This document shows, one piece after another, positions 1-64,000 of a stretch of DNA of 64,000 nt. Source of the DNA: Myxococcota bacterium (lineage in GTDB: Bacteria > Myxococcota_A > SURF-8). The number at the start of each line of letters is the position of its first letter. The stretch's first letter is position 1. The notes under the pieces were generated by a model. That model had not been told where the DNA came from. It saw only the letters and a list, made by a program, of their open reading frames with translations, and made no database searches. The stretch covers positions 4,800,001 to 4,864,000 of the forward strand of contig OZ223209.1 of NCBI GenBank assembly GCA_965140415.1, read 5' to 3'. The translations under genes were made by a program, and so were the position numbers.

Positions 1-1
1 A

Positions 2-385
2 CCGCTTAAAAAAAGCATGGTCTGCTTCACGGAGCTGGTTCCGCGTGATTCGCTGGCCGATCAAAAACTGTTCGCGGATCAACTGGAAAAGGAACTTGCC
101 GAAGCAGCTGGAACTCCGGGACTGCGCCCGGTCAATATCGATCCCGGACACATGTCCCCCGAGAAACTGGTGCTCGCCAGCGGAAAAAACTTCGCTCATC
201 GAATTTATCTTGGCAAGGGTATTTTTGCGGATCTGACGTTGACCTATCGGCAAAATCGCTTCGAAGCGCTCCCCTGGACCTATTCGGATTATATTGTCGG
301 TGCTGTTTTGGATTTCCTCGGTGAAACCAGAGAACAATTGATGCATCAGCTTCGCGACTTGCGACTGGACAAAGCCGCCAGTTGA
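2..385 (+). CDS. DUF4416 family protein (5'-truncated by window edge)
   Basis: Frame is open to the window start; motifs RPVNIDPG, LVLASGKNFAHRIYLGKGIFADLTL and LPWTYSDY match DUF4416. Confidence 0.8.
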   Translation, partial: PLKKSMVCFTELVPRDSLADQKLFADQLEKELAEAAGTPGLRPVNIDPGHMSPEKLVLASGKNFAHRIYLGKGIFADLTLTYRQNRFEALPWTYSDYIVGAVLDFLGETREQLMHQLRDLRLDKAAS

Positions 386-398
386 TCGTTACACCCTT

Positions 399-1277
399 TT
401 AGCCGTTTTCGCGCCAGGCACCTTCCTCTACAAACAACCGTAACGCCTCTTTCCAATGCGGCAGCCGGTCCAACCGGGCGGCTTGCAAACGTGCATTCTC
501 CAGCACCGAATACGGAGGACGTGCGGCAGGCGCATTGTAGTCGCGTGTGGTCGTTGGAGAAAGATCGGCCTGAAGTCCCGTAAGCTCAAACAATGTCTTG
601 GTAAATTCATACCAGCTGCATTGTCCCTGGCAGGTAGCGTGAACGACTCCTCGTAGCGAATGATCCAGCAGATCCAGCGCAGTCTCGGCCACACTGCGCG
701 CCCAACTTGGTGTGCAGATCTGATCGTCGACCACACGAATCGCTTTTCCAGACTTCGCCAGCGCCAGCATAGTTTGCACGAAATTACGTCCCCCACCCGC
801 AGGAGAAAAGGAACTGTACAACCCACAGGTGCGCAGCACGACAGCATTAGGCGCATAAGCCAGCGCCATGCGCTCTCCTGCCAATTTGCTTACAGCATAG
901 ACCGAACGCGGCAGGGGAAGATCACTTTCCGTAAACGGCTGCTCCCGGTCTTCTTCGTGCATAACGTAATCGGTAGAGAAATGAATCAGGCGAGCGTTGA
1001 ACGTGTTGCACTGCCTGGCCACGTTCATCGCGCCGAGTACATTGGTTTGAAGCGTCTGCTCGGGTTCCGACTCGCAACGGTCGACTTGATGAAAAGCCGC
1101 CAGGTTGATCACCGCCTGGGAATTGTAACGCTTGAATACACGCTCCAGCGTTTCCGGGCTGGTTACATCCACCTGCGGACGCTGTAAGGGGATCACTTCC
1201 ACCTTCGCCCGATCCTGAACCAGGCGCAGAATCTCCTGGCCGGTCTGGCTGCTGGCACCGATAAGTAATACACGCAT
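399..1277 (-). CDS. rfbD: dTDP-4-dehydrorhamnose reductase
   Basis: MRVLLIGASSQTG Rossmann start, INLAAFHQVDRCE, HFSTDYV, YAVSK (YxxxK), VVDDQICTPS, APAARPPYSVL. Start placed at ATG 1277 rather than the longer ORF start, which overlaps the upstream gene. Confidence 0.9.
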   Translation of the reverse strand: MRVLLIGASSQTGQEILRLVQDRAKVEVIPLQRPQVDVTSPETLERVFKRYNSQAVINLAAFHQVDRCESEPEQTLQTNVLGAMNVARQCNTFNARLIHFSTDYVMHEEDREQPFTESDLPLPRSVYAVSKLAGERMALAYAPNAVVLRTCGLYSSFSPAGGGRNFVQTMLALAKSGKAIRVVDDQICTPSWARSVAETALDLLDHSLRGVVHATCQGQCSWYEFTKTLFELTGLQADLSPTTTRDYNAPAARPPYSVLENARLQAARLDRLPHWKEALRLFVEEGAWRENG

Positions 1278-1311
1278 GGCTAGCGTTGTTTTCGTTTCAA
1301 GTTCGTGACGA

Positions 1312-2361
1312 TTATTGTTCGGCTGTCTCGACCACCTTGTCGGCTTCGTCCATGGCTTCGGCAGCCTGCCAATCCAAGGGTTGTTCACCGAAGGTTCCCA
1401 ATGTCAGGCCGAAAATCATCGCGAAACCGTTGATGAAACGCTTACTGCTGAAAGGCTCGGCAAACAGGTAGCTGACATTGACTTCGAACGCGAGGAACTT
1501 GCAAATTTTGGCAGTCAGTCCCACCATCGGCTGTAACGCCAGGAACATGATGTCTTCATTGTAGCTCTGGGAAACGGCATCGACTGCCGGCATGTCGATG
1601 GGAGTCAGTTTGGATTTGAACCAGCCTTTTCCCGCACCGAGCAACAAGCCGATGGGGAACTCGACAACGCCACCGGAATTCAACACGTATTCCGCCGTGA
1701 TGCCGCCATACAATCCGCTCACGCTTCGCTCGGTGGACGCACTATAGAAAGCGTGGTTCAATTTCTGATCTTTACCGTTGGAGGTAAATCCACCGGCACT
1801 GAAACCACCGATACGCCATTCGTTTTCATCTCCAAGATGCATGTACATGCGCATCCCCATCCAGTAGCTGGGAGCATCGAAATCGCCGTATTTCGTATCA
1901 TGATCGTTCATCAACAACATGAAGAAGGGACCGCCCCCGTATTGGGCATGGCGACAGGTGCAGGCTTTGCCGCATTTCTCTGCGCACTCGGCGCTAACCG
2001 GAGTTTTCATCGCAGGCTCTTGTACTGAAACGGCTTTTTCCACCGGAACAGCTTCTTCTGCTGGAGCGGCTTCTTCCACCGGGGCGGCTTCTTCCACCGG
2101 AGCGGCTTCTTCCACTGGGGCGGCTTCTTCCACTGGGGCGGCTTCTTCCACTGGGGCAGCTTCTTCCACAGGAGCAGCTTCTTCCACAGGAGCAGCTTCC
2201 TCAGCTGGAGCTGCTTCTTCCGCTGGGGCGGCTTCAACTGCCGGGGCTGTTTCTACAGCGGGCTGAACATTGGTCGATTCGGTGTCGGCGTTCTGTTGCG
2301 CATAAGCGGTCATCGAGAAACTGAAAACCAAAACGGCCATTAGCCAAGTGATACGCTGCAT
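1312..2361 (-). CDS. Exported protein: signal peptide, EEAAPV repeat tether, Cys cluster, probable small outer-membrane beta-barrel
   Basis: N-terminal signal peptide ending AYA; repeat region; CAEKCGKACTC; C-terminal half with alternating Gly/aromatic beta-strands. Confidence 0.6.
   Translation of the reverse strand: MQRITWLMAVLVFSFSMTAYAQQNADTESTNVQPAVETAPAVEAAPAEEAAPAEEAAPVEEAAPVEEAAPVEEAAPVEEAAPVEEAAPVEEAAPVEEAAPAEEAVPVEKAVSVQEPAMKTPVSAECAEKCGKACTCRHAQYGGGPFFMLLMNDHDTKYGDFDAPSYWMGMRMYMHLGDENEWRIGGFSAGGFTSNGKDQKLNHAFYSASTERSVSGLYGGITAEYVLNSGGVVEFPIGLLLGAGKGWFKSKLTPIDMPAVDAVSQSYNEDIMFLALQPMVGLTAKICKFLAFEVNVSYLFAEPFSSKRFINGFAMIFGLTLGTFGEQPLDWQAAEAMDEADKVVETAEQ
2035..2245 (-). repeat. 18-bp coding tandem repeat (EEAAPV/EEAAPA), about 11 units
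   Basis: Repeating ggggcggcttcttccac-type units on the + strand; 7 exact EEAAPV units plus variants. Confidence 0.9.
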
Positions 2362-2471
2362 CCTGTCCTCCTGCTATGCATTGGGGGCAATTTCCATGTC
2401 AATTTTGATAAGCTTAACAAACCAGCGGCAACAGGGCAATAAATATCCGTTCTCACCCTGTTCCCTATATT

Positions 2472-3299
2472 TTACACCCAGCTATTTGTCATCACTTCGC
2501 CGATTCCACCGCCACCGGGAACGATGTAGTGGATATCGGTCAAGCCACGCTCTTCATCCCAGCGCGTACCCGGTTTCGTGGCCAGCACTTCCGGCGAGGA
2601 AAGCCCTCGATCCAGGCGAATGGCATAAATAATCACTTCCGGGTTATTGGCTTGCAGGTTCTTGATGTACTCGGGAGTCACGATCAGGTGCATGGCGATG
2701 GTTTTCTTAGGCGTTCCAACCTTTTCGTTGCGATAGGTATCCAAGGTCTGGATGAAAGACGAACCCGTCGCGCCCATCGGATCGGGCAGCAGCAGAATGT
2801 GATCGTTCAAAGTACCACCGATTTTGGAACTGGCGACATTGGCCCCGGTCACTTTCTGGTTTTCATCCACGGCGCGGGAAACGAAGAAGTAATCCAGCCG
2901 CACTCCCAGCGGATTCATCAATAAATTCAAGCGGTCGTATACAATCTGCGAAGGCAGGATGCCGGCTCGCGCGACCGCTCCCACTGCAACTTTGGTTTCC
3001 GGGTCCAGCACTTCCCCCTGATAGTAACCGCGTTCGTTTTGCTCGATCATACGACTATCCATGCGGCAGACTTTACGGGGAAACTCCGAATTGATGACCA
3101 ACTTCACCAAGTCGATGTACAACTCGGTAAAAATGCGGTTGGCTTCTGGTTGGATGGTGTTTTTCGCGCAAACCTTGGCAAGCAACGTCATCATGACGGG
3201 TGAGGAGAGAATGTGTACATTCTCACCGTACGCATGATCGATCTCGGAATGTACGAAAGGAAGTTGAGCATATTGAACATCGGCAGTCGTTTCCATCAT
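2472..3299 (-). CDS. upp: Uracil phosphoribosyltransferase-like protein (divergent)
   Basis: VARAG, PRPP-binding LPDPMGATGSS, YIVPG near the C-terminus. Confidence 0.7.
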   Translation of the reverse strand: MMETTADVQYAQLPFVHSEIDHAYGENVHILSSPVMMTLLAKVCAKNTIQPEANRIFTELYIDLVKLVINSEFPRKVCRMDSRMIEQNERGYYQGEVLDPETKVAVGAVARAGILPSQIVYDRLNLLMNPLGVRLDYFFVSRAVDENQKVTGANVASSKIGGTLNDHILLLPDPMGATGSSFIQTLDTYRNEKVGTPKKTIAMHLIVTPEYIKNLQANNPEVIIYAIRLDRGLSSPEVLATKPGTRWDEERGLTDIHYIVPGGGGIGEVMTNSWV

Positions 3300-3585
3300 C
3301 GCCTCCTGTCGGGTACGAACCCCGTATTCGTTTTATTGTCGGTTACTTTCATTTCATAGCGAATGCCAAGTTCTAGCGATTGTATCCCCCTTATTCAAAT
3401 TTGTCTAACGATTCGAGTAGGGTTTCCTTGCTCATTAATATTTTTCCTCCAAATTTTGGAATGTCGAAGATTGTTTATCGCTCTACAAAAACGATTCGCA
3501 CCGCTTAAAGCGGCCAAAAAGAGAACGAGAGTAACCGTCAGATAACGACGAGATGTAAAAAACCATTCCTCCAAAGGAGAACATC

Positions 3586-4179
3586 ATGAAACACTATGTA
3601 TTTATTCCAGTATTTCTTTTACTGTTCGTTGCTTCCGCCCATGCGGAAACCACATCCTGGCTTCTGGATAAAGCCCATACTGAAATCGGATTCAGCGTCA
3701 AACACTTGGGCGTTTCCAAAGTAAAGGGTGAATTCAGGGAATTCAACGCGACGGTAACAGCAGACAAATCGACGGGGAAACTGAGTTCCATCGATGCAAC
3801 CGTTTATGTGCAATCCATCGACACCGGCATCGAAAAGCGGGACGCCCACTTGAAAGCCGATGATTTCTTCTCGCAAGAAAAGTATCCGAAAATGACGTTA
3901 AAATCAGAAAAAATCACTTTCAATAAAGACAAAGTCGTGATCGAGGCATTACTAACCATTCGGGATAAAACGAAAAAAGTTACGTTTACCGGTGAATATT
4001 ACGGTGTAAACAAGGCGAATATGGGAGCGGGTGAGCAGTTGCATTCCGGCTACAGCCTGAGCACCACCATCAACCGGCAGGACTTTGGTTTGAAATTCGC
4101 TGCCTTGGCAGAGGGCGTCTCGGTGGTCTCCGATGACGTGGTCATCACCATCGACGCGGAAATTATTCGTAAGCTGTAG
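3586..4179 (+). CDS. yceI: YceI family periplasmic polyisoprenoid-binding protein
   Basis: Signal peptide; W.LDKAHTEIGFSVKHLG, SIDTG..KRDAHLK..DFF, INRQDFGL. Confidence 0.92.
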   Translation: MKHYVFIPVFLLLFVASAHAETTSWLLDKAHTEIGFSVKHLGVSKVKGEFREFNATVTADKSTGKLSSIDATVYVQSIDTGIEKRDAHLKADDFFSQEKYPKMTLKSEKITFNKDKVVIEALLTIRDKTKKVTFTGEYYGVNKANMGAGEQLHSGYSLSTTINRQDFGLKFAALAEGVSVVSDDVVITIDAEIIRKL

Positions 4180-4209
4180 CAACTTCAAATATTGACAGTG
4201 ACTGCCTAT

Positions 4210-4256
4210 AAGCGACACAACCGAGTTTTTTCGGTTGCGTCGCTTTTATTTTTTCT
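4210..4256 (+). terminator. Rho-independent terminator after yceI
   Basis: aagcgacacaaccga / tcggttgcgtcgctt stem followed by a T-rich run. Confidence 0.8.
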
Positions 4257-4428
4257 AATTTCGACTACAAATGTTTTCTTTTCTGAAAAGAAATTACCAG
4301 ATTTACCTTTCATCTGAATCAAAGTAATGGTAGGGTCCCGGCATGCAGTAAACCAAAAGCAGTACAATCTGGGAATGTTTTATTCCCGACGAATGTTAAC
4401 GCAGTATTTAGATCTGGGTCAACCTTAA

Positions 4429-6138
4429 ATGGAGCGCGTTACACTTGTACAGCAGGGATACTCGAGTGATGATCTCAATTGCTTAGCCAACAGAACATTA
4501 CTATCCTATTTAATAAACCGCCTACCGGAAAACCAATACCGCATCTCCATTCTGGACGTGAACGAACCGGAGAGCCTGCAAACCAAAGCAGAGCAGGTTT
4601 TGGAGCAGGAACCCGATATCATCGGAGTATCCTGCTACATCTGGAACTATTCAGAAATGCTGAAACTATGCGGCATCATCAAGGTGCTAGACCCACATGT
4701 TGTGGTTGTGGCTGGTGGTCCAATGATGATGTTCGATGAAGCAGATATCAACGACTTGTTTGAAACCTATCCCTTTCTGGATTTCATTATTCAAGGGGAA
4801 GGCGAAGTAGCGCTTGAAAATCTGATTAAAACCCCCCCTGACCAACGCATCAACTTAGGAAAAGTAATTCAGGGGATTCCATTACAGGATATGGATCTGA
4901 TCGGTGGTCCCTTGTTCGAACAATTCCCTATGGAATCCAAGATTGGGATGGTTCTTCTTGAAACGCGTCGCGGTTGTTTATGGAAATGCAGCTTCTGCAC
5001 CTATTTCCTGGAAAGAGGCAAAATTCGAGAAAAATCAGATGAGTTGGTATACAAGGAATTGGCCTGGGCTCAAAAGTTCGGTTACCACCGCATCTGGCAT
5101 TTAGGAGCGATTTTCAACGAAAATACGGAGAAACTGCGTCGACGCGTCGAATTGATGGAACGTGCGGGAGTTGCAAAAACTATCGAGCATTACGTCATGA
5201 TCGACCACCGACTTATAAAAGAAGAACAGATCGAATTCATTAAACGCGTCAATGTCGACTGTTCGATTGGCTTACAAAGCAGTAATCTAGATTTGATGAA
5301 TCAGATGAATCGTCCTACAAATCTGAAAAAATTCGAGCAAACGATAACGTGGTTCCAAGAAGCAGAAATCCCATTTAGCGTGGATTTGCTCCTGGGACTT
5401 CCTGGGGATACGGTTGACAGCTTTAAATCCTCCGTCAAATACCTGATGGATTTAGGTGCTAAAACAAATGTAAATATTTTCCGCGTACTACCTGGGTCGG
5501 AACTGTATTACAACCGCAACGCGCTGAAAATGGAATATTCTCTGGAGGATTACCTTATTCAACGGCACCACTCCATGGATAAGAAGGATCTCTGGGAAGC
5601 CATTGATTTCTTACTGGACAAAAACCCGGATTCGTTGAAATTCGAATTAGGTGTGTACGATAGAGAAGGATCGGAAGAAATTCACATAACCGATGTTGTA
5701 CGTGCCTTTCAATTGGAATCATACGTTGAAAACCTATTGCAGAAAAACAAACCAGACCGGTCTGAAAATTTCAAACCGGCCTCTTCCATTAAAAAACCCA
5801 TTCAACCATCAGTAACGACAAAACAGGAAGCCAAAACCCTGGTTCTGTTTGCCAAGCAATTGATGAAACAGGTCACGACCTCGAAGATTTTAGAAAGTCA
5901 CATCGAGTTCTGGGGTGAAAACCCGGTTGTAGCAGCAAAGGTTCAACTCAACACAGGGGAAACCTTTACCCTGGCGCTGGCTTCGAAAGAAACTGAAACC
6001 AACGCTCTAATCGAAACCGACCATTTCAAAATCCTGTTGAAAGAGGGCGTCATCAACAGGATGTCCCCCAACATCGACCTGTTCATGAAAAACCTGCGCC
6101 GCAAATGTGACAGCTGCGAGCAGGAGTTCTTTGGCTGA
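4429..6138 (+). CDS. B12-binding domain / radical SAM protein with C-terminal extension
   Basis: PDIIGVSCYIWN...VVAGGP (cobalamin-binding domain), QGEGE, ETRRGCLWKCSFC (CxxxCxxC), IGLQS, DLLLGLPGDT. Confidence 0.85.
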   Translation: MERVTLVQQGYSSDDLNCLANRTLLSYLINRLPENQYRISILDVNEPESLQTKAEQVLEQEPDIIGVSCYIWNYSEMLKLCGIIKVLDPHVVVVAGGPMMMFDEADINDLFETYPFLDFIIQGEGEVALENLIKTPPDQRINLGKVIQGIPLQDMDLIGGPLFEQFPMESKIGMVLLETRRGCLWKCSFCTYFLERGKIREKSDELVYKELAWAQKFGYHRIWHLGAIFNENTEKLRRRVELMERAGVAKTIEHYVMIDHRLIKEEQIEFIKRVNVDCSIGLQSSNLDLMNQMNRPTNLKKFEQTITWFQEAEIPFSVDLLLGLPGDTVDSFKSSVKYLMDLGAKTNVNIFRVLPGSELYYNRNALKMEYSLEDYLIQRHHSMDKKDLWEAIDFLLDKNPDSLKFELGVYDREGSEEIHITDVVRAFQLESYVENLLQKNKPDRSENFKPASSIKKPIQPSVTTKQEAKTLVLFAKQLMKQVTTSKILESHIEFWGENPVVAAKVQLNTGETFTLALASKETETNALIETDHFKILLKEGVINRMSPNIDLFMKNLRRKCDSCEQEFFG

Positions 6139-6179
6139 TCCGCTCCAGTCTTTAAAATGACCGGTCAGTCCCACCAGAT

Positions 6180-7997
6180 CTACACACGACGTGCCGTGGC
6201 TTGTGGTTCCTTTTTCCGGTTTTCAATTGCAGTGACCGCACGATCCGCCAGATCGACATCGATCTCACAACGAGTCGCGTTTTCACCCAACTCGATTTTG
6301 CCCACGGCGCCGCGCTTGATTCCCGCTGTTTGGCAAACAAAAGCAACAGCATCTTTGGGGTGTTTTATTCCCTGTTCAGTGCCCAGAGAAAACACGATCC
6401 AGCTTTTCGGCTTGGGTTCGCGCGGTTCGGATTTACGCGCAGAAGAGGATATGCTTTCCTTCGGCTTGCGAGTACGCGGCTTGCGATCCGATTGACTGCG
6501 TTGCTGGGAGCGACCGCCACGCCCACGAGACGCACTCTGCTGACGCTCCAGTTTTTCCTTGATGTCTTTCTTTCCCAGCAGCATCGGTCGCACGAAAAGA
6601 CGATCTTTAACTTCCGGCTGGTCAGGATCGTAGCCCTGCGCAAAATCCCAACCATGCTGGCGCAGCAGGGTCAACAAACCGGCTACGGCAGGATAGGCAT
6701 CCATCGATTCCAGGATATCGTCGGCGTAGACCGAGAGATCATCCGGGTACTCTTCGGTTTCCATCGCCTTAAGGCGCTCCAGGAAGTACTTTTTAACGTT
6801 GACATCCACTTCTTTTTTTGTCGGTACCGGTCGTTCTTCGAACGGCATCCCCAATTTCTTTTTAAGCGTGCCGATGGCCAGCAAATCCGCAGGGGACACC
6901 AGTGAAATCGCAACACCCGTGCGTCCGGCGCGCCCGGTACGTCCGGTGCGATGCAGATACAATTCCTGGTTTTCCGGCAGGTCGTAGTTGATGACATGCG
7001 ACACTCCGAAAATATCGATGCCACGCGCGGCAACGTCCGTCGCCACCAGGATGTCGATCATCCCCCCTTTGAACATGTCGAGTGTGCGCGTGCGCACCGA
7101 CTGAGACAAATCGCCGGAGAGGAAACCGACGGCAAAACCTTCCTGGTTCAAATATTCCGCCACGTTTTCGACTTCGATCTTCTGGTTGCAGAAAACCAAC
7201 ACCTTGGTGCGCGGAATACTGTGCAGTACATTGACCAGACAGGCAAATTTGTACAAGGTTTGTACGCGGTAGTACACGTGCTTGATGTCGTAATTAATCG
7301 ATAATCCCGCTTTTCCGATGGTCATGGTTTCCGGCTCGTTTAAATGCCGCATAGCCAGACCACGAATGGCGTTAGGTAAAGTTGCACTGAAAAGCATGGT
7401 CTGCTTCTTTTTAGAAGTCTGCTCCAAAATGCGCGTCACATCGGGCAAAAAACCACGATCCAGCATTTCGTCCGCTTCATCTAAAACAACCATCCAGGCG
7501 CGGTCCAGTTTCAAGACACCACGATTGATCAGATCGAGAATGCGTCCAGGCGTTCCCACGACCAGCTTGGCTCCGGCTTGGATGCGGTCGATTTGCGCCC
7601 GGATGCTGGCGCCGCCATAAATCGGAACGACCGTTTTATTGCCCAGTTCACCCGCACGGGTGATCTCCTCGGCAACTTGCACCGCCAGTTCACGAGTAGG
7701 GCTAAGCACCAAAGCTTGAATCTCATTCTTGGTTTCGTCCAGGCGTTCCAGAATCGGCAACCCGAATGCCAGGGTTTTTCCCGATCCCGTTTTCGCCTGC
7801 ACCATCAGATCCACACCGGCCTGTACGCGCGGAATGGCCTTGACTTGCACTTCGGTCGGATGCGCAAAGCCCATACGCGCCACCGCTTCGCGACTGGTTG
7901 GGCTAAGCTCCAAGTCGTCCCAACTAAGATCTTCCATGGAAATATCGCCGTGATTCTCCGAAGAATCGCCGGAAACGGATCCGTTGTCGTTCGTCAT
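6180..7997 (-). CDS. deaD: DEAD-box RNA helicase (DeaD/CsdA-like, C-terminal DbpA-type RNA-binding domain)
   Basis: AKTGSGKT, PTRELA, GTPGR, LDEAD, SAT, ARGID, HRTGRTGRAG; C-terminal 'GIKRGAVGKIEL' DbpA-like domain. Confidence 0.9.
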   Translation of the reverse strand: MTNDNGSVSGDSSENHGDISMEDLSWDDLELSPTSREAVARMGFAHPTEVQVKAIPRVQAGVDLMVQAKTGSGKTLAFGLPILERLDETKNEIQALVLSPTRELAVQVAEEITRAGELGNKTVVPIYGGASIRAQIDRIQAGAKLVVGTPGRILDLINRGVLKLDRAWMVVLDEADEMLDRGFLPDVTRILEQTSKKKQTMLFSATLPNAIRGLAMRHLNEPETMTIGKAGLSINYDIKHVYYRVQTLYKFACLVNVLHSIPRTKVLVFCNQKIEVENVAEYLNQEGFAVGFLSGDLSQSVRTRTLDMFKGGMIDILVATDVAARGIDIFGVSHVINYDLPENQELYLHRTGRTGRAGRTGVAISLVSPADLLAIGTLKKKLGMPFEERPVPTKKEVDVNVKKYFLERLKAMETEEYPDDLSVYADDILESMDAYPAVAGLLTLLRQHGWDFAQGYDPDQPEVKDRLFVRPMLLGKKDIKEKLERQQSASRGRGGRSQQRSQSDRKPRTRKPKESISSSARKSEPREPKPKSWIVFSLGTEQGIKHPKDAVAFVCQTAGIKRGAVGKIELGENATRCEIDVDLADRAVTAIENRKKEPQATARRV

Positions 7998-8043
7998 GAT
8001 AGGTTCGTCCTTTCAGGTGGCAGACGAACGAAAGGGACGGCGT

Positions 8044-8637
8044 TTATCGGCTGGTTTCCACGAGGTTGAGGAAATAGCGATGTAAGCGGTCATCATTCGT
8101 CAGCTCAGGGTGAAAACTCGTGGCCATAAACTGTTTATAGCGCACGAATACCGCCTCTCCGTTCACTTCGGCCAACACCTCGATATTTTGGTTTTCGGGC
8201 TTCAACAGCGGCGCACGAATGAACACCGCCGTATATGCCTGTTCAAAACCAAGGATCGGAATGTCGGCCTCGAAGCTTTCACGCTGGCGGCCAAAAGCGT
8301 TGCGAACGGCGGTCATGGGCAGCAGCTTCAACAGCGGCTGGTCCATCTCGCGCCCTCGCTCGGTCACGTGCTGCGCAAGCAGAATCGCTCCCGCACACGT
8401 TCCCCAAATCGGCAGCCCATCTTCCCCAAGCTGCCGAACCGGTTCCAATAGTTTCCATTCCACCAGCAACTTACCGATTGTCGTCGATTCGCCGCCGGGG
8501 ATAATCAACCCGGAGATGCCCTCCAGGTGTTCAGGTAGCCGGATTTCCCGGCTTTCAACGCCCAATGCGCTCAGCATGTTGCGATGTTCGCGAAACGCGC
8601 CTTGCAGGGCTAAAACTCCAATTGTCAACGACATCAC
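8044..8637 (-). CDS. pdxT: PLP synthase glutaminase subunit
   Basis: GVLALQGAF.EH, PGGESTT, GTCAG, FIRAP, FHPEL. Confidence 0.97.
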   Translation of the reverse strand: MMSLTIGVLALQGAFREHRNMLSALGVESREIRLPEHLEGISGLIIPGGESTTIGKLLVEWKLLEPVRQLGEDGLPIWGTCAGAILLAQHVTERGREMDQPLLKLLPMTAVRNAFGRQRESFEADIPILGFEQAYTAVFIRAPLLKPENQNIEVLAEVNGEAVFVRYKQFMATSFHPELTNDDRLHRYFLNLVETSR

Positions 8638-8654
8638 CCGCTCACAATGAGAAA

Positions 8655-8677
8655 GTCGGGGACGCAGTGTCCCCGAC
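8655..8677. terminator. Stem-loop between pdxS and pdxT
   Basis: gtcggggac-gcagt-gtccccgac perfect 9-bp stem; short T run on the - strand (tttc). Confidence 0.5.
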
Positions 8678-8716
8678 GAACTTTGCTTGAAACATCTACA
8701 GCAAAAACAGTGTCTG

Positions 8717-9604
8717 TTACCAGCCGCGATTGGCGATCTGGTCTTTTTCGTCCAGGCTGCTTACATTGATGCCGACCATGGCTTCGCCCAGGTTCTTGCT
8801 GACTTCGGCAATGATCTTGGGATCGTTGTAATGCGTTACCGCCTGAACGATGGCTTTGGCGCGCTGAGCCGGATTACCCGATTTGAAGATGCCGGAACCG
8901 ACGAACACGCCGTCCAGGCCCAGCTGCATCATCATGGCCGCATCTGCCGGAGTGGCGATACCGCCTGCCGCGAAATTGACTACCGGCAGTTTGCCGTTTT
9001 CATGAACCCAGCGCACCAACTCGTAAGGAGCGCCCATGTTCTTGGCTTCACTCATCAATTCTTCTTCAGGCATCGCCTTCAAGCGTTTGATGCCGCCCAG
9101 CACCGCGCGTGCGTGGCGCACAGCCTCGACGACGTCGCCGGTGCCCGCTTCACCCTTGGTGCGAATCATGGCCGCACCTTCGGAAATGCGACGCAATGCT
9201 TCGGCCAATACACGACAACCGCAAACGAAGGGAATCTTGTAATTCCACTTGTTGATGTGATGTTCTTCATCCGCCGGAGTCAGAACTTCCGATTCGTCGA
9301 TATAATCGATTCCCAGCGATTCGAGCACTTGCGCTTCCACGAAATGACCGATGCGCGCTTTAGCCATAACCGGAATACTGACCGACTTCATGATTTCTTC
9401 GATGATCGTCGGATCGGACATGCGCGCTACACCGCCCTGTACACGAATATCCGCCGGAACGCGTTCCAGCGCCATAACGGCTACCGCACCGGCTTCCTCG
9501 GCAATCTTCGCCTGCTCCGAATTGGTGACATCCATAATGACGCCGCCCTTGAGCATTTCCGCATGACCTGTCTTCACTCGCAGAGTGCCTTCGTATTTTT
9601 CCAT
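8717..9604 (-). CDS. pdxS: PLP synthase lyase subunit
   Basis: [53 protein letters not shown]. Confidence 0.98.
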
Positions 9605-9655
9605 CGCTTCCTACTCCAATCAAGAAATGCGTGATTAAAACCGTAACCGGGCGGC

Positions 9656-9684
9656 ATTATAAGGACCAAGGAGGCTGCTGTCAA
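9656..9684 (-). promoter_or_regulatory. Consensus sigma70 promoter for pdxS-pdxT
   Basis: Minus strand TTGACA-17 nt-TATAAT, exact consensus. Confidence 0.85.
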
Positions 9685-9717
9685 CACCCAACTCTACCTT
9701 GATTACACCGTTTTTTC

Positions 9718-10590
9718 CTATTCGGGATTTCTAGTGTCGGAAGCATCGGAAGAAGAAGACAACGGCTCCGTTTCATCCGGTTCACCTTCATCCCCCTCCT
9801 CTGCCGTTTTGCGTTTGAAAGTCAAGAGCAAACGCGAGCCCCAGATACCGACTTCATACAGAAATAACAAGGGGATCGCAAACAGGGCCTGCGTCCAGGG
9901 ATCGGGCGGGGTCATGATTCCAGCGAGGATGAAAATCACCACAATAGCGTACTTCCGCTGCTTGGCGAACCATTGTGGAGTGGTCACACCGACCCAATTG
10001 GTAATGATCATGAATAATGGCGTTTCAAAGGCAACACCGAAGGCAAAGAGCAGAGAGGCAGTGAAGCCGATATGCTCCTTTAATGCGATCTGAAGCTTGT
10101 CCGTGGCCGCCGCCGCATCCGGCAGGTTCTGCCCTAACAAAAGCAATTCGCTGCCACCCTGGCTGTACTGCACCAGCACGGAGAATCCCAGGGGCATCAC
10201 CATGAAATAACAGAACAAAACCCCTAGAATGAAAAAGAAAGTCGAAGAAAACAGAACCGGCAATGCCAATCGTTTTTCATGGGTGTATAAACCGGGAGCG
10301 ATGAACAGCCAAATTTGTAATAAAATATAAGGCGCGGCCAGAAACAGCGCTCCGATCATGGCCACTTTCAGGTCGATGAAGAATTTATCCAGCACTTTCA
10401 ACAAGATGGTATGACGAAGTTCTTCGGGCAAGGCGTCCAGCAAAGGCTTTTTCAGGATGTAAAGCAGATCCCGACGAAAAAACCAGCTCACGGTAAATGC
10501 GATAAACAAGGCGATGACGGAATGAACCAGGCGGGAACGAAGTTCTTCCAGATGGCCGATCAGAGTCATTTGCGCATCGTCGCCGCTCAC
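9718..10590 (-). CDS. tatC: Tat translocase subunit TatC
   Basis: MTLIGHLEELRSRL, FIAPGLYTHEK, FGVAFETP, TPPDP; probable GTG start. Confidence 0.95.
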   Translation of the reverse strand: MSGDDAQMTLIGHLEELRSRLVHSVIALFIAFTVSWFFRRDLLYILKKPLLDALPEELRHTILLKVLDKFFIDLKVAMIGALFLAAPYILLQIWLFIAPGLYTHEKRLALPVLFSSTFFFILGVLFCYFMVMPLGFSVLVQYSQGGSELLLLGQNLPDAAAATDKLQIALKEHIGFTASLLFAFGVAFETPLFMIITNWVGVTTPQWFAKQRKYAIVVIFILAGIMTPPDPWTQALFAIPLLFLYEVGIWGSRLLLTFKRKTAEEGDEGEPDETEPLSSSSDASDTRNPE

Positions 10591-10601
10591 AATCGCACCT
10601 T

Positions 10602-10988
10602 TCAACTACCCGATTTCTCGGACTGTTCTTTTTCGACTGGCCCTTCCGATTCGGACGTTTGCGTTACAGCTTCCGGCGTATGTTGTGCGGATGCAGTCGA
10701 ATCGGGAGCGGAAGAATCGGATGCGGCAGGTTCGGCTTTGGATGGTTCATCCTTTGAATTTTCCTGCGTTTCAGGCTCTGGCAACGCCGCTTTAGGGGGA
10801 TCGCTCGGCGTAACATCCCGGAAGGGAGCGTCTAAGTCGGCGGCGCTTTTGATGTCGTTGGTCGCCCGCCGGAATTCTCGCAACCCCTTGCCCAACATCT
10901 GAGCGATTTCAGGCAGTTTGGACGGTCCGATGAAAATCAGAGCAATGCCCAGAATGATCAGAATTTCCCACATGCCTAGCCCAAACAC
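10602..10988 (-). CDS. tatB: Tat translocase subunit TatB (TatA/B family)
   Basis: GTG start after GGAGG; FGLGMWEILII...IGPSKLPEIA..LGK.LREFR; long disordered tail. Confidence 0.85.
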   Translation of the reverse strand: MFGLGMWEILIILGIALIFIGPSKLPEIAQMLGKGLREFRRATNDIKSAADLDAPFRDVTPSDPPKAALPEPETQENSKDEPSKAEPAASDSSAPDSTASAQHTPEAVTQTSESEGPVEKEQSEKSGS

Positions 10989-11001
10989 GTGCGCCTCCGT
11001 C

Positions 11002-13515
<2,514 letters not shown>

Positions 13516-13621
13516 ATGTTTACTCACCTCCGGACCGGGGGAGTATACCGGAAGTTGCCCCCACACGACAAGGAAATTGGCGATTCAATCGAATTCTGGC
13601 GTTGGCCGGAGAATGGAACTC

Positions 13622-13630
13622 TGCTATAAT
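13622..13630 (+). promoter_or_regulatory. Extended -10 element upstream of asnB
   Basis: TGcTATAAT about 87 nt before the asnB ATG. Confidence 0.55.
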
Positions 13631-13716
13631 GAGGACTTCATCATGTTGAACGGGGGGTGACCAGGCGATCGTCTGTAGGCGGTCTTCGTATTACCAGTGC
13701 TGGGTGGAGGAAAACC

Positions 13717-15381
13717 ATGTGTGGAATCGCGTGTATTCTGGGCGGACACGGTGAAACTTCGGAGTTGCGGGAGCGCGCTGTGGAAATGGCGAGGACCATC
13801 CGGCATCGCGGTCCGGATTGGAGCGGTGTCTATGCAGATAATTTCGCGGTGCTGGCTCATGAAAGGCTTTCCATTGTTGATGTCGAGCACGGCGCACAAC
13901 CGTTAACGAACCGGGACGAAAACCTCGTGCTGGCCGTCAACGGCGAGATCTACAATCACCGCGCCCTGCGCCGCCAATTGAGCGATTACGATTTTAAAAC
14001 CGGTTCCGACTGCGAAGTGATTCTTCCCCTTTACGAACGCGGCGATCTGGAATTCCTGAATGAACTCAACGGCATCTTCGCCTTTGTGCTTTATGACAAG
14101 AAAACTTCGGATTTTTTGATTGCGCGCGACCCGATCGGTGTCAATCCGCTGTTCACCGGGCGTGATGAAAACGGCAATCTGTACGTCGCCTCCGAAATGA
14201 AAGCGCTGATGGCCTATTGCCGGGTGATCGAAGATTTTCCTCCAGGACATTATCTGACCGGCAAAATGTCTAAACCGGAACCGTACTATCGGCCTTCGTG
14301 GACGACATACGAAGCGGTTAAGGAACAAGCGCTCGATCTAGTGAAATTAAGGACGGAACTGGAACGGGCTGTCAAGCGGCAACTCATGTGCGACGTACCC
14401 TATGGCGTGCTGCTTTCCGGCGGGCTGGATTCATCGCTGATTGCGGCCATCGCCGCGAAATATTCGGCAAAGCGAATTGAAGATGACGACAACTCTCAGG
14501 CCTGGTGGCCGCAGTTGCATTCCTTCGCCATCGGCTTGGAAGGCTCGCCGGATCTCGACGCCGCGCGCAAAGTGGCCGAGGCCATCAATACGGTTCATCA
14601 TGAATTCGTCTTTACCGTGCAAGAGGGGCTGGATGCCCTTCAAGACGTGATACGGCATATTGAAACCTATGATATTACTACGATTAGGGCTTCCACGCCC
14701 ATGTACCTGATGGCTCGTCGGATCAAGGCCATGGGGATCAAGATGGTGCTTTCCGGCGAAGGGTCGGACGAAATTTTCGGTGGGTACCTCTATTTTCACA
14801 AGGCCCCCTCCGCCGTGGCGCTTCATGAAGAAACGGTTCGCAAACTGAACAACCTGTACAAGTTCGATTGTCTTAGGGCGAACAAATCGATGTCCGCCTG
14901 GGGCGTTGAAGTGCGCGTTCCGTTTTTGGACCGTGAATTTCTCGACACCGCAATGAGTTTCGATCCCGCGGAAAAAATGACAAGCGGCGAGCGGATGGAA
15001 AAATATCCGCTGCGAAAAGCCTTTGATGGCATGCTGCCTCATGAAGTTCTATGGCGTCAGAAAGAACAGTTCTCCGACGGCGTCGGGTATGGCTGGATCG
15101 ACGCGCTGCGCGAAACGGCGGAACAAGCCGTTACCGACAATCAACTGGCGCACGCGGATTTCAGATTCCCTCACAACACACCCGTCACCAAAGAAGGGTA
15201 TTTCTACAGGCAGATCTTCGATTCCATTTTCCCAGGGGAACAGGCCGCTTCCGTCGTTCCGGGTGGACCGAGCATCGCCTGTAGCAGTCCGGTGGCCATC
15301 GAATGGGATCGCGCTTTTGCTGCAAACGCCGACCCTTCAGGCCGTGCGGTGCGCGACGTTCACCGGAAGCCGAATTCTTGA
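13717..15381 (+). CDS. asnB: Asparagine synthetase B (glutamine-hydrolysing)
   Basis: GGAGG RBS then MCGI (Ntn Cys); RHRGPDWSG, NGEIYN, LLSGGLDSS, SGEGSDE, KEQFSDG. Confidence 0.97.
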   Translation: MCGIACILGGHGETSELRERAVEMARTIRHRGPDWSGVYADNFAVLAHERLSIVDVEHGAQPLTNRDENLVLAVNGEIYNHRALRRQLSDYDFKTGSDCEVILPLYERGDLEFLNELNGIFAFVLYDKKTSDFLIARDPIGVNPLFTGRDENGNLYVASEMKALMAYCRVIEDFPPGHYLTGKMSKPEPYYRPSWTTYEAVKEQALDLVKLRTELERAVKRQLMCDVPYGVLLSGGLDSSLIAAIAAKYSAKRIEDDDNSQAWWPQLHSFAIGLEGSPDLDAARKVAEAINTVHHEFVFTVQEGLDALQDVIRHIETYDITTIRASTPMYLMARRIKAMGIKMVLSGEGSDEIFGGYLYFHKAPSAVALHEETVRKLNNLYKFDCLRANKSMSAWGVEVRVPFLDREFLDTAMSFDPAEKMTSGERMEKYPLRKAFDGMLPHEVLWRQKEQFSDGVGYGWIDALRETAEQAVTDNQLAHADFRFPHNTPVTKEGYFYRQIFDSIFPGEQAASVVPGGPSIACSSPVAIEWDRAFAANADPSGRAVRDVHRKPNS

Positions 15382-15413
15382 TGATGGCTCGCGCGCCGAT
15401 AAAGGCTTACATC

Positions 15414-16331
15414 TTACATGAAGTATCCAAGAATGTAACGCAGGGCCAGTAGCGTCACGCCCAGTCCCAGTATGGCTTTGATGATCGCCTGTGGCACGTA
15501 ACGTTGAATGCGCGCGCCGGTATAGGTGCCCGCCAATCCACCCAACCCGAACAGGCCACCCAGTGCCCAGTCCGGCATTATCGCCACTCCGGTTTGAGAG
15601 TACATCGGCGCGACCAGGGCGAAAAAAGCCACTGCGAACGTGGAGGTGAACAGCGTTCCCAATAGGCACGCCCCGGCAATGGTGTATACCGGCAGCTTCG
15701 CAAAACTGATCAGAATCGGGGCCAATAACGCTCCGCCGCCTACACCGTATGCACCGCCTAAAATCCCGACCGCAGCGGACAAGCCGAACAGCCACAGCAC
15801 ACCCACGGAATAGGTTTCGCCGCCAAAGGCATACTCAAAGCGATGCCAGCGCCAGCGGAGCACTTCGATTTCCGTAACCGGTACCGCAGCCTGCTTCTCG
15901 GTTTTGGCCGATAAGCCCAGCCGCTGGGCAATGGGCAGAAGTACATTCTCTACCAGCATGCGTCCGCTGATCAATAACAGTACGCCCCCCACGAACAACT
16001 TGAACAATGTGGGATCGGGCATGTATTCGATGCGTAGCCAGCTTCCCAGCGCCGCACCGGGTAAAGTTCCCAGTGTAATCACCAGAGCCAACGGCCACAA
16101 CATGCGGCCCTCGCGAATAAAGCGATAAACGCCACCAGGAATGGCAACGATGTTGTAAAGATGATTGGTGGGCGTAACCGCCGGGCTGGTAAAACCGAGC
16201 ACGCTCATTTGAAAGGGCAGCAATAAAAACGCGCCGCTCACGCCGCCGGTAGAAACTACCGCCGCAATGGCAAACGTGATCAACGGAGGCAAATACCAGG
16301 CGATCTCGACACCAGACGTTTCAAACAACAT
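15414..16331 (-). CDS. Sulfite exporter TauE/SafE family membrane protein
   Basis: Multiple TM helices; GGVSGAFLLLP and duplicated GAYGVGGGALLAP motifs; GGAGGA RBS. Confidence 0.85.
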   Translation of the reverse strand: MLFETSGVEIAWYLPPLITFAIAAVVSTGGVSGAFLLLPFQMSVLGFTSPAVTPTNHLYNIVAIPGGVYRFIREGRMLWPLALVITLGTLPGAALGSWLRIEYMPDPTLFKLFVGGVLLLISGRMLVENVLLPIAQRLGLSAKTEKQAAVPVTEIEVLRWRWHRFEYAFGGETYSVGVLWLFGLSAAVGILGGAYGVGGGALLAPILISFAKLPVYTIAGACLLGTLFTSTFAVAFFALVAPMYSQTGVAIMPDWALGGLFGLGGLAGTYTGARIQRYVPQAIIKAILGLGVTLLALRYILGYFM

Positions 16332-16475
16332 GAAAATCTCCTCCAAATCCGTTGGAAGCATACAAAGTATAATATTTCCACGAATTAATATCAAAAGTCC
16401 TTTCATGAAGCTTTTTGCACTTTTTTTTCATCCAACAATCGCACAATCGGACACTTATTGTCTGGAGGTGGTAGT

Positions 16476-16853
16476 ATGGAACGAATCGAGCAACCGAACC
16501 GCAAGCAGCCTGCTTCTCCCCTGGACCCGGTGCGATTGGCATTACGCTGGGCGAACATTGCCTATTTGCTGTCGTTGCAAATCCCCTTCGGCAGTATGTT
16601 TTTGAATGATGATCTGGCCAAAGAAGCCGCTGGGCTGCCTTTTCTCGTTGGGCAGTTGATCAGCCGCCAACGAACCGATAACCTGCGCAACATCCGGCAT
16701 CGCATCGAACGCGGGCAGCAGTCGTTGCAGCACCTGCTGCGCGCCAAACTGTTAGACGAGAAGGATTATCGCACCAGCGCGGAGTTATTGAGCCGGTTGC
16801 AAGCGAAAATAGACGAATTCGTGCAGCAGCCGCAAAGTAGCGCCGTCGGCTAA
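16476..16853 (+). CDS. Hypothetical protein, probable divergent four-helix-bundle (23S rRNA-IVP/Avd-like) family
   Basis: GGAGGT RBS; YLLSLQIP...LNDDL..EAAGLP and LLDEKDY...ELLSRL align by eye with the four-helix-bundle family pattern. Confidence 0.45.
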   Translation: MERIEQPNRKQPASPLDPVRLALRWANIAYLLSLQIPFGSMFLNDDLAKEAAGLPFLVGQLISRQRTDNLRNIRHRIERGQQSLQHLLRAKLLDEKDYRTSAELLSRLQAKIDEFVQQPQSSAVG

Positions 16854-16887
16854 GCAACGATACTTTCAGGCTGCAATGATTTCGCGC

Positions 16888-18627
16888 TTACAATTCCCAC
16901 ACCACATAGCCATAGGGCGGCAGGGTGACGGAATAGGAAGCGGCGCTGTCTGCACGTAGCACCGGAGGCGTTTCTTGGGCGACCAGCACCTTCGCCTCGC
17001 CGCTCACACGCGAATTCAGATTCAGCTTGACCGGCTGCTCCTCCTCCGAGAAGTTGATCAGCACGACCGCGCTTTTTCCGTCCAACTCGCGGGCATAAGC
17101 CATCACGCGCTTGTCTTCCCCATCGAAGGATAACTGATCGAACGATCCCGCACCGAATATACCTAAGCGGTTACGCTCGGCGATTAACGTGCGATGCAAA
17201 GCCAATAACGAGTCGGGATCATCCTGTTGCGTAGCCACGTTAGCGCTCTCCGCACCCGGAGCCGCAGCCAGCCAAGGCGTACCACTGGTAAACCCGACGC
17301 CGTCTCCTGCCTGCCAGGGCATGGGTGTGCGCGACTGATCCCGCTTGTCCACCACGATATCCGAACCGTTGGTTAGCCCGACTTCGTCGCCGTAGTACAT
17401 CACCGGAGTGCCGGGCAAGGTCAGCAGCATCACTGCCGCAGCAGCAGCCCGCCTGAAATCGTCTCCCACCGTACCCATCACACGGGGCTGATCGTGGCTG
17501 GAAAGCCACAGGCCAAGCTGCGCCCCTTCAGGCAACGGTTCCTGCGCAATCGCCAACTGATCGGTTACCAGATTGGGACTGTCGTACATGCACGCACCCT
17601 GCATCCCGACGCTCAGATTGAGGCTGAAACTCATGTGAAATTCGTTCGTACCATCACCGAAGTATTCGGCGGTTTCTTCCGGTAAGGACCAGGTTTCCGC
17701 CAACGACGCCTTGTTGTCGTATTCCTCCAGCACCGCGCGTAAATCCTGCAAGAAAGCATGGGTCAAGGGGTGATTCTGGCACAGGAAGTTATTCGGATCG
17801 GTTTCGGGCGTATCTTCCACGAGCGTCATGATGGCATCCACCCGGTAGCCGTCCAGGCCCTTATCCAGCCAGAAACGCACGACATCCAACATAGCAGCTT
17901 TGACTTCCGGGTTGCGGTAGTTCAAGTCCGGCTGTTGGGGATAGAACTGATGAAAATAATATTCACCGGTGGTATCGTCCAGTTCCCAGCCGCTCTCGCC
18001 GAAAACGCCGGGGTCCATGGGCGTACAGGGCAGATTCGGCTCCGCCGCCCACATGTACCAGTCGCGCTTGTCGTTATCCGTCGTGCTGCGCGATTCGACG
18101 AACCAGCTATGCTCGATACTGGTGTGATTCATCACCAGATCGCCGAACAGGCGGATGCCGCGTTGATGCGCCTGCTCGATCAATTCTTCCAGATCCTCCA
18201 TCGTGCCGTATTCGGGATTGATGGCCAGATAGTCGGCAACATCGTAGCCGCTGTCGAAATACGGGGTGGGATAGTAGGGAGTCAGCCACAACGCACCCAC
18301 ACCCAGATCCGCCAGATAATCCAGCTTTTCGGTAACGCCGCGCAAGTCGCCGATGCCGTCGCCATTGGTGTCGTTAAAGCTGCGCACCCAGATTTCGTAG
18401 AAAACGACGTGCTTGTACCAGTCCGGTCCGCTGTAGCGCTGCATCAGGTTGAGATCGTCACCGTCGCCATCCACGGCACCGTCACCTTCAATTTCGGAAA
18501 GCTCCGTATCCATATCGCCATCGGTCGTGGAGTCATCCCCATCGTCGCTACAGGCGTATAGCCCCATCAACGCCACCATCACCAATAACCCCATCACAGC
18601 CCATCGTTTCATCGTTTCACTCTCCAC
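16888..18627 (-). CDS. GH13 alpha-amylase/alpha-glucosidase family lipoprotein
   Basis: Lipobox LYAC; FYEIWVRSF.D.NGDGIGD, DLVMNHTS, QPDLN, GYRVDA, AETW, SHD catalytic motifs. Confidence 0.9.
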   Translation of the reverse strand: MESETMKRWAVMGLLVMVALMGLYACSDDGDDSTTDGDMDTELSEIEGDGAVDGDGDDLNLMQRYSGPDWYKHVVFYEIWVRSFNDTNGDGIGDLRGVTEKLDYLADLGVGALWLTPYYPTPYFDSGYDVADYLAINPEYGTMEDLEELIEQAHQRGIRLFGDLVMNHTSIEHSWFVESRSTTDNDKRDWYMWAAEPNLPCTPMDPGVFGESGWELDDTTGEYYFHQFYPQQPDLNYRNPEVKAAMLDVVRFWLDKGLDGYRVDAIMTLVEDTPETDPNNFLCQNHPLTHAFLQDLRAVLEEYDNKASLAETWSLPEETAEYFGDGTNEFHMSFSLNLSVGMQGACMYDSPNLVTDQLAIAQEPLPEGAQLGLWLSSHDQPRVMGTVGDDFRRAAAAAVMLLTLPGTPVMYYGDEVGLTNGSDIVVDKRDQSRTPMPWQAGDGVGFTSGTPWLAAAPGAESANVATQQDDPDSLLALHRTLIAERNRLGIFGAGSFDQLSFDGEDKRVMAYARELDGKSAVVLINFSEEEQPVKLNLNSRVSGEAKVLVAQETPPVLRADSAASYSVTLPPYGYVVWEL

Positions 18628-18731
18628 GTTTTAGCGTATCGTTGTCTGCGGATTTTCCCCGCAATATCGGACTCTATTGCCTTCACATTCCAGACCTACC
18701 ATACATTTCGGCTTTTACGCCATAAAATGCA

Positions 18732-18759
18732 GCGGACCGATCCTTTCGGACCGGTCCGC
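18732..18759 (-). terminator. Terminator-like hairpin after the beta-propeller gene
   Basis: gcggaccggtcc-GAAA-ggatcggtccgc on the - strand, followed by tgcatttt. Confidence 0.65.
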
Positions 18760-18782
18760 ATCTCCTCCCGGTAAATCACGGC

Positions 18783-21700
18783 TTACAGTTCGTAAGCCTC
18801 GATACCTTCCCAACCGAAGGGGACATACAGCATATCACCCACACGTACCGCCTTCATCGCGTTGTAATAGGAATTGCTGTAGAATTCAGGGGCCTGTAAT
18901 TCGGTGCTGACGCCGTCGCCGTCGATGTACACCAGCCGCATTTTGTCGGTGTAACTTCCATAGGTGTTACCCATCAACAACAGACCGCCACCCTGCACGA
19001 CCTGGAAGGTGTTTACACCGGCAAACTCCATGCTGTCTTCCAATTCGCCATCTTCCATGTTGTAGATCTTGATACCGATGCGGTCCGAAGTGCTGTCGTA
19101 TTCACCGTAGGTGCAACCACCCGGATACGCGGCGTCGGAAACCGCCACATCATAACCATAACTGTAGTTATAGTAACCGTAACGGGATTCGATTACGAAG
19201 ACGTGGTCGTTTTCGGCGTGCAAGCCGGAAAAGCTCAGTTCGACTTCTTCATCCATCGTGCGCGTCACTTTGCGCTCTCTCGTTTCTTCAGCAACGATTT
19301 CTTCATCGTCTGGATCGACGCTGGTTCCGTCACCGCTATCCGCTGTCGTCGGGTTCGGCTCCTGTCCATCCACCGAAGGCGGTTCGACATCGCCGTCGGA
19401 GTAGTAGGAATCGTGATAATAGCAGTACTGATCGGTATAAAGCGGAATCGAAACGATGCGGCTGGCATGATCGCCGTTCCGGCTCAACAGTTCCAGCGAA
19501 TACCGGCAAGCCGTGTATTCCTGTTCCGAGGCTGTGGTGAACTGACGGTCGATCGAGGCCATGCGGTTGGTGTCCGCACTCAGCGCGATCAACTGACCGG
19601 GGATGTTGATTTTGTTGTCGAGTTTCACATCATCGGGTGTAGTTGCATCGAAACGAGACGCATAACACTTGGTCATCGGCAGGCCATCATCGTTGACGGA
19701 AACATCTTCGCAGGTCGGCGCCCACAAGGAGGTGCCGCGCACGATCGGAGCCACACCATAGTCTGTCAAGGGGCTCAGCCCATCGACGGAGTCGCTTTTG
19801 GTGACATTGTCGATATCGTTTACGTTGTAAAAATTCAGCTTGCGGCCATTTTCCTGAACTTCGAAGGTCGCCACCACGTTGTTTTCCAGAATAACCGGCG
19901 TGCTGCCGCTGTAGTAATAGTAGCTGTCGTCGCCGCTGCCTTCCAGCACCGCGCTGCCCAGATATTCGGGATTGGCGGAGTCGGAGAGGTCGAACTCGTG
20001 AATGCGGTTCTGCTGGTCGTCGTTCCATTCGCCGCCACCATCAGCCATCGGTCCCCAGTAGCCGTAGCTTTCGGAAAGAACGAAGACCCGGTCGCCGTTG
20101 GCCAGAATCGTGTTCCAGCTACCACCATAACCTTCCATCTGCTCCAGCATCCGGCTCTTGAAATAGGGCGTATCTCCCGGATTGGAGGGATCGTACAAGC
20201 GCAAGCGACTGGGTGAACTGTAGTAACCCGCGCCCAGGTTGCACAACACGTCGCCGCAGAGATTCAGATCGGTGACGTAGCCCGCCACCTGCACGTCGGA
20301 AACGATTTCCGGATTGTCGCGGTCGCTGAAATCGATCAACTGTACGTCGGTTTCCGACAACGAAGCCAGGTAATCACCCGCCACGAAACCACGTCGCACG
20401 GGCGTATCGCTGGCAACGGAACCACGCTTGGTCAAACTGGTTTCGGAGAAATCGATCAGGGTAAGCAGGTTGGTCTGCCCATAGCTGCGCTCGTCCCAAC
20501 CGGAAGTCGGCACCAGGATCAGGCCCAGATCGTCATATACTTTAAAAGCTTTCCAGTCATACAACGCTTCGCTCCAGGCGTAGCTTTCGCCCAAAGACAC
20601 CGTGGCCAATTGTTTCGGATCAAGCGGATTCTGTACGTCGAATAACGCCACCTTCACGCGGCGACCATCCTGATCGTCCACGCCGACGCTGTAAATTTTC
20701 GTACCGCGAATTTCCATGTGAGTGGACCAGCCCGGAATCTCCAGTTCGCCTAACACGATGGGGTTGGAGGGGGTGGAAAAGTCCACTACGAACAGCGGAT
20801 CGGTGTTTTCGTAGGTGACGATATACGCCCGGTTGCCGTCGTAGCGCGTGGCATGCAGTTGTTCGTTCTCCATAACCGTCACCATACCCAAACGGCTGAC
20901 GTTATCCGGGTCGGACACATCGAAGGTTTCCAGCCTGGTATCGCCGTTCCACTCATTGGTAATGCTGGTCACGACCAGTACATCGCCGACCTGATGCAGC
21001 TTGAAACGATCCAGCACGCGCGCTGCGGCGTTGAAACTGCCACGCTTGGTAATCGTTCCAGCCGGATCGGAAATGTCCACCACGGTGATATCCGAGGCAT
21101 AACCGCCCTCGCTCCAGTCGTTTTCATAACCGGTGGAAGCCACATACATGGCGTTCTGCGTGACGTACACCGCCCAGCCACCACCTTCGAATTCAAGCAG
21201 ATCGGCCTGGAAAACGTTATTGGGGTTGGCCACGTTGACGGACATGACCTGCACCGTGTAACTCTGCTCGCTGGGTTCGGTACACCAATCCCACCAGGGT
21301 TGCACGCTGCTGACGACGTAAATCACATCGCCCACCTGGCGGCTGTCCACAATCGTTCCCGCCATATCGAAACGCTCGATCAGCAGCGGGTTGGTCGGGT
21401 CACTGACATCGACCGTCACCACCTGGCTGCCGTTGCGCACCTGATCGTCCTCTTCCTGCATAACGCCGGTAAGCAGGATCGTCGCCACGCCGTTGTCCAC
21501 GAACATTTCCTTCGGAGTTCCCTGCATACGCAGGCGTCCCTGAATCTGCATATCCTGCGGATTGGAGAAGTCGATCACCGCCAAGCCACGATAGGAGTTC
21601 AATACGAAAATGCTGTTACCGCTGACTTTGTACAGATCCGATTCGACGATTTCGCGCTCGGCATCGCTACCTGTATCGCCATCCTCCAATGCATCGCCAT

Positions 21701-21875
21701 CGGAATTGGCAGCGGAAGGCGCTTCGTATTGTCGATCATCCCAGCTATCTCCGGGTGCCGCCGAGAAAAACTCTCCGTCGTCACCCTCATTGGAATCTCC
21801 ACTACATGCCGCTAATAGCGATACGAGCAGCAGCCATCCCAACATCGAATAAAGCCTCCAGTTGTTGCGTTTCAT
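18783..21875 (-). CDS. Large lipoprotein with secreted beta-propeller domain (Beta_propel/PF09826-like) and LVIVD-like repeats
   Basis: Lipobox LAAC; EIVESDLYK, repeated VDVSDPTNP-type units, ATRY.G.RAYIVTY..TDPLFVVD, GELEIPGWSTH. Confidence 0.75.
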   Translation of the reverse strand: MKRNNWRLYSMLGWLLLVSLLAACSGDSNEGDDGEFFSAAPGDSWDDRQYEAPSAANSDGDALEDGDTGSDAEREIVESDLYKVSGNSIFVLNSYRGLAVIDFSNPQDMQIQGRLRMQGTPKEMFVDNGVATILLTGVMQEEDDQVRNGSQVVTVDVSDPTNPLLIERFDMAGTIVDSRQVGDVIYVVSSVQPWWDWCTEPSEQSYTVQVMSVNVANPNNVFQADLLEFEGGGWAVYVTQNAMYVASTGYENDWSEGGYASDITVVDISDPAGTITKRGSFNAAARVLDRFKLHQVGDVLVVTSITNEWNGDTRLETFDVSDPDNVSRLGMVTVMENEQLHATRYDGNRAYIVTYENTDPLFVVDFSTPSNPIVLGELEIPGWSTHMEIRGTKIYSVGVDDQDGRRVKVALFDVQNPLDPKQLATVSLGESYAWSEALYDWKAFKVYDDLGLILVPTSGWDERSYGQTNLLTLIDFSETSLTKRGSVASDTPVRRGFVAGDYLASLSETDVQLIDFSDRDNPEIVSDVQVAGYVTDLNLCGDVLCNLGAGYYSSPSRLRLYDPSNPGDTPYFKSRMLEQMEGYGGSWNTILANGDRVFVLSESYGYWGPMADGGGEWNDDQQNRIHEFDLSDSANPEYLGSAVLEGSGDDSYYYYSGSTPVILENNVVATFEVQENGRKLNFYNVNDIDNVTKSDSVDGLSPLTDYGVAPIVRGTSLWAPTCEDVSVNDDGLPMTKCYASRFDATTPDDVKLDNKINIPGQLIALSADTNRMASIDRQFTTASEQEYTACRYSLELLSRNGDHASRIVSIPLYTDQYCYYHDSYYSDGDVEPPSVDGQEPNPTTADSGDGTSVDPDDEEIVAEETRERKVTRTMDEEVELSFSGLHAENDHVFVIESRYGYYNYSYGYDVAVSDAAYPGGCTYGEYDSTSDRIGIKIYNMEDGELEDSMEFAGVNTFQVVQGGGLLLMGNTYGSYTDKMRLVYIDGDGVSTELQAPEFYSNSYYNAMKAVRVGDMLYVPFGWEGIEAYEL

Positions 21876-21971
21876 CTGTCGTCCTTTCTGACTTTTCCTA
21901 GTTTCCACTATCTTCTATACTCAAATTCTCATCTGTTTTCAAGCGCTCTGAAACGATCGCCCTGATTACAA

Positions 21972-21987
21972 AGCAAGAGGCATGCCA
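21972..21987 (-). promoter_or_regulatory. Sigma54 (-24/-12) promoter upstream of the beta-propeller lipoprotein
   Basis: Minus strand TGGCATGCCTCTTGCT, GG-N10-GC spacing exact. Confidence 0.75.
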
Positions 21988-22083
21988 AGTCAAAACAAGG
22001 CGATTTTCCAATGGTTTTCAGGATATAGCGCCTTGCCGTTTTTGCTGACTGTCAATTCAACAAAGCAGCCAAATTTGCGTCTG

Positions 22084-22097
22084 TGACAAATTTGTCA
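22084..22097. promoter_or_regulatory. Perfect 14-bp palindrome, candidate enhancer-binding-protein site
   Basis: TGACAAATTTGTCA, about 100 bp upstream of the sigma54 element. Confidence 0.5.
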
Positions 22098-22137
22098 GAC
22101 CTTTTATAAAAACCTACATCTTTAGACAATCCTCGGT

Positions 22138-22166
22138 TTGACTTCCCGCCCTCCCTCGCCTAAAAT
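22138..22166 (+). promoter_or_regulatory. Sigma70-type promoter for the 22194 operon
   Basis: TTGACT-17 nt-TAAAAT. Confidence 0.65.
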
Positions 22167-22193
22167 AACGCGACTTTTTTCCAGGAGGGAAGC

Positions 22194-22748
22194 ATGAGAT
22201 GCAATAGCTGGCGCAGCGTGTGCGGCTGGGGGACGATTTATCTGTTTACGCTGTCTCTTATCTGGTTGGCACCCGCCCGGCTTCTAGCCCAGCAAGCCAC
22301 AAGCGAGGCGGTAGAAAAGCCAACCCAAGCCGTCGAGCAGACATCGCCTGAGACTCCCGCCGCAGCGGAACAACCGGCTGCGACCCCGGCAGATTCCCAA
22401 GCAGTCCCTGCCGAAAAGAAAGAAACACGCGGAGTGGGAGAGGCGCGCAAACCAATCGATACCAAAGCTACCCCGGCTACTACTAATGCGAAAACCAAGA
22501 AAAAGACTAAAGAATCCGCTTCCGAACCACTCTACGAAAAGGAAGCCGGGCGCGACAAGGATCGTTTCGATCTGGATTACGCCCCCAGCGATGCGCCCCT
22601 GGTCAACGACGAGGAAAAGAGCGTCCCCTTTTACAAGCACTGGATTTTCTGGACGGTCATCGGTGCGGTGGCGGTAGCGGGCATCGTAGTAGGCGTTAAA
22701 TACGGCGTAGATACAAGCGACAGCATGACGATTGAAGTCACGCGTTAA
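22194..22748 (+). CDS. Exported low-complexity protein with C-terminal PFYKHWIFW membrane segment
   Basis: AGGAGG RBS, signal peptide, Ala/Pro/Glu/Lys-rich linker, PFYKHWIFWTVIGAVAVAG. Confidence 0.65.
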   Translation: MRCNSWRSVCGWGTIYLFTLSLIWLAPARLLAQQATSEAVEKPTQAVEQTSPETPAAAEQPAATPADSQAVPAEKKETRGVGEARKPIDTKATPATTNAKTKKKTKESASEPLYEKEAGRDKDRFDLDYAPSDAPLVNDEEKSVPFYKHWIFWTVIGAVAVAGIVVGVKYGVDTSDSMTIEVTR

Positions 22749-22761
22749 AGGAAACGAAAAC

Positions 22762-24276
22762 ATGAAGAATCTATCGATCCAACGATTTCTAATCGTCCTG
22801 ATAACCGGCTTGTTGCTGGTAGCCTGTAACGGCGGACAACATTACGATCTGAGCCTGGCGATTGTCGAGCCCACCGACCACGATCCGTTTCAATCGCTGG
22901 AAAAGATCGTCTTCACCGTCACCAATCGCCTGGATGAAGAAGACGTCGAGGAATTCACCTACGAACCGCGCACCGGCTTCAACAATATGGAAGTCGCCCT
23001 GGCGGATCTGAATTATTACCCGGAATTCATATTGACGATGGAAGGCTACGACGCCGAAAACGAGCGCGTCAGCTTCGGACGCACGGCAGACATCACCACC
23101 CAGACCTTCAGCACCGAAGGCGACAGCTTCGCGGTGTATTTTTCCAATGTAGACGCATTGAGTTCGCCACCACTGGAATTATTGTATGCACGCGCCGGAG
23201 TGAAAATGGTCAGTCCCAATAATTACGATGTCCTGATCATAGGCGGGGCGGATATCGATGAAGACGGCAACGAAAAAGATACCGTTCCGCAAGTGGAAAC
23301 CTTTACTCCGCCCACCTATGACATGGGCCTGCTCAAAGAAGGCGAGAGCAGCTATTTTCTGGGACAGGGTCTGATCGGACACGAGGTGATCGTTGTCGAT
23401 GTCGATTCGGTGCTGGTGCTGGGCGGCTACGAAATCGAAGCGGGAGAACAGAGTTGGCAAACAAAACCCGTCGTGATTTCCTCGGAAGAAAGCAGTTTGG
23501 AACGGAGCATTACAGTAAGTGGCACCTTTACACCTCGCATCGCACATCGCATGGCGGGCATATACGATCAGGAAAAAATCCTGATCTGCGGCGGTGAAGA
23601 CAACGAGGGCAATACACTCGATAGCTGCGACTGGTTCCGCATCGATACCGACACCTACGCAAACGGCTTTTCGATGCAAACCGCGCGCAGCGGTCATAGT
23701 ATGACCGCCACCTACGCCGACCTGTTTACGTCTATCGGAATCCTGATTTACGGTGGAAACGCCCAGGGAGAAGCCAGCGCGGAATGGATCGGCACGACCG
23801 ATTCAAAAACATCCCTGATCGAAGGCGCTCCGGAAGAAACGCGCACAAACCACGCCGCCGCATTTTTGTCGGATCGTCGCGTGTTATTAGCCGGTGGATT
23901 GGTTAACGGCACCGCCTCGGCTTCAGGAGTCGTGTTTTATACCGACTGTGCCACTTCCGGCGACTGCGCAGCTTTCGCCGAAATCAAGGATGTATTCACC
24001 ACACCGCGCTACGGACACACATTGACCCCACTATCCGCCACCGAATTATTAGCCTGCGGCGGGCGCGGAACGGATGATCTGGCGCTGGACAGCTGCGAAA
24101 TCATCACAGTCGGCTCGAAAGCGGATATCCACTCTACCCGCAGCCTGACGATGTCGCGCGCACGGGCGGAACACGACGCCCTCCGGCTTCCAGACGGTGC
24201 AGTGCTGCTGACCGGCGGCGTCAACGAAACGGAAGGCGCGCTCAAGTCCATCGAAATCTATCGACCGGGATATTGA
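22762..24276 (+). CDS. Kelch-repeat (beta-propeller) lipoprotein
   Basis: Lipobox LVAC; repeated R..H...L.DG.VLL.GG kelch units. Confidence 0.8.
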   Translation: MKNLSIQRFLIVLITGLLLVACNGGQHYDLSLAIVEPTDHDPFQSLEKIVFTVTNRLDEEDVEEFTYEPRTGFNNMEVALADLNYYPEFILTMEGYDAENERVSFGRTADITTQTFSTEGDSFAVYFSNVDALSSPPLELLYARAGVKMVSPNNYDVLIIGGADIDEDGNEKDTVPQVETFTPPTYDMGLLKEGESSYFLGQGLIGHEVIVVDVDSVLVLGGYEIEAGEQSWQTKPVVISSEESSLERSITVSGTFTPRIAHRMAGIYDQEKILICGGEDNEGNTLDSCDWFRIDTDTYANGFSMQTARSGHSMTATYADLFTSIGILIYGGNAQGEASAEWIGTTDSKTSLIEGAPEETRTNHAAAFLSDRRVLLAGGLVNGTASASGVVFYTDCATSGDCAAFAEIKDVFTTPRYGHTLTPLSATELLACGGRGTDDLALDSCEIITVGSKADIHSTRSLTMSRARAEHDALRLPDGAVLLTGGVNETEGALKSIEIYRPGY

Positions 24277-24561
24277 AACCGAACTAACAGACCACGTTAC
24301 TCCTACCAACATAACGAACTGATATCATTAAGTAATAGCAAACCTGTACCCAACTCTGTCTTAATGGATTGAGAATGGTTACATTTTTTGATGTTTTTGC
24401 GTTTTGTTCAGGAATAAATCCTATCGAAATCCTATCTATCCTATATCCAATCGCTTCTGTGACACCCGGGACGATTGGACGGTTTTTCCCCCAACCCTGC
24501 ATCGGGGTGAAAAACACACTGGCACCTAACGTGGCATAATAATTAGTATCCTACCCAGCTT

Positions 24562-24585
24562 GGAGGGGAGTTTTTACTCCCCTCC
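24562..24585. terminator. Perfect 10-bp hairpin in the long intergenic region between convergent genes
   Basis: ggaggggagt-tttt-actcccctcc. Confidence 0.55.
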
Positions 24586-24752
24586 CCTTCCTTTATGCGC
24601 AAAGACTCGATGTTACAAGACTGTAATTTTTAAAGAAAAGAGTATTGATCCAGAGATTTCCAGCCGTGTTCCTACGATGGATCAGGATTGTTTCCCGGTC
24701 CGAAACGTTTCAAGCGGGAGGCAATCCCGCTCGATCCAGGGCGCACTCGGAA

Positions 24753-25427
24753 TTACTCCACCGTAAAGGGGATCTTGGTTCTCAGTTGATTCAGAAAACC
24801 TTTGTAGATACTCTCTCCATCCTCATGGAATGAAAGGAAATGGATGCCGAATCCCGGTAAATCACCGGGTTTTAGCGTATCGGGATGATTGACATGTACG
24901 ACCTGCGCGTCAACGATTACCGCTTCGGCTTGGGGAAGATTCAACTTTATGGAAATCTGCTCGTCATTGCTGGGGGGATGATTCGAACTGATGAACATAC
25001 CGGATTGACTGATATTGAAGGTTTTATCGCGCACCAGTTCCTGGCTCGAACGAAACGCGACCTGGATTGTAGACTTGAATCGCTCGCTTTTGCGGCGATC
25101 ACTGAAAGTCCGCATAATTTTTTGAACGAACGTTTCAAATTTCGGACTGCCGTTGACAATGCGGGTACCAAATTCCACCCAACTGTTTTCGCGATCCAAT
25201 AGATCCATGGTCTTGATCCATTGCACGGTCACTTCCAGATCGATGGTTTGCCCTTCCACCTCGACTTGAATGATCAATCGTTGGTTGATACTCGGACCTT
25301 TGGAACAAACAACCGCCATACCACCCAACGATACATCCGAAATAAACCCCTCCCACTCTTCGGGAGGATCGTTAACCAAGGCTGAAATGTGTACGGGGAT
25401 ACGAGGATCTCTACGGCGTTCGTCCAT
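24753..25427 (-). CDS. Tandem PilZ-domain protein
   Basis: ERRRDPR...DVSLGG and DRRKSER...NISQSG (RxxxR + D/NxSxxG twice). Confidence 0.85.
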   Translation of the reverse strand: MDERRRDPRIPVHISALVNDPPEEWEGFISDVSLGGMAVVCSKGPSINQRLIIQVEVEGQTIDLEVTVQWIKTMDLLDRENSWVEFGTRIVNGSPKFETFVQKIMRTFSDRRKSERFKSTIQVAFRSSQELVRDKTFNISQSGMFISSNHPPSNDEQISIKLNLPQAEAVIVDAQVVHVNHPDTLKPGDLPGFGIHFLSFHEDGESIYKGFLNQLRTKIPFTVE

Positions 25428-25472
25428 TCTAACCTCCACTCGTCCTCTGTTCGCTGATGACCTAATTATGCG

Positions 25473-25501
25473 ATTATACCACCGAATTCAACGAGAATCA
25501 A
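25473..25501 (-). promoter_or_regulatory. Sigma70-type promoter for the tandem PilZ gene
   Basis: Minus strand TTGATT-17 nt-TATAAT with an extended TG. Confidence 0.65.
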
Positions 25502-25505
25502 TAAT

Positions 25506-25519
25506 CCGAACGCCCGAAA
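25506..25519 (+). repeat. 14-bp direct repeat, left copy (CCGAACGCCCGAAA)
   Basis: Identical copy at 30521-30534. Confidence 0.7.
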
Positions 25520-25600
25520 AATAGTGGGGATTTTCAAATATCTAAATGGTCCTTTTATTGTTTGACATGGACATATAGTCGCCTGACAAAAAAAAGAGGT

Positions 25601-27487
25601 CTAATTTCTGATTTTGAATACGATTACGCTACCCATGTGATCGTCGCAGGGAAATTCTATGACTTTCTCCAGGTTTTGCTTCCACCAGTTAGGAGAGTAG
25701 GCATCCAAATACGAAAGCGTGTACGTCTTATCGACAATATAGTCGATTCGGCGTTCTTTTATGTAGTCTATCAAGGTTCGGTTTCGGTAGTGTCTTTGGA
25801 TATCCGCATTGACCAACCCGTCGAGGTTTACTGTCTTTCGTTCGGAAAATGCGGCCAGAATTCCCGAACTAAACGCCGCAAGTCTTGCATCCTGCGGAAG
25901 ATTGTCCCGACACCACAAGGCTGCATCGTAGTAGCGTTCGTCTTGATTTCGGCCATTCCCTAATTCGCTGATTTTTAAGGTGCGTGCAACGCTGCCCCAA
26001 GCCGACAAAGCGATCAATAAGACGCAAACGGAAGGGAACAGGGCTTTCAAGATGGCAAAGCCGCGTTGGCGCTTTGCACACCACCGAGTTTGAATCGAAG
26101 CTACCGCAACGGCAAACAGCCACAAAAGCACAATGTAACCTACGGAATAATACCAATGCCGCAAATGAGGAAACCTGGCAGCATAATACATCCCCGCCAC
26201 TAGGACCGCAGTTAGACCGGCTAGTCCAGCGAGCAAGGCAGGCCGGACGAAACGGTCGCGTTTGTCTATTGAACCGGAAGTTGTTGCCGTTGCGGGAGTA
26301 TCTTGTTCGGTGTTGCCAGATAAGAGCAGGGAGCTTACATACTTATGTGTCCACGTTTTGCTTCTCAGTCTCTTAGAAACAGTAGTGATGAGCGGAATCA
26401 GAAGGACAATAGGAAACAGCAATTGTCCGAAGGGAATGATAGCGGCGATATTGAATATATATCGGCCGAACAGGCTGGTACCAAAGGCAAGGCATTCACT
26501 TGCGGGTTTGCCGACTAGCATTGATTCCCGCCACAATTGCTTCATTAACGCGCTGTTCTGAACAATCGATCCTGTTTTGAGAAGGCAAAACAGCAACCAG
26601 GGAGTCGTCACAAGGAGGATCATGATGATGACCAAGTGAATTCTAGTTGCGAATAACCATGCCGAAATACTTTTAGGTTCACCTTCTTTCCTTTTGCCAA
26701 GCAGAAAAAATATGATAACGATGAGGGAAGATAGAATCAGGAAAATACCATCGGTTCTGGCCAGAAAGTGAAAACCTAAAAGAAAACCAAGCAACAGAGC
26801 AAGACGATTCGATTTTCGTTTGGAAAGTTTGTCAACTTCGTTTCCGGTCGTCACCTGCCATTCTGCAAGAAACAGCATCAAGACCCATAGGCATAAAACC
26901 GTGCTGAGTCCCGACAGCGGCGCTTCTGTACCGCTGGCCACGTTTTGCAGGGCAGGAAAGCCCACAAGATGAAGCACCGCTAAAGCAACGGCGAAAAAGT
27001 GCGAACAAAAGAGGGAGAGGGCCATTGCCAGCGAAATGGACGCGAACACATGCATGGCGAAGGATAGTTGCAGGCTTAGCCGAAAATGCTGCTCCGGATT
27101 GCCTCTCGTCAAGGTCACCAGCGGCAAATTGAGCAGCATCCAGGCCGGATGATACCCATTGGTAAAGGCTTCACCATCGAAAGTAGATGTTTTGTTGTTC
27201 ACAATATTCTTGGCTATCACGGTGTAAAAGAGCGCATCGTCGGAGAAGATGCTGTGCGAACCGTCCGGATACTCGCCCAACAGGGCGCGCGTAGGCAGGG
27301 AATTCAAATGGGTGTAGAACATGGAGGCGACCAACAAACCGACAATCATGATCAGCATGGCAGTTGTTCTTACAAATCTATCTTTTTGCTCCACTTTTTT
27401 TGTAGCGTGTTCCGTCCGGTTGGGAGACGGTTCGTTATTTCTGTTCGTTGACTTTGCTGACTCCAATAACATGAAAACTCCATTCAT
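25601..27487 (-). CDS. Polytopic membrane protein, probable GT-C (ArnT/PMT-like) glycosyltransferase
   Basis: More than 10 TM segments; DDALFY..IAKNI, TFDG..TNGYHP, SGTEAPL, LARTDG, NLDGLVN in loops. Confidence 0.6.
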   Translation of the reverse strand: MNGVFMLLESAKSTNRNNEPSPNRTEHATKKVEQKDRFVRTTAMLIMIVGLLVASMFYTHLNSLPTRALLGEYPDGSHSIFSDDALFYTVIAKNIVNNKTSTFDGEAFTNGYHPAWMLLNLPLVTLTRGNPEQHFRLSLQLSFAMHVFASISLAMALSLFCSHFFAVALAVLHLVGFPALQNVASGTEAPLSGLSTVLCLWVLMLFLAEWQVTTGNEVDKLSKRKSNRLALLLGFLLGFHFLARTDGIFLILSSLIVIIFFLLGKRKEGEPKSISAWLFATRIHLVIIMILLVTTPWLLFCLLKTGSIVQNSALMKQLWRESMLVGKPASECLAFGTSLFGRYIFNIAAIIPFGQLLFPIVLLIPLITTVSKRLRSKTWTHKYVSSLLLSGNTEQDTPATATTSGSIDKRDRFVRPALLAGLAGLTAVLVAGMYYAARFPHLRHWYYSVGYIVLLWLFAVAVASIQTRWCAKRQRGFAILKALFPSVCVLLIALSAWGSVARTLKISELGNGRNQDERYYDAALWCRDNLPQDARLAAFSSGILAAFSERKTVNLDGLVNADIQRHYRNRTLIDYIKERRIDYIVDKTYTLSYLDAYSPNWWKQNLEKVIEFPCDDHMGSVIVFKIRN

Positions 27488-27628
27488 GTTGTATCAAGCC
27501 GATCAACTTGATCTTTCCGTTCTCTTTTCGGATCTGAACACATGAAAACACCCGGGATAAGTCAGAAGACCTATCTCAACAATTCATACCTGCTTTTTCA
27601 CCGTGGTAGGAGCATTCGGTTCAACCCT

Positions 27629-29365
27629 TTACTTGGAAACCAGAAAATCCCCAATCGCCAGGTAATCCAGGCCGGTGTTCAAAAAACAGTTAATTGCTTC
27701 CTCCGGTCTTAATACGATGGGGGCTCCTCTTACGTTGAACGAGGTGTTCAACACCACCTCATAGCCGCTGAGCTTGCCGAACTCTTCGATGAGCGCATGG
27801 TATTTCGGGTTGCATTTTGCTTCCACGGTTTGCACACGCACGGTGTTGTCTACATGCACGACCGACGGCAGTTTTTCCTTGATTCCGGTTCGGGCTTTAC
27901 AGGCTACGATCATGTAAGGTAGCGGGCCGAAAAAGTCGAAATATTCCGCTCCGTTTTCGATTGTTGTTGAAGGACAGAAAGGGCGCCAAGGTTCCCGGAA
28001 CTTTACCTTGCAGTTTATGATGTTACTCATGTCCGGGTTGAGCGGATTGGCCAGAATACTGCGGTTGCCCAATGCGCGAGCGCCCATTTCCATTCTCCCC
28101 TGGAACCAACCTACGATTTTTGAGCGGGAAAGCAGTTGCGCCACTTCTTTAGCAATGTTTTCTTTCTTTTCATATGCAAGACCCGCTTCGATCAGGGCTG
28201 TTTCAATGGTAGCGTTGTCATATTCCGGTCCCAAGTATGGATGGGAAAAACTTGCCTTGCGGATACGATCTTCATAACGGCAGGCGGCCAGCGCAGCTCC
28301 CAGCGAGATGCCGTTGTCTCCCGCAGCCGGTTGCACGAAGAAGTTTTCGTAACCAATCCATTTCGCCAACACACCGTTCATTTTACAGTTCATAAACGAC
28401 CCACCGGCGACACACAGCTTGGTCTTTCCTGTAAGATCAATCAGTGTCTTTGCCAGTTTCAGGCAAACTTCCTCAAACACGGATTGCACCGCAAAGGCAA
28501 GATCTTTTTCATATTGGCTGAAAGGGTCGTTGGATTCAAAGAAACGTGGTTTTCCGAAAAGGCGTAGCCATTCTTCGCTGTAGGGGCCGTCCTCGCTTCG
28601 TTTGCCGTAAAAAAAGTCAGAGCAGACTTCATAACAGGAATCGCTGTCTACAAGATGCAGCACTTTCCGTACATTGGTTAACAACTCATCTTTTTTTTGG
28701 CCGTAGGCGGCCAGCCCCATCAGTTTGCCTTCTCCGTCATGTGGTCGGAAGCCGAACCACTGTGTAAACATGGTATAAAACCAGCCCAGCGAATGCGGCA
28801 ATTCCCAGCGTTTCAGGTGCTTAACATAACCCTGTTCGGCCACCCAGAAGTTGGTGCAGTCGTGCTCGCCGTGCCCGTCCATTGTTAGAATCGCGGCATC
28901 CTGAAAACCAGACAGAACGTGACAGGAATGGGCATGGGACAAATGGTGGTTTACGAAGCGCAATTCAGGTTGCCTATTTTTCGGCAGGTTCTGAAAAAGG
29001 TTTTTGCGAATGATGTCTTCCATACGTTCCCGGCTATAGCGGCCAAGGTTCTTTAGCTGCCAATCCAGCACATGCTTTCCAGTCGGACGATATCGATACC
29101 AAGAGGAAAGGTAGAAACGTGCCATTTCATCCGGAAATTTGTCCACATCCCAGCCAGTTGCAATGATGTCAAGATCCGCTATATCCAGTTTCGCTACCGA
29201 CAAACAATAGGCGATGGCGTTTGATGGAAATTGGTTCGGGGCGTGTTTCTGCCTGTTGAAACGCTCTTCTTCCGCAAAGGCAACGATTTCTCCGTTGACA
29301 AGCAGGGCGGCGGAAGGATCGGAACCTTCGAACAAAAGCCCCAAAACATTGTTTGCTTTAGTCAT
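27629..29365 (-). CDS. O-carbamoyltransferase (NodU/CmcH/TobZ family)
   Basis: EEERFNRQKH, HHLSHA, DGHGE, EGKLMGLAAYG, GARALGNRSIL, KFREPWRPF, HVDNTVRVQTV, NTSFN. Confidence 0.93.
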   Translation of the reverse strand: MTKANNVLGLLFEGSDPSAALLVNGEIVAFAEEERFNRQKHAPNQFPSNAIAYCLSVAKLDIADLDIIATGWDVDKFPDEMARFYLSSWYRYRPTGKHVLDWQLKNLGRYSRERMEDIIRKNLFQNLPKNRQPELRFVNHHLSHAHSCHVLSGFQDAAILTMDGHGEHDCTNFWVAEQGYVKHLKRWELPHSLGWFYTMFTQWFGFRPHDGEGKLMGLAAYGQKKDELLTNVRKVLHLVDSDSCYEVCSDFFYGKRSEDGPYSEEWLRLFGKPRFFESNDPFSQYEKDLAFAVQSVFEEVCLKLAKTLIDLTGKTKLCVAGGSFMNCKMNGVLAKWIGYENFFVQPAAGDNGISLGAALAACRYEDRIRKASFSHPYLGPEYDNATIETALIEAGLAYEKKENIAKEVAQLLSRSKIVGWFQGRMEMGARALGNRSILANPLNPDMSNIINCKVKFREPWRPFCPSTTIENGAEYFDFFGPLPYMIVACKARTGIKEKLPSVVHVDNTVRVQTVEAKCNPKYHALIEEFGKLSGYEVVLNTSFNVRGAPIVLRPEEAINCFLNTGLDYLAIGDFLVSK

Positions 29366-30134
29366 AGTTTTCTCGACTCCACTTCAAATATAGATCGTTC
29401 AAGGTCAAGACATCGTATTCTTCCCGGTGAATGAATGCGAGCAGATCCACCACGAAATCCCGGATTCCGCGACCCTTATATTGCAGTTCAAGCAAATCTC
29501 GTTCGCTTAATTGAATCCATTGCGCTCGGCTCAGGTTGTCCTTGACGCGCCTCGAGTAGTTGATATCCGGTGAGTTCATTACCATATGCATTGGATGAAC
29601 GGAAATGATTTTCAGGCCGGGCTTGGAAAAGAGTTCCCTTTCGCTTTGTCCAAAATCCAATCCCCGGTTCTGCCACAAATAGGTTCCGTCCTCGAAAAAG
29701 GTAGGAAAGCGCAGCAAGCCAGATTCGTGCAGGAAGGGCAGAATTCCCTGTTGCAGCAGAGTACAGGTATTGCTGTCGTAGCGGAGCCCTTTTGCGTAGA
29801 ATTCATGTGTAATATCAGTAACATCATAATAGCGATGTGAGCGAAAACAGCGTACGTCGGGGAGTAGGTTGAGGCAGTATTCTGTAACTTCCTCGTATGA
29901 GCTACCCTGGCTACTGTCGCTCAAGAAGTTGGGATGGATTCCAGCGTCGATTTTGCCTTCTTCGATCATACTATACAAGAATGGGCTTGAATGCGTCATG
30001 AAATAGGTTGCTTTTGCCTTGGCGTTGACAAAAACTTCATGCCCGATACGTAGCGCCTCTTCCGAGGCCCAGTCCACATCGGCCGTCAAACAGAATATAG
30101 GGGCCTCGTGTAGTTTTTCTCTAAGTGATTTCAT
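29358..30134 (-). CDS. WbmS-like polysaccharide deacetylase family protein
   Basis: LTADVDWA, ATYFMTH, GIHPNF, FRSH, YDSN, HPMH; overlaps the start of the carbamoyltransferase gene. Confidence 0.7.
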   Translation of the reverse strand: MKSLREKLHEAPIFCLTADVDWASEEALRIGHEVFVNAKAKATYFMTHSSPFLYSMIEEGKIDAGIHPNFLSDSSQGSSYEEVTEYCLNLLPDVRCFRSHRYYDVTDITHEFYAKGLRYDSNTCTLLQQGILPFLHESGLLRFPTFFEDGTYLWQNRGLDFGQSERELFSKPGLKIISVHPMHMVMNSPDINYSRRVKDNLSRAQWIQLSERDLLELQYKGRGIRDFVVDLLAFIHREEYDVLTLNDLYLKWSRENYD

Positions 30135-30360
30135 AATGATTCCATTTTTTATTATGGTGATGGTTATATTCTATTCAGGAAAGGTTTCGAATTCCTTTAC
30201 CCAGCCAAAGCGAAGATTGACGTAATTGAAAAACTACTAGGGTATCTCAGGCATACAATCTTCCCCAAGGTGTTGAATCTCGACAAAATAAATCTGGTTA
30301 GCATTAATATTATCACTAGTCCACTCTTTATTGTCACATGGGGAACGTCCGAAACGCCCG

Positions 30361-30522
30361 GAGTGTATCACAAGATAGTGCGGAAAAGGTCATCACAGTG
30401 TCATCCTCCGTGAAAGCGGATGATCCAGGAGACAAGATACAGACTGGATTGTTAGCCTGCACGAACAATGACAATAATAACTATCTCAATTGATAGATAT
30501 TGCAATTTTCTGTGATGCACCC
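30361..30522. mobile_element. Non-autonomous REP/MITE-like element
   Basis: Imperfect terminal inverted repeats GAGTGTATCACA / TGTGATGCACCC (10/12). Internal inverted pair TGTCATCCTCCGTGAAAGCGGATGATCCAG (30399-30428) and CTGGATT...AATGACA (30444-30473). Confidence 0.5.
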
Positions 30523-30534
30523 GAACGCCCGAAA
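30521..30534 (+). repeat. 14-bp direct repeat, right copy (CCGAACGCCCGAAA)
   Basis: Identical to 25506-25519; partial variant GAACGTCCGAAA at 30343-30354. Confidence 0.7.
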
Positions 30535-30666
30535 GTAACGATAGCATCCCGGATAGCTGTCAATTCTTACGTCTCTTTGATTCGGCAAATAAACAAGAAA
30601 AATTATCGGTTTTGACTTTATGATTGATTATTCATCATTTTCACGCAATTCCTGCATCGATAAATC

Positions 30667-30695
30667 TTGACAAGGTTTGCGAGGCTGCCTACCAT
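30667..30695 (+). promoter_or_regulatory. Sigma70-type promoter for the SIS-domain gene
   Basis: TTGACA-17 nt-TACCAT. Confidence 0.65.
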
Positions 30696-30730
30696 TCCAT
30701 CGTCCGCTTGATTACAAAGGAGACTCACAT

Positions 30731-31768
30731 ATGCTTCGTATGCTCAAGGAAATCAAAGAAAGCCCGGAGGTCCTGGCGCGCCTGTACCAGCGTGAGAATA
30801 GCCGGATCGAACGATTGGCACGCTATTTAGGCGGGCAGGATTATACGCACGTCACTTTTGTGGCGCGTGGTACCAGCGACAACGCCTGCCTGTACGGCAA
30901 GTACCTGATCGAATCACTATTGGGACTGCCCTGCCATCTGGCCGCGCCGTCGGTCGTCACCGTCTACAAATCCGATATTCGCGGCTCCCGTTCGCTGGTA
31001 ATCGGCGTGTCCCAGTCGGGAGAAGGCACCGATGTCAATCGCTACCTGGAACACTCCAGAGAAACCGGCTCGATGACCTTGGCCATCACCAATACGCGCG
31101 GCTCCGGTATTACCAAAGTTGCCGATGAAGTGATTTACTTGAACGCCGGGCGCGAAGAATCGGTGGCCGCCACCAAAACCTACATCGCAGAATGCATGGC
31201 GCTTCTGATGCTCGCCGCTCACTGGGCGCATCATCGCACCACCATCGGATTGCTGCCGAAAATTTCAGAAGCCGCCGAGCAGGTGCTGCAATGCGAAGAA
31301 GACATCAAAGGCAAGGTGGAACGTTATCGCTTTGCTAACAATTCCGTGGTGTTGGGACGTGGGTATCACTATGCCACCGCCAAAGAAATGGCACTGAAAC
31401 TGATGGAAACCTGCTATCTGCCCTGCCAGCCCTTTTCCATCGCCGACTTCATGCACGGTCCCATCGCCATGATTCACGAAGGTTTCCCGACACTGATGTT
31501 CATCACGCGCGGAAAAATGAGCGCTCCGATGATGCAGTTGGCCAAGGATCTGCACGAAAAAGGCACGGAGAGCATCATCTTCTCCAATACGACCGAAACG
31601 CGCAAATACGCGTCGATGCACTTCATGATGCCGCGTGCGCTAAACGAAGTGGCTACGCCCATCACCTACATTATTCCCGGCCAGCTCTTCGCCTATTACC
31701 TGTCGCTGGTCAAGGGCCTGGACCCGGATCATCCCAAGTTCCTGAACAAAATCACCAAAACGGTGTAA
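30731..31768 (+). CDS. Double-SIS-domain sugar-phosphate isomerase/deaminase (GlmS C-terminal-like, no glutaminase domain)
   Basis: ARGTSDNA, SQSGE, ESVAATKTY, E.ALKLME, HGP, DPD.P..L.KITKT. Confidence 0.85.
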   Translation: MLRMLKEIKESPEVLARLYQRENSRIERLARYLGGQDYTHVTFVARGTSDNACLYGKYLIESLLGLPCHLAAPSVVTVYKSDIRGSRSLVIGVSQSGEGTDVNRYLEHSRETGSMTLAITNTRGSGITKVADEVIYLNAGREESVAATKTYIAECMALLMLAAHWAHHRTTIGLLPKISEAAEQVLQCEEDIKGKVERYRFANNSVVLGRGYHYATAKEMALKLMETCYLPCQPFSIADFMHGPIAMIHEGFPTLMFITRGKMSAPMMQLAKDLHEKGTESIIFSNTTETRKYASMHFMMPRALNEVATPITYIIPGQLFAYYLSLVKGLDPDHPKFLNKITKTV

Positions 31769-31791
31769 TTGCTGCATTGCCGCTTTTTCAG

Positions 31792-31824
31792 CCGCCGCCT
31801 TTTATCGGGCGGCGGTTTTTATTT
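31792..31824 (+). terminator. Rho-independent terminator
   Basis: ccgccgcc / ggcggcgg stem followed by tttttattt. Confidence 0.8.
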
Positions 31825-31855
31825 GCAATCTCATTTTCATATGCTCAAAAAACGG

Positions 31856-31886
31856 TTGACTTTCCATCGTATCGATGGAACAATAT
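31856..31886 (+). promoter_or_regulatory. Promoter with an inverted repeat filling the -35/-10 spacer
   Basis: TTGACT then TTCCATCG-tat-CGATGGAA, then AACAAT/CAATAT. Confidence 0.55.
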
Positions 31887-31937
31887 CAATACGACTCGCC
31901 ACATTTACATTCACCAACTCAACATTTGGGGACAATC

Positions 31938-32846
31938 ATGTCTAAAATCAACGTGTTGCTTATCTTCGCGCTATTTACCCTTTTGCTGTTTCCATCCTGC
32001 TCGGAAGATGACGACAACTCACCCGATGGCGATAGCGATACATCAATAACCGACGGCGACGGAGAAAGCAGTCTCGATGGAGACACCGAAGTAGATGGCG
32101 ACAGCACAGTGACCGTTCACACCTGCGACGAAGCCTCGCCTTATGCCTTTACAACAGATACTGCCGTATTCGAAGGCTGGCAAGACGACTGCCGCAATTT
32201 CGAGGCGGTTTACAACGACCCGGAATTGACGGAATATCACCAGCAGATGGGCTATACCTGCTCACCGGTGCGGCTGAAACTGGAAGGCATCGGCGAAACG
32301 GTCTTTTGCGAAGTGGCCCGCGACGGCGCAACCGCCAGCGAAAGTTATTCCTGGCTCGGCCCGGGTTATGGCTGCGCCTGGGGACCGTCGGGCGGCGACG
32401 TGCGCACCGGCTGGCAGGCGGATGTGGGCGTCAACGATGCGGTTTGCCTCGGTGCCTGGACCGAACAGACGGCTCAAGTTCTGTTTGAACGCCATCAGCC
32501 GGAAACGAATTGTGAAGACATCGACGATTTACAGACCTGCATCACGGCACATCATCCACCTTATCACTGCAAACCGGTTTTCTCCTGGCCGATCGAATGG
32601 GATCAGGAAGAGTGCAACGTGCGCGGCTCAGAAGATCGCGTGGGAGCAGAACTGGACGAAGCGGAATTTCTGGCTTGCCGCACGGTCAAAGAAAACCACG
32701 ACAATTCAGATAATCACAGCGGAGAATCCTTCTTGGGGACGATTAAAAACGATCAGAGCGGCGTTTGTGTCGGAATTTCGGAATTTACCGGTTCCATTCC
32801 GGAAGGGTGGACAATCGTAAATTGCGATGACTGCACCACCCGCTAG
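31938..32846 (+). CDS. Hypothetical Cys-rich lipoprotein with DGD-rich tether
   Basis: Hydrophobic signal ending FPSC, DGD repeats, many Cys; no recognisable family. Confidence 0.7.
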   Translation: MSKINVLLIFALFTLLLFPSCSEDDDNSPDGDSDTSITDGDGESSLDGDTEVDGDSTVTVHTCDEASPYAFTTDTAVFEGWQDDCRNFEAVYNDPELTEYHQQMGYTCSPVRLKLEGIGETVFCEVARDGATASESYSWLGPGYGCAWGPSGGDVRTGWQADVGVNDAVCLGAWTEQTAQVLFERHQPETNCEDIDDLQTCITAHHPPYHCKPVFSWPIEWDQEECNVRGSEDRVGAELDEAEFLACRTVKENHDNSDNHSGESFLGTIKNDQSGVCVGISEFTGSIPEGWTIVNCDDCTTR

Positions 32847-32858
32847 CAAGGGGAGAAA

Positions 32859-33464
32859 TTATTCGATCATGCCCAGATTGCGTAGCATGCTTTCATTGGG
32901 CTCCAGATCGGGGAAAAGACCCGTCAAACTCTCGATGAGTTGCTTCAAGTCGAACGGTTTGGCCAGCACCGCATCCGCACCCAGGCGACGCATCTCCTCG
33001 ATCGCTTCCGGATAACCGGAAATCGCAAGAATTTTAACATTCTGGGTCGTCTCACCGCGTCGAATCGAAGCCAATACTTCCTTACCGTCGATGCGCGGCA
33101 TAAAGACATCAAGAATCACCAGGTCCGGAGCATGTGACCCGAGTTTCAAAATCGCATCGTAGCCGTTATTTTCCGTTTCAATTTCGATGCCTTCGAAGAG
33201 TTTATCCAAGGCGCGGCGTGTAAAGTCCAACACCGTGGGATCATCATCGACAATCATGACATCCAGTGCCGAAGAAATGATGCTACTATCGAGTTGGTGT
33301 TTTTCCATAAACGCCAGCAGATCTTCATACGTGACCTTCCAACCGCCCGTGATCGGGTGCTGAATGGCAGGAATGACACCCGTCTTAAAATAATGAGTTA
33401 CGGTTCGGCGTGGAATATCAAGCAGTTTTGAAATTTCGGTTCCGGAATAGGTGACCTTCTTCAT
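32859..33464 (-). CDS. Response regulator with N-terminal excisionase/MerR-like HTH and C-terminal receiver
   Basis: YSGTEISKLLDIPRRTV...G.IPA HTH; receiver IVDDD, LDVFMP, ISG, KPF all intact. Confidence 0.85.
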   Translation of the reverse strand: MKKVTYSGTEISKLLDIPRRTVTHYFKTGVIPAIQHPITGGWKVTYEDLLAFMEKHQLDSSIISSALDVMIVDDDPTVLDFTRRALDKLFEGIEIETENNGYDAILKLGSHAPDLVILDVFMPRIDGKEVLASIRRGETTQNVKILAISGYPEAIEEMRRLGADAVLAKPFDLKQLIESLTGLFPDLEPNESMLRNLGMIE

Positions 33465-33752
33465 TCTAATACTCTCCTATCCAACAACAACAAATCGCGG
33501 CACCGTGGCAAACCGGCGCTTATCAGTGAGCGCAGTATATCAGAAACATTTGTTTGCTCCAACACTATTCTGCTTTTTTGCCGATATGCCGGAGTGATTT
33601 TTTTTCATTATTTCTGTTATTGCAACTTCAGGGAGAAAAGAAGAAACGAACAGAAAATGCTTACTATTTGTACAACCTCCACCACAATCTGGAGAATTTT
33701 ACCCTATGGCAAAGAATGGTCTGTAGTCACAGGTACATACAGGCAAAAACGG

Positions 33753-36140
33753 TCAACTTCGATTGATAGCCTGCTCCAGGCGATGCTGCGTTTCTTCCGT
33801 GCCCAGCAGGGAAAGAAATCCCTCTCGCTCCAGTTCCAGCAAGGGTTCCTGTCCAATACGATCAGCAGAACTGACCTCACCGCCAGTAACCACTTTTGCC
33901 AAGTTCAACCCGACTTGCACATCATGTTCGTTGATCCGGCCCTTCCAATGCATCTCTTTCAACTGCTGCGAAATCACAATCGCCCCACCCGGTCCGGGTA
34001 GATTCATCGGATAGACGGGCGGTGGCCGATAACCACTGGAAATCAATTCCAGAACCAATTGCTTACTGTCGGCAAGTACCCGGTCCAATCCCATTGAGAT
34101 ATTATCGCCTCTGCGTAAAAATCCCATACGGCGTGCTTCGAAAGCTCCTTTGGCCCTCTGCGCGTGGAAGATGTGATCGAAGGCATATTGCGCCAACGGA
34201 TGCGGACCGTTGATCTGTACCCGCTCCAAGGCGCGATACAGCATTTCCTTGCAACCACCGCCGACGGGAATCAGGCCGAGTTGAGTTTCCGTCAAACCCA
34301 GGGTGGTATCGGCATGGGCTTGCACGCGACCGCAATGCATTGCCAGTTCAAGCCCGCCACTGCGCACGTTTCCGGAAATGGCAGCCACCACAGGAAATGG
34401 ACTGGAGCGGATCGTACTATTGAATTTCTGGCGAAATACCAATGATTTCTCGATAGTTTCCCAATTCTGTGCTTTCGCTTCGCCTAACAGCCAGCGCAAC
34501 TCCAGCCTAGACGGAAATTGGCCGCTGCTGGAACCGAGCACCAATCCCCGCAATCCGAGCGATATCACTTTTTCGTACATCCGCATCATGGCGGAAACGA
34601 ATTTGTCGCCGTAATAAGGCGGTTCACCATTCGGCAGGATTAGATCCAAACAGCCGACACCGTTTCCAAGGTCGTACAATAACGTGCCGTAATCCTCGGC
34701 GATGTCACCACTGCTGCTGCGAATTTCACTAAGCCGGATTTCCCCGGCGGGCATATGTACAGTAACCTGTTCCTTTTTCTCCAAGTAGACCTGTCTGCGC
34801 TGACCGCCTTTCATGGAGTAGAAACTCTGGTCTTTTTCCAGTATCTTCGTAACTTGTTCGGGAATCTCCAACCCATCTTTGGCCATACGCTCGGCGATTT
34901 GGGCCACCCCCAGCGCATCCCAGATTTCAAACGGTCCCAGATTCCAATTGTATCCCCAGCGCAATGCGCGATCGATCACGATTGGGTAATCGGAAATTTC
35001 ACCCAGAAGCGAAGCCGAATAAGCAAGCGTATCGCGCAGCAATTCCCAGGCGTAGCGTGCCCCCTCATCGTCACCTGCCATCAGCTTTCTCAAACGACGC
35101 CCCATGTCCTCGTCAGCCAGCGCCTTCGTAACAGAGGGGTAAAAGTCGGGTTTCTGTGGAACATATTCCATTGATCCATGCGCCAACGCCAACCTGCCGG
35201 GGCTGTCGTTGTCGGCGGGATGTTGGTAGAATCCGTGCCCCACCTTGTGGCCCAAATAGCGTTGTCGAAGCAAGTCGCGCAGTCTATCGGAGGGTTTGAA
35301 ATGATCGCGCCAGGCATCTTCAGGCAGCATGGCGTACATGCTCTCTAGAAACGCATTGAAGGAATCCACCCCCAAATAATCAATGGTACGATACGTTCCC
35401 GATGACGCTCGCGTAAGTGCCTGCCCGGTCAACAGATCACAGGTTACTACGGACATCCCACGCTCTTCCGCTTTTTGCATAGCGGTAGCCAGTCCGAACA
35501 AGCCGATGCGATTCGCAATAAATCCCGGCGTATCGCGAGCGATCAGCACACCTTTTCCCAAAGCATGCGCTCCGAAGTCCTGCATTTTATCCAGCAGATT
35601 ACCATCGGTTTGATGGCAGGGAACCAGTTCCAATAACCGAGTACGACGCACCGGATTAAAAAAGTGAGTAATCATAAAGCGGTTGGCAAAGGAATCGCTG
35701 CGCCCTTGCACCAACCGTTCGGCCTGAATTGTGGAAGTGATCGAACTGATCACGGCATCGGGGCGAATGTGCGGACCGACCTTGTCATAGGTGGCGCGTT
35801 TAACCTCCAACACTTCCGGCACCGCTTCCAGTACCCAGTCGCAATCTTCTATCAGATGGCGGTCGTCCACCAAATTTCCACAGGTCACCCGGCGGCGACT
35901 GTACGGATCGATGAAAGCACCGCGAGCGAACGCATCATCAACTGCCTGTTCGGCGGTGCGGTTGCGCCATTGAAGAGAATTCCGTGAAATACCGTTCTGA
36001 AGATCCTCATTTGAAGGCTCCGCCGGCGGCAGCATGTCAATCAATAGAATTTCGATTCCGGCACTGGCCAATAAGGCAGCCAGGCTTGATCCCATCCATC
36101 CCGCTCCGATGATTGCAGCTCGTTCGATGTCGAAACTCAT
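33753..36140 (-). CDS. fadN: FadN-like 3-hydroxyacyl-CoA dehydrogenase / enoyl-CoA hydratase fusion (divergent)
   Basis: GAGWMG, EAVPE...K, HFFNP, DTPGFIANRIG, GYNW.LGPFE.WD, crotonase GGLEL and TETQLGLIP.GGG. Confidence 0.85.
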   Translation of the reverse strand: MSFDIERAAIIGAGWMGSSLAALLASAGIEILLIDMLPPAEPSNEDLQNGISRNSLQWRNRTAEQAVDDAFARGAFIDPYSRRRVTCGNLVDDRHLIEDCDWVLEAVPEVLEVKRATYDKVGPHIRPDAVISSITSTIQAERLVQGRSDSFANRFMITHFFNPVRRTRLLELVPCHQTDGNLLDKMQDFGAHALGKGVLIARDTPGFIANRIGLFGLATAMQKAEERGMSVVTCDLLTGQALTRASSGTYRTIDYLGVDSFNAFLESMYAMLPEDAWRDHFKPSDRLRDLLRQRYLGHKVGHGFYQHPADNDSPGRLALAHGSMEYVPQKPDFYPSVTKALADEDMGRRLRKLMAGDDEGARYAWELLRDTLAYSASLLGEISDYPIVIDRALRWGYNWNLGPFEIWDALGVAQIAERMAKDGLEIPEQVTKILEKDQSFYSMKGGQRRQVYLEKKEQVTVHMPAGEIRLSEIRSSSGDIAEDYGTLLYDLGNGVGCLDLILPNGEPPYYGDKFVSAMMRMYEKVISLGLRGLVLGSSSGQFPSRLELRWLLGEAKAQNWETIEKSLVFRQKFNSTIRSSPFPVVAAISGNVRSGGLELAMHCGRVQAHADTTLGLTETQLGLIPVGGGCKEMLYRALERVQINGPHPLAQYAFDHIFHAQRAKGAFEARRMGFLRRGDNISMGLDRVLADSKQLVLELISSGYRPPPVYPMNLPGPGGAIVISQQLKEMHWKGRINEHDVQVGLNLAKVVTGGEVSSADRIGQEPLLELEREGFLSLLGTEETQHRLEQAINRS

Positions 36141-36153
36141 GCGCCCTCCGTGG

Positions 36154-37317
36154 CTATGACTGGCGTTCGATCACAAGCGCTTCTCCCTGGCCACCGAATA
36201 CACCCATGGTCAGCAGACCGAACTGTTGCTGACGCTGCTGCAATGCATGGGTTAACGTCACCAGCATACGCGCGCCCTCCGCACCGGTCGAATATCCCAG
36301 CGCGATCGAGCCACCATGGGGATTGACGCGGGAAATGTCGTGAATGTCCAATTGTTTGATGCAGCTTATGGCGCTAGCCGCGTGGCGCTCGTTGATTTCG
36401 AACACATCGACCTGATCCAAGCTCAATTCGGCTCGTTCCAATGCCCGCTTAGAGGAAGTGACAGCGGCCTGCACCGGCAGTTCCGGTGCACATCCGGCCA
36501 AAGCATAGCCGCGTATGCGAGCCAGCGGCGACACGCCCATCTTTTCGGCGGCCTCTTCGGACATCAACACAACCACAGCAGCGGCATCGCTGTCTACAGC
36601 GGAATTTCCGGTTGTGACCGTACCACCGGCCATGCAATATGGCGGCAGCTTGCCTAAATCGAACTCCTGGACTTCCTGCGGGTTTTCGTCTCGCAGCACG
36701 ATGCGATCCGCCCCTTTGCCTTGCTCCAGTTGAATCGGAACGACTTCCGTGGAGAAAAGCCCCTCCGACCAGGCTTTCAATGCCTTATTGTGCGATAAAG
36801 CCGCAAAACCATCTTGTTCTTTCCGGCTGATACCGTATTTATTGGCCGTGTTTTCCGCGCTGACACCCATCGGTGTCAATGCCTCGGGATAAACACTCAA
36901 CAAGTGAGGCGACAAGCTGGGATTAAAGCCCCCATTTGGCAACCGCGTCATGGATTCCACTCCGCCAGCCACAAAAATATCACCGAAACCGGCCTGAATG
37001 GAAGCCGCAGCATGCATCACCGCACTGAGTGAAGAAGCCCCATGGCGGCTGATGGTCGCAGCAGGAACCTGCACCGGGATTCCCGCCATAAGGGAAGAGC
37101 TTCGGGCAATATTCAACCCTTGTTCGCCTTCCGGAGTGCCACAGCCGATTAGCACGTCTTCGATGGTCTGCCAGTCGATTTGCGGCGTTCTGGCCAAGGC
37201 TTCCTTCAAGATGGAACTGAGAAGCATATCGGGACGATGGCCCGCGAATCGGCCTGTACCGGCTTTGCAGATCGGCGAACGCGTCGCCGAAACAATCACC
37301 ACATTTTTCATGGACAT
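36154..37317 (-). CDS. Thiolase-fold protein lacking canonical catalytic residues
   Basis: Full thiolase scaffold (PEGEQGLNIAR, AGGVESMT, GTVTTGNS..SD.AA, VNPHGGSIALG), but SRHGASS, NERHA, GYSTG and TMGVFGGQG at the catalytic positions. Confidence 0.85.
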   Translation of the reverse strand: MSMKNVVIVSATRSPICKAGTGRFAGHRPDMLLSSILKEALARTPQIDWQTIEDVLIGCGTPEGEQGLNIARSSSLMAGIPVQVPAATISRHGASSLSAVMHAAASIQAGFGDIFVAGGVESMTRLPNGGFNPSLSPHLLSVYPEALTPMGVSAENTANKYGISRKEQDGFAALSHNKALKAWSEGLFSTEVVPIQLEQGKGADRIVLRDENPQEVQEFDLGKLPPYCMAGGTVTTGNSAVDSDAAAVVVLMSEEAAEKMGVSPLARIRGYALAGCAPELPVQAAVTSSKRALERAELSLDQVDVFEINERHAASAISCIKQLDIHDISRVNPHGGSIALGYSTGAEGARMLVTLTHALQQRQQQFGLLTMGVFGGQGEALVIERQS

Positions 37318-37538
37318 TTTCCCTGCTGCTTAGATACTCCATTGGTCTGATCGTTGCAATTACCCTTTTGTTTATTACCAGATGCGCAGCCCGGACACAA
37401 GGGAAAGCTGAGTTGTTCTGTCGTCTGTAACAGAAAATCCCAGGTCGCTCCCGACGATGAAAGCGCTTTACACGGCTTTGGCTTTCCGCTACAACCGAGG
37501 CAGAGCACGAACCCTGTAGTCTAAGCATCGAGGACAGG

Positions 37539-38897
37539 ATGACCGATCTGTTTGAACATTCATTGAATGAATCGACCGAAGATGGCCCATTGGCGGCACG
37601 TATGCGCCCTCGCTCGCTGGCGGATTTCGTCGGCCAGGAACATATCGTTGGCGAAGGGAAATTCCTGCGTACAATGATCGCCCGCGATCAAATCCCCTCC
37701 CTGCTGTTCTGGGGACCGCCCGGATCGGGGAAAACCACTTTAGCCAGCGTAATCGCCAAAACCACGCGCTCGGATTTCCGTTTCTTTTCCGCGGTGTTAG
37801 GATCGATAAAGGAAGTCCGTGCTCTCATTGCCGAAGCACGGGAACGGAAAAAGTTCTTCAAGCGCCGCACGATTCTGTTCGTCGACGAGATCCATCGCTT
37901 CAATAAAGCCCAGCAGGACGCATTCCTGCCGCACGTCGAGCGGGGTACCATCACGTTGATCGGGGCAACCACCGAAAACCCCAGTTTCGAGGTAAACGCC
38001 GCGCTGCTGTCACGGATGAAAGTGCTGACGCTCAAGGCATTGAGTGCAGAACAGGTGGGCATCCTGGTGGAACGAGCACTTGCCGATGAAGCGCGCGGAT
38101 TGGGGAAGCTGGGTTTGCACCTGACCGATGAAGCCCGTCAATTGCTGACCCAAGCGGCGGAAGGCGATGCCAGACGGGCATTGACCACGCTGGAATCGGC
38201 GGCGGAATTAGCTCAGGCCAAGGGACATGACCTCATCGACGAGGAAATCGTGCGCGAAGCGCATCAGCGGCGTATGCTCAATTACGACAAATCGGGCGAA
38301 GAGCATTACAACATCGTTTCCGCGTTCATCAAAAGCCTGCGCGGCTCAGACCCGGATGCAGCCGTATATTGGATGACCCGAATGCTGGAGGCGGGGGAAG
38401 ACCCACTGTTTATCCTGCGTCGGATGGTCATTTTCGCCTCGGAAGATATCGGCTCTGCCGATCCGCTGGCGCTGCAAACGGCCATAGCAGCAACGGATTC
38501 CTTCCGCTTTATCGGCATGCCGGAGGGCGTACTGCCGATGAGCCAAGCCGCCACCTATCTGGCCTGCGCTCCGAAATCCAATAGCGCCTTGAAAGCCTAT
38601 ACCCGTGCGTTGAGCGACGTAAAACAGCATGGTGCCCTACCCACCCCCTTGCACATTCGCAACGCCCCAACCAAATTGATGAAATCACTGGGGTACGGCA
38701 AGGCCTACAAATATCCTCACAATTACGAAGGCCATTACGTACCGGAAAACTACCTGCCCGACGAATTGAAAGGGCGGCGCTATTACGAACCTTCCGAGCA
38801 AGGGATTGAAGCAACCATTAAACAGCGGCTGGATTCCTTGCGCGATGTAGAGGTTGCCTCCCCTTCCGAAGACGATTGGAAACCCGACCACGAATGA
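37539..38897 (+). CDS. rarA: Replication-associated recombination protein A (AAA+)
   Basis: PLAARMRP, WGPPGSGKTT, DEIHRFNKAQQD, ATTENPSF, SAFIKSLRGSDPD, EDIG. Confidence 0.96.
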   Translation: MTDLFEHSLNESTEDGPLAARMRPRSLADFVGQEHIVGEGKFLRTMIARDQIPSLLFWGPPGSGKTTLASVIAKTTRSDFRFFSAVLGSIKEVRALIAEARERKKFFKRRTILFVDEIHRFNKAQQDAFLPHVERGTITLIGATTENPSFEVNAALLSRMKVLTLKALSAEQVGILVERALADEARGLGKLGLHLTDEARQLLTQAAEGDARRALTTLESAAELAQAKGHDLIDEEIVREAHQRRMLNYDKSGEEHYNIVSAFIKSLRGSDPDAAVYWMTRMLEAGEDPLFILRRMVIFASEDIGSADPLALQTAIAATDSFRFIGMPEGVLPMSQAATYLACAPKSNSALKAYTRALSDVKQHGALPTPLHIRNAPTKLMKSLGYGKAYKYPHNYEGHYVPENYLPDELKGRRYYEPSEQGIEATIKQRLDSLRDVEVASPSEDDWKPDHE

Positions 38898-39014
38898 TTC
38901 CATCTGCTTTTTTGTGGTGTTGGCACCTGTGATCGGATACTATGTTTGTAAGGGAGTCGGGATCCGTGCACATGCGGGAGTGGAAGCAATTCCCCTTTTT
39001 CAGGAGAAAACATA

Positions 39015-39377
39015 ATGGCGCTGTTCAAGAAGAGCGTACCCAAAAAGCTGCCTAAATCCAATCTGTTAAAAGCCTATCAGATGCTGCTTGCCACTACGGT
39101 CGAGGTGCAGGAAATCCTATCGCAAGTGCGTAACGACATCCAACTGACCGACATTACGGAAACACGTCGCCTGCTACTGCAACTGGCGAGTAAAATCACT
39201 TTGGTTTTAAAACTGGAGAAGGAACCGGACAAAGCCTGGCCGGTGTTAAACGAATGTCCCGATATCATTAAGAAACTCAAGAAAAAAATGGCTTTGCTGC
39301 TGTCCGTCCCCTCAATCGACCAGCGCCGTATGCAGAATATGATCAACAAAATCAATAAAATCAGTGAGTTGGTCTAA
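39015..39377 (+). CDS. Hypothetical basic helical protein
   Basis: CAGGAG RBS, 120-aa ORF filling the gap, Leu/Lys-rich amphipathic helices. Confidence 0.65.
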   Translation: MALFKKSVPKKLPKSNLLKAYQMLLATTVEVQEILSQVRNDIQLTDITETRRLLLQLASKITLVLKLEKEPDKAWPVLNECPDIIKKLKKKMALLLSVPSIDQRRMQNMINKINKISELV

Positions 39378-39547
39378 TCCATCACGGATCATGAAGATTG
39401 GTAGTGGTTCTTGCGGGAATTATTGAAAGGTCAACCCGTTCTCCTAAACCACCCTCCCTTGATTTTCCCAGGCTTTCCCACCGCTTTGTATTTGGATAGC
39501 TTGCCGAATTTGTGGTATCCTCGCGACGTAATTTTGGAGGAAAGATC

Positions 39548-40315
39548 ATGCTGCTGGTCATTGATGTAGGCAATACCAATATCGTATTGGGCCTTTTTGA
39601 AGGGAACCGCCTGTTGCACAACTGGCGGATCGCCACCAAGAAAAATAAAACTGACGACGAATTCGGCATCCAGATTCGCCAGTTATTCCAGGCCGTTGGT
39701 CTTACGGAACCACAATTGGACAGCATTGCCATGGCCAGTGTCGTTCCACCGGTCAATGCCGTACTGGAAGCAGCGCTGAAAAAGTACTTTCATTTACAGC
39801 CGTTGGTCGTCGGTCCCGGCATCAAAACCGGGATGCCGATTCTCTACGACAACCCCAGGGAAGTCGGCGCGGATCGCATCGTCAACAGCGTCGGTGCCTA
39901 TGAAAAATGGCAACAAGGCTTGATCGTTGTGGACTTCGGCACCGCCACCACCTTCGACTGCGTCTCCCCGGAAGGGGAATACATGGGCGGCTGCATCTGT
40001 CCGGGCATCGGCATCAGCGCCGAGGCGCTTTTCATCCGGGCTTCCAAACTGCCGCGCGTGGAATTCTCCCCGCCGCCACACACGTTGGGGAAAAACACGG
40101 TGGATTCCATCCGCTCCGGACTGGTGTATGGTTATGTGGGTCTGGTTGACGGCATGGTGAAACGCCTGGTTTCGGAAATGGACTTCTCCCCCAAAGTGAT
40201 CGCCACCGGCGGCGAAGCAACAGTCATCGCCAAACATAGTGAAACAATCGAGGAAGTGGATCATACTCTGACCCTGCATGGATTGAGGATTATCGATGGA
40301 CTCAACCGAAAATAA
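39548..40315 (+). CDS. coaX: Type III pantothenate kinase
   Basis: IDVGNTN, ASVVP, EVGADR, VDFGTATTFD, GG.I.PG, IATGG, LTL.GL. Confidence 0.97.
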   Translation: MLLVIDVGNTNIVLGLFEGNRLLHNWRIATKKNKTDDEFGIQIRQLFQAVGLTEPQLDSIAMASVVPPVNAVLEAALKKYFHLQPLVVGPGIKTGMPILYDNPREVGADRIVNSVGAYEKWQQGLIVVDFGTATTFDCVSPEGEYMGGCICPGIGISAEALFIRASKLPRVEFSPPPHTLGKNTVDSIRSGLVYGYVGLVDGMVKRLVSEMDFSPKVIATGGEATVIAKHSETIEEVDHTLTLHGLRIIDGLNRK

Positions 40316-41555
40316 GCAACCGGACACCGAAAGCACTCCCGTCGACGGTGAAAGCTATCTTGCTGAACTGGGTGGCGTAGAAATTATCTACCAGCCCTTG
40401 CCGGATTCGGAAATTCCGCAGGATATCCAAAAAAACCTGGCTCCTGCGGCGGACGATGGTCGGCGCATGGTGCTGGCGCGCAACTTGACCCCCTTGCCGC
40501 CGCGTCAGATGGGTCTGACGCTCTACTGCCTGATGAACGACCCAAATCCGGCAGTGCGCAATGCCGCCGAAGACAGCTTCGACGATCTGCCGCCGAACCT
40601 GATCCGAACCTTGGCGGCTCAGGATCTGCCCGCCAATATGCTGGATTATCTGGCACGGAATTTCCACTCGGAAAACGATGACGATCAAATATTGGAAACC
40701 ATCGTTTTAAACCGCGCCACCGGTGTTGATACCCTGCTGCTTTTGGTTCGCGTTTCTTCGCCGAGAATCCTGGATCTGATCGGAAACAACCAGGTCCGCC
40801 TGCAACAATCCCCGCAACTGATTTCGGAATTTCCGAAGAATCCGCGTGTGACCATCGCACAGCTCTCCCGCGTACTGGAATTCGGGCGGCGTCAGAACCT
40901 GATCACCATCGATCAGGAAAATTTGCTGATCGATCAATTCCTGGGCAAACGGGAACCGGAAAAAGAACCGATCAAGGTTGAAGAAGTCGTCAAGGAAGTG
41001 GTAACCGAATCCGGTGAAGTGGATTGGGAATTCCCCTCTTTTCTGACGGCGGACTTCGAAGCGGATATGGAACTGGATGCAGAAGCCAGCGCCATCGAAG
41101 AAAAGATTTCCTCCAAAGTGAATCTGCGCGATCTGGTGCGCACGATGAGCGTGCCCCAGAAAATGCGTCTGGCCGTACGCGGCAACATGGAAGCCCGCAA
41201 AATTCTGATCGAAGATTCGCTTTCGCTGGTGGCCAAGCAGGTTCTCAGCAGTCCGCGCATCACGAAAACGGAAATCGAACGTGCAGCGGAGTCGCGCACG
41301 GTGGATGCGGAAGTGCTCGAATTGATCGCAAAAGACGCCTCGGCCACGCGCAACTACGCCGTGCGACACGCCTTGGTCACCAATCCAAAAACGCCGTTAC
41401 CCATCGCCAACAAAATGATGAACACGCTGATGGAGCGCGACATCAAAATCATTTCAAAAAGCCGCGCGGTGCCGCAGGCGATTCAAAGTATCGCCCGCCA
41501 GAAAATCGACGCCCAGGAACAGCGCCGCAAAAAGCGCATGAAGAAGAAAAAATAG
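40296..41555 (+). CDS. Alpha-solenoid (HEAT/LRV-like repeat) hypothetical protein
   Basis: Repeated NP.T/P units (NPRVT, SPRIT, NPKTP), QKMRLAVRGNMEARKILI; overlaps the coaX stop. Confidence 0.65.
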   Translation: MDSTENKQPDTESTPVDGESYLAELGGVEIIYQPLPDSEIPQDIQKNLAPAADDGRRMVLARNLTPLPPRQMGLTLYCLMNDPNPAVRNAAEDSFDDLPPNLIRTLAAQDLPANMLDYLARNFHSENDDDQILETIVLNRATGVDTLLLLVRVSSPRILDLIGNNQVRLQQSPQLISEFPKNPRVTIAQLSRVLEFGRRQNLITIDQENLLIDQFLGKREPEKEPIKVEEVVKEVVTESGEVDWEFPSFLTADFEADMELDAEASAIEEKISSKVNLRDLVRTMSVPQKMRLAVRGNMEARKILIEDSLSLVAKQVLSSPRITKTEIERAAESRTVDAEVLELIAKDASATRNYAVRHALVTNPKTPLPIANKMMNTLMERDIKIISKSRAVPQAIQSIARQKIDAQEQRRKKRMKKKK

Positions 41556-41568
41556 AAAGCGAAACCGG

Positions 41569-43920
41569 ATGACGATTCGAGAATTGAAGCCCGAGCAATT
41601 GCGCGCACGCTGTAGCGCCGACAAAATGTCCTTCACCTCAACCGAACAAGTCAAGGAGTTGAAAGGCTCCATCGGCCAGGAACGCGCCATCCGCGCCATG
41701 CAGTTCGGACTCTCCAATAAAATGAAAGGGTTCAATATCTTCATCCTGGGCGATCCGGGTGCAGGTAAAACCTCGACCTTGCGTAATATCCTGATCGGCA
41801 AAGCGAAGCAGGAACCCAAGCCGCCGGATTGGATTTACGTTCACAATTTCGACGACGAAAACCGACCGCTGGCCTACCGCATGCCGGCGGGTAGCGGACA
41901 GCAGTTTAAAAAAGATATGGCCACCTTCGTTTCGGAACTGAAACGGATCATTCCGAAATTGCAGGAAGGCGAAGGCTACCTGCAATTGGGGCAACGCATC
42001 GAAGATAATTACCGCAAACGGGAAGAGGCGGCGCTGGCCAAGCTGCAACGCATCGGCAAGAAAAACGAGTTGCACATCGAACAGGTGTCCGGTGAACTGC
42101 TGATTCAGGTCGTGCGCGACGGTCACACGCTGGATCATGAGGAATTCGAGCAACTCACCAATGAGGAACGACGTTACTACGAGGAAAAAGTCCGCTCCAT
42201 CCATGAGGACATCGGCGAATTTCTGCGCGTGCAACGCCGCCTGGAGCGGGAAAAGCAGGAAAAAGTCCAGAAACTGGATCACGATCAGATCTTGAACCAC
42301 ACCGAAGAACTGGTGGCTGAACTGAAAAAACGTTACCAGAAAGTCGATGGTGTAAGCGGATGGCTGCACCAGATGTGGCAGTACATCCCGGATGCATTCA
42401 GGGACTATCAACTCGCCCAGGAAGCCCTGGAAAGCCCGATGGAAATGCCCTCGATGCCGCCGAGCCTGCCGGACTTCCAACAGTTTCAGGTGAATCTGCT
42501 GGTGAACAACAAAGACACCGTAGGTGCGCCGGTCGTTTTCGAAAACACGCCCACCTACCACAATCTGCTGGGTTGCGTGGAATACCAGGAACACTACGGA
42601 GTGTTATCGACGGACTTGACACTCGTGCGCGCCGGAGCCTTGCACCGCGCCAACGGAGGCTATCTGGTGATTCAGGTGAACGACCTGATGAAAAGCATGT
42701 ACGCTTGGGATGCGCTGAAGAAGTCGTTGCGCAACAAGGAAGTGCTGATCGACGAATTGGATATCGAAGCGCGTACGCGCTCCACCGTCAGCCCGAAACC
42801 CGCTGCAATTCCGTTACAGGTGAAAGTCATCCTGATCGGCAACTACGACGCCTATTATTTTCTGCTGAACTACGACGAGGATTTCTCGCGTCTGTTCAAG
42901 GTCAAGGCGGAATTCGACGACGTGGTTCCGCGCACCCGCAGCAACATCGCCAAATATGCCGGATTCATCAGCCGTCTGGTGCGCGAAGACAACCTGCTGC
43001 CCTTCCACGCCACCGCCATCGCCAAGATCATCGAGCAATGCTCGCGTATCGCCGAGCATCAAAACAAAATGAGCGCCCGCTTCATCCACCTGATCAACCT
43101 GGTCAGCGAAGCTAATTACTGGGCGGATTCCGAAGGAGCCAGGCAGGTCAAAGGAAGCCATGTTTCCATGGCGATCAAAGAGCGCAAGTGTCGCATGGGT
43201 AAAATCGAGGCCGACGTTTACGACCAGATCCGTGAAGGCACGGTGCTGATCGACACTCGTAAAAAAGTGGTTGGGCAAATCAACGGCATCGCCGTGTACG
43301 ACATGGGTGACCACGCATTCGGTATCCCTTCGCGCATCACCGCGCAAACCTACGCCGGGCGGCAGGGAATTTTGAACATCGACCGCGAAGCGGATCTGGC
43401 GGGAAAGATTCACAACAAGGCCGCATTGATCCTGATCGGTATTATCGGCAATCTCTACGCACAAAAACGCCCGCTGTCGCTGTCTGCGTCGATCGGCTTC
43501 GAGCAGATGTACGGAGAGGTGGACGGCGACTCGGCCAGTTGTGCGGAGCTGTTTGCACTGCTCTCCTCGCTTTCCAACGTTCCGGTGGATCAAGGTATCT
43601 GTGTAACAGGCTCCTTGAATCAGAAAGGCGAAGTTCAGCCCATCGGTGGAGTCAACGAAAAGATCGAAGGCGTCTATCACATTTGCAAAGCCAAAGGTCT
43701 GACCGGCAAGCAGGGAGTGGTGATTCCGCAGAAAAACAAGGTGAACCTGATGCTGGACGAGGAAGTCGTAGAAGCGGTGGAAAAGGGTAAATTCCACGTC
43801 TGGACGATCCGCAACATCAATGAAGGCATCCACATCATGCTGGGAGAAAGTCCCGCTAAAATTCACCAACTGGTGCGGAAACGATTAGGGCAACTGCACT
43901 CGGCGTTGGCGGAAGAATAG
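41569..43920 (+). CDS. LonC/LonB-like protease (AAA_32 + S16 protease domain)
   Basis: IGQERA, GDPGAGKT, GALHRANGGYL, DGDSAS (Ser), PIGGVNEKIEG (Lys). Confidence 0.9.
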   Translation: MTIRELKPEQLRARCSADKMSFTSTEQVKELKGSIGQERAIRAMQFGLSNKMKGFNIFILGDPGAGKTSTLRNILIGKAKQEPKPPDWIYVHNFDDENRPLAYRMPAGSGQQFKKDMATFVSELKRIIPKLQEGEGYLQLGQRIEDNYRKREEAALAKLQRIGKKNELHIEQVSGELLIQVVRDGHTLDHEEFEQLTNEERRYYEEKVRSIHEDIGEFLRVQRRLEREKQEKVQKLDHDQILNHTEELVAELKKRYQKVDGVSGWLHQMWQYIPDAFRDYQLAQEALESPMEMPSMPPSLPDFQQFQVNLLVNNKDTVGAPVVFENTPTYHNLLGCVEYQEHYGVLSTDLTLVRAGALHRANGGYLVIQVNDLMKSMYAWDALKKSLRNKEVLIDELDIEARTRSTVSPKPAAIPLQVKVILIGNYDAYYFLLNYDEDFSRLFKVKAEFDDVVPRTRSNIAKYAGFISRLVREDNLLPFHATAIAKIIEQCSRIAEHQNKMSARFIHLINLVSEANYWADSEGARQVKGSHVSMAIKERKCRMGKIEADVYDQIREGTVLIDTRKKVVGQINGIAVYDMGDHAFGIPSRITAQTYAGRQGILNIDREADLAGKIHNKAALILIGIIGNLYAQKRPLSLSASIGFEQMYGEVDGDSASCAELFALLSSLSNVPVDQGICVTGSLNQKGEVQPIGGVNEKIEGVYHICKAKGLTGKQGVVIPQKNKVNLMLDEEVVEAVEKGKFHVWTIRNINEGIHIMLGESPAKIHQLVRKRLGQLHSALAEE

Positions 43921-44060
43921 TCTGCTGTTTTTAAGACGAGCAGTTGCCGTGCTCGTCTTTGTTCGCGCATCTCTCGCCCTTTTTTCCGTTACCTGTGCGC
44001 CGGATTCGTGTATCATACGTTTCAAGGAATTCCCCGCACGAACCGGAGGGTCTTGCTGCA

Positions 44061-44774
44061 ATGACGCACGATATCCTGTACCAACCATCATATGCCATGC
44101 TCAGCGTGCAGTTGCAGCCGGGCGATACGATCACGGCGGAAGCCGGAGCGATGGTCGGCATGTCATCCGGATTGGACATTCAAACCCGCCTGAATGCCTC
44201 CAAAGCTTCTGAAGGAAATTCTCTAGGGCGTCTGTTTTCCTGGTTGTTCGCCCTGTTAATCGCATTCGTTCGAAAGGCCGTGGCGAACGAAACCCTCTTC
44301 GTCAACGATTTCCAAGCCGGAGAGCAACGCGCCGAGGTGATGCTTTCACCCACGCTGCCTGGCGAGATCGTCCACCATCAACTCGATGAACATCCCATCT
44401 GCATCCAGGCAGGCGCGTATCTGGCCAACACGCCGGGAACAAACATCAACCTGAAATGGATGGGGTTGAAGGGCCTACTGGCGCGGGAGGGCCTGACCTA
44501 CCTGCGAGTGTGGGGTGAGGGAGAGTTGTGGTTCAATGCCTACGGCGGCATCCGTGAAATCCAGGTGGATGGCGAAGTCAAAGTGGATTCAGGACATCTG
44601 GTCGCTTTCGATGAAAACTTAGCGGTACGGATTAAAACCGTGGGTGGCGTACGTTCCACCGTCTTTTCAGGAGAAGGGATCGTACTGTCGTTTTCTGGGC
44701 AGGGGCGCGTTTGGTTGCAATCTCGCACATTGGCCGGGCTGGTAAACTGGCTCAATCCCATTTTGCCCAAATAG
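44061..44774 (+). CDS. AIM24/TIGR00266 family protein (copy 1)
   Basis: L.PGD.I.AEAGAMV, GAYLA, AYGGI, VDSGHLVAF, SGEG....FSG.GRVWLQSR. Confidence 0.9.
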   Translation: MTHDILYQPSYAMLSVQLQPGDTITAEAGAMVGMSSGLDIQTRLNASKASEGNSLGRLFSWLFALLIAFVRKAVANETLFVNDFQAGEQRAEVMLSPTLPGEIVHHQLDEHPICIQAGAYLANTPGTNINLKWMGLKGLLAREGLTYLRVWGEGELWFNAYGGIREIQVDGEVKVDSGHLVAFDENLAVRIKTVGGVRSTVFSGEGIVLSFSGQGRVWLQSRTLAGLVNWLNPILPK

Positions 44775-44786
44775 CGGAGTAAGGCA

Positions 44787-45452
44787 ATGCGCATTTCGAT
44801 CGAACATAATCCGGGATATTCATTGGCCTGCTGCCGCTTGCAACCGGGCGAGCAGATCCGGGCCGAGAGCGGAGCCATGCTCAGCATGTCTTCCAATATC
44901 TCCATCCAATCCTCTTCCGGCGGCATAGGCAAAGGCGTAAAACGGGCGCTATTCGGTGGTGAAAGCTTTTTCCAGAACCTGTTTACCGCAGAACATGCTC
45001 CCGGGGAGATTACACTCGCTCCGGCCTTACCCGGCGACATGGTGCAAGTAAAACTCGATGGCGATCTGCTACTTCAAGGCAGCGCCTACGTGGCCTCTGC
45101 CCCGGATATTCAAGTGGATACCGCCTTTATGGGAGTTAAAAGCCTGTTCGCCTCCAATCGCTTATTCATGCTCAAAGCCGTTGGAAAAGGACCGCTATTA
45201 CTGGGCGCTTTTGGTGCGATACATGAAATGAATCTCGACGGCGAATTCATTATCGACACCGGACACCTGCTGGCCTACGAATCGTCCCTGGATTTCGATA
45301 TTCAGCGCGTCGGCGGCTGGAAAAGCACCCTGCTCTCCGGCGAAGGGCTGGTCTGTCGTTTCAGCGGACAGGGACGCTTGTGGCTGCAAACACGCAACAG
45401 CGCGGCCTTCGGCCATCGTTTGACTCCGATTCTGCGGCCTATTGAAAGATAA
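44787..45452 (+). CDS. AIM24/TIGR00266 family protein (copy 2)
   Basis: AESGAM, GGESFFQN, IDTGHL, SGEGLVC.FSG.G.LWLQTR. Confidence 0.9.
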   Translation: MRISIEHNPGYSLACCRLQPGEQIRAESGAMLSMSSNISIQSSSGGIGKGVKRALFGGESFFQNLFTAEHAPGEITLAPALPGDMVQVKLDGDLLLQGSAYVASAPDIQVDTAFMGVKSLFASNRLFMLKAVGKGPLLLGAFGAIHEMNLDGEFIIDTGHLLAYESSLDFDIQRVGGWKSTLLSGEGLVCRFSGQGRLWLQTRNSAAFGHRLTPILRPIER

Positions 45453-45461
45453 GGAACGAGT

Positions 45462-46139
45462 ATGGAAAGCCGTATCGAATGCAAACCGGACTACAGCCTG
45501 TTACAGGTTACGCTGCAACCGGGTGAGCGTCTGGTGACCGAAAGCGGTGCGATGGTCGCCATGGACGGCAGCCTGCGCATAGAAACCGGTACGCGCGGCG
45601 GGATCATGCAGGGCTTAAAGCGTAAAATTCTGGGCGCGGAAAGCTTGTTCATCAACACCTACATCGCTCAGGAAAAGGCGGCGCGGGTGTGGCTGGCCCC
45701 CAAAACCAGCGGGGATCTGGAAAAAGTCCATCTCGACTCCCACGAATTCTTCCTGCAATCGGGTGCATTCGTGGCCAGTAGCGAAGGAGTTAGCATCGAT
45801 ACGAAATGGGGCGGCATCAAAACCTTTTTCGGTGTGGCAGGATTGTTCCTGCTTAAATGCAGCGGCAGCGGCGATCTGTGGTTCAACAGCTACGGCGGTC
45901 TGCGAGCGGTGGATGTCGAAGGCTCCCTGGTAGTGGACACCGGCGCGGTAGTCGCGTTTGAAGATACGCTGCGCTTCAAGATCCGATCCGTAGGAGGAAT
46001 GAAGTCCCTGTTGTTCAGCGGCGAAGGACTAATCTGCGACTTTTCCGGTGTCGGGCGGCTGTATCTACAAACTCGTCTGCCGGCGGCTTTTGCCGGATGG
46101 GCGCAACCTTTCCGGCAGCAGAAGCGTTCCAACCATTAA
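45462..46139 (+). CDS. AIM24/TIGR00266 family protein (copy 3)
   Basis: TESGAM, AESLFIN, VDTGA, SGEGLIC.FSG.G.LYLQTR. Confidence 0.9.
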   Translation: MESRIECKPDYSLLQVTLQPGERLVTESGAMVAMDGSLRIETGTRGGIMQGLKRKILGAESLFINTYIAQEKAARVWLAPKTSGDLEKVHLDSHEFFLQSGAFVASSEGVSIDTKWGGIKTFFGVAGLFLLKCSGSGDLWFNSYGGLRAVDVEGSLVVDTGAVVAFEDTLRFKIRSVGGMKSLLFSGEGLICDFSGVGRLYLQTRLPAAFAGWAQPFRQQKRSNH

Positions 46140-46168
46140 AGGAAGATGGCAAACGGAGAAAGGCGGAT

Positions 46169-48505
46169 ATGCTAAAGCGGCAAAGCGGACTTTTCAAAAT
46201 GACGACTTTTCGTATCAGTCTGTGCATCTCGTTCTTGCTTCTCGTTCTTGTTTTCTTTAAAGAACAGCGCGGCTGGGAGATCGCCTGGTTCGACTTGATG
46301 GAACTGAAGGCACTGGATGTCAAGTTCCTGGATCGCGGCGAGCGTCCGGAACACGGCCAGGTCGCCATTGCCGCCATAGATGAACGTTCTATGGAAGCCT
46401 ATGGACGCTTTCCCTGGAACCGCATCATCATCGCGCAACTAATCGCCAAACTGGCGCAGGCTCAGGCTAAAGTAATCGCTTTCGATATCAATTTCACGGA
46501 CCGCGATCAATCGCAATTGCCGTTGATCATGAAAGCCGTTGCCGAGCAGGTCGGTGCGTTACAACCGCCGGGTTGTGAAAACGACGCCTGCGAACCCTTG
46601 CGCGCAGCGCTGGTATCGGAATTGAACACCCAAAGCGTCGAAGCCGACCCGGATCGTATTCTGTCGGACACCATCGAGCAGGCAGGTAACGTGATTCTGG
46701 GTTTCTGGATTTTCAACGACCGCAAGGAAGTCGCCCAACTGGATCAGAAACGCCTGCGGGAAGGCCTGCAACTGTTGGAGCCGTCCCGCATCGGGCTGTT
46801 TCAGTCGCTCGACCCCGAAGCGGAAAAAGACTATCCCTTGCAATTACCCAAAAGCGTGGCGGCTAGAGCACCTCTGCCGGTTTTCGCCAAAGCCACAGAA
46901 GCCTTCGGGCATTTCAGTTTCATTCCCGATACCGACGGCGCCCTGCGCTGGGGCAGCCTGATCAAAGAGGTGGAAAATCCCACTGGAAACGTGCACCTGA
47001 TCTATCCTTCTCTTTCACTTAAAGCCGCCTCCATGATGCTCGACAGCGAAATTGTGCTACACACCTATCCGGGCGGCGTGGACAGCATCACCTTGGGACT
47101 GGGCGAGCAGGCGGTTCGTATCCCGACCGATTCAACGGGCCGGCTGCTGATCAACTACTATGGACGGATGAACGTCTTCCCGACTTACTCGGTGCTGGAT
47201 ATTCTTCAGGGTAAGATCGACCCGGAACAATTCAAAGACAAAGTCGTGCTGGTGGGCGCAACGGCAATCGGTCTCTACGATCTGCGCGTAACACCCTTTC
47301 AGGAGAATTTTCCCGGAGTGGAAATTCACGCCAGCATCATAGACAACATCCTGAACCGGAATTTTTTAGCGCGTCCTTACTGGGGCTTCGGCTTCGAACT
47401 GGCACTGATCCTCTTTTTCGGCGTACTGTTCGGAATCATGCTGGGGCGGCTGCCTGCGCTGTGGGGTGCATTGTTCACGATTTTCGTTCTGGGCACTTAC
47501 TATCAGTTGGACAAGCACCTGTTTTTCGCAAACGGTCACTACGTGCGCTCGGTGCTGCCGTTGACCCAGGCATTCGTGATTTTTCTGGTCTGTTACGTCT
47601 ACCGCTACGTCACCGAAGAGCGCGAGAAAAAGCGTACCCGCGCGGCCTTTACCCAATACCTGCACAAAGACGTCGTCGATAGCGTCATGCAGGATTTCGA
47701 CAGGCTGAAGCTGGGCGGCGAAAAGCGCGACATCACCGTCATGTTCTGCGACATCCGCAGTTTCACCTCCTTCTCCGAAAAGCTTTCTCCGGAATCGCTG
47801 GGGCAGGTGCTAACGGAATACTTCAACCCCATGACGGACATCATCTTCGAAAATCGCGGCGTACTGGATAAGTACATCGGCGACTGCATCATGGCCTTCT
47901 GGGGTGCGCCTCAGCCGAATGAGAGCCAGGCGGAACTGGCCTGCCGCACCTCGCTGGATATGCTGGTCAAGCTCGAAGAATTGAACCAGACCTGGAATCG
48001 ACGTGGCCTGCCGCCTCTGGACATCGGTATCGGTTTGAACAGCGGACCGATGTGGGTGGGGAACATGGGTTCGCACGTGCGCTTCGACTACACCGTAATC
48101 GGTGACCACGTGAACCTGTCCTCGCGGCTGGAAGGCACCAATAAACAGTATGGCACACACGTGATCATCTCGGAGTTTACCTATGCGCAGATCAAAGACC
48201 GTTTCGTCTGTCGCGAGTTGGATTCCATCCGCGTCAAAGGTAAAAAGGAACCGGTCACGATTTATGAACTGCTGGCCGATAACAGTGAACAGACGGATCT
48301 GGAACCGCTCGTGCAGGCATTCGAACGCGGACTAACCCTGTACCGCCGCCAGCAGTGGAGTGAAGCCATTAAGGCTTTTCACGACGTTCTGCTGATCCGG
48401 CCTGACGACCGCGCCTCCAAGCTGTTCGTCGACCGCTGTCATTATTATCAGACCCAACCGCCGTCCGCCGATTGGGACGGCGTCTACACCATGACGACCA
48501 AATAA
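46169..48505 (+). CDS. CHASE2-domain class III adenylate cyclase with C-terminal TPR-like tail
   Basis: IDERS...GRFPW, PDTDG.LR, VLVGATA, PGVEIHA; three TMs; FCDIRSFT, DKYIGD, DYTVIGDHVNLSSRLE (Lys/Asp ATP-specifying residues). Confidence 0.92.
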   Translation: MLKRQSGLFKMTTFRISLCISFLLLVLVFFKEQRGWEIAWFDLMELKALDVKFLDRGERPEHGQVAIAAIDERSMEAYGRFPWNRIIIAQLIAKLAQAQAKVIAFDINFTDRDQSQLPLIMKAVAEQVGALQPPGCENDACEPLRAALVSELNTQSVEADPDRILSDTIEQAGNVILGFWIFNDRKEVAQLDQKRLREGLQLLEPSRIGLFQSLDPEAEKDYPLQLPKSVAARAPLPVFAKATEAFGHFSFIPDTDGALRWGSLIKEVENPTGNVHLIYPSLSLKAASMMLDSEIVLHTYPGGVDSITLGLGEQAVRIPTDSTGRLLINYYGRMNVFPTYSVLDILQGKIDPEQFKDKVVLVGATAIGLYDLRVTPFQENFPGVEIHASIIDNILNRNFLARPYWGFGFELALILFFGVLFGIMLGRLPALWGALFTIFVLGTYYQLDKHLFFANGHYVRSVLPLTQAFVIFLVCYVYRYVTEEREKKRTRAAFTQYLHKDVVDSVMQDFDRLKLGGEKRDITVMFCDIRSFTSFSEKLSPESLGQVLTEYFNPMTDIIFENRGVLDKYIGDCIMAFWGAPQPNESQAELACRTSLDMLVKLEELNQTWNRRGLPPLDIGIGLNSGPMWVGNMGSHVRFDYTVIGDHVNLSSRLEGTNKQYGTHVIISEFTYAQIKDRFVCRELDSIRVKGKKEPVTIYELLADNSEQTDLEPLVQAFERGLTLYRRQQWSEAIKAFHDVLLIRPDDRASKLFVDRCHYYQTQPPSADWDGVYTMTTK

Positions 48506-48517
48506 GGCAATCGAGAC

Positions 48518-49828
48518 ATGAGTACGAGTTTCAATGCTGCCGTGCAATGGCTGTACGGGCTACAGGCGCTGGGCATCAAATTTGGGCTTTCCAACATGCG
48601 CGAACTCTGTCGTATCCTTGGAAATCCGGAAAAAGAATTGGCAATGGTGCATGTGGCCGGAACGAATGGCAAGGGTTCCACTGCCGCCTTCATCACTGAA
48701 ATTGCCAGACAGGCCGGCTTGCGCTGCGGTCTGGCCACCTCGCCGCACATTCTCGATATTACCGAGCGCATCCGCATCGGCAGCAAAGCGATTCCACGCA
48801 ACCGATTTCGCCAACTGACAGAGCGCTTGCAACAAGCGGTAGCCGATGCCAATAAAAAACCACGCAAACAAGCGCTGTCCCCGACTTTCTTCGAGGCGAT
48901 CATCGCCATTACGTTCATGTACTTCAATGAAGAAAGGGTGGATCTGGCAGTGATCGAAACGGGATTGGGCGGACGATTGGATTCCACCAACGTCATTACG
49001 CCGAGGTTATCCATCATCATGTCCATCGGTCTGGAGCATACCGAATACCTGGGCAACACCATCACCAAGGTCGCACGAGAGAAAGCGGGAATCATCAAAC
49101 CCGGAGTACCGGTACTCAGCGCAACCGGTGATGCCCAAGCGCAATCGGTCATTGAAAAAACGGCAAAAAGCCGAAAGGCCAGGCTATTTAGCTATGGAAA
49201 AGAATTTAGCGGCCAGGCCACGGGTAAGAGTCTGAGCTACCGTGACGAGCAACACGCGCTGAATCGCTTGCAGCCTCAACTGGCGGGTGACTATCAGGTC
49301 ATCAATGCCTCGGTGGCCGTGCAGGCCGCCTATCAGCTTGCCGAGCAGGGCTTCCCGATTACGGAAACTCATATCCGGCGCGGCATACGAGAAACACGCT
49401 GGCCGGGTCGCCTCGAACGATTCCAGCATAAGCCGCCATGGCTGATCGATTGCGCCCACAATCCGCACGCCATGCAGGCGTTGGCGCGGCATTTAAAGGA
49501 AAACTACGCAGGCTATCGCATCCTTGCGGTGTTTGCGGCTATGAAGGACAAAGACTATCCCAGCATGTTGGCAACGCTTCAGCCTTTTGTCAGTCGCTGG
49601 ATTCTGACCAAGCCGCATATTCCACGCGCAGAACGCGCGGAAACACTGGCCACGCATCTAACCAAAGAAGACGTGCGCACACGCGGCAGAGTATCCGAAG
49701 CCTTGGCCCTGGCACGGAGCATGGAAACAGACTTCGATCTGGTCTTGATCTGCGGCTCGATCTTTCTTGTCGGTGAAAGTTATCGCGCGGTGAAACGTCA
49801 CACCAACGATACGACCAAGTTGGTTTGA
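48518..49828 (+). CDS. folC: Folylpolyglutamate synthase / dihydrofolate synthase
   Basis: HVAGTNGKGS, TSPH, TFFE, ETGLGGRLDSTN, EKAGI, WPGRLE, DCAHNP, GSIFLVGE. Confidence 0.96.
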   Translation: MSTSFNAAVQWLYGLQALGIKFGLSNMRELCRILGNPEKELAMVHVAGTNGKGSTAAFITEIARQAGLRCGLATSPHILDITERIRIGSKAIPRNRFRQLTERLQQAVADANKKPRKQALSPTFFEAIIAITFMYFNEERVDLAVIETGLGGRLDSTNVITPRLSIIMSIGLEHTEYLGNTITKVAREKAGIIKPGVPVLSATGDAQAQSVIEKTAKSRKARLFSYGKEFSGQATGKSLSYRDEQHALNRLQPQLAGDYQVINASVAVQAAYQLAEQGFPITETHIRRGIRETRWPGRLERFQHKPPWLIDCAHNPHAMQALARHLKENYAGYRILAVFAAMKDKDYPSMLATLQPFVSRWILTKPHIPRAERAETLATHLTKEDVRTRGRVSEALALARSMETDFDLVLICGSIFLVGESYRAVKRHTNDTTKLV

Positions 49829-49873
49829 TCGATACATGGAAACGCCATCGGCGTTTTTAACGATAGAGGACTC

Positions 49874-51376
49874 GTGGATATGACGAAATTAAGACGTAGC
49901 ATTATTGTAGAAGCTCGTAGTCTTGCATGGGCATGGCTTCTGTTTTCCCTGCTGATCCTTTGGACGTGGCCGACAATCGGTTTTTCGCAGGAACAGGCAA
50001 AAGAGAATAATCGTATCGAGTCCCTGTTGTTACAATGGAATTCATCCAGCGCCGTTCTACATATTCAAGCCAACTACAAACCGGTACTGAGCAGCTACCT
50101 GCTTTCCAATCCCGAGCGACTGGTATTGGATTTTCCCAATTCCGAATTAAAACCCGGCGTGCAGTCGCCCCCTGGTGGTAACGCCCTGATATCGCATATC
50201 GAGTTGGATGAGCAGGCAGCAAGTGAAAACACGGTCCGCGTGGTGCTGTACTTGCAGGCTCCGGTGGACTACTCCATCTCACACGAAAAAAATACACTTA
50301 CCTTGATATTGCAACCGATGCCGGGTAGCGTTCCGGTGGCCATGGTTACGCCTTCGCCATCTAAGGCGCAAATGGATGCAGAGAAGAAACGCCTGGAGGA
50401 AGAGCGCCGCAAGCAGCAGAAAGCCGAGCGGCTACGTCAGGAAGAAGAACGTCGCAAACAACAAGAGGCCGAGCGCCTGCGCCTGGAGGAAGAGCGCCGC
50501 AAGCAGCAAGAAGCTGAGCGTTTGCGTCTGGAGGAAGAGCGCCGCAAGCAACAAGAAGCCGAGCGGCTGCGCCTGGAGGAAGAACGCCGCAAGCAACAAG
50601 AAGCCGAGCGCCTGCGCCTGGAGGAAGAACGCCGCAAGCAACAAGAAGCCGAGCGCCTGCGCCTGGAGGAAGAACGCCGCAAGCAACAAGAAGCCGAGCG
50701 CCTGCGCCTGGAACAAGAGCGTCTCAAGCAGCAAGAGGCCGAGCGCCTGCGCTTGGAGGAAGAACGCCGCGAACAAGCCGCCGAGCGAGCTCGCCTGGAA
50801 GAGGAACAGCGGCGAAAGCAGGAGGCAGAGCGTTTGCGTCTGCAACAACAACAGCAACGCGAACAGGCAGAACGGGAACGACTGGAACAGCAGCGCCTGC
50901 GGCAACAGCAAGAAGAGCGCCGACAGCAGGAGGAAGAAGCCAGGCAGAAAGCGTTGGAGCGAGAGAGACTGGAGCGTCTGCGGGCTAAAACTGATACGCG
51001 CGAAGTCGTGCCGTCTCTTCCCACGAAGAAACTCACACCCATATCTTCCGGACCTGCAACCGTGCGCCGTATCGGCTTTCATCCGGAAGTTGAATATATC
51101 CGGGTGAACATCATGTTCGACAAACCGACCGATTTCGGCTACGAGTGGCAAAGCCCGACTTTACTATTGGTGCATTTCTCACCGGCACGAGTAACCAACA
51201 AGGTCAATCTGCTTCCTCTGTATACGCGCGCTTTCGGTACAGCAGTCTCCGCCATCCGGCCCGACTGGGACAGCCGCAAGCAAATCGTGACCTTGCGCAT
51301 CGAGTTGAATCGGGAATGTTCGGTTCGGATTCAAAGAGAACAGAATGATGTGGACATTCTTCTTGGAGCCGACTGA
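49874..51376 (+). CDS. Exported AMIN-domain protein with long E/R/Q-rich helical linker and a second AMIN-like domain
   Basis: Signal peptide; LSNPERLVLDF and VRVVLYL (AMIN); about 200-aa charged helix; C-terminal beta-rich AMIN-like domain. Confidence 0.75.
   Translation: MDMTKLRRSIIVEARSLAWAWLLFSLLILWTWPTIGFSQEQAKENNRIESLLLQWNSSSAVLHIQANYKPVLSSYLLSNPERLVLDFPNSELKPGVQSPPGGNALISHIELDEQAASENTVRVVLYLQAPVDYSISHEKNTLTLILQPMPGSVPVAMVTPSPSKAQMDAEKKRLEEERRKQQKAERLRQEEERRKQQEAERLRLEEERRKQQEAERLRLEEERRKQQEAERLRLEEERRKQQEAERLRLEEERRKQQEAERLRLEEERRKQQEAERLRLEQERLKQQEAERLRLEEERREQAAERARLEEEQRRKQEAERLRLQQQQQREQAERERLEQQRLRQQQEERRQQEEEARQKALERERLERLRAKTDTREVVPSLPTKKLTPISSGPATVRRIGFHPEVEYIRVNIMFDKPTDFGYEWQSPTLLLVHFSPARVTNKVNLLPLYTRAFGTAVSAIRPDWDSRKQIVTLRIELNRECSVRIQREQNDVDILLGAD
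50385..50785 (+). repeat. 45-bp coding tandem repeat (EAERLRLEEERRKQQ)
   Basis: Five exact peptide units plus three variants. Confidence 0.92.
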
Positions 51377-51402
51377 GAGTTACATCGCAACAATTTAAAA
51401 CG

Positions 51403-51429
51403 AAAAAACCGGAAGCATGTGCTTCCGGT
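51403..51429 (-). terminator. Rho-independent terminator for the kinase-PilZ operon
   Basis: accggaagca / tgcttccggt stem with a T run on the - strand. Confidence 0.7.
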
Positions 51430-51505
51430 CCATGTTCCGTTCAATCGAAACTCGTTCTGCTAACAAGAGCGAATGGTCACCAAGGAAATTACAGGTTTTC
51501 TCGGT

Positions 51506-51892
51506 TTAGGCGTACGCCTCCATCGCTTGCTGGTAACGATAGGTCTGCTTGACATAATCATCCAGCAGTTCCTGATCGGCCATTTTCATTTCCAAAAACT
51601 GCAAACCCATACCAGGAAAGAAGTTAATCGAATTTTCCTGGCTGCGCGTCCAGGTCACAATTCCCTTCGCGATGATTTTTCGATTGTAACTGGTCAGGAA
51701 AAAACTGATATCCACTGCGGAACCAACCGGCAGCAGATCCTGAGTCGAAACGAAGAGTCCGTCGGCAGACAGATTTTCCAAGCATCCGATCGACACGCTG
51801 GGACCAGCGTATAAACTCGTAAAACCCTCAATCGGAACGCGCTCAGAAATGCGTTTTTCCCTTGCGGTCATTGAAATCTCCTGTTGTGACAA
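51506..51892 (-). CDS. Single PilZ-domain protein (TIGR02266-like)
   Basis: EKRISER, NLSADGLFV, PGMGLQF. Confidence 0.85.
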   Translation of the reverse strand: MSQQEISMTAREKRISERVPIEGFTSLYAGPSVSIGCLENLSADGLFVSTQDLLPVGSAVDISFFLTSYNRKIIAKGIVTWTRSQENSINFFPGMGLQFLEMKMADQELLDDYVKQTYRYQQAMEAYA

Positions 51893-51898
51893 TATCCG

Positions 51899-54379
51899 CT
51901 AATTGCTGCGGAAGTGGGGATGAACACCGTCCATCTCCCCGCGGGTTACAAGGTCTTGATCCAAAATACAACGAATTTTCAACGCCAACTCTGGCGGTTC
52001 ATATGGCTTTTCTATCAGGTGATCCGTTTGTTGCAGCACACCGTTATTGCGAATGGTTGCCGCCGAATAACCGGAAGTGTACAGCACCTTGAGCGTCGGA
52101 CAATACTGCTTTACCTGACGAGCCAGATCGGGTCCGTTCAATTCTGCGTTGATCACGTTGGTAATCAGCAAATCGATCTTGCCTGCATTGATCTGCGTCA
52201 GTTTCAAAGCTTCCTTGGCGGAATGCGAACTGAGTACATTGTAACCGAGATTGGTCAAGATCTCCCGAGTGACGTTACTGACAATGCGCTCGTCTTCCAG
52301 CATCAGAATGGTTTCATTGCCGCCCGTCACCGCTTGTTCCTCTTTTTCCTTCGCAATAGGCGTAAGCAATTCGCTGATACATGGGAAGGCGATGTCGAAA
52401 GTGGTCCCGGCATTGACTTCGCTGTGAACTTCGATCGAACCATGATGCTGCTTCACGATGCCGTAAACCGTTGCCAGGCCAAGCCCGGTGCCTTCGTCTT
52501 CGTTTTTGGTAGTGAAGAAAGGCTCGAATATCTGCCGCTTGATTTCACTGTCCATACCGCAGCCGGTATCGCTGACCCGCAGTCGCACATACTCACCTGC
52601 CGTCACGTATGGATGCGTGGCGCAGTACGTTTCATCGAACTCCACACTCTGAGTTCCAATATACAAGCGACCGCCGTTGGGCATGGCGTCCCGCGCGTTG
52701 ACGGCCAGATTCAATACGATCTGCTCCAGTTGCACCGGGTCCATCTTGATGGGGTTGACCTCTCCCGGCTCCAACACCAGCTCGATACGCTTGTCGATCA
52801 GGCGATCCAGAATTTTGTGTGTCGCGTCCAGAATATCGTTGACGTTGATAACCTGGGGATTGATGTTCTGCCGACGACTGAAGGTCAACAGTCGTTTCGT
52901 GAGCGCTTTGGTCTGATTCGTAGCGGCCTTGATCTGCTCCATGTTCTGATACAGTGGATCTTCCTTGTCCATTTGCATCATGGCTATCTGTACGTGGCCG
53001 GTAATGGCGGTAACCAGGTTATTGAAATCATGCGCCAGTCCGCCCGCCAACGCGCCCAGCACTTCCGTTTTCTGCGATTGCAGGAACTGGGACTCCAGGT
53101 CTTCTTCGCGAGTAATGTCACGCGCAACCGTAATCACGCCCATCGGCTTTCCGGCATTATCGACCATGGTGTTCGATTTCATATTCACCACGATGCGTGG
53201 TTTCTTTTTCGTTGCGAACTCCACGGTCGCCTGTCCATTACCGGAGAGCAGAGACGCCAACTGCATGTCGCTGGTGCTGTGGTGCTGGGTATATTTGCCG
53301 TAGGCTTCTTCCGGCGTTTTGCCTTGCACGTCTTTAGGTGAAAGCCCCATGATATTTGAAACGGAAGGACTGACGTACACGATCTTGCCGCTCAAGTCCG
53401 TCACCGTGACCCAGTCCGAAATCTGGCGCAGAATCTGGCTCTGAAATCCTTTTACTTCCTCTGCATGCTTGCGCACGGTAATGTCGATGAAGTTGCAGAT
53501 AATCGCCGGTCTATCCTGGTGGGTGATCTGCGTGGCAAGCGCCTCGGCCCACACGGTGTTTCCTTCCTTGGTCAACAACTGCATTTCCGAACGGAAGGAC
53601 GTGTCCTCGAATTCAAGCATGAAATCGAGCTGTGTCAGGATATTCTGGCGCTCACCGGTCGGCAGGAAATACTCGAAAGGCATGCCGATCAGTTCATCAG
53701 TTTTTTTACGCCCATATTCCAACATTTCCGCCATTTGCGGATTGACGTAGGCGAACTTGCCATCGCACAACACGACGACCCCGGTCGGAGATTCTTCGCT
53801 AAGCGCCTGGCTTTTACTTTCCGATTCCTTTAAGGAACTGCTGATTTCTCCGTTTTTCAGTGCAGCCAGCCCATAGTTGGCCAACAACATGCTCAACTGT
53901 TGATCCGCTTTGGTAAACGGTGGCTCAACCTTGTTATGCAGAGAAACCAGCCCTTTGACCTTGCCCAGTTCGTCCTTGAGCTTGATCACCATCAGCGAAT
54001 TATCCTGGTAGCCGCTCCAGCCAGAGTGGTTGCCTTCCTTTTTCTGTGGAAGATTCTGTATGAACACCGGCTGGTCCTGTTTGAAAACCTGGTCCAGCAC
54101 CGACCCATCCACCAGAGGAAATTCGATATATTGCGGCTGGTGCGGCTCTTCGATCGTTTTAAGCAGACGCAGCCGGTCGTTTTCCATGACGTAAATGCTG
54201 CCGCCCTGCACGTTCAGATTTTTAGAGAAACTCATCAGGAGTTTGGGACCAACCACCGTGATGTCGTTATGCTGAATCAGTTCCTGTGCATCTTCGATGA
54301 TGCTCTGCAATCGTTCCAGCGCCTCTGTCGAAAGCGGCTCGTTCTTGGTTTCCATCAAAGGCCGCCAGCTCACCTTCAA
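51899..54379 (-). CDS. Hybrid sensor histidine kinase (GAF-PAS-PAS-HisKA-HATPase-REC)
   Basis: GGLAHDFNN H-box, NLAVNARDAM, DTGCGM, FEPFFTTK, GTGLGL; receiver has LITN in place of LITD. Probably the 3' part of a frameshifted gene. Confidence 0.88.
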   Translation of the reverse strand: MKVSWRPLMETKNEPLSTEALERLQSIIEDAQELIQHNDITVVGPKLLMSFSKNLNVQGGSIYVMENDRLRLLKTIEEPHQPQYIEFPLVDGSVLDQVFKQDQPVFIQNLPQKKEGNHSGWSGYQDNSLMVIKLKDELGKVKGLVSLHNKVEPPFTKADQQLSMLLANYGLAALKNGEISSSLKESESKSQALSEESPTGVVVLCDGKFAYVNPQMAEMLEYGRKKTDELIGMPFEYFLPTGERQNILTQLDFMLEFEDTSFRSEMQLLTKEGNTVWAEALATQITHQDRPAIICNFIDITVRKHAEEVKGFQSQILRQISDWVTVTDLSGKIVYVSPSVSNIMGLSPKDVQGKTPEEAYGKYTQHHSTSDMQLASLLSGNGQATVEFATKKKPRIVVNMKSNTMVDNAGKPMGVITVARDITREEDLESQFLQSQKTEVLGALAGGLAHDFNNLVTAITGHVQIAMMQMDKEDPLYQNMEQIKAATNQTKALTKRLLTFSRRQNINPQVINVNDILDATHKILDRLIDKRIELVLEPGEVNPIKMDPVQLEQIVLNLAVNARDAMPNGGRLYIGTQSVEFDETYCATHPYVTAGEYVRLRVSDTGCGMDSEIKRQIFEPFFTTKNEDEGTGLGLATVYGIVKQHHGSIEVHSEVNAGTTFDIAFPCISELLTPIAKEKEEQAVTGGNETILMLEDERIVSNVTREILTNLGYNVLSSHSAKEALKLTQINAGKIDLLITNVINAELNGPDLARQVKQYCPTLKVLYTSGYSAATIRNNGVLQQTDHLIEKPYEPPELALKIRCILDQDLVTRGEMDGVHPHFRSN

Positions 54380-55113
54380 TGCGGAATGGCCCTTGAAATA
54401 AAGCGATTAGCAGTGAGCATCACCTCGCAGCTAAGCCCGTCTTTCAGCCGCAGCGTCGCCCGCCTGGATTTGGAGCCGGTCGACTTGCTTTCCAGTCCCT
54501 CCAAGAAGGCTTCGACTTCCGGCTGGTCCGAACCGATCAACTGCGAAACCGAAAGCCCCACCAGTTCTTCGCGATTGGGAGATTTCACTAGGCCGCTGAA
54601 CGCTTGATTGACGTGCACGCACTTCCCGTTTTGCAGGATGGTAATCGCTTCTTTCGATTCACTCAACAGCGTGATCACGCGATCTTCCGAGGTGTGCAAC
54701 TCCTGCTCAAGAAGTCGCATGACTTTTGCTTGGCTCTTATAGCGCATTACACGCTCAGCGACGACTGCGAGCAACTCACCGTACTCGGGAGTTTTTACGA
54801 CGATATCCGATACGCCGCGCTTGATGGCCGAGGCTGCTTCACGCTCTTCGCCGGGGCTGGTCAACAACACCAACGGCGCTTGGACATTTCGCTGCTGCAA
54901 GGCATCGATGATTTCCAGGCTGCGAAAGCCGGGCAAACGGCTGTCAGCCAGAACGAGGTCGAATTCATCGAATTCAATGGCATCCAGAAAAGTATCGCGT
55001 GAATGTACTGTGGTCGCCTCGATGTCCGGAAAATGTCGCCCCAGATTTTCCGCGGTGAGCTGCGATTCCAGCGGATTGTTCTCACCAATCAGAACACGAA
55101 CCGGATTTTTCAT
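54376..55113 (-). CDS. Receiver + PAS protein (probably the N-terminal part of the downstream kinase)
   Basis: DLVLADSRLPG, LLTS, VVK receiver; PAS (VNQAFSGL) breaks off before its last strand. Confidence 0.7.
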   Translation of the reverse strand: MKNPVRVLIGENNPLESQLTAENLGRHFPDIEATTVHSRDTFLDAIEFDEFDLVLADSRLPGFRSLEIIDALQQRNVQAPLVLLTSPGEEREAASAIKRGVSDIVVKTPEYGELLAVVAERVMRYKSQAKVMRLLEQELHTSEDRVITLLSESKEAITILQNGKCVHVNQAFSGLVKSPNREELVGLSVSQLIGSDQPEVEAFLEGLESKSTGSKSRRATLRLKDGLSCEVMLTANRFISRAIPH

Positions 55114-55482
55114 GGTACTGGCCCCTTAGGGTACTCGCCTGTCACTGCAAATTAGTAGTAAAGTTTAGCAAAGTTGAGCTGCAATGTCACTTCATTAGGA
55201 CACTCACTATAATATAAATAGTATCATATACTCGATAATTTTACAAGCAGTTAAAGTAAAAATCTTTCCAAAAACCACATCGAAACGGACGAACCGGTCC
55301 GTATCATCCGCGCGGTCGAATTTTCTTAGTCACTAGGAATTGCAAGAATTCAAAGGGTTTAGAACGAATCCCCGCAAATCAACCGGACTCCAAATTTCTA
55401 TAAACTTGAAGAAAAGGCAGCTTGAAGGCGGTAAGCAGGATAATCAGGTAGGAATGGTTACGAATAAAACCCGTCGGGCAAA

Positions 55483-58400
55483 CTATTCTTCCTCTTCCTT
55501 CGTCCCTGGTGGTGTGTAACTGTGACCGTATTGTTTGCTCTGCTGACCTTTTTTGGCAAAGTTAAGCAATTCTTCTTTTAGATTGCGGCGTACCGGGGTT
55601 GACTGCTGCGACCCTGCCGCTTGTGGAGCAGAAGAACCAGCAGACTGGGTAGAGGCCATCTTTCTGGCTCGCATCTCATCCAATTTGGCTCGTAGCGCGG
55701 ACTTACGCTGAGCACCTCCCGGCGATTGCGCCGCACCAGCTGCCTGCGGTTGCCGTCGGCTCTCGCTTGCGGATGAAGACGGAACAGCATCGGCTGGCTC
55801 AACCGGCTGTGGCCTCTCCTCGCCGTCACTCTCCACGAGTTTAGGAGTTGGAGCGGTCTTCTCACCACTCGGCGCCTTTTCTTTTTTCTTGTGCGGACGA
55901 TGCAATTCCAGGTTGATAATCTGAGGCAGCGTGTCTTCGATGACGATTTCCTCGCTTGCAGTAAACTCGTCCATCGTAGCAGCGATGCGATAGGTACCTT
56001 TCGGTAGATAATGACTGACAGGATCTCCCAGCGGCACCGTCTCCGTCAATGCCGGTTCGTTATTGATGCTAACGGTAACCATGCGCTTGGGAGCGGCACT
56101 TTCTTCCGATCCATCGCCCATCTTGCCCACGATCTGATCGGCCATCGCCAAAAGTCTTGTGGCGCGTATCTCAACATAGGTTTCGTTGACCACGAAATCG
56201 ACGACGATGCGGTTTTCCTCTTTCTTTTTCACCACGATTTCCCGCTGCACTTCATGGGTTCCAATAGGCAATCGTGTGCTGATGTTGATCATGATTCCGG
56301 TGATATACAAATTGTATTTTCCCGGAGGAACTCGTTCGAGGCGCGCAATATTATTGTGGGCAATCGCAACAAAGGGGTTCAGGGTTTTAAAGAACTGCGT
56401 AATGGCCTCTTCGGCGTCCTCTTCATCGGAGTCGCGCCATTTACGATTCAACAGTTTCTCCACGGCAAAAGCCTGAGTCAGGTTACGCCTGGAAACGCGC
56501 ACGGCAAAATACCCTTCCTCGAAGGTACGATCGTACTTGATCTTGACCGTAACAGAACCTGCTCCGATATGCTTCATCAGGAAATAAAGCCCGATAATAA
56601 AACCGATAGTAAACAGGATAATCACCGGCAATAGCAGGTTGAACGCAACCAGGTGTACCTTGCGCGAAGTCAGCGACAAGCTGTGATGCATCAACCGGTT
56701 CGGAGCGGTATAGTAAATGGTCAGATCCAATTCGTATTTAATGCCCACTGTTTCCGATTGTTTAACGGCCATCCCGACAATGCCATCGTACTTGTCGGAT
56801 TTGGCCATGGCTTGCAGACACTCCCGATCCAACGGGTTGCCGCAATTCGCTTGCAGCATAGACATGGCGTCGATATCGTCGACAACCCATACCTGATCGC
56901 CAAACAGAGAACGCAAATCCTGAAAAACCGGCTTGGGATCGATGTGAAAAGGCGAGAATATCCAGGAAAGCCAACCCTGATTTTCACGATCGTAGTACGT
57001 TTGGTAATCGAACAGCAGTACTTTTTGTGTTTTGGTTGGTAGTTCCGAAATAAGGGTGCTCACTTCAGGAAAGTTCAGCGAGGAATAAATCAGAATGTTT
57101 TTTTTTCGTTGCTCTTCCTGAAGTCGCTTTCGACGTTCTTCTTCTTCTTGTTCATCAACCGGAAGACTAGCTTCGACCTCTTTGGCCAATGCAACATCGG
57201 TTTTCCAAAGCAGAGCCAGCATTTTTTGCCAGTCTCTTTTCCTTTCCTGGGAAAGATACATCTTTATCAAGGCTACCATGGCTTTTCCATTATCCGGAGC
57301 GATAGCCAACACTTTTTCCAAGCTGTCTTCGGCTTTTTGTGATTTCCGGCAAGCCATTTGCAGATCGGAAAGCTGAAACAAAAGCGAAATCTCTTTCGGT
57401 GCGATCTCGATGGCTCTATTGAAACGCTGCAACGCACCAGGACAATCCTCTAGTACCTTTAACAACCAGGCGCTTTGGGCGAGTGCACGCAGGTTTTCCG
57501 GCTCCTGCAGTAGGACGGACTGGTATAATTCAATAGCACGTTGCGGATTGATCTGTTCTTTGACCAGCAGATCCGCCATGGCCAACATAATCTCCACGTT
57601 ATGCGGATCGGCAATTAGCGCATGGTCGTAATAATCCAGTGTTTTAGCCGGATCTTTTCCCTGTTCAGCCAATCTGGCCAGAATGTAGTTTCTCGAAGCG
57701 GGCTGGGCGTTGGATAGAGTCGGCAGCAGTTGCTTAAGTTCCTTTTGCTGCTGTTCGGATAAGGAAGGAATATCGATGTGATTGAGCAACGCACTTCCCG
57801 CGCCATATCGCACCGCCTGCAAATACAGTTCGCTGGCTTTTAAACGGTTGTGCCGTTGTTCATACAACCGGGCAGCTTGATTGAACAACATAGCGGCATC
57901 AACGATTTTTCTCTGCTCTACTTGAGCCATAGCAAAGGTTTCAATAAACTCAGCGTTTTGGGATTTTAATTTGGCAGCTTTAGCCCAGCTTCGATCGCGC
58001 AAGCTTTCCGCGCTGGTAGCGGCATACAGATCACCCCATAGTTCGTGAATGTCCGGATTTCTGGGATCGTCTTTCTCCAGGCGCGTCAGAGTTTTGCGCA
58101 TCGCATCCCATTGTTTGCGCTCATAGAGCAAACGTGCATAACGGATTTTCGCAGTACGGTTCAACGAACCGAGATATTTGACCTTTTTGTAAAGCTTAAA
58201 AGCCTGTGCGGTATCTTCTGTCAAGTCGGCGCAAATGGCCTTTAGCGCCATGCTCAGCTTGTTCAGCGGCTTTTTCTTGATCTCTTCCAGGCGTTTGATC
58301 AGAAACGTCTTATATAGTGCAGGCAATGTCAGCCCTTGTTGCTTCAAGGCCAACAACCGACTTAGTACCGTGGGTAGACTGTCGGCTTGAATCTGCTTCC

Positions 58401-59019
58401 AACTCTGCCCCAGTTCCGAAGCGCGATCCAGTCCCAGCCGTTGCGACAGCGGATACTTAATATCCACTTGGCTTTGACCGAACATGCTTCCCAAAATCTT
58501 CGTACCTTCTCGATCGAAACGCGCCAGTTCCCCGGCCTTCCCTCGAATCTTCTCGACACGCTCATTGTCACCGGAAAGCGCATTGTAACTGCGCAGAGTC
58601 AGCACAAACTCCGGTCCGTCCGATTCCAATTCTCCTAACACAACATGCACGGCTTCCGTACTCAACGCCAAAAATGGTATATCCTGGCGATGAATGCGGG
58701 TTCGGCCCGTGCTAGGTTGCCCCTTACTCTTTACCTGCATGATTTTACTAGGTGAAACGGGATCCAAAAATGGATGCTCCGCCAGTCGGTCCAGTAGTAT
58801 CAGATTCAGGCCACAGGCCATCTCTTCAAGTTCGTCGCTCGCCTGGATGTACAGTAAGACAGTTGCTTGTGAAGTTGCTGGTGAGGCTGCTTTGGTGGTT
58901 GTCGGAGATTTTTTGGATGCCGTCGTATCCGCTTGTGCGAGAACAATCCCACTATACAACACGCATATCCATACGAATACCAAGAACCTCAATAAGGATT
59001 TTCCCCACAGTCTCATCAT
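55483..59019 (-). CDS. Large membrane-anchored TPR-repeat protein
   Basis: Signal peptide, many TPR-like helices (YDHALIADPHN, YQSVLLQEPEN, FNRAIEIAPKE), one TM near residue 800, beta-sandwich-like domains, low-complexity tail. Confidence 0.75.
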   Translation of the reverse strand: MMRLWGKSLLRFLVFVWICVLYSGIVLAQADTTASKKSPTTTKAASPATSQATVLLYIQASDELEEMACGLNLILLDRLAEHPFLDPVSPSKIMQVKSKGQPSTGRTRIHRQDIPFLALSTEAVHVVLGELESDGPEFVLTLRSYNALSGDNERVEKIRGKAGELARFDREGTKILGSMFGQSQVDIKYPLSQRLGLDRASELGQSWKQIQADSLPTVLSRLLALKQQGLTLPALYKTFLIKRLEEIKKKPLNKLSMALKAICADLTEDTAQAFKLYKKVKYLGSLNRTAKIRYARLLYERKQWDAMRKTLTRLEKDDPRNPDIHELWGDLYAATSAESLRDRSWAKAAKLKSQNAEFIETFAMAQVEQRKIVDAAMLFNQAARLYEQRHNRLKASELYLQAVRYGAGSALLNHIDIPSLSEQQQKELKQLLPTLSNAQPASRNYILARLAEQGKDPAKTLDYYDHALIADPHNVEIMLAMADLLVKEQINPQRAIELYQSVLLQEPENLRALAQSAWLLKVLEDCPGALQRFNRAIEIAPKEISLLFQLSDLQMACRKSQKAEDSLEKVLAIAPDNGKAMVALIKMYLSQERKRDWQKMLALLWKTDVALAKEVEASLPVDEQEEEERRKRLQEEQRKKNILIYSSLNFPEVSTLISELPTKTQKVLLFDYQTYYDRENQGWLSWIFSPFHIDPKPVFQDLRSLFGDQVWVVDDIDAMSMLQANCGNPLDRECLQAMAKSDKYDGIVGMAVKQSETVGIKYELDLTIYYTAPNRLMHHSLSLTSRKVHLVAFNLLLPVIILFTIGFIIGLYFLMKHIGAGSVTVKIKYDRTFEEGYFAVRVSRRNLTQAFAVEKLLNRKWRDSDEEDAEEAITQFFKTLNPFVAIAHNNIARLERVPPGKYNLYITGIMINISTRLPIGTHEVQREIVVKKKEENRIVVDFVVNETYVEIRATRLLAMADQIVGKMGDGSEESAAPKRMVTVSINNEPALTETVPLGDPVSHYLPKGTYRIAATMDEFTASEEIVIEDTLPQIINLELHRPHKKKEKAPSGEKTAPTPKLVESDGEERPQPVEPADAVPSSSASESRRQPQAAGAAQSPGGAQRKSALRAKLDEMRARKMASTQSAGSSAPQAAGSQQSTPVRRNLKEELLNFAKKGQQSKQYGHSYTPPGTKEEEE

Positions 59020-59270
59020 GTTCCCCTGAATTATACCGCCCTGACACTCTCGGATGTATGCCACACAAAAACACCCACGATGCATCGCCCCGGCAAGCGG
59101 CAGTAAAACCCCGTATCCTTTTCGTCTAGCGGTTCGTATTTTCGAACCGTAGCTTCTATTATTTCGATAATTCATATTTTGTCAAGATGAATCGTATTCA
59201 TTCCGACAATATGCATTTACTAGCGCATACGGATTTGATAACCGATAAGCATCGAATATTCCTTCTACCC

Positions 59271-60977
59271 TTATAAGCAGAAACCAAGCACTCCGTACAC
59301 GGTGGCTGAACAATTGTATCCGGGACAACATCGAGGCAGACTCGGATCAAGTCCACAAACTTGAGGATTGACGCAGGCATCGCAACCGCCGCAATTCGGC
59401 GCGGTTTCCGGGTAACAACAGGAATTTTCAGGGCATTGATCCGGGCAGCCATCAGCGACGCAACGCCCTTTAGGTGCGTCATCTGTTGTCACACAATGAA
59501 AACCTTCGCAGCATTCGCCGGGACCGTCGATACACCAGGCTGGATTGTTGCAGCGACAATCCATGCAGGTATAGCCGTAACTTTCGTAGCAGCAGCGATC
59601 CGTACAACCGGCACAGTCGTGCATACAGACTTCCTGCATTCCGTTTATGCCAATTCCGTGATAGGGAGGGCTGCATAAATCGCTGCCCAGAGCGTACAAC
59701 CCTTCACAACGACCGATACTTTTCCGATATGGCGTCGTCGATAATTGACAGGAAGTATCCGGCGGACAGACGCGCCACTGGCGATACGTGCAAGCTCGAA
59801 ACCAGGGACAGGGATTTTCATCGCTGCAATGGGGAGTACAGCAACCAACATAGTTGTTCTCATCGATTTCATAATTCTCACAATAGTGATCCGGGTCGCA
59901 GTCTTTTTCACCCACGCAACCCGCAACACATTGTGTGCTGTCGAAAAGACAACGTCCATAGTCCAACTTGACCGGATCGTTGAAACAGGAAGTCGGATAA
60001 TCACAGGCTTGTGGATCTTCGAAACACAGCGGCTTGCACTGATTATAGCTGCTATTATGCAAGGCCTGCTGACATAACCCACTGGAACCACAATCGAAAT
60101 CGTTCTTGCAATAATCTTCCATGGGCAAACAGACACCCCGGATGTCCATAGGCTCACTGCCGACGTGAAGAATCGAGCATTGATAGCCAAGCGAGCAACT
60201 CGGATATCCAAGAGAATTCAAACCACAAACATGATAGCAACCTCTTTCCCCCTTTTGCGGGTTCAGGTAGCATTGTTGTCCCTGCATGCAATCCGTACTC
60301 GTTTCGCATGGATAGGCTTCCGGCTCGCAACGATTGGCATGACAGCCCCAGCCTTGCGGGCAGCGCACACCGGGTGAAGAACAAGGCGGACGACAGACGT
60401 CCGCCGTTTCCGAAGCATCCGTCGGTTGGCAGGTAAACCCGATATCGCCGCAATCTCGGCTAGTTACACAGGGCACCGTTTGATCCGCAACACATTGGGC
60501 GTTTTCGCAATGACTGTGAGCCGGGCAACCCAATTCATCGTACCAAACCATTTTTCCCGCGCCGGAAGGTCGGCAGAGTTGCACGACAATCGAATCGTAG
60601 GGCGAGCAGCGCCGCTCGTTGAAACGACCTTCGCAGAGCCAATCGTCTTGCGCTACATCATCCCGTTCGTCGCTTTCGTTTCGATCTATATTATCGATTT
60701 CCGCATCAAAATCGAGATCAAAATCGGGATCGACATCCGGATCGGGATCAGCATCGAAATCCTGATCGCCCTGTGGAGGAGCGATAACGTCGAACTCCAG
60801 ATCCGCTGGAAAAATGATGGCATCCTCATCGTTATCCGGAACGGAAACAGGAACTTCTGTCGTATCCAAGTCGCCACCATCGAAAAACTGGATGGCGAGA
60901 TTCTCCGAACAGGAAAATGAAAGCAACGCAACAGACAACAGGATATGCATTGTCGGTTTTCGAAATACAACAGACAT
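59271..60977 (-). CDS. Cys-rich repeat lipoprotein with Asp-rich tether
   Basis: GGAGG RBS, lipobox SFSC, DxDxD linker, repeated C....DC....C modules to the C-terminus. Confidence 0.7.
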   Translation of the reverse strand: MSVVFRKPTMHILLSVALLSFSCSENLAIQFFDGGDLDTTEVPVSVPDNDEDAIIFPADLEFDVIAPPQGDQDFDADPDPDVDPDFDLDFDAEIDNIDRNESDERDDVAQDDWLCEGRFNERRCSPYDSIVVQLCRPSGAGKMVWYDELGCPAHSHCENAQCVADQTVPCVTSRDCGDIGFTCQPTDASETADVCRPPCSSPGVRCPQGWGCHANRCEPEAYPCETSTDCMQGQQCYLNPQKGERGCYHVCGLNSLGYPSCSLGYQCSILHVGSEPMDIRGVCLPMEDYCKNDFDCGSSGLCQQALHNSSYNQCKPLCFEDPQACDYPTSCFNDPVKLDYGRCLFDSTQCVAGCVGEKDCDPDHYCENYEIDENNYVGCCTPHCSDENPCPWFRACTYRQWRVCPPDTSCQLSTTPYRKSIGRCEGLYALGSDLCSPPYHGIGINGMQEVCMHDCAGCTDRCCYESYGYTCMDCRCNNPAWCIDGPGECCEGFHCVTTDDAPKGRCVADGCPDQCPENSCCYPETAPNCGGCDACVNPQVCGLDPSLPRCCPGYNCSATVYGVLGFCL

Positions 60978-61113
60978 GACAGTCCTCCGAACTTCGATTT
61001 GGAGGTTAGCTTTTTGTGGCGAATCTGTTAGTATCAATAGCATGTTTGCAGGTTTGCGGCAAGCACCGAATGTGCAGCGACTGGAGTAATTTAGTTGATA
61101 AACAGGTGGCCAG

Positions 61114-61749
61114 ATGGCATGGATCGACATTACGCAGAAACTTGAAAGCGACATGGTTTTATGGCCGGGTAGCGAACCGTTGCAGATTCACGCGCTGGAG
61201 CGCATCGAAGACGGCGGCGGCTGCAACACCTCGGCAATGACGCTCGATCTGCATTCCGGTACGCATATCGATGCTCCGTGGCATATGCTGGAAACGGGTG
61301 AACGTCTACAGAAAGTCGCGTTGGAAAAACTCATCGGTCCGGCGCTTGTTGTCGATATCACCGGGCGCGAAGGCATTGGCAGGCAGGATTTGGAAAAGCT
61401 CGAATTGGGAAACGACGTAAAGCGCCTGCTCCTGCGCAGCGACACTTCCGAGCGACCCATTGCAAATCCCCCTGTATTCAGAACCGACTTCCCCGCCCTG
61501 ACGAAAGACGCGGCAGATTTTCTTGTAGAGCGAGGCATCGAATTGGTGGGGATCGATTCCCCTTCCATCGAAGCGTTTCGCAGTCCCGGTCATCCGGTGC
61601 ATAAGACCTTACTCGGTGCAGGCGTAGCGGTGATCGAAGGGCTACAGTTGGCGAACGTCGCCACCGGATCATACGACTTGATCTGTCTGCCATTATCGCT
61701 TCAACACGTAGACGCATCGCCGGTGCGGGCGCTATTGCAAAAACGCTGA
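61114..61749 (+). CDS. Cyclase family metal hydrolase (kynurenine formamidase-like)
   Basis: HSGTHIDAPWH, VGIDSPS, H..LL..G...IEGL, DASPVRA. Confidence 0.9.
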   Translation: MAWIDITQKLESDMVLWPGSEPLQIHALERIEDGGGCNTSAMTLDLHSGTHIDAPWHMLETGERLQKVALEKLIGPALVVDITGREGIGRQDLEKLELGNDVKRLLLRSDTSERPIANPPVFRTDFPALTKDAADFLVERGIELVGIDSPSIEAFRSPGHPVHKTLLGAGVAVIEGLQLANVATGSYDLICLPLSLQHVDASPVRALLQKR

Positions 61750-61972
61750 AACTGCAAATCAGACCAAATGAAGATCCACCGTTTTCATTTCTCACCCTGC
61801 CAAACCGCCATCACCGAAATTGCATTGAGCTTTTCCGGCTTTCATGCTACAAACATCGACCAAGTTTAGCTGATCAGGCTGAAAGAGAACTCATTCCCAT
61901 CATCCGTTTCGTTCCCGCTGTTTTCAGCCGTTCGTTCTTCAACCTTTTCGCGATTCGTCCAAGGAGAGTGAC

Positions 61973-62320
61973 GTGGAGAACTTTGGTACGGCAGTCTGGA
62001 TATCTCTGGTTGGATTCTCCATTGTGTTCATTGCACTGGGATTGAACTACCTGGCGGTGCGCCTGCTCTGGCTCTTCGGTGAAAAACCCGAGCCACCCAA
62101 GGCGGCAATCGATACGCCAGTAGCAACCGAGCCGGTAAAACAGGAAAAAGAAGAAGCGCCCCCGGCACAAGCGGCTCCCGTGGAAAGCACCCCAACGGCT
62201 AGCAAGCAAGAAACTCCCGTTGCAGCAAAATCGGGGCAGCCCGACGAGCAGACGGTGGCGGCAATCATGGCGGCCATCGGCAGCTACGAACAGGAAAGAT
62301 GCAGTTCATCGCTGCGTTAG
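61973..62320 (+). CDS. oadG: OadG-family (gamma/delta) subunit of a Na+-translocating decarboxylase
   Basis: N-terminal TM GFSIVF..L, Pro/Ala linker, VAAIMAAI; precedes the beta subunit. Confidence 0.8.
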   Translation: MENFGTAVWISLVGFSIVFIALGLNYLAVRLLWLFGEKPEPPKAAIDTPVATEPVKQEKEEAPPAQAAPVESTPTASKQETPVAAKSGQPDEQTVAAIMAAIGSYEQERCSSSLR

Positions 62321-62361
62321 CAACTTCACCATAACCCGTATATAGAGGGTGATGAAACGAT

Positions 62362-63534
62362 ATGGAAACCGATCTCACTAGCTTTTTGCAATCACTGGGT
62401 ATAGTTGGCATCGTTCAGGCATTCGGTAAACCGGTTTTGATGTATGCCATCGGCGGACTGCTGATCTTTCTGGGCATCTTCAAAAAGTGGGAACCGCTGC
62501 TGCTGATTCCCATTGGCGTAGGCATCGTGTTGACGAACACGCCCTTTATCGGTGTGATGGAACATCCACCGCTCGATCAGCCGCTGTCGATGAAAATGAT
62601 TGTAGAGGAAACCGGCTTTCTCTATTTGATTTACGCTTTCGGCATTAAAACCGGCATCTTTCCCTTGTTGATTTTCCTTGGCGTTGGCGCCCTGACCGAT
62701 TTCGGTCCCTTAATCGCCAATCCCAAAACTCTGATTTTAGGTGCAGCGGCCCAAGTCGGCATCTTTCTCACCTTTTTTGGGGCGGTGATGCTTGGCTTCC
62801 CATTAAATGAAGCAGGCTCCATCGGGATTATCGGAGGCGCGGACGGACCCACCGCGATTTTCCTTACCGGCAAGCTGGCCCCGCATTTACTAGGTCCGAT
62901 TGCCATTGCCGCCTACAGTTACATGGCGCTGGTGCCGATGATCCAGCCGCCGATCATGCGCCTTCTGGTTCCCGAACACGAACGAAAAATCGTGATGGAG
63001 CAGATGCGCAAGGTGAGCCGAAGGGAAAAAATCCTGTTCCCGGTTTTCATTACACTCGTCACCATCCTGCTGATCCCCTCGGCGGTGCCACTGGTTGGAA
63101 TGCTGATGTTCGGCAATCTCTTGAAAGAATGCGGCGTGGTGGATCGACTGGCGAAAACGGCGCAAAACGAATTGATCAACATCGTGACCATTCTGCTGGG
63201 TCTAACGGTCGGTGCGACGATGAGCGTGGATACCTTCCTGAACGTCAAAACATTGATGATCATCTGCCTGGGACTGATCGCCTTCAGCATCGGTACGGCG
63301 GGCGGCTTGATTTTCGGGCGCATCATGTGCTGGGCGACCAAAGGCAAGGTCAATCCGCTTATCGGCTCCGCTGGCGTAAGTGCGGTGCCCATGGCGGCGC
63401 GTGTCAGCCAGAAGGTCGGGCAGGAAGTCGATCCCTTCAACAACCTGCTCATGCACGCCATGGGACCGAATGTCGCGGGTGTACTCGGCTCGGCCATCGC
63501 CGCCGGTGTGTTTTTATCGCTGCTGGGGAAATGA
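62362..63534 (+). CDS. oadB: Na+-translocating carboxybiotin decarboxylase beta subunit
   Basis: [56 protein letters not shown]. Confidence 0.95.
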
Positions 63535-63787
63535 TCTCACGCGCTACATCTGGAGTGATTCTTACCGGTTACAAATCACTTTTAGCCACATATTCTATGA
63601 TTTTGTGCCATAGTCTTACGCGATCGAAGATCGTGGAAGGCTGTGTGTCTTCAATAAGTTACACACGGCCTCCCGGAATTTCCATTCCGTGAGACCATGG
63701 CACATCATGATTGCTCGATAGACAGAAATGAATGATATCTCCCCTCGCCGCTACATGAAGACATCACTTGTGTGAACAACCTCTCTC

Positions 63788-64000
63788 CTACAAATTCGTA
63801 GCCACCATCCAAACACCCACCAGAATAAAGACCAGTCCGCCCATTTGCAGGGCTGTAACCTGCTCTCCCAGTTTTAAAATGGAATAGGTCACCACGATCA
63901 GAAACCCGGCGGAAGTCATAATCGGATAGGCAACGGAAAGCTTGATCTGGCTCAGCACCACCGAATACGCCGCCAGCGCCACACCGAAAAAGAACACACC
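63788..64000 (-). CDS. SMR/EamA-like small transporter (5'-truncated by window edge)
   Basis: LSVAYPI, LGEQVT....G...IL.GV; frame open to the window end. Confidence 0.75.
   Translation of the reverse strand, partial: GVFFFGVALAAYSVVLSQIKLSVAYPIMTSAGFLIVVTYSILKLGEQVTALQMGGLVFILVGVWMVATNL

Follow-up and report, generated by a model that had tools for sequence, protein, structure and literature searches.

The locus and its two genes

The window analysed here, a stretch of 64,000 nucleotides of contig OZ223209.1 from a Myxococcota genome (GCA_965140415.1), encodes a thiolase-like protein, P0001, whose gene precedes a FadN-like gene on the same strand (Table 1). The P0001 reading frame is open throughout, and the two thiolase domains recognised by Pfam, Thiolase_N (PF00108, 6.1e-58) and Thiolase_C (PF02803, 1.1e-31), together span the whole protein with no extra domain. 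With 358.9 bits against a TIGR01930 cut-off of 240.55, P0001 belongs to the classical thiolase family, to whose active members it is 40-49% identical. It scores below the cut-offs of all equivalog-level NCBIfam models, among them FadA NF006510 (310.2 vs 519) and TIGR02445 (279.9 vs 591). AF2 models the protein with high confidence (pLDDT 95.1), the best Foldseek matches of the model are classical thiolases (TM 0.90-0.96), and the complex-forming FadA 1wdk_C superimposes on it with TM 0.95/0.94 and an rmsd of 1.6. Translation may in fact begin at the second ATG (Met3, 37311; 385 aa), since orthologues start with MxxVV. PADLOC returned no defence-family match for P0001 and only a marginal E1-E2 match for the partner (E 0.0033). 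Contig X1, from one run and likely to be the source assembly itself, agrees with the stretch over its full length (0 differences); contigs X2 and X3, which come from two further runs of that study, cover it partially, with 36978-37364, including the Gly93 codon, outside their cover.

Table 1 Features of the P0001 locus, in window positions, with P0001 residue numbers for the motifs
Feature	Position	Strand	Description and basis
Thiolase-fold pseudoenzyme gene P0001	36154..37317	(-)	387 aa; ORF, translation, Pfam, TIGR01930, AF2, Foldseek
FadN-like partner	33753..36140	(-)	795 aa; N-terminal 3-hydroxyacyl-CoA dehydrogenase, C-terminal crotonase; Pfam, NCBIfam, alignments
13-bp spacer with GGAGG Shine-Dalgarno	36141..36153	(-)	5 nt before the FadN-like ATG
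Divergent intergenic region	37318..37538	(.)	P0001 (-) / rarA/mgsA (+); ORFs, Pfam, consensus scan
SRHGAS (90-95)	37033..37050	(-)	For the NRxCxS nucleophile fingerprint; Gly93 (37039-37041) for the catalytic Cys; alignments
L280-P281-V282	36472..36480	(-)	For the VMG fingerprint; alignments, fingerprint definition from PMC3406046
NERH (309-312)	36382..36393	(-)	For NEAF; alignments
GYS (341-343)	36289..36297	(-)	For GHP; Tyr342 for the oxyanion-hole His; alignments
GVFGG (372-376)	36190..36204	(-)	For CxGGG; Gly372 for the acid/base Cys; alignments

The Shine-Dalgarno sequence within so short a spacer points to a two-gene operon, whose promoter presumably lies within the divergent intergenic region. 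A consensus scan of positions 32700-37700 gave 5 promoter-like sites against 4.3 expected, none above chance in the intergenic region, and a terminator scan of the same interval gave 4 terminator-like sites where 5.4 were expected. At the locus, the thiolase-like gene comes before the fadN-like one, the reverse of the canonical order from fadN to fadA; fadN lies upstream of fadA in 22 of the 24 loci of the phylum, and in 63 of 79 among the genome-contig matches listed. The Bacillus-type operon runs fadN-fadA-fadE. Unlike it, the pair described here is inverted, and no acyl-CoA dehydrogenase gene (fadE) follows it at the locus.

By Pfam, P0001 is flanked by 3HCDH and ECH downstream and by MgsA upstream, and no neighbour beyond the pair is conserved among the compared loci. 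A relA/spoT gene stands directly upstream on the same strand only in genome G001 and on the P0002 contig. This linkage is missing in the present genome, where the orthologue lies apart from the pair at 1.909 Mb, and in G005, G006 and G009. DUF975 is found downstream only in G006 and G009, and an AAA_21+DUF4276 pair only in G005; in the window, a response-regulator gene follows 288 bp downstream.

The first-pass annotation had raised the question of a canonical fadA-fadN elsewhere in the genome. A complete fadN-fadA-(590 aa) operon in the usual order was found at G000:4256953-4262525, 575 kb from the P0001 locus, and, together with two further thiolases, it means that thiolysis is covered elsewhere in the genome. 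P0001 did not arise by simple tandem duplication of the canonical fadA of this genome: the product of that gene falls in another subclade, and the two FadN copies are only 31% identical.

Loss of catalytic motifs in P0001 and its clade

We compared the motifs of P0001 residue by residue with the solved thiolases 1ulq and 8gqf and with 119 database homologues. In Z. ramigera numbering, the canonical residues are described as the nucleophile Cys89, Asn316 of NEAF, His348 of GHP and Cys378 of CxG (PMC3406046). The four replaced motifs reported in the first-pass annotation, including the codon for Gly93, were confirmed by these alignments, and so was its account of an intact 387-aa scaffold, free of stops, 13 bp from a FadN-like gene. 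A fifth fingerprint, canonically PE-x-MG-x-GP (PEVMGIGP), is altered to PELPVQAA (278-285). In NERH, the Asn and Glu of the motif are retained, with Arg for Ala and His for Phe. The changes are not a matter of chance, because the canonical C/N/H/C set is found in 117 of the 119 best homologues and the three other thiolases of the genome (the canonical FadA and the two further ones) carry all five fingerprints. Both cysteines, the oxyanion-hole His and the NEAF and VMG fingerprints are lost, and P0001 should therefore be unable to perform thiolysis or Claisen condensation.

Among 41 active relatives, 110 alignment columns are at least 90% conserved, and these were compared with eight of the dead sequences. 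Sixty-two columns are held by the dead proteins (in at least 7 of the 8), and 35 are largely lost (retained in no more than 50%). The latter comprise the fingerprints, M150, T153, R214, A236, S240 and the PExMGxGP loop, with S240 changed to Ala in seven of the eight sequences and R214 variable. Since the losses fall on the fingerprints and on loop-region positions, the active-site region appears to have been released while the scaffold was held. The lost loop-domain columns, such as S240 and R214, are presumably CoA contacts in thiolases. Canonical acyl-CoA binding by P0001 is probably gone, a reading built on sequence columns and the structural roles ascribed to them.

The dead sequences, 11 in all, form one clade (SH-aLRT 98; 100 for the first eight alone). 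It is a small group of about 11 clusters, which includes six of the ten genomes examined of one order and a few metagenome contigs, and it spans at least four genera of that order. No member (n=11) retains all four catalytic residues, and each position varies. Across the 11 members, the nucleophile Cys position reads G/D/C/D/E/C/E/E/E/D/D, the Asn of NEAF N/C/S/G/E/G/Y/H/H/H/H, the His of GHP Y/Y/H/S/H/Y/R/C/C/N/H, and the acid/base Cys G/G/G/C/N/A/G/S/S/P/P. The Asn is thus gone in the ten members besides P0001, whose NEAF motifs include CEKY, GEQT, SEQF, HEGY and HETS. Separately, a profile search showed that thiolase catalytic residues have been lost several times independently in environmental bacteria.

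Because these positions vary over the clade, His92, His312 and Tyr342 of P0001 are unconserved within its own family. The idea of targeted changes creating new His/Tyr catalysts, put forward in the first-pass annotation, finds no support in this comparison, the replacements differing by lineage. Tyr342 is common to G000 (the present genome), P0002 and P0015, and in the nearest subclade (G000, P0002) positions 92, 311, 312 and 342 are similar in character (H/Y, R/K, H/Y and Y), which leaves room for a pocket function specific to that lineage. Asp or Glu occupies the nucleophile position in 7 of the 11 members, P0001 itself having Gly93, and its recurrence could represent a shared functional substitution instead of drift.

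Reading frames are intact in P0001 and in every orthologue, with no internal stops. Between the congeners G006 and G009, the dead thiolase has a dN/dS of 0.08 (386 codons, dS 1.37), compared with 0.063 for a canonical thiolase control from the same genomes and 0.26 for the FadN-like partner. The ratio is measurable only in this sister lineage, the nearest relative of P0001 being 49-50% identical, and the value of 0.14 for G003-G005 comes with a saturated dS of 2.37 and is given no weight. The dead-thiolase scaffold is under purifying selection, as seen in the sister lineage.

The FadN-like partner

In the partner of P0001, the catalytic residues of the dehydrogenase are retained. The crotonase keeps both Glu residues, and its oxyanion motif, FSVGANL, has become FPSRLEL. 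Erosion of the crotonase forms a mosaic over the clade, with the first Glu, the second Glu or the oxyanion motif missing in different lineages, whereas the dehydrogenase His, Glu and Asn are retained in three of the four fused partners, the fourth (L172) having Gln for His.

The first-pass annotation had raised the linkage of homologues to a divergent fadN as a point to check. In all seven loci whose sequence extends downstream, a FadN-like or crotonase-only gene comes after the dead thiolase on the same strand, and in G003 a partner fragment lies at the contig end. Within the order, the partner type occurs in 6/6 genomes with the dead thiolase and in 0/4 without it; the partner profiles were built from five of these sequences, which score highly by construction, and the G003 fragment lies outside the model.

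Structure prediction weakly suggests that P0001 binds its partner. The complex of P0001 with partner residues 470-795 scored a median of 0.37 (runs 0.32, 0.37 and 0.50), against 0.01 for the best control. Of 80 solved complexes, 58 attain this mark, as do 2 of 110 mismatched pairs; with scores of 0.60 or under, only 7 of the 80 solved complexes attain it, along with both of the mismatches that pass. Agreement between the runs extends to at least 82% of contacts, and the partner has a pLDDT of at least 88. This pass could stem from likeness and not from the behaviour of the pair itself, because complexes of the FadA-FadB type have been solved (1wdk, 4b3h).

Possible roles of the pair

The closest known counterparts of P0001 are the FadA-type thiolases that work with FadN (TIGR01930 subfamily), with which it shares the sequence family and the fold, at TM 0.94-0.96 to solved thiolases, and its partner has the FadN architecture, dehydrogenase first and crotonase second. 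It differs from FadA in the loss of all five fingerprints and in its equivalog scores. With the aldolases Ltp2 and Sal it has in common membership of the thiolase superfamily, the lack of catalytic cysteines, an adjoining gene of hydratase type and a Tyr in the active-site region. Ltp2 and Sal are described as separate clades, only distantly related to thiolases, whose motif is YDHF or YDCY and which bind the DUF35 zinc-finger domain of a MaoC hydratase (PMC12329534). In contrast, P0001 has NERH in that place, orthologues do not conserve its Tyr and His residues, its partner is a crotonase, and Pfam detects no DUF35 or MaoC in either neighbour. All its best sequence and fold matches are classical thiolases, and it is set apart from Ltp2/Sal by their published descriptions; membership of that group was rejected on the missing motif and DUF35/MaoC partner. 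MsTLP1 of Mycobacterium smegmatis also has a thiolase fold devoid of catalytic residues, with Gly for the nucleophile Cys as in P0001, and no thiolase activity was measured for it (PMC3406046). That protein is described as a monomer with about 15% identity to thiolase, an extra C-terminal beta-barrel domain and a YSCF motif (PMC3406046), unlike P0001, which at 387 aa has no such domain and has a fixed operon partner. With its 40-49% identity to active thiolases, P0001 has branched off far more recently than MsTLP1.

A decaying gene, or a sequencing or assembly artefact, without any function would account for the loss of all catalytic residues, which is what decay produces first, and the Gly93 codon is without independent read support. 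Against this stand the intact frames of P0001 and all its orthologues, a clade of several genera and metagenome contigs, the 62 retained columns, the low dN/dS of the congeneric pair, the confident AF2 model and the Shine-Dalgarno sequence coupling P0001 to its partner. Recent decay, which the first-pass annotation had also discounted, is ruled out by clade conservation, intact frames and the dN/dS value, and the explanation as a whole is largely refuted and barely credible. We consider it improbable that P0001 is a repurposed enzyme whose new acyl-CoA chemistry, either a retro-aldol cleavage as in Ltp2/Sal or a decarboxylation, as reportedly carried out by the thiolase-fold TbSLP, draws on the partner's hydratase. 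Purifying selection on the scaffold in the sister lineage, the Tyr342 shared by three members, the similar residues at 92, 311 and 312 in the nearest subclade and the frequent Asp/Glu at the nucleophile position are all consistent with such an enzyme, and thiolase-fold aldolases with Tyr catalysts are described in PMC12329534. No candidate catalytic residue is conserved clade-wide, however, P0001 has neither Asp nor Glu at position 93, the presumed CoA contacts are lost, and P0001, judged by its best matches, appears to group with the classical thiolases and not the SCP2/Ltp2 branch, with no DUF35 or MaoC partner. The hydratase residues of the partner are eroded in most lineages, which argues against the hydratase and retro-aldolase route proposed in the first-pass annotation.

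A role in which P0001 forms a heterodimer with an active thiolase and tunes or redirects it, in the manner of KS-CLF or a 'prozyme', with the FadN-like adjacency secondary, is also distinctly unlikely. The wider thiolase superfamily does include non-catalytic proteins that associate with active paralogues (CLF), and the genome offers three active-looking thiolases. Thiolases are, moreover, described as obligate dimers (PMC3406046). Yet the strictly conserved neighbour is the crotonase or FadN-like gene, present and absent together with the dead thiolase in all ten genomes (6/6 and 4/4), and the canonical FadA of this genome is not the sister of the dead clade. Very doubtful, too, is a ligand-sensing or scaffold module in which the pair, on binding acyl-CoA, NAD(H) or a lipid, acts in signalling or in organising other proteins and converts no substrate. 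The NAD-binding and dehydrogenase residues retained in most fused partners favour it, as do the upstream relA/spoT in G001 and the P0002 contig and the response-regulator gene downstream here; the relA/spoT link is absent from four genomes including this one, no outside neighbour is conserved, the presumed CoA-contact columns are lost, and Pfam and NCBIfam detect no DNA-binding or signalling domain in either protein.

On balance, we think it somewhat probable that P0001 is a selected non-catalytic subunit of a derived, non-thiolytic FadN-like complex and not a new enzyme. This agrees with the second option of the first-pass annotation, in which P0001 and the FadN-like protein form a pseudoenzyme or scaffold complex, an option consistent with the results. 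P0001 would be a dead descendant of a FadA-type degradative thiolase that has kept its fold, retained by selection as the non-catalytic partner of the dehydrogenase-crotonase encoded immediately downstream. The pair would derive from a fadN/fadA beta-oxidation module with inverted gene order, in which the thiolase site is gone and the hydratase site eroded. The only chemistry that looks intact in this genome would be that of the NAD-dependent 3-hydroxyacyl-CoA dehydrogenase, possibly with hydration, and the pair by itself would be unable to complete a turn of beta-oxidation.

A bolder and rather unlikely extension of this reading is that the clade carries a 'ghost' beta-oxidation module, made of a dead thiolase, an eroded crotonase and, in this genome, an intact dehydrogenase, which has been exapted outside fatty-acid breakdown. 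If so, the cycle might stop at 3-ketoacyl-CoA and lead to beta-keto or methyl-ketone type lipids or signals, or the pair might act as an acyl-CoA/NAD(H)-responsive scaffold, and the Asp/Glu that recurs in place of the former nucleophile would mark a new function common to the clade.

A literature search brought up no description of a dead thiolase of the FadA type that is paired with FadN. Automatic annotation will label the gene an acetyl-CoA C-acyltransferase and the locus a beta-oxidation operon, so that metabolic reconstructions of this lineage would include a non-functional thiolase. The clade is an unusually young case of a dead enzyme, still close in sequence to active FadA and accompanied by partners at different stages of erosion in different lineages, which makes it tractable for asking why multienzyme complexes retain non-catalytic subunits.

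Catalytic motifs and fold of P0001

The thiolase-fold product of the window, P0001, matches its Pfam families over the full length (Thiolase_N, 6.1e-58; Thiolase_C, 1.1e-31) and passes the TIGR01930 subfamily model (358.9 bits, cut-off 240.55), while scoring below the cut-off of every equivalog model tested, for example 310 against 519 for FadA NF006510. Residue-level alignments with the solved thiolases 1ulq and 8gqf and the best 119 database homologues upheld the four motif changes reported in the first-pass annotation, including the Cys-to-Gly replacement of the nucleophile, and revealed the loss of a further fingerprint. The five fingerprints and their roles are those described for the Z. 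ramigera thiolase (PMC3406046). Modelling with AF2 gave a confident structure (pLDDT 95.1, pTM 0.95), which lies closest to classical thiolases (8gqf, TM 0.94/0.96, rmsd 1.3); against the complex-forming FadA 1wdk_C it gives TM 0.95/0.94 and rmsd 1.6.

The distance of 13 bp to the FadN-like gene was likewise borne out, and this spacer contains a GGAGG Shine-Dalgarno sequence. The whole stretch shows no differences from the contig of one public run, which is probably the source assembly; two more runs of the same study cover it partially and miss the Gly93 codon. One low-depth contig of sequencing run X2 has an insertion in the FadN-like gene, which resembles a library-junction artefact more than a variant, several loose ends of that run starting with GATC. 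Translation may begin at the second ATG, because the orthologues start with MxxVV.

Features of the pair, its surroundings and related loci (window coordinates unless a genome or locus is named)
Feature	Coordinates	Strand	Description
P0001 gene	36154-37317	-	open frame, 387 codons
Nucleophile motif	37039-37041 (Gly93 codon)	-	SRHGAS in place of NRxCxS
Asn motif		-	NERH in place of NEAF
His motif		-	GYS in place of GHP
Acid/base Cys motif		-	GVFGG in place of CxGGG
Fifth fingerprint		-	PELPVQAA in place of PEVMGIGP
Second ATG	37311-37317	-	Met3; would give 385 aa, as in P0002
FadN-like gene	33753-36140	-	795 aa
X2 insertion	34174		4 bases, GATC
Response regulator	32859-33464	-	201 aa; 288 bp downstream of FadN-like gene
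ORF	40296-41555	+	419 aa; immediately upstream of protease gene
LonB/LonC-like AAA protease	41569-43920	+	783 aa; AAA_32, LonC_helical, Lon_C
Canonical operon	G000 4256953-4262525		fadN (795 aa), fadA (396 aa), 590-aa gene
Thiolase/dehydrogenase/crotonase cluster	G000 near 4.237 Mb
Third thiolase	G000 2.868 Mb
RelA/SpoT orthologue	G000 1909297-1911441		57% identity; far from pair
RelA/SpoT homologue	L032:6427-8577 (G001); L171:2616-4766 (P0002 contig)		716 aa; directly upstream of pair, same strand
Seven tandem ORFs	L032:12324-16614 (G001)	-	184-196 aa each; directly downstream of FadN-like gene
ATPase and DUF4276 protein	L034:2115-3907 (G005)		AAA_21/AAA_15, 389 aa; 208 aa; after pair

A clade of dead thiolases

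We call dead those thiolases that do not keep the full catalytic set of nucleophile Cys, Asn, His and acid/base Cys (C/N/H/C). In a search of 5.8 billion proteins, only 2 of the 119 best matches departed from this set: P0002 (49% identity to P0001; NRYDAS/CEKY/GYP/GVRGG) and P0015. When the genomes of relatives were searched in full, orthologues emerged in G001 (50% identity), G003 and G005, all of the same family, and in G006 and G009 of the same order. Their replacements differ from one another. P0122 and P0125 were gained by running HMMER against all 1.84 billion cluster representatives, and the locus L172 by scanning metagenomes.

A quick IQ-TREE analysis (LG+G4, 82 rows), with many long branches, unites all 11 in a single clade (SH-aLRT 98); the first eight had a support of 100. 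The nearest active relatives are short thiolases of about 385 aa, and the FadA of the window's own genome, G000, is placed in another subclade. A profile built from the eight sequences scored 554-611 bits in six of the order's 10 genomes, values that for members are partly high by construction, and at most 350 bits in the other four; beyond those six, none exceeded 441 bits among 401 genomes sampled from the phylum.

All four catalytic residues together are kept in none of the 11 members. In the same member order, the nucleophile position reads G, D, C, D, E, C, E, E, E, D, D; the Asn position N, C, S, G, E, G, Y, H, H, H, H; the His position Y, Y, H, S, H, Y, R, C, C, N, H; and the acid/base Cys position G, G, G, C, N, A, G, S, S, P, P. 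Among 110 columns at least 90% conserved in 41 active relatives, the eight dead sequences hold 62 and largely lose 35, including all fingerprints, M150, T153, R214, A236, S240 and the PExMGxGP loop, several of which we take to be CoA or pantetheine contacts. Between the congeners G006 and G009, dN/dS is 0.08 for the dead thiolase (386 codons, dS 1.37), 0.26 for its partner and 0.063 for a canonical control thiolase. The scaffold is thus selected and the active-site region released, which is the pattern of a pseudoenzyme.

The FadN-like partner and the rest of the genome

A same-strand relative of the FadN-like gene follows the dead thiolase in all seven loci with downstream DNA (G000, G001, the P0002 contigs, L172, G005, G006 and G009); the G003 contig terminates within the start of the partner gene. 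Four of the seven carry a full-length partner that has both a dehydrogenase and a crotonase domain; in the lineage of G005, G006 and G009 it is crotonase-only (340-390 aa). Within the order, this partner type occurs in 6/6 genomes with the dead thiolase and 0/4 without. Active relatives show the reverse order: fadN precedes the thiolase gene in 22 of 24 phylum loci and, among the matches listed, in 63 of 79 genome_contigs loci (downstream in 1, opposite strand in 3, none in the flank in 12). The single downstream case with a canonical thiolase, L155 from a Cytophagales MAG, may represent an intermediate gene order.

The crotonase site of the partner is eroded in a mosaic pattern across lineages. 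The F-x-x-G-A-N oxyanion motif is altered in all but G005; the first Glu is missing in G005, G006 and G009, and the second in G001 and the P0002 contig. The G000 partner has both Glu residues, its oxyanion motif reading FPSRLEL. The dehydrogenase GxGxxG, HFFNP, Glu and Asn are intact in G000, G001 and the P0002 contig, and L172 shows His to Gln.

Complex prediction for P0001 with partner residues 470-795 scored 0.32, 0.37 and 0.50 (median 0.37; best control 0.01), with at least 82% contact agreement and partner pLDDT of at least 88. This is weak support: the mark was reached by 58/80 solved complexes and 2/110 mismatched pairs, and passing scores of at most 0.60 comprised only 7 of the 80 solved complexes but both passing mismatches. 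The pass may also reflect likeness, because FadA-FadB complexes have already been solved.

The canonical fadA-fadN pair that the first-pass annotation suggested looking for is present in the single 5.98-Mb contig of G000; the partner of P0001 shares 31% identity, over its full length, with the FadN of that pair. Every fingerprint is present in all three other thiolases of this genome, so thiolysis is covered elsewhere. The neighbourhoods of the pair vary. The tandem ORFs of G001 look like a paralogue array, and the two genes after the G005 pair like a defence-type cassette. The response regulator of the window is unusual in its domain order, with HTH_17 at the N-terminus and the receiver domain at the C-terminus, and its HTH matches PADLOC 'mad1' (4.7e-8). 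Spacing suggests an operon of the protease gene and the 419-aa ORF, for which Pfam and NCBIfam gave no match.

A putative non-catalytic subunit

P0001 is probably a non-catalytic thiolase-fold subunit retained as a partner of the adjacent FadN-like protein, to which it would bind. The module would have descended from fadN/fadA, losing thiolysis and most hydratase capacity, with the 3-hydroxyacyl-CoA dehydrogenase apparently intact in G000.

A gene in decay, already doubted in the first-pass annotation, is highly improbable given the dN/dS of 0.08 between G006 and G009, and it does not fit a selected scaffold with a released active site. That pattern does not suit an enzyme in which new catalytic residues have become fixed, either. 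New acyl-CoA chemistry would find some encouragement in the Asp/Glu recurring at the nucleophile position (7/11 members, P0001 excepted) and in H/Y, R/K, H/Y and Tyr at positions 92, 311, 312 and 342, common to G000 and P0002. It is nevertheless unlikely, since the presumed CoA-contact columns are gone, no candidate catalyst is conserved and the hydratase partner is eroded. The hydratase and Ltp2-like retro-aldolase route once proposed is unlikely on the same grounds. Ltp2/Sal are defined by a separate SCP2-like clade, a YDHF/YDCY motif and a DUF35 partner (PMC12329534); P0001 and its locus have neither the motif nor the DUF35 partner, and the best sequence and fold matches of P0001 are all classical thiolases. 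We give an equally low chance to a CLF- or prozyme-like heterodimer of P0001 with an active thiolase, and a slightly lower one to the pair acting as a sensing scaffold.

Dead thiolase-fold proteins are already known. MsTLP1, described in PMC3406046 as inactive and of no known function, shares Gly at the nucleophile position with P0001, but is a remote, monomeric, two-domain protein, whereas P0001 is 40-49% identical to active thiolases. We found no description in the literature of a dead FadA-type thiolase paired with a FadN-like partner.

Profile searches also returned metagenome thiolase-family representatives without the nucleophile and/or acid/base Cys (P0130, P0136, P0146, P0187, P0200, P0223 and P0234); many of them have Asp, Glu or His in place of the nucleophile. 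All lie outside the core clade in a FastTree tree, and two of the first four join it at the next node in an IQ-TREE run (SH-aLRT 99). Loss of thiolase chemistry therefore seems to be recurrent, having happened more than once. What sets this case apart is a young FadA-type offshoot locked to a FadN-like partner, with inverted gene order and lineage-specific erosion in both partners.
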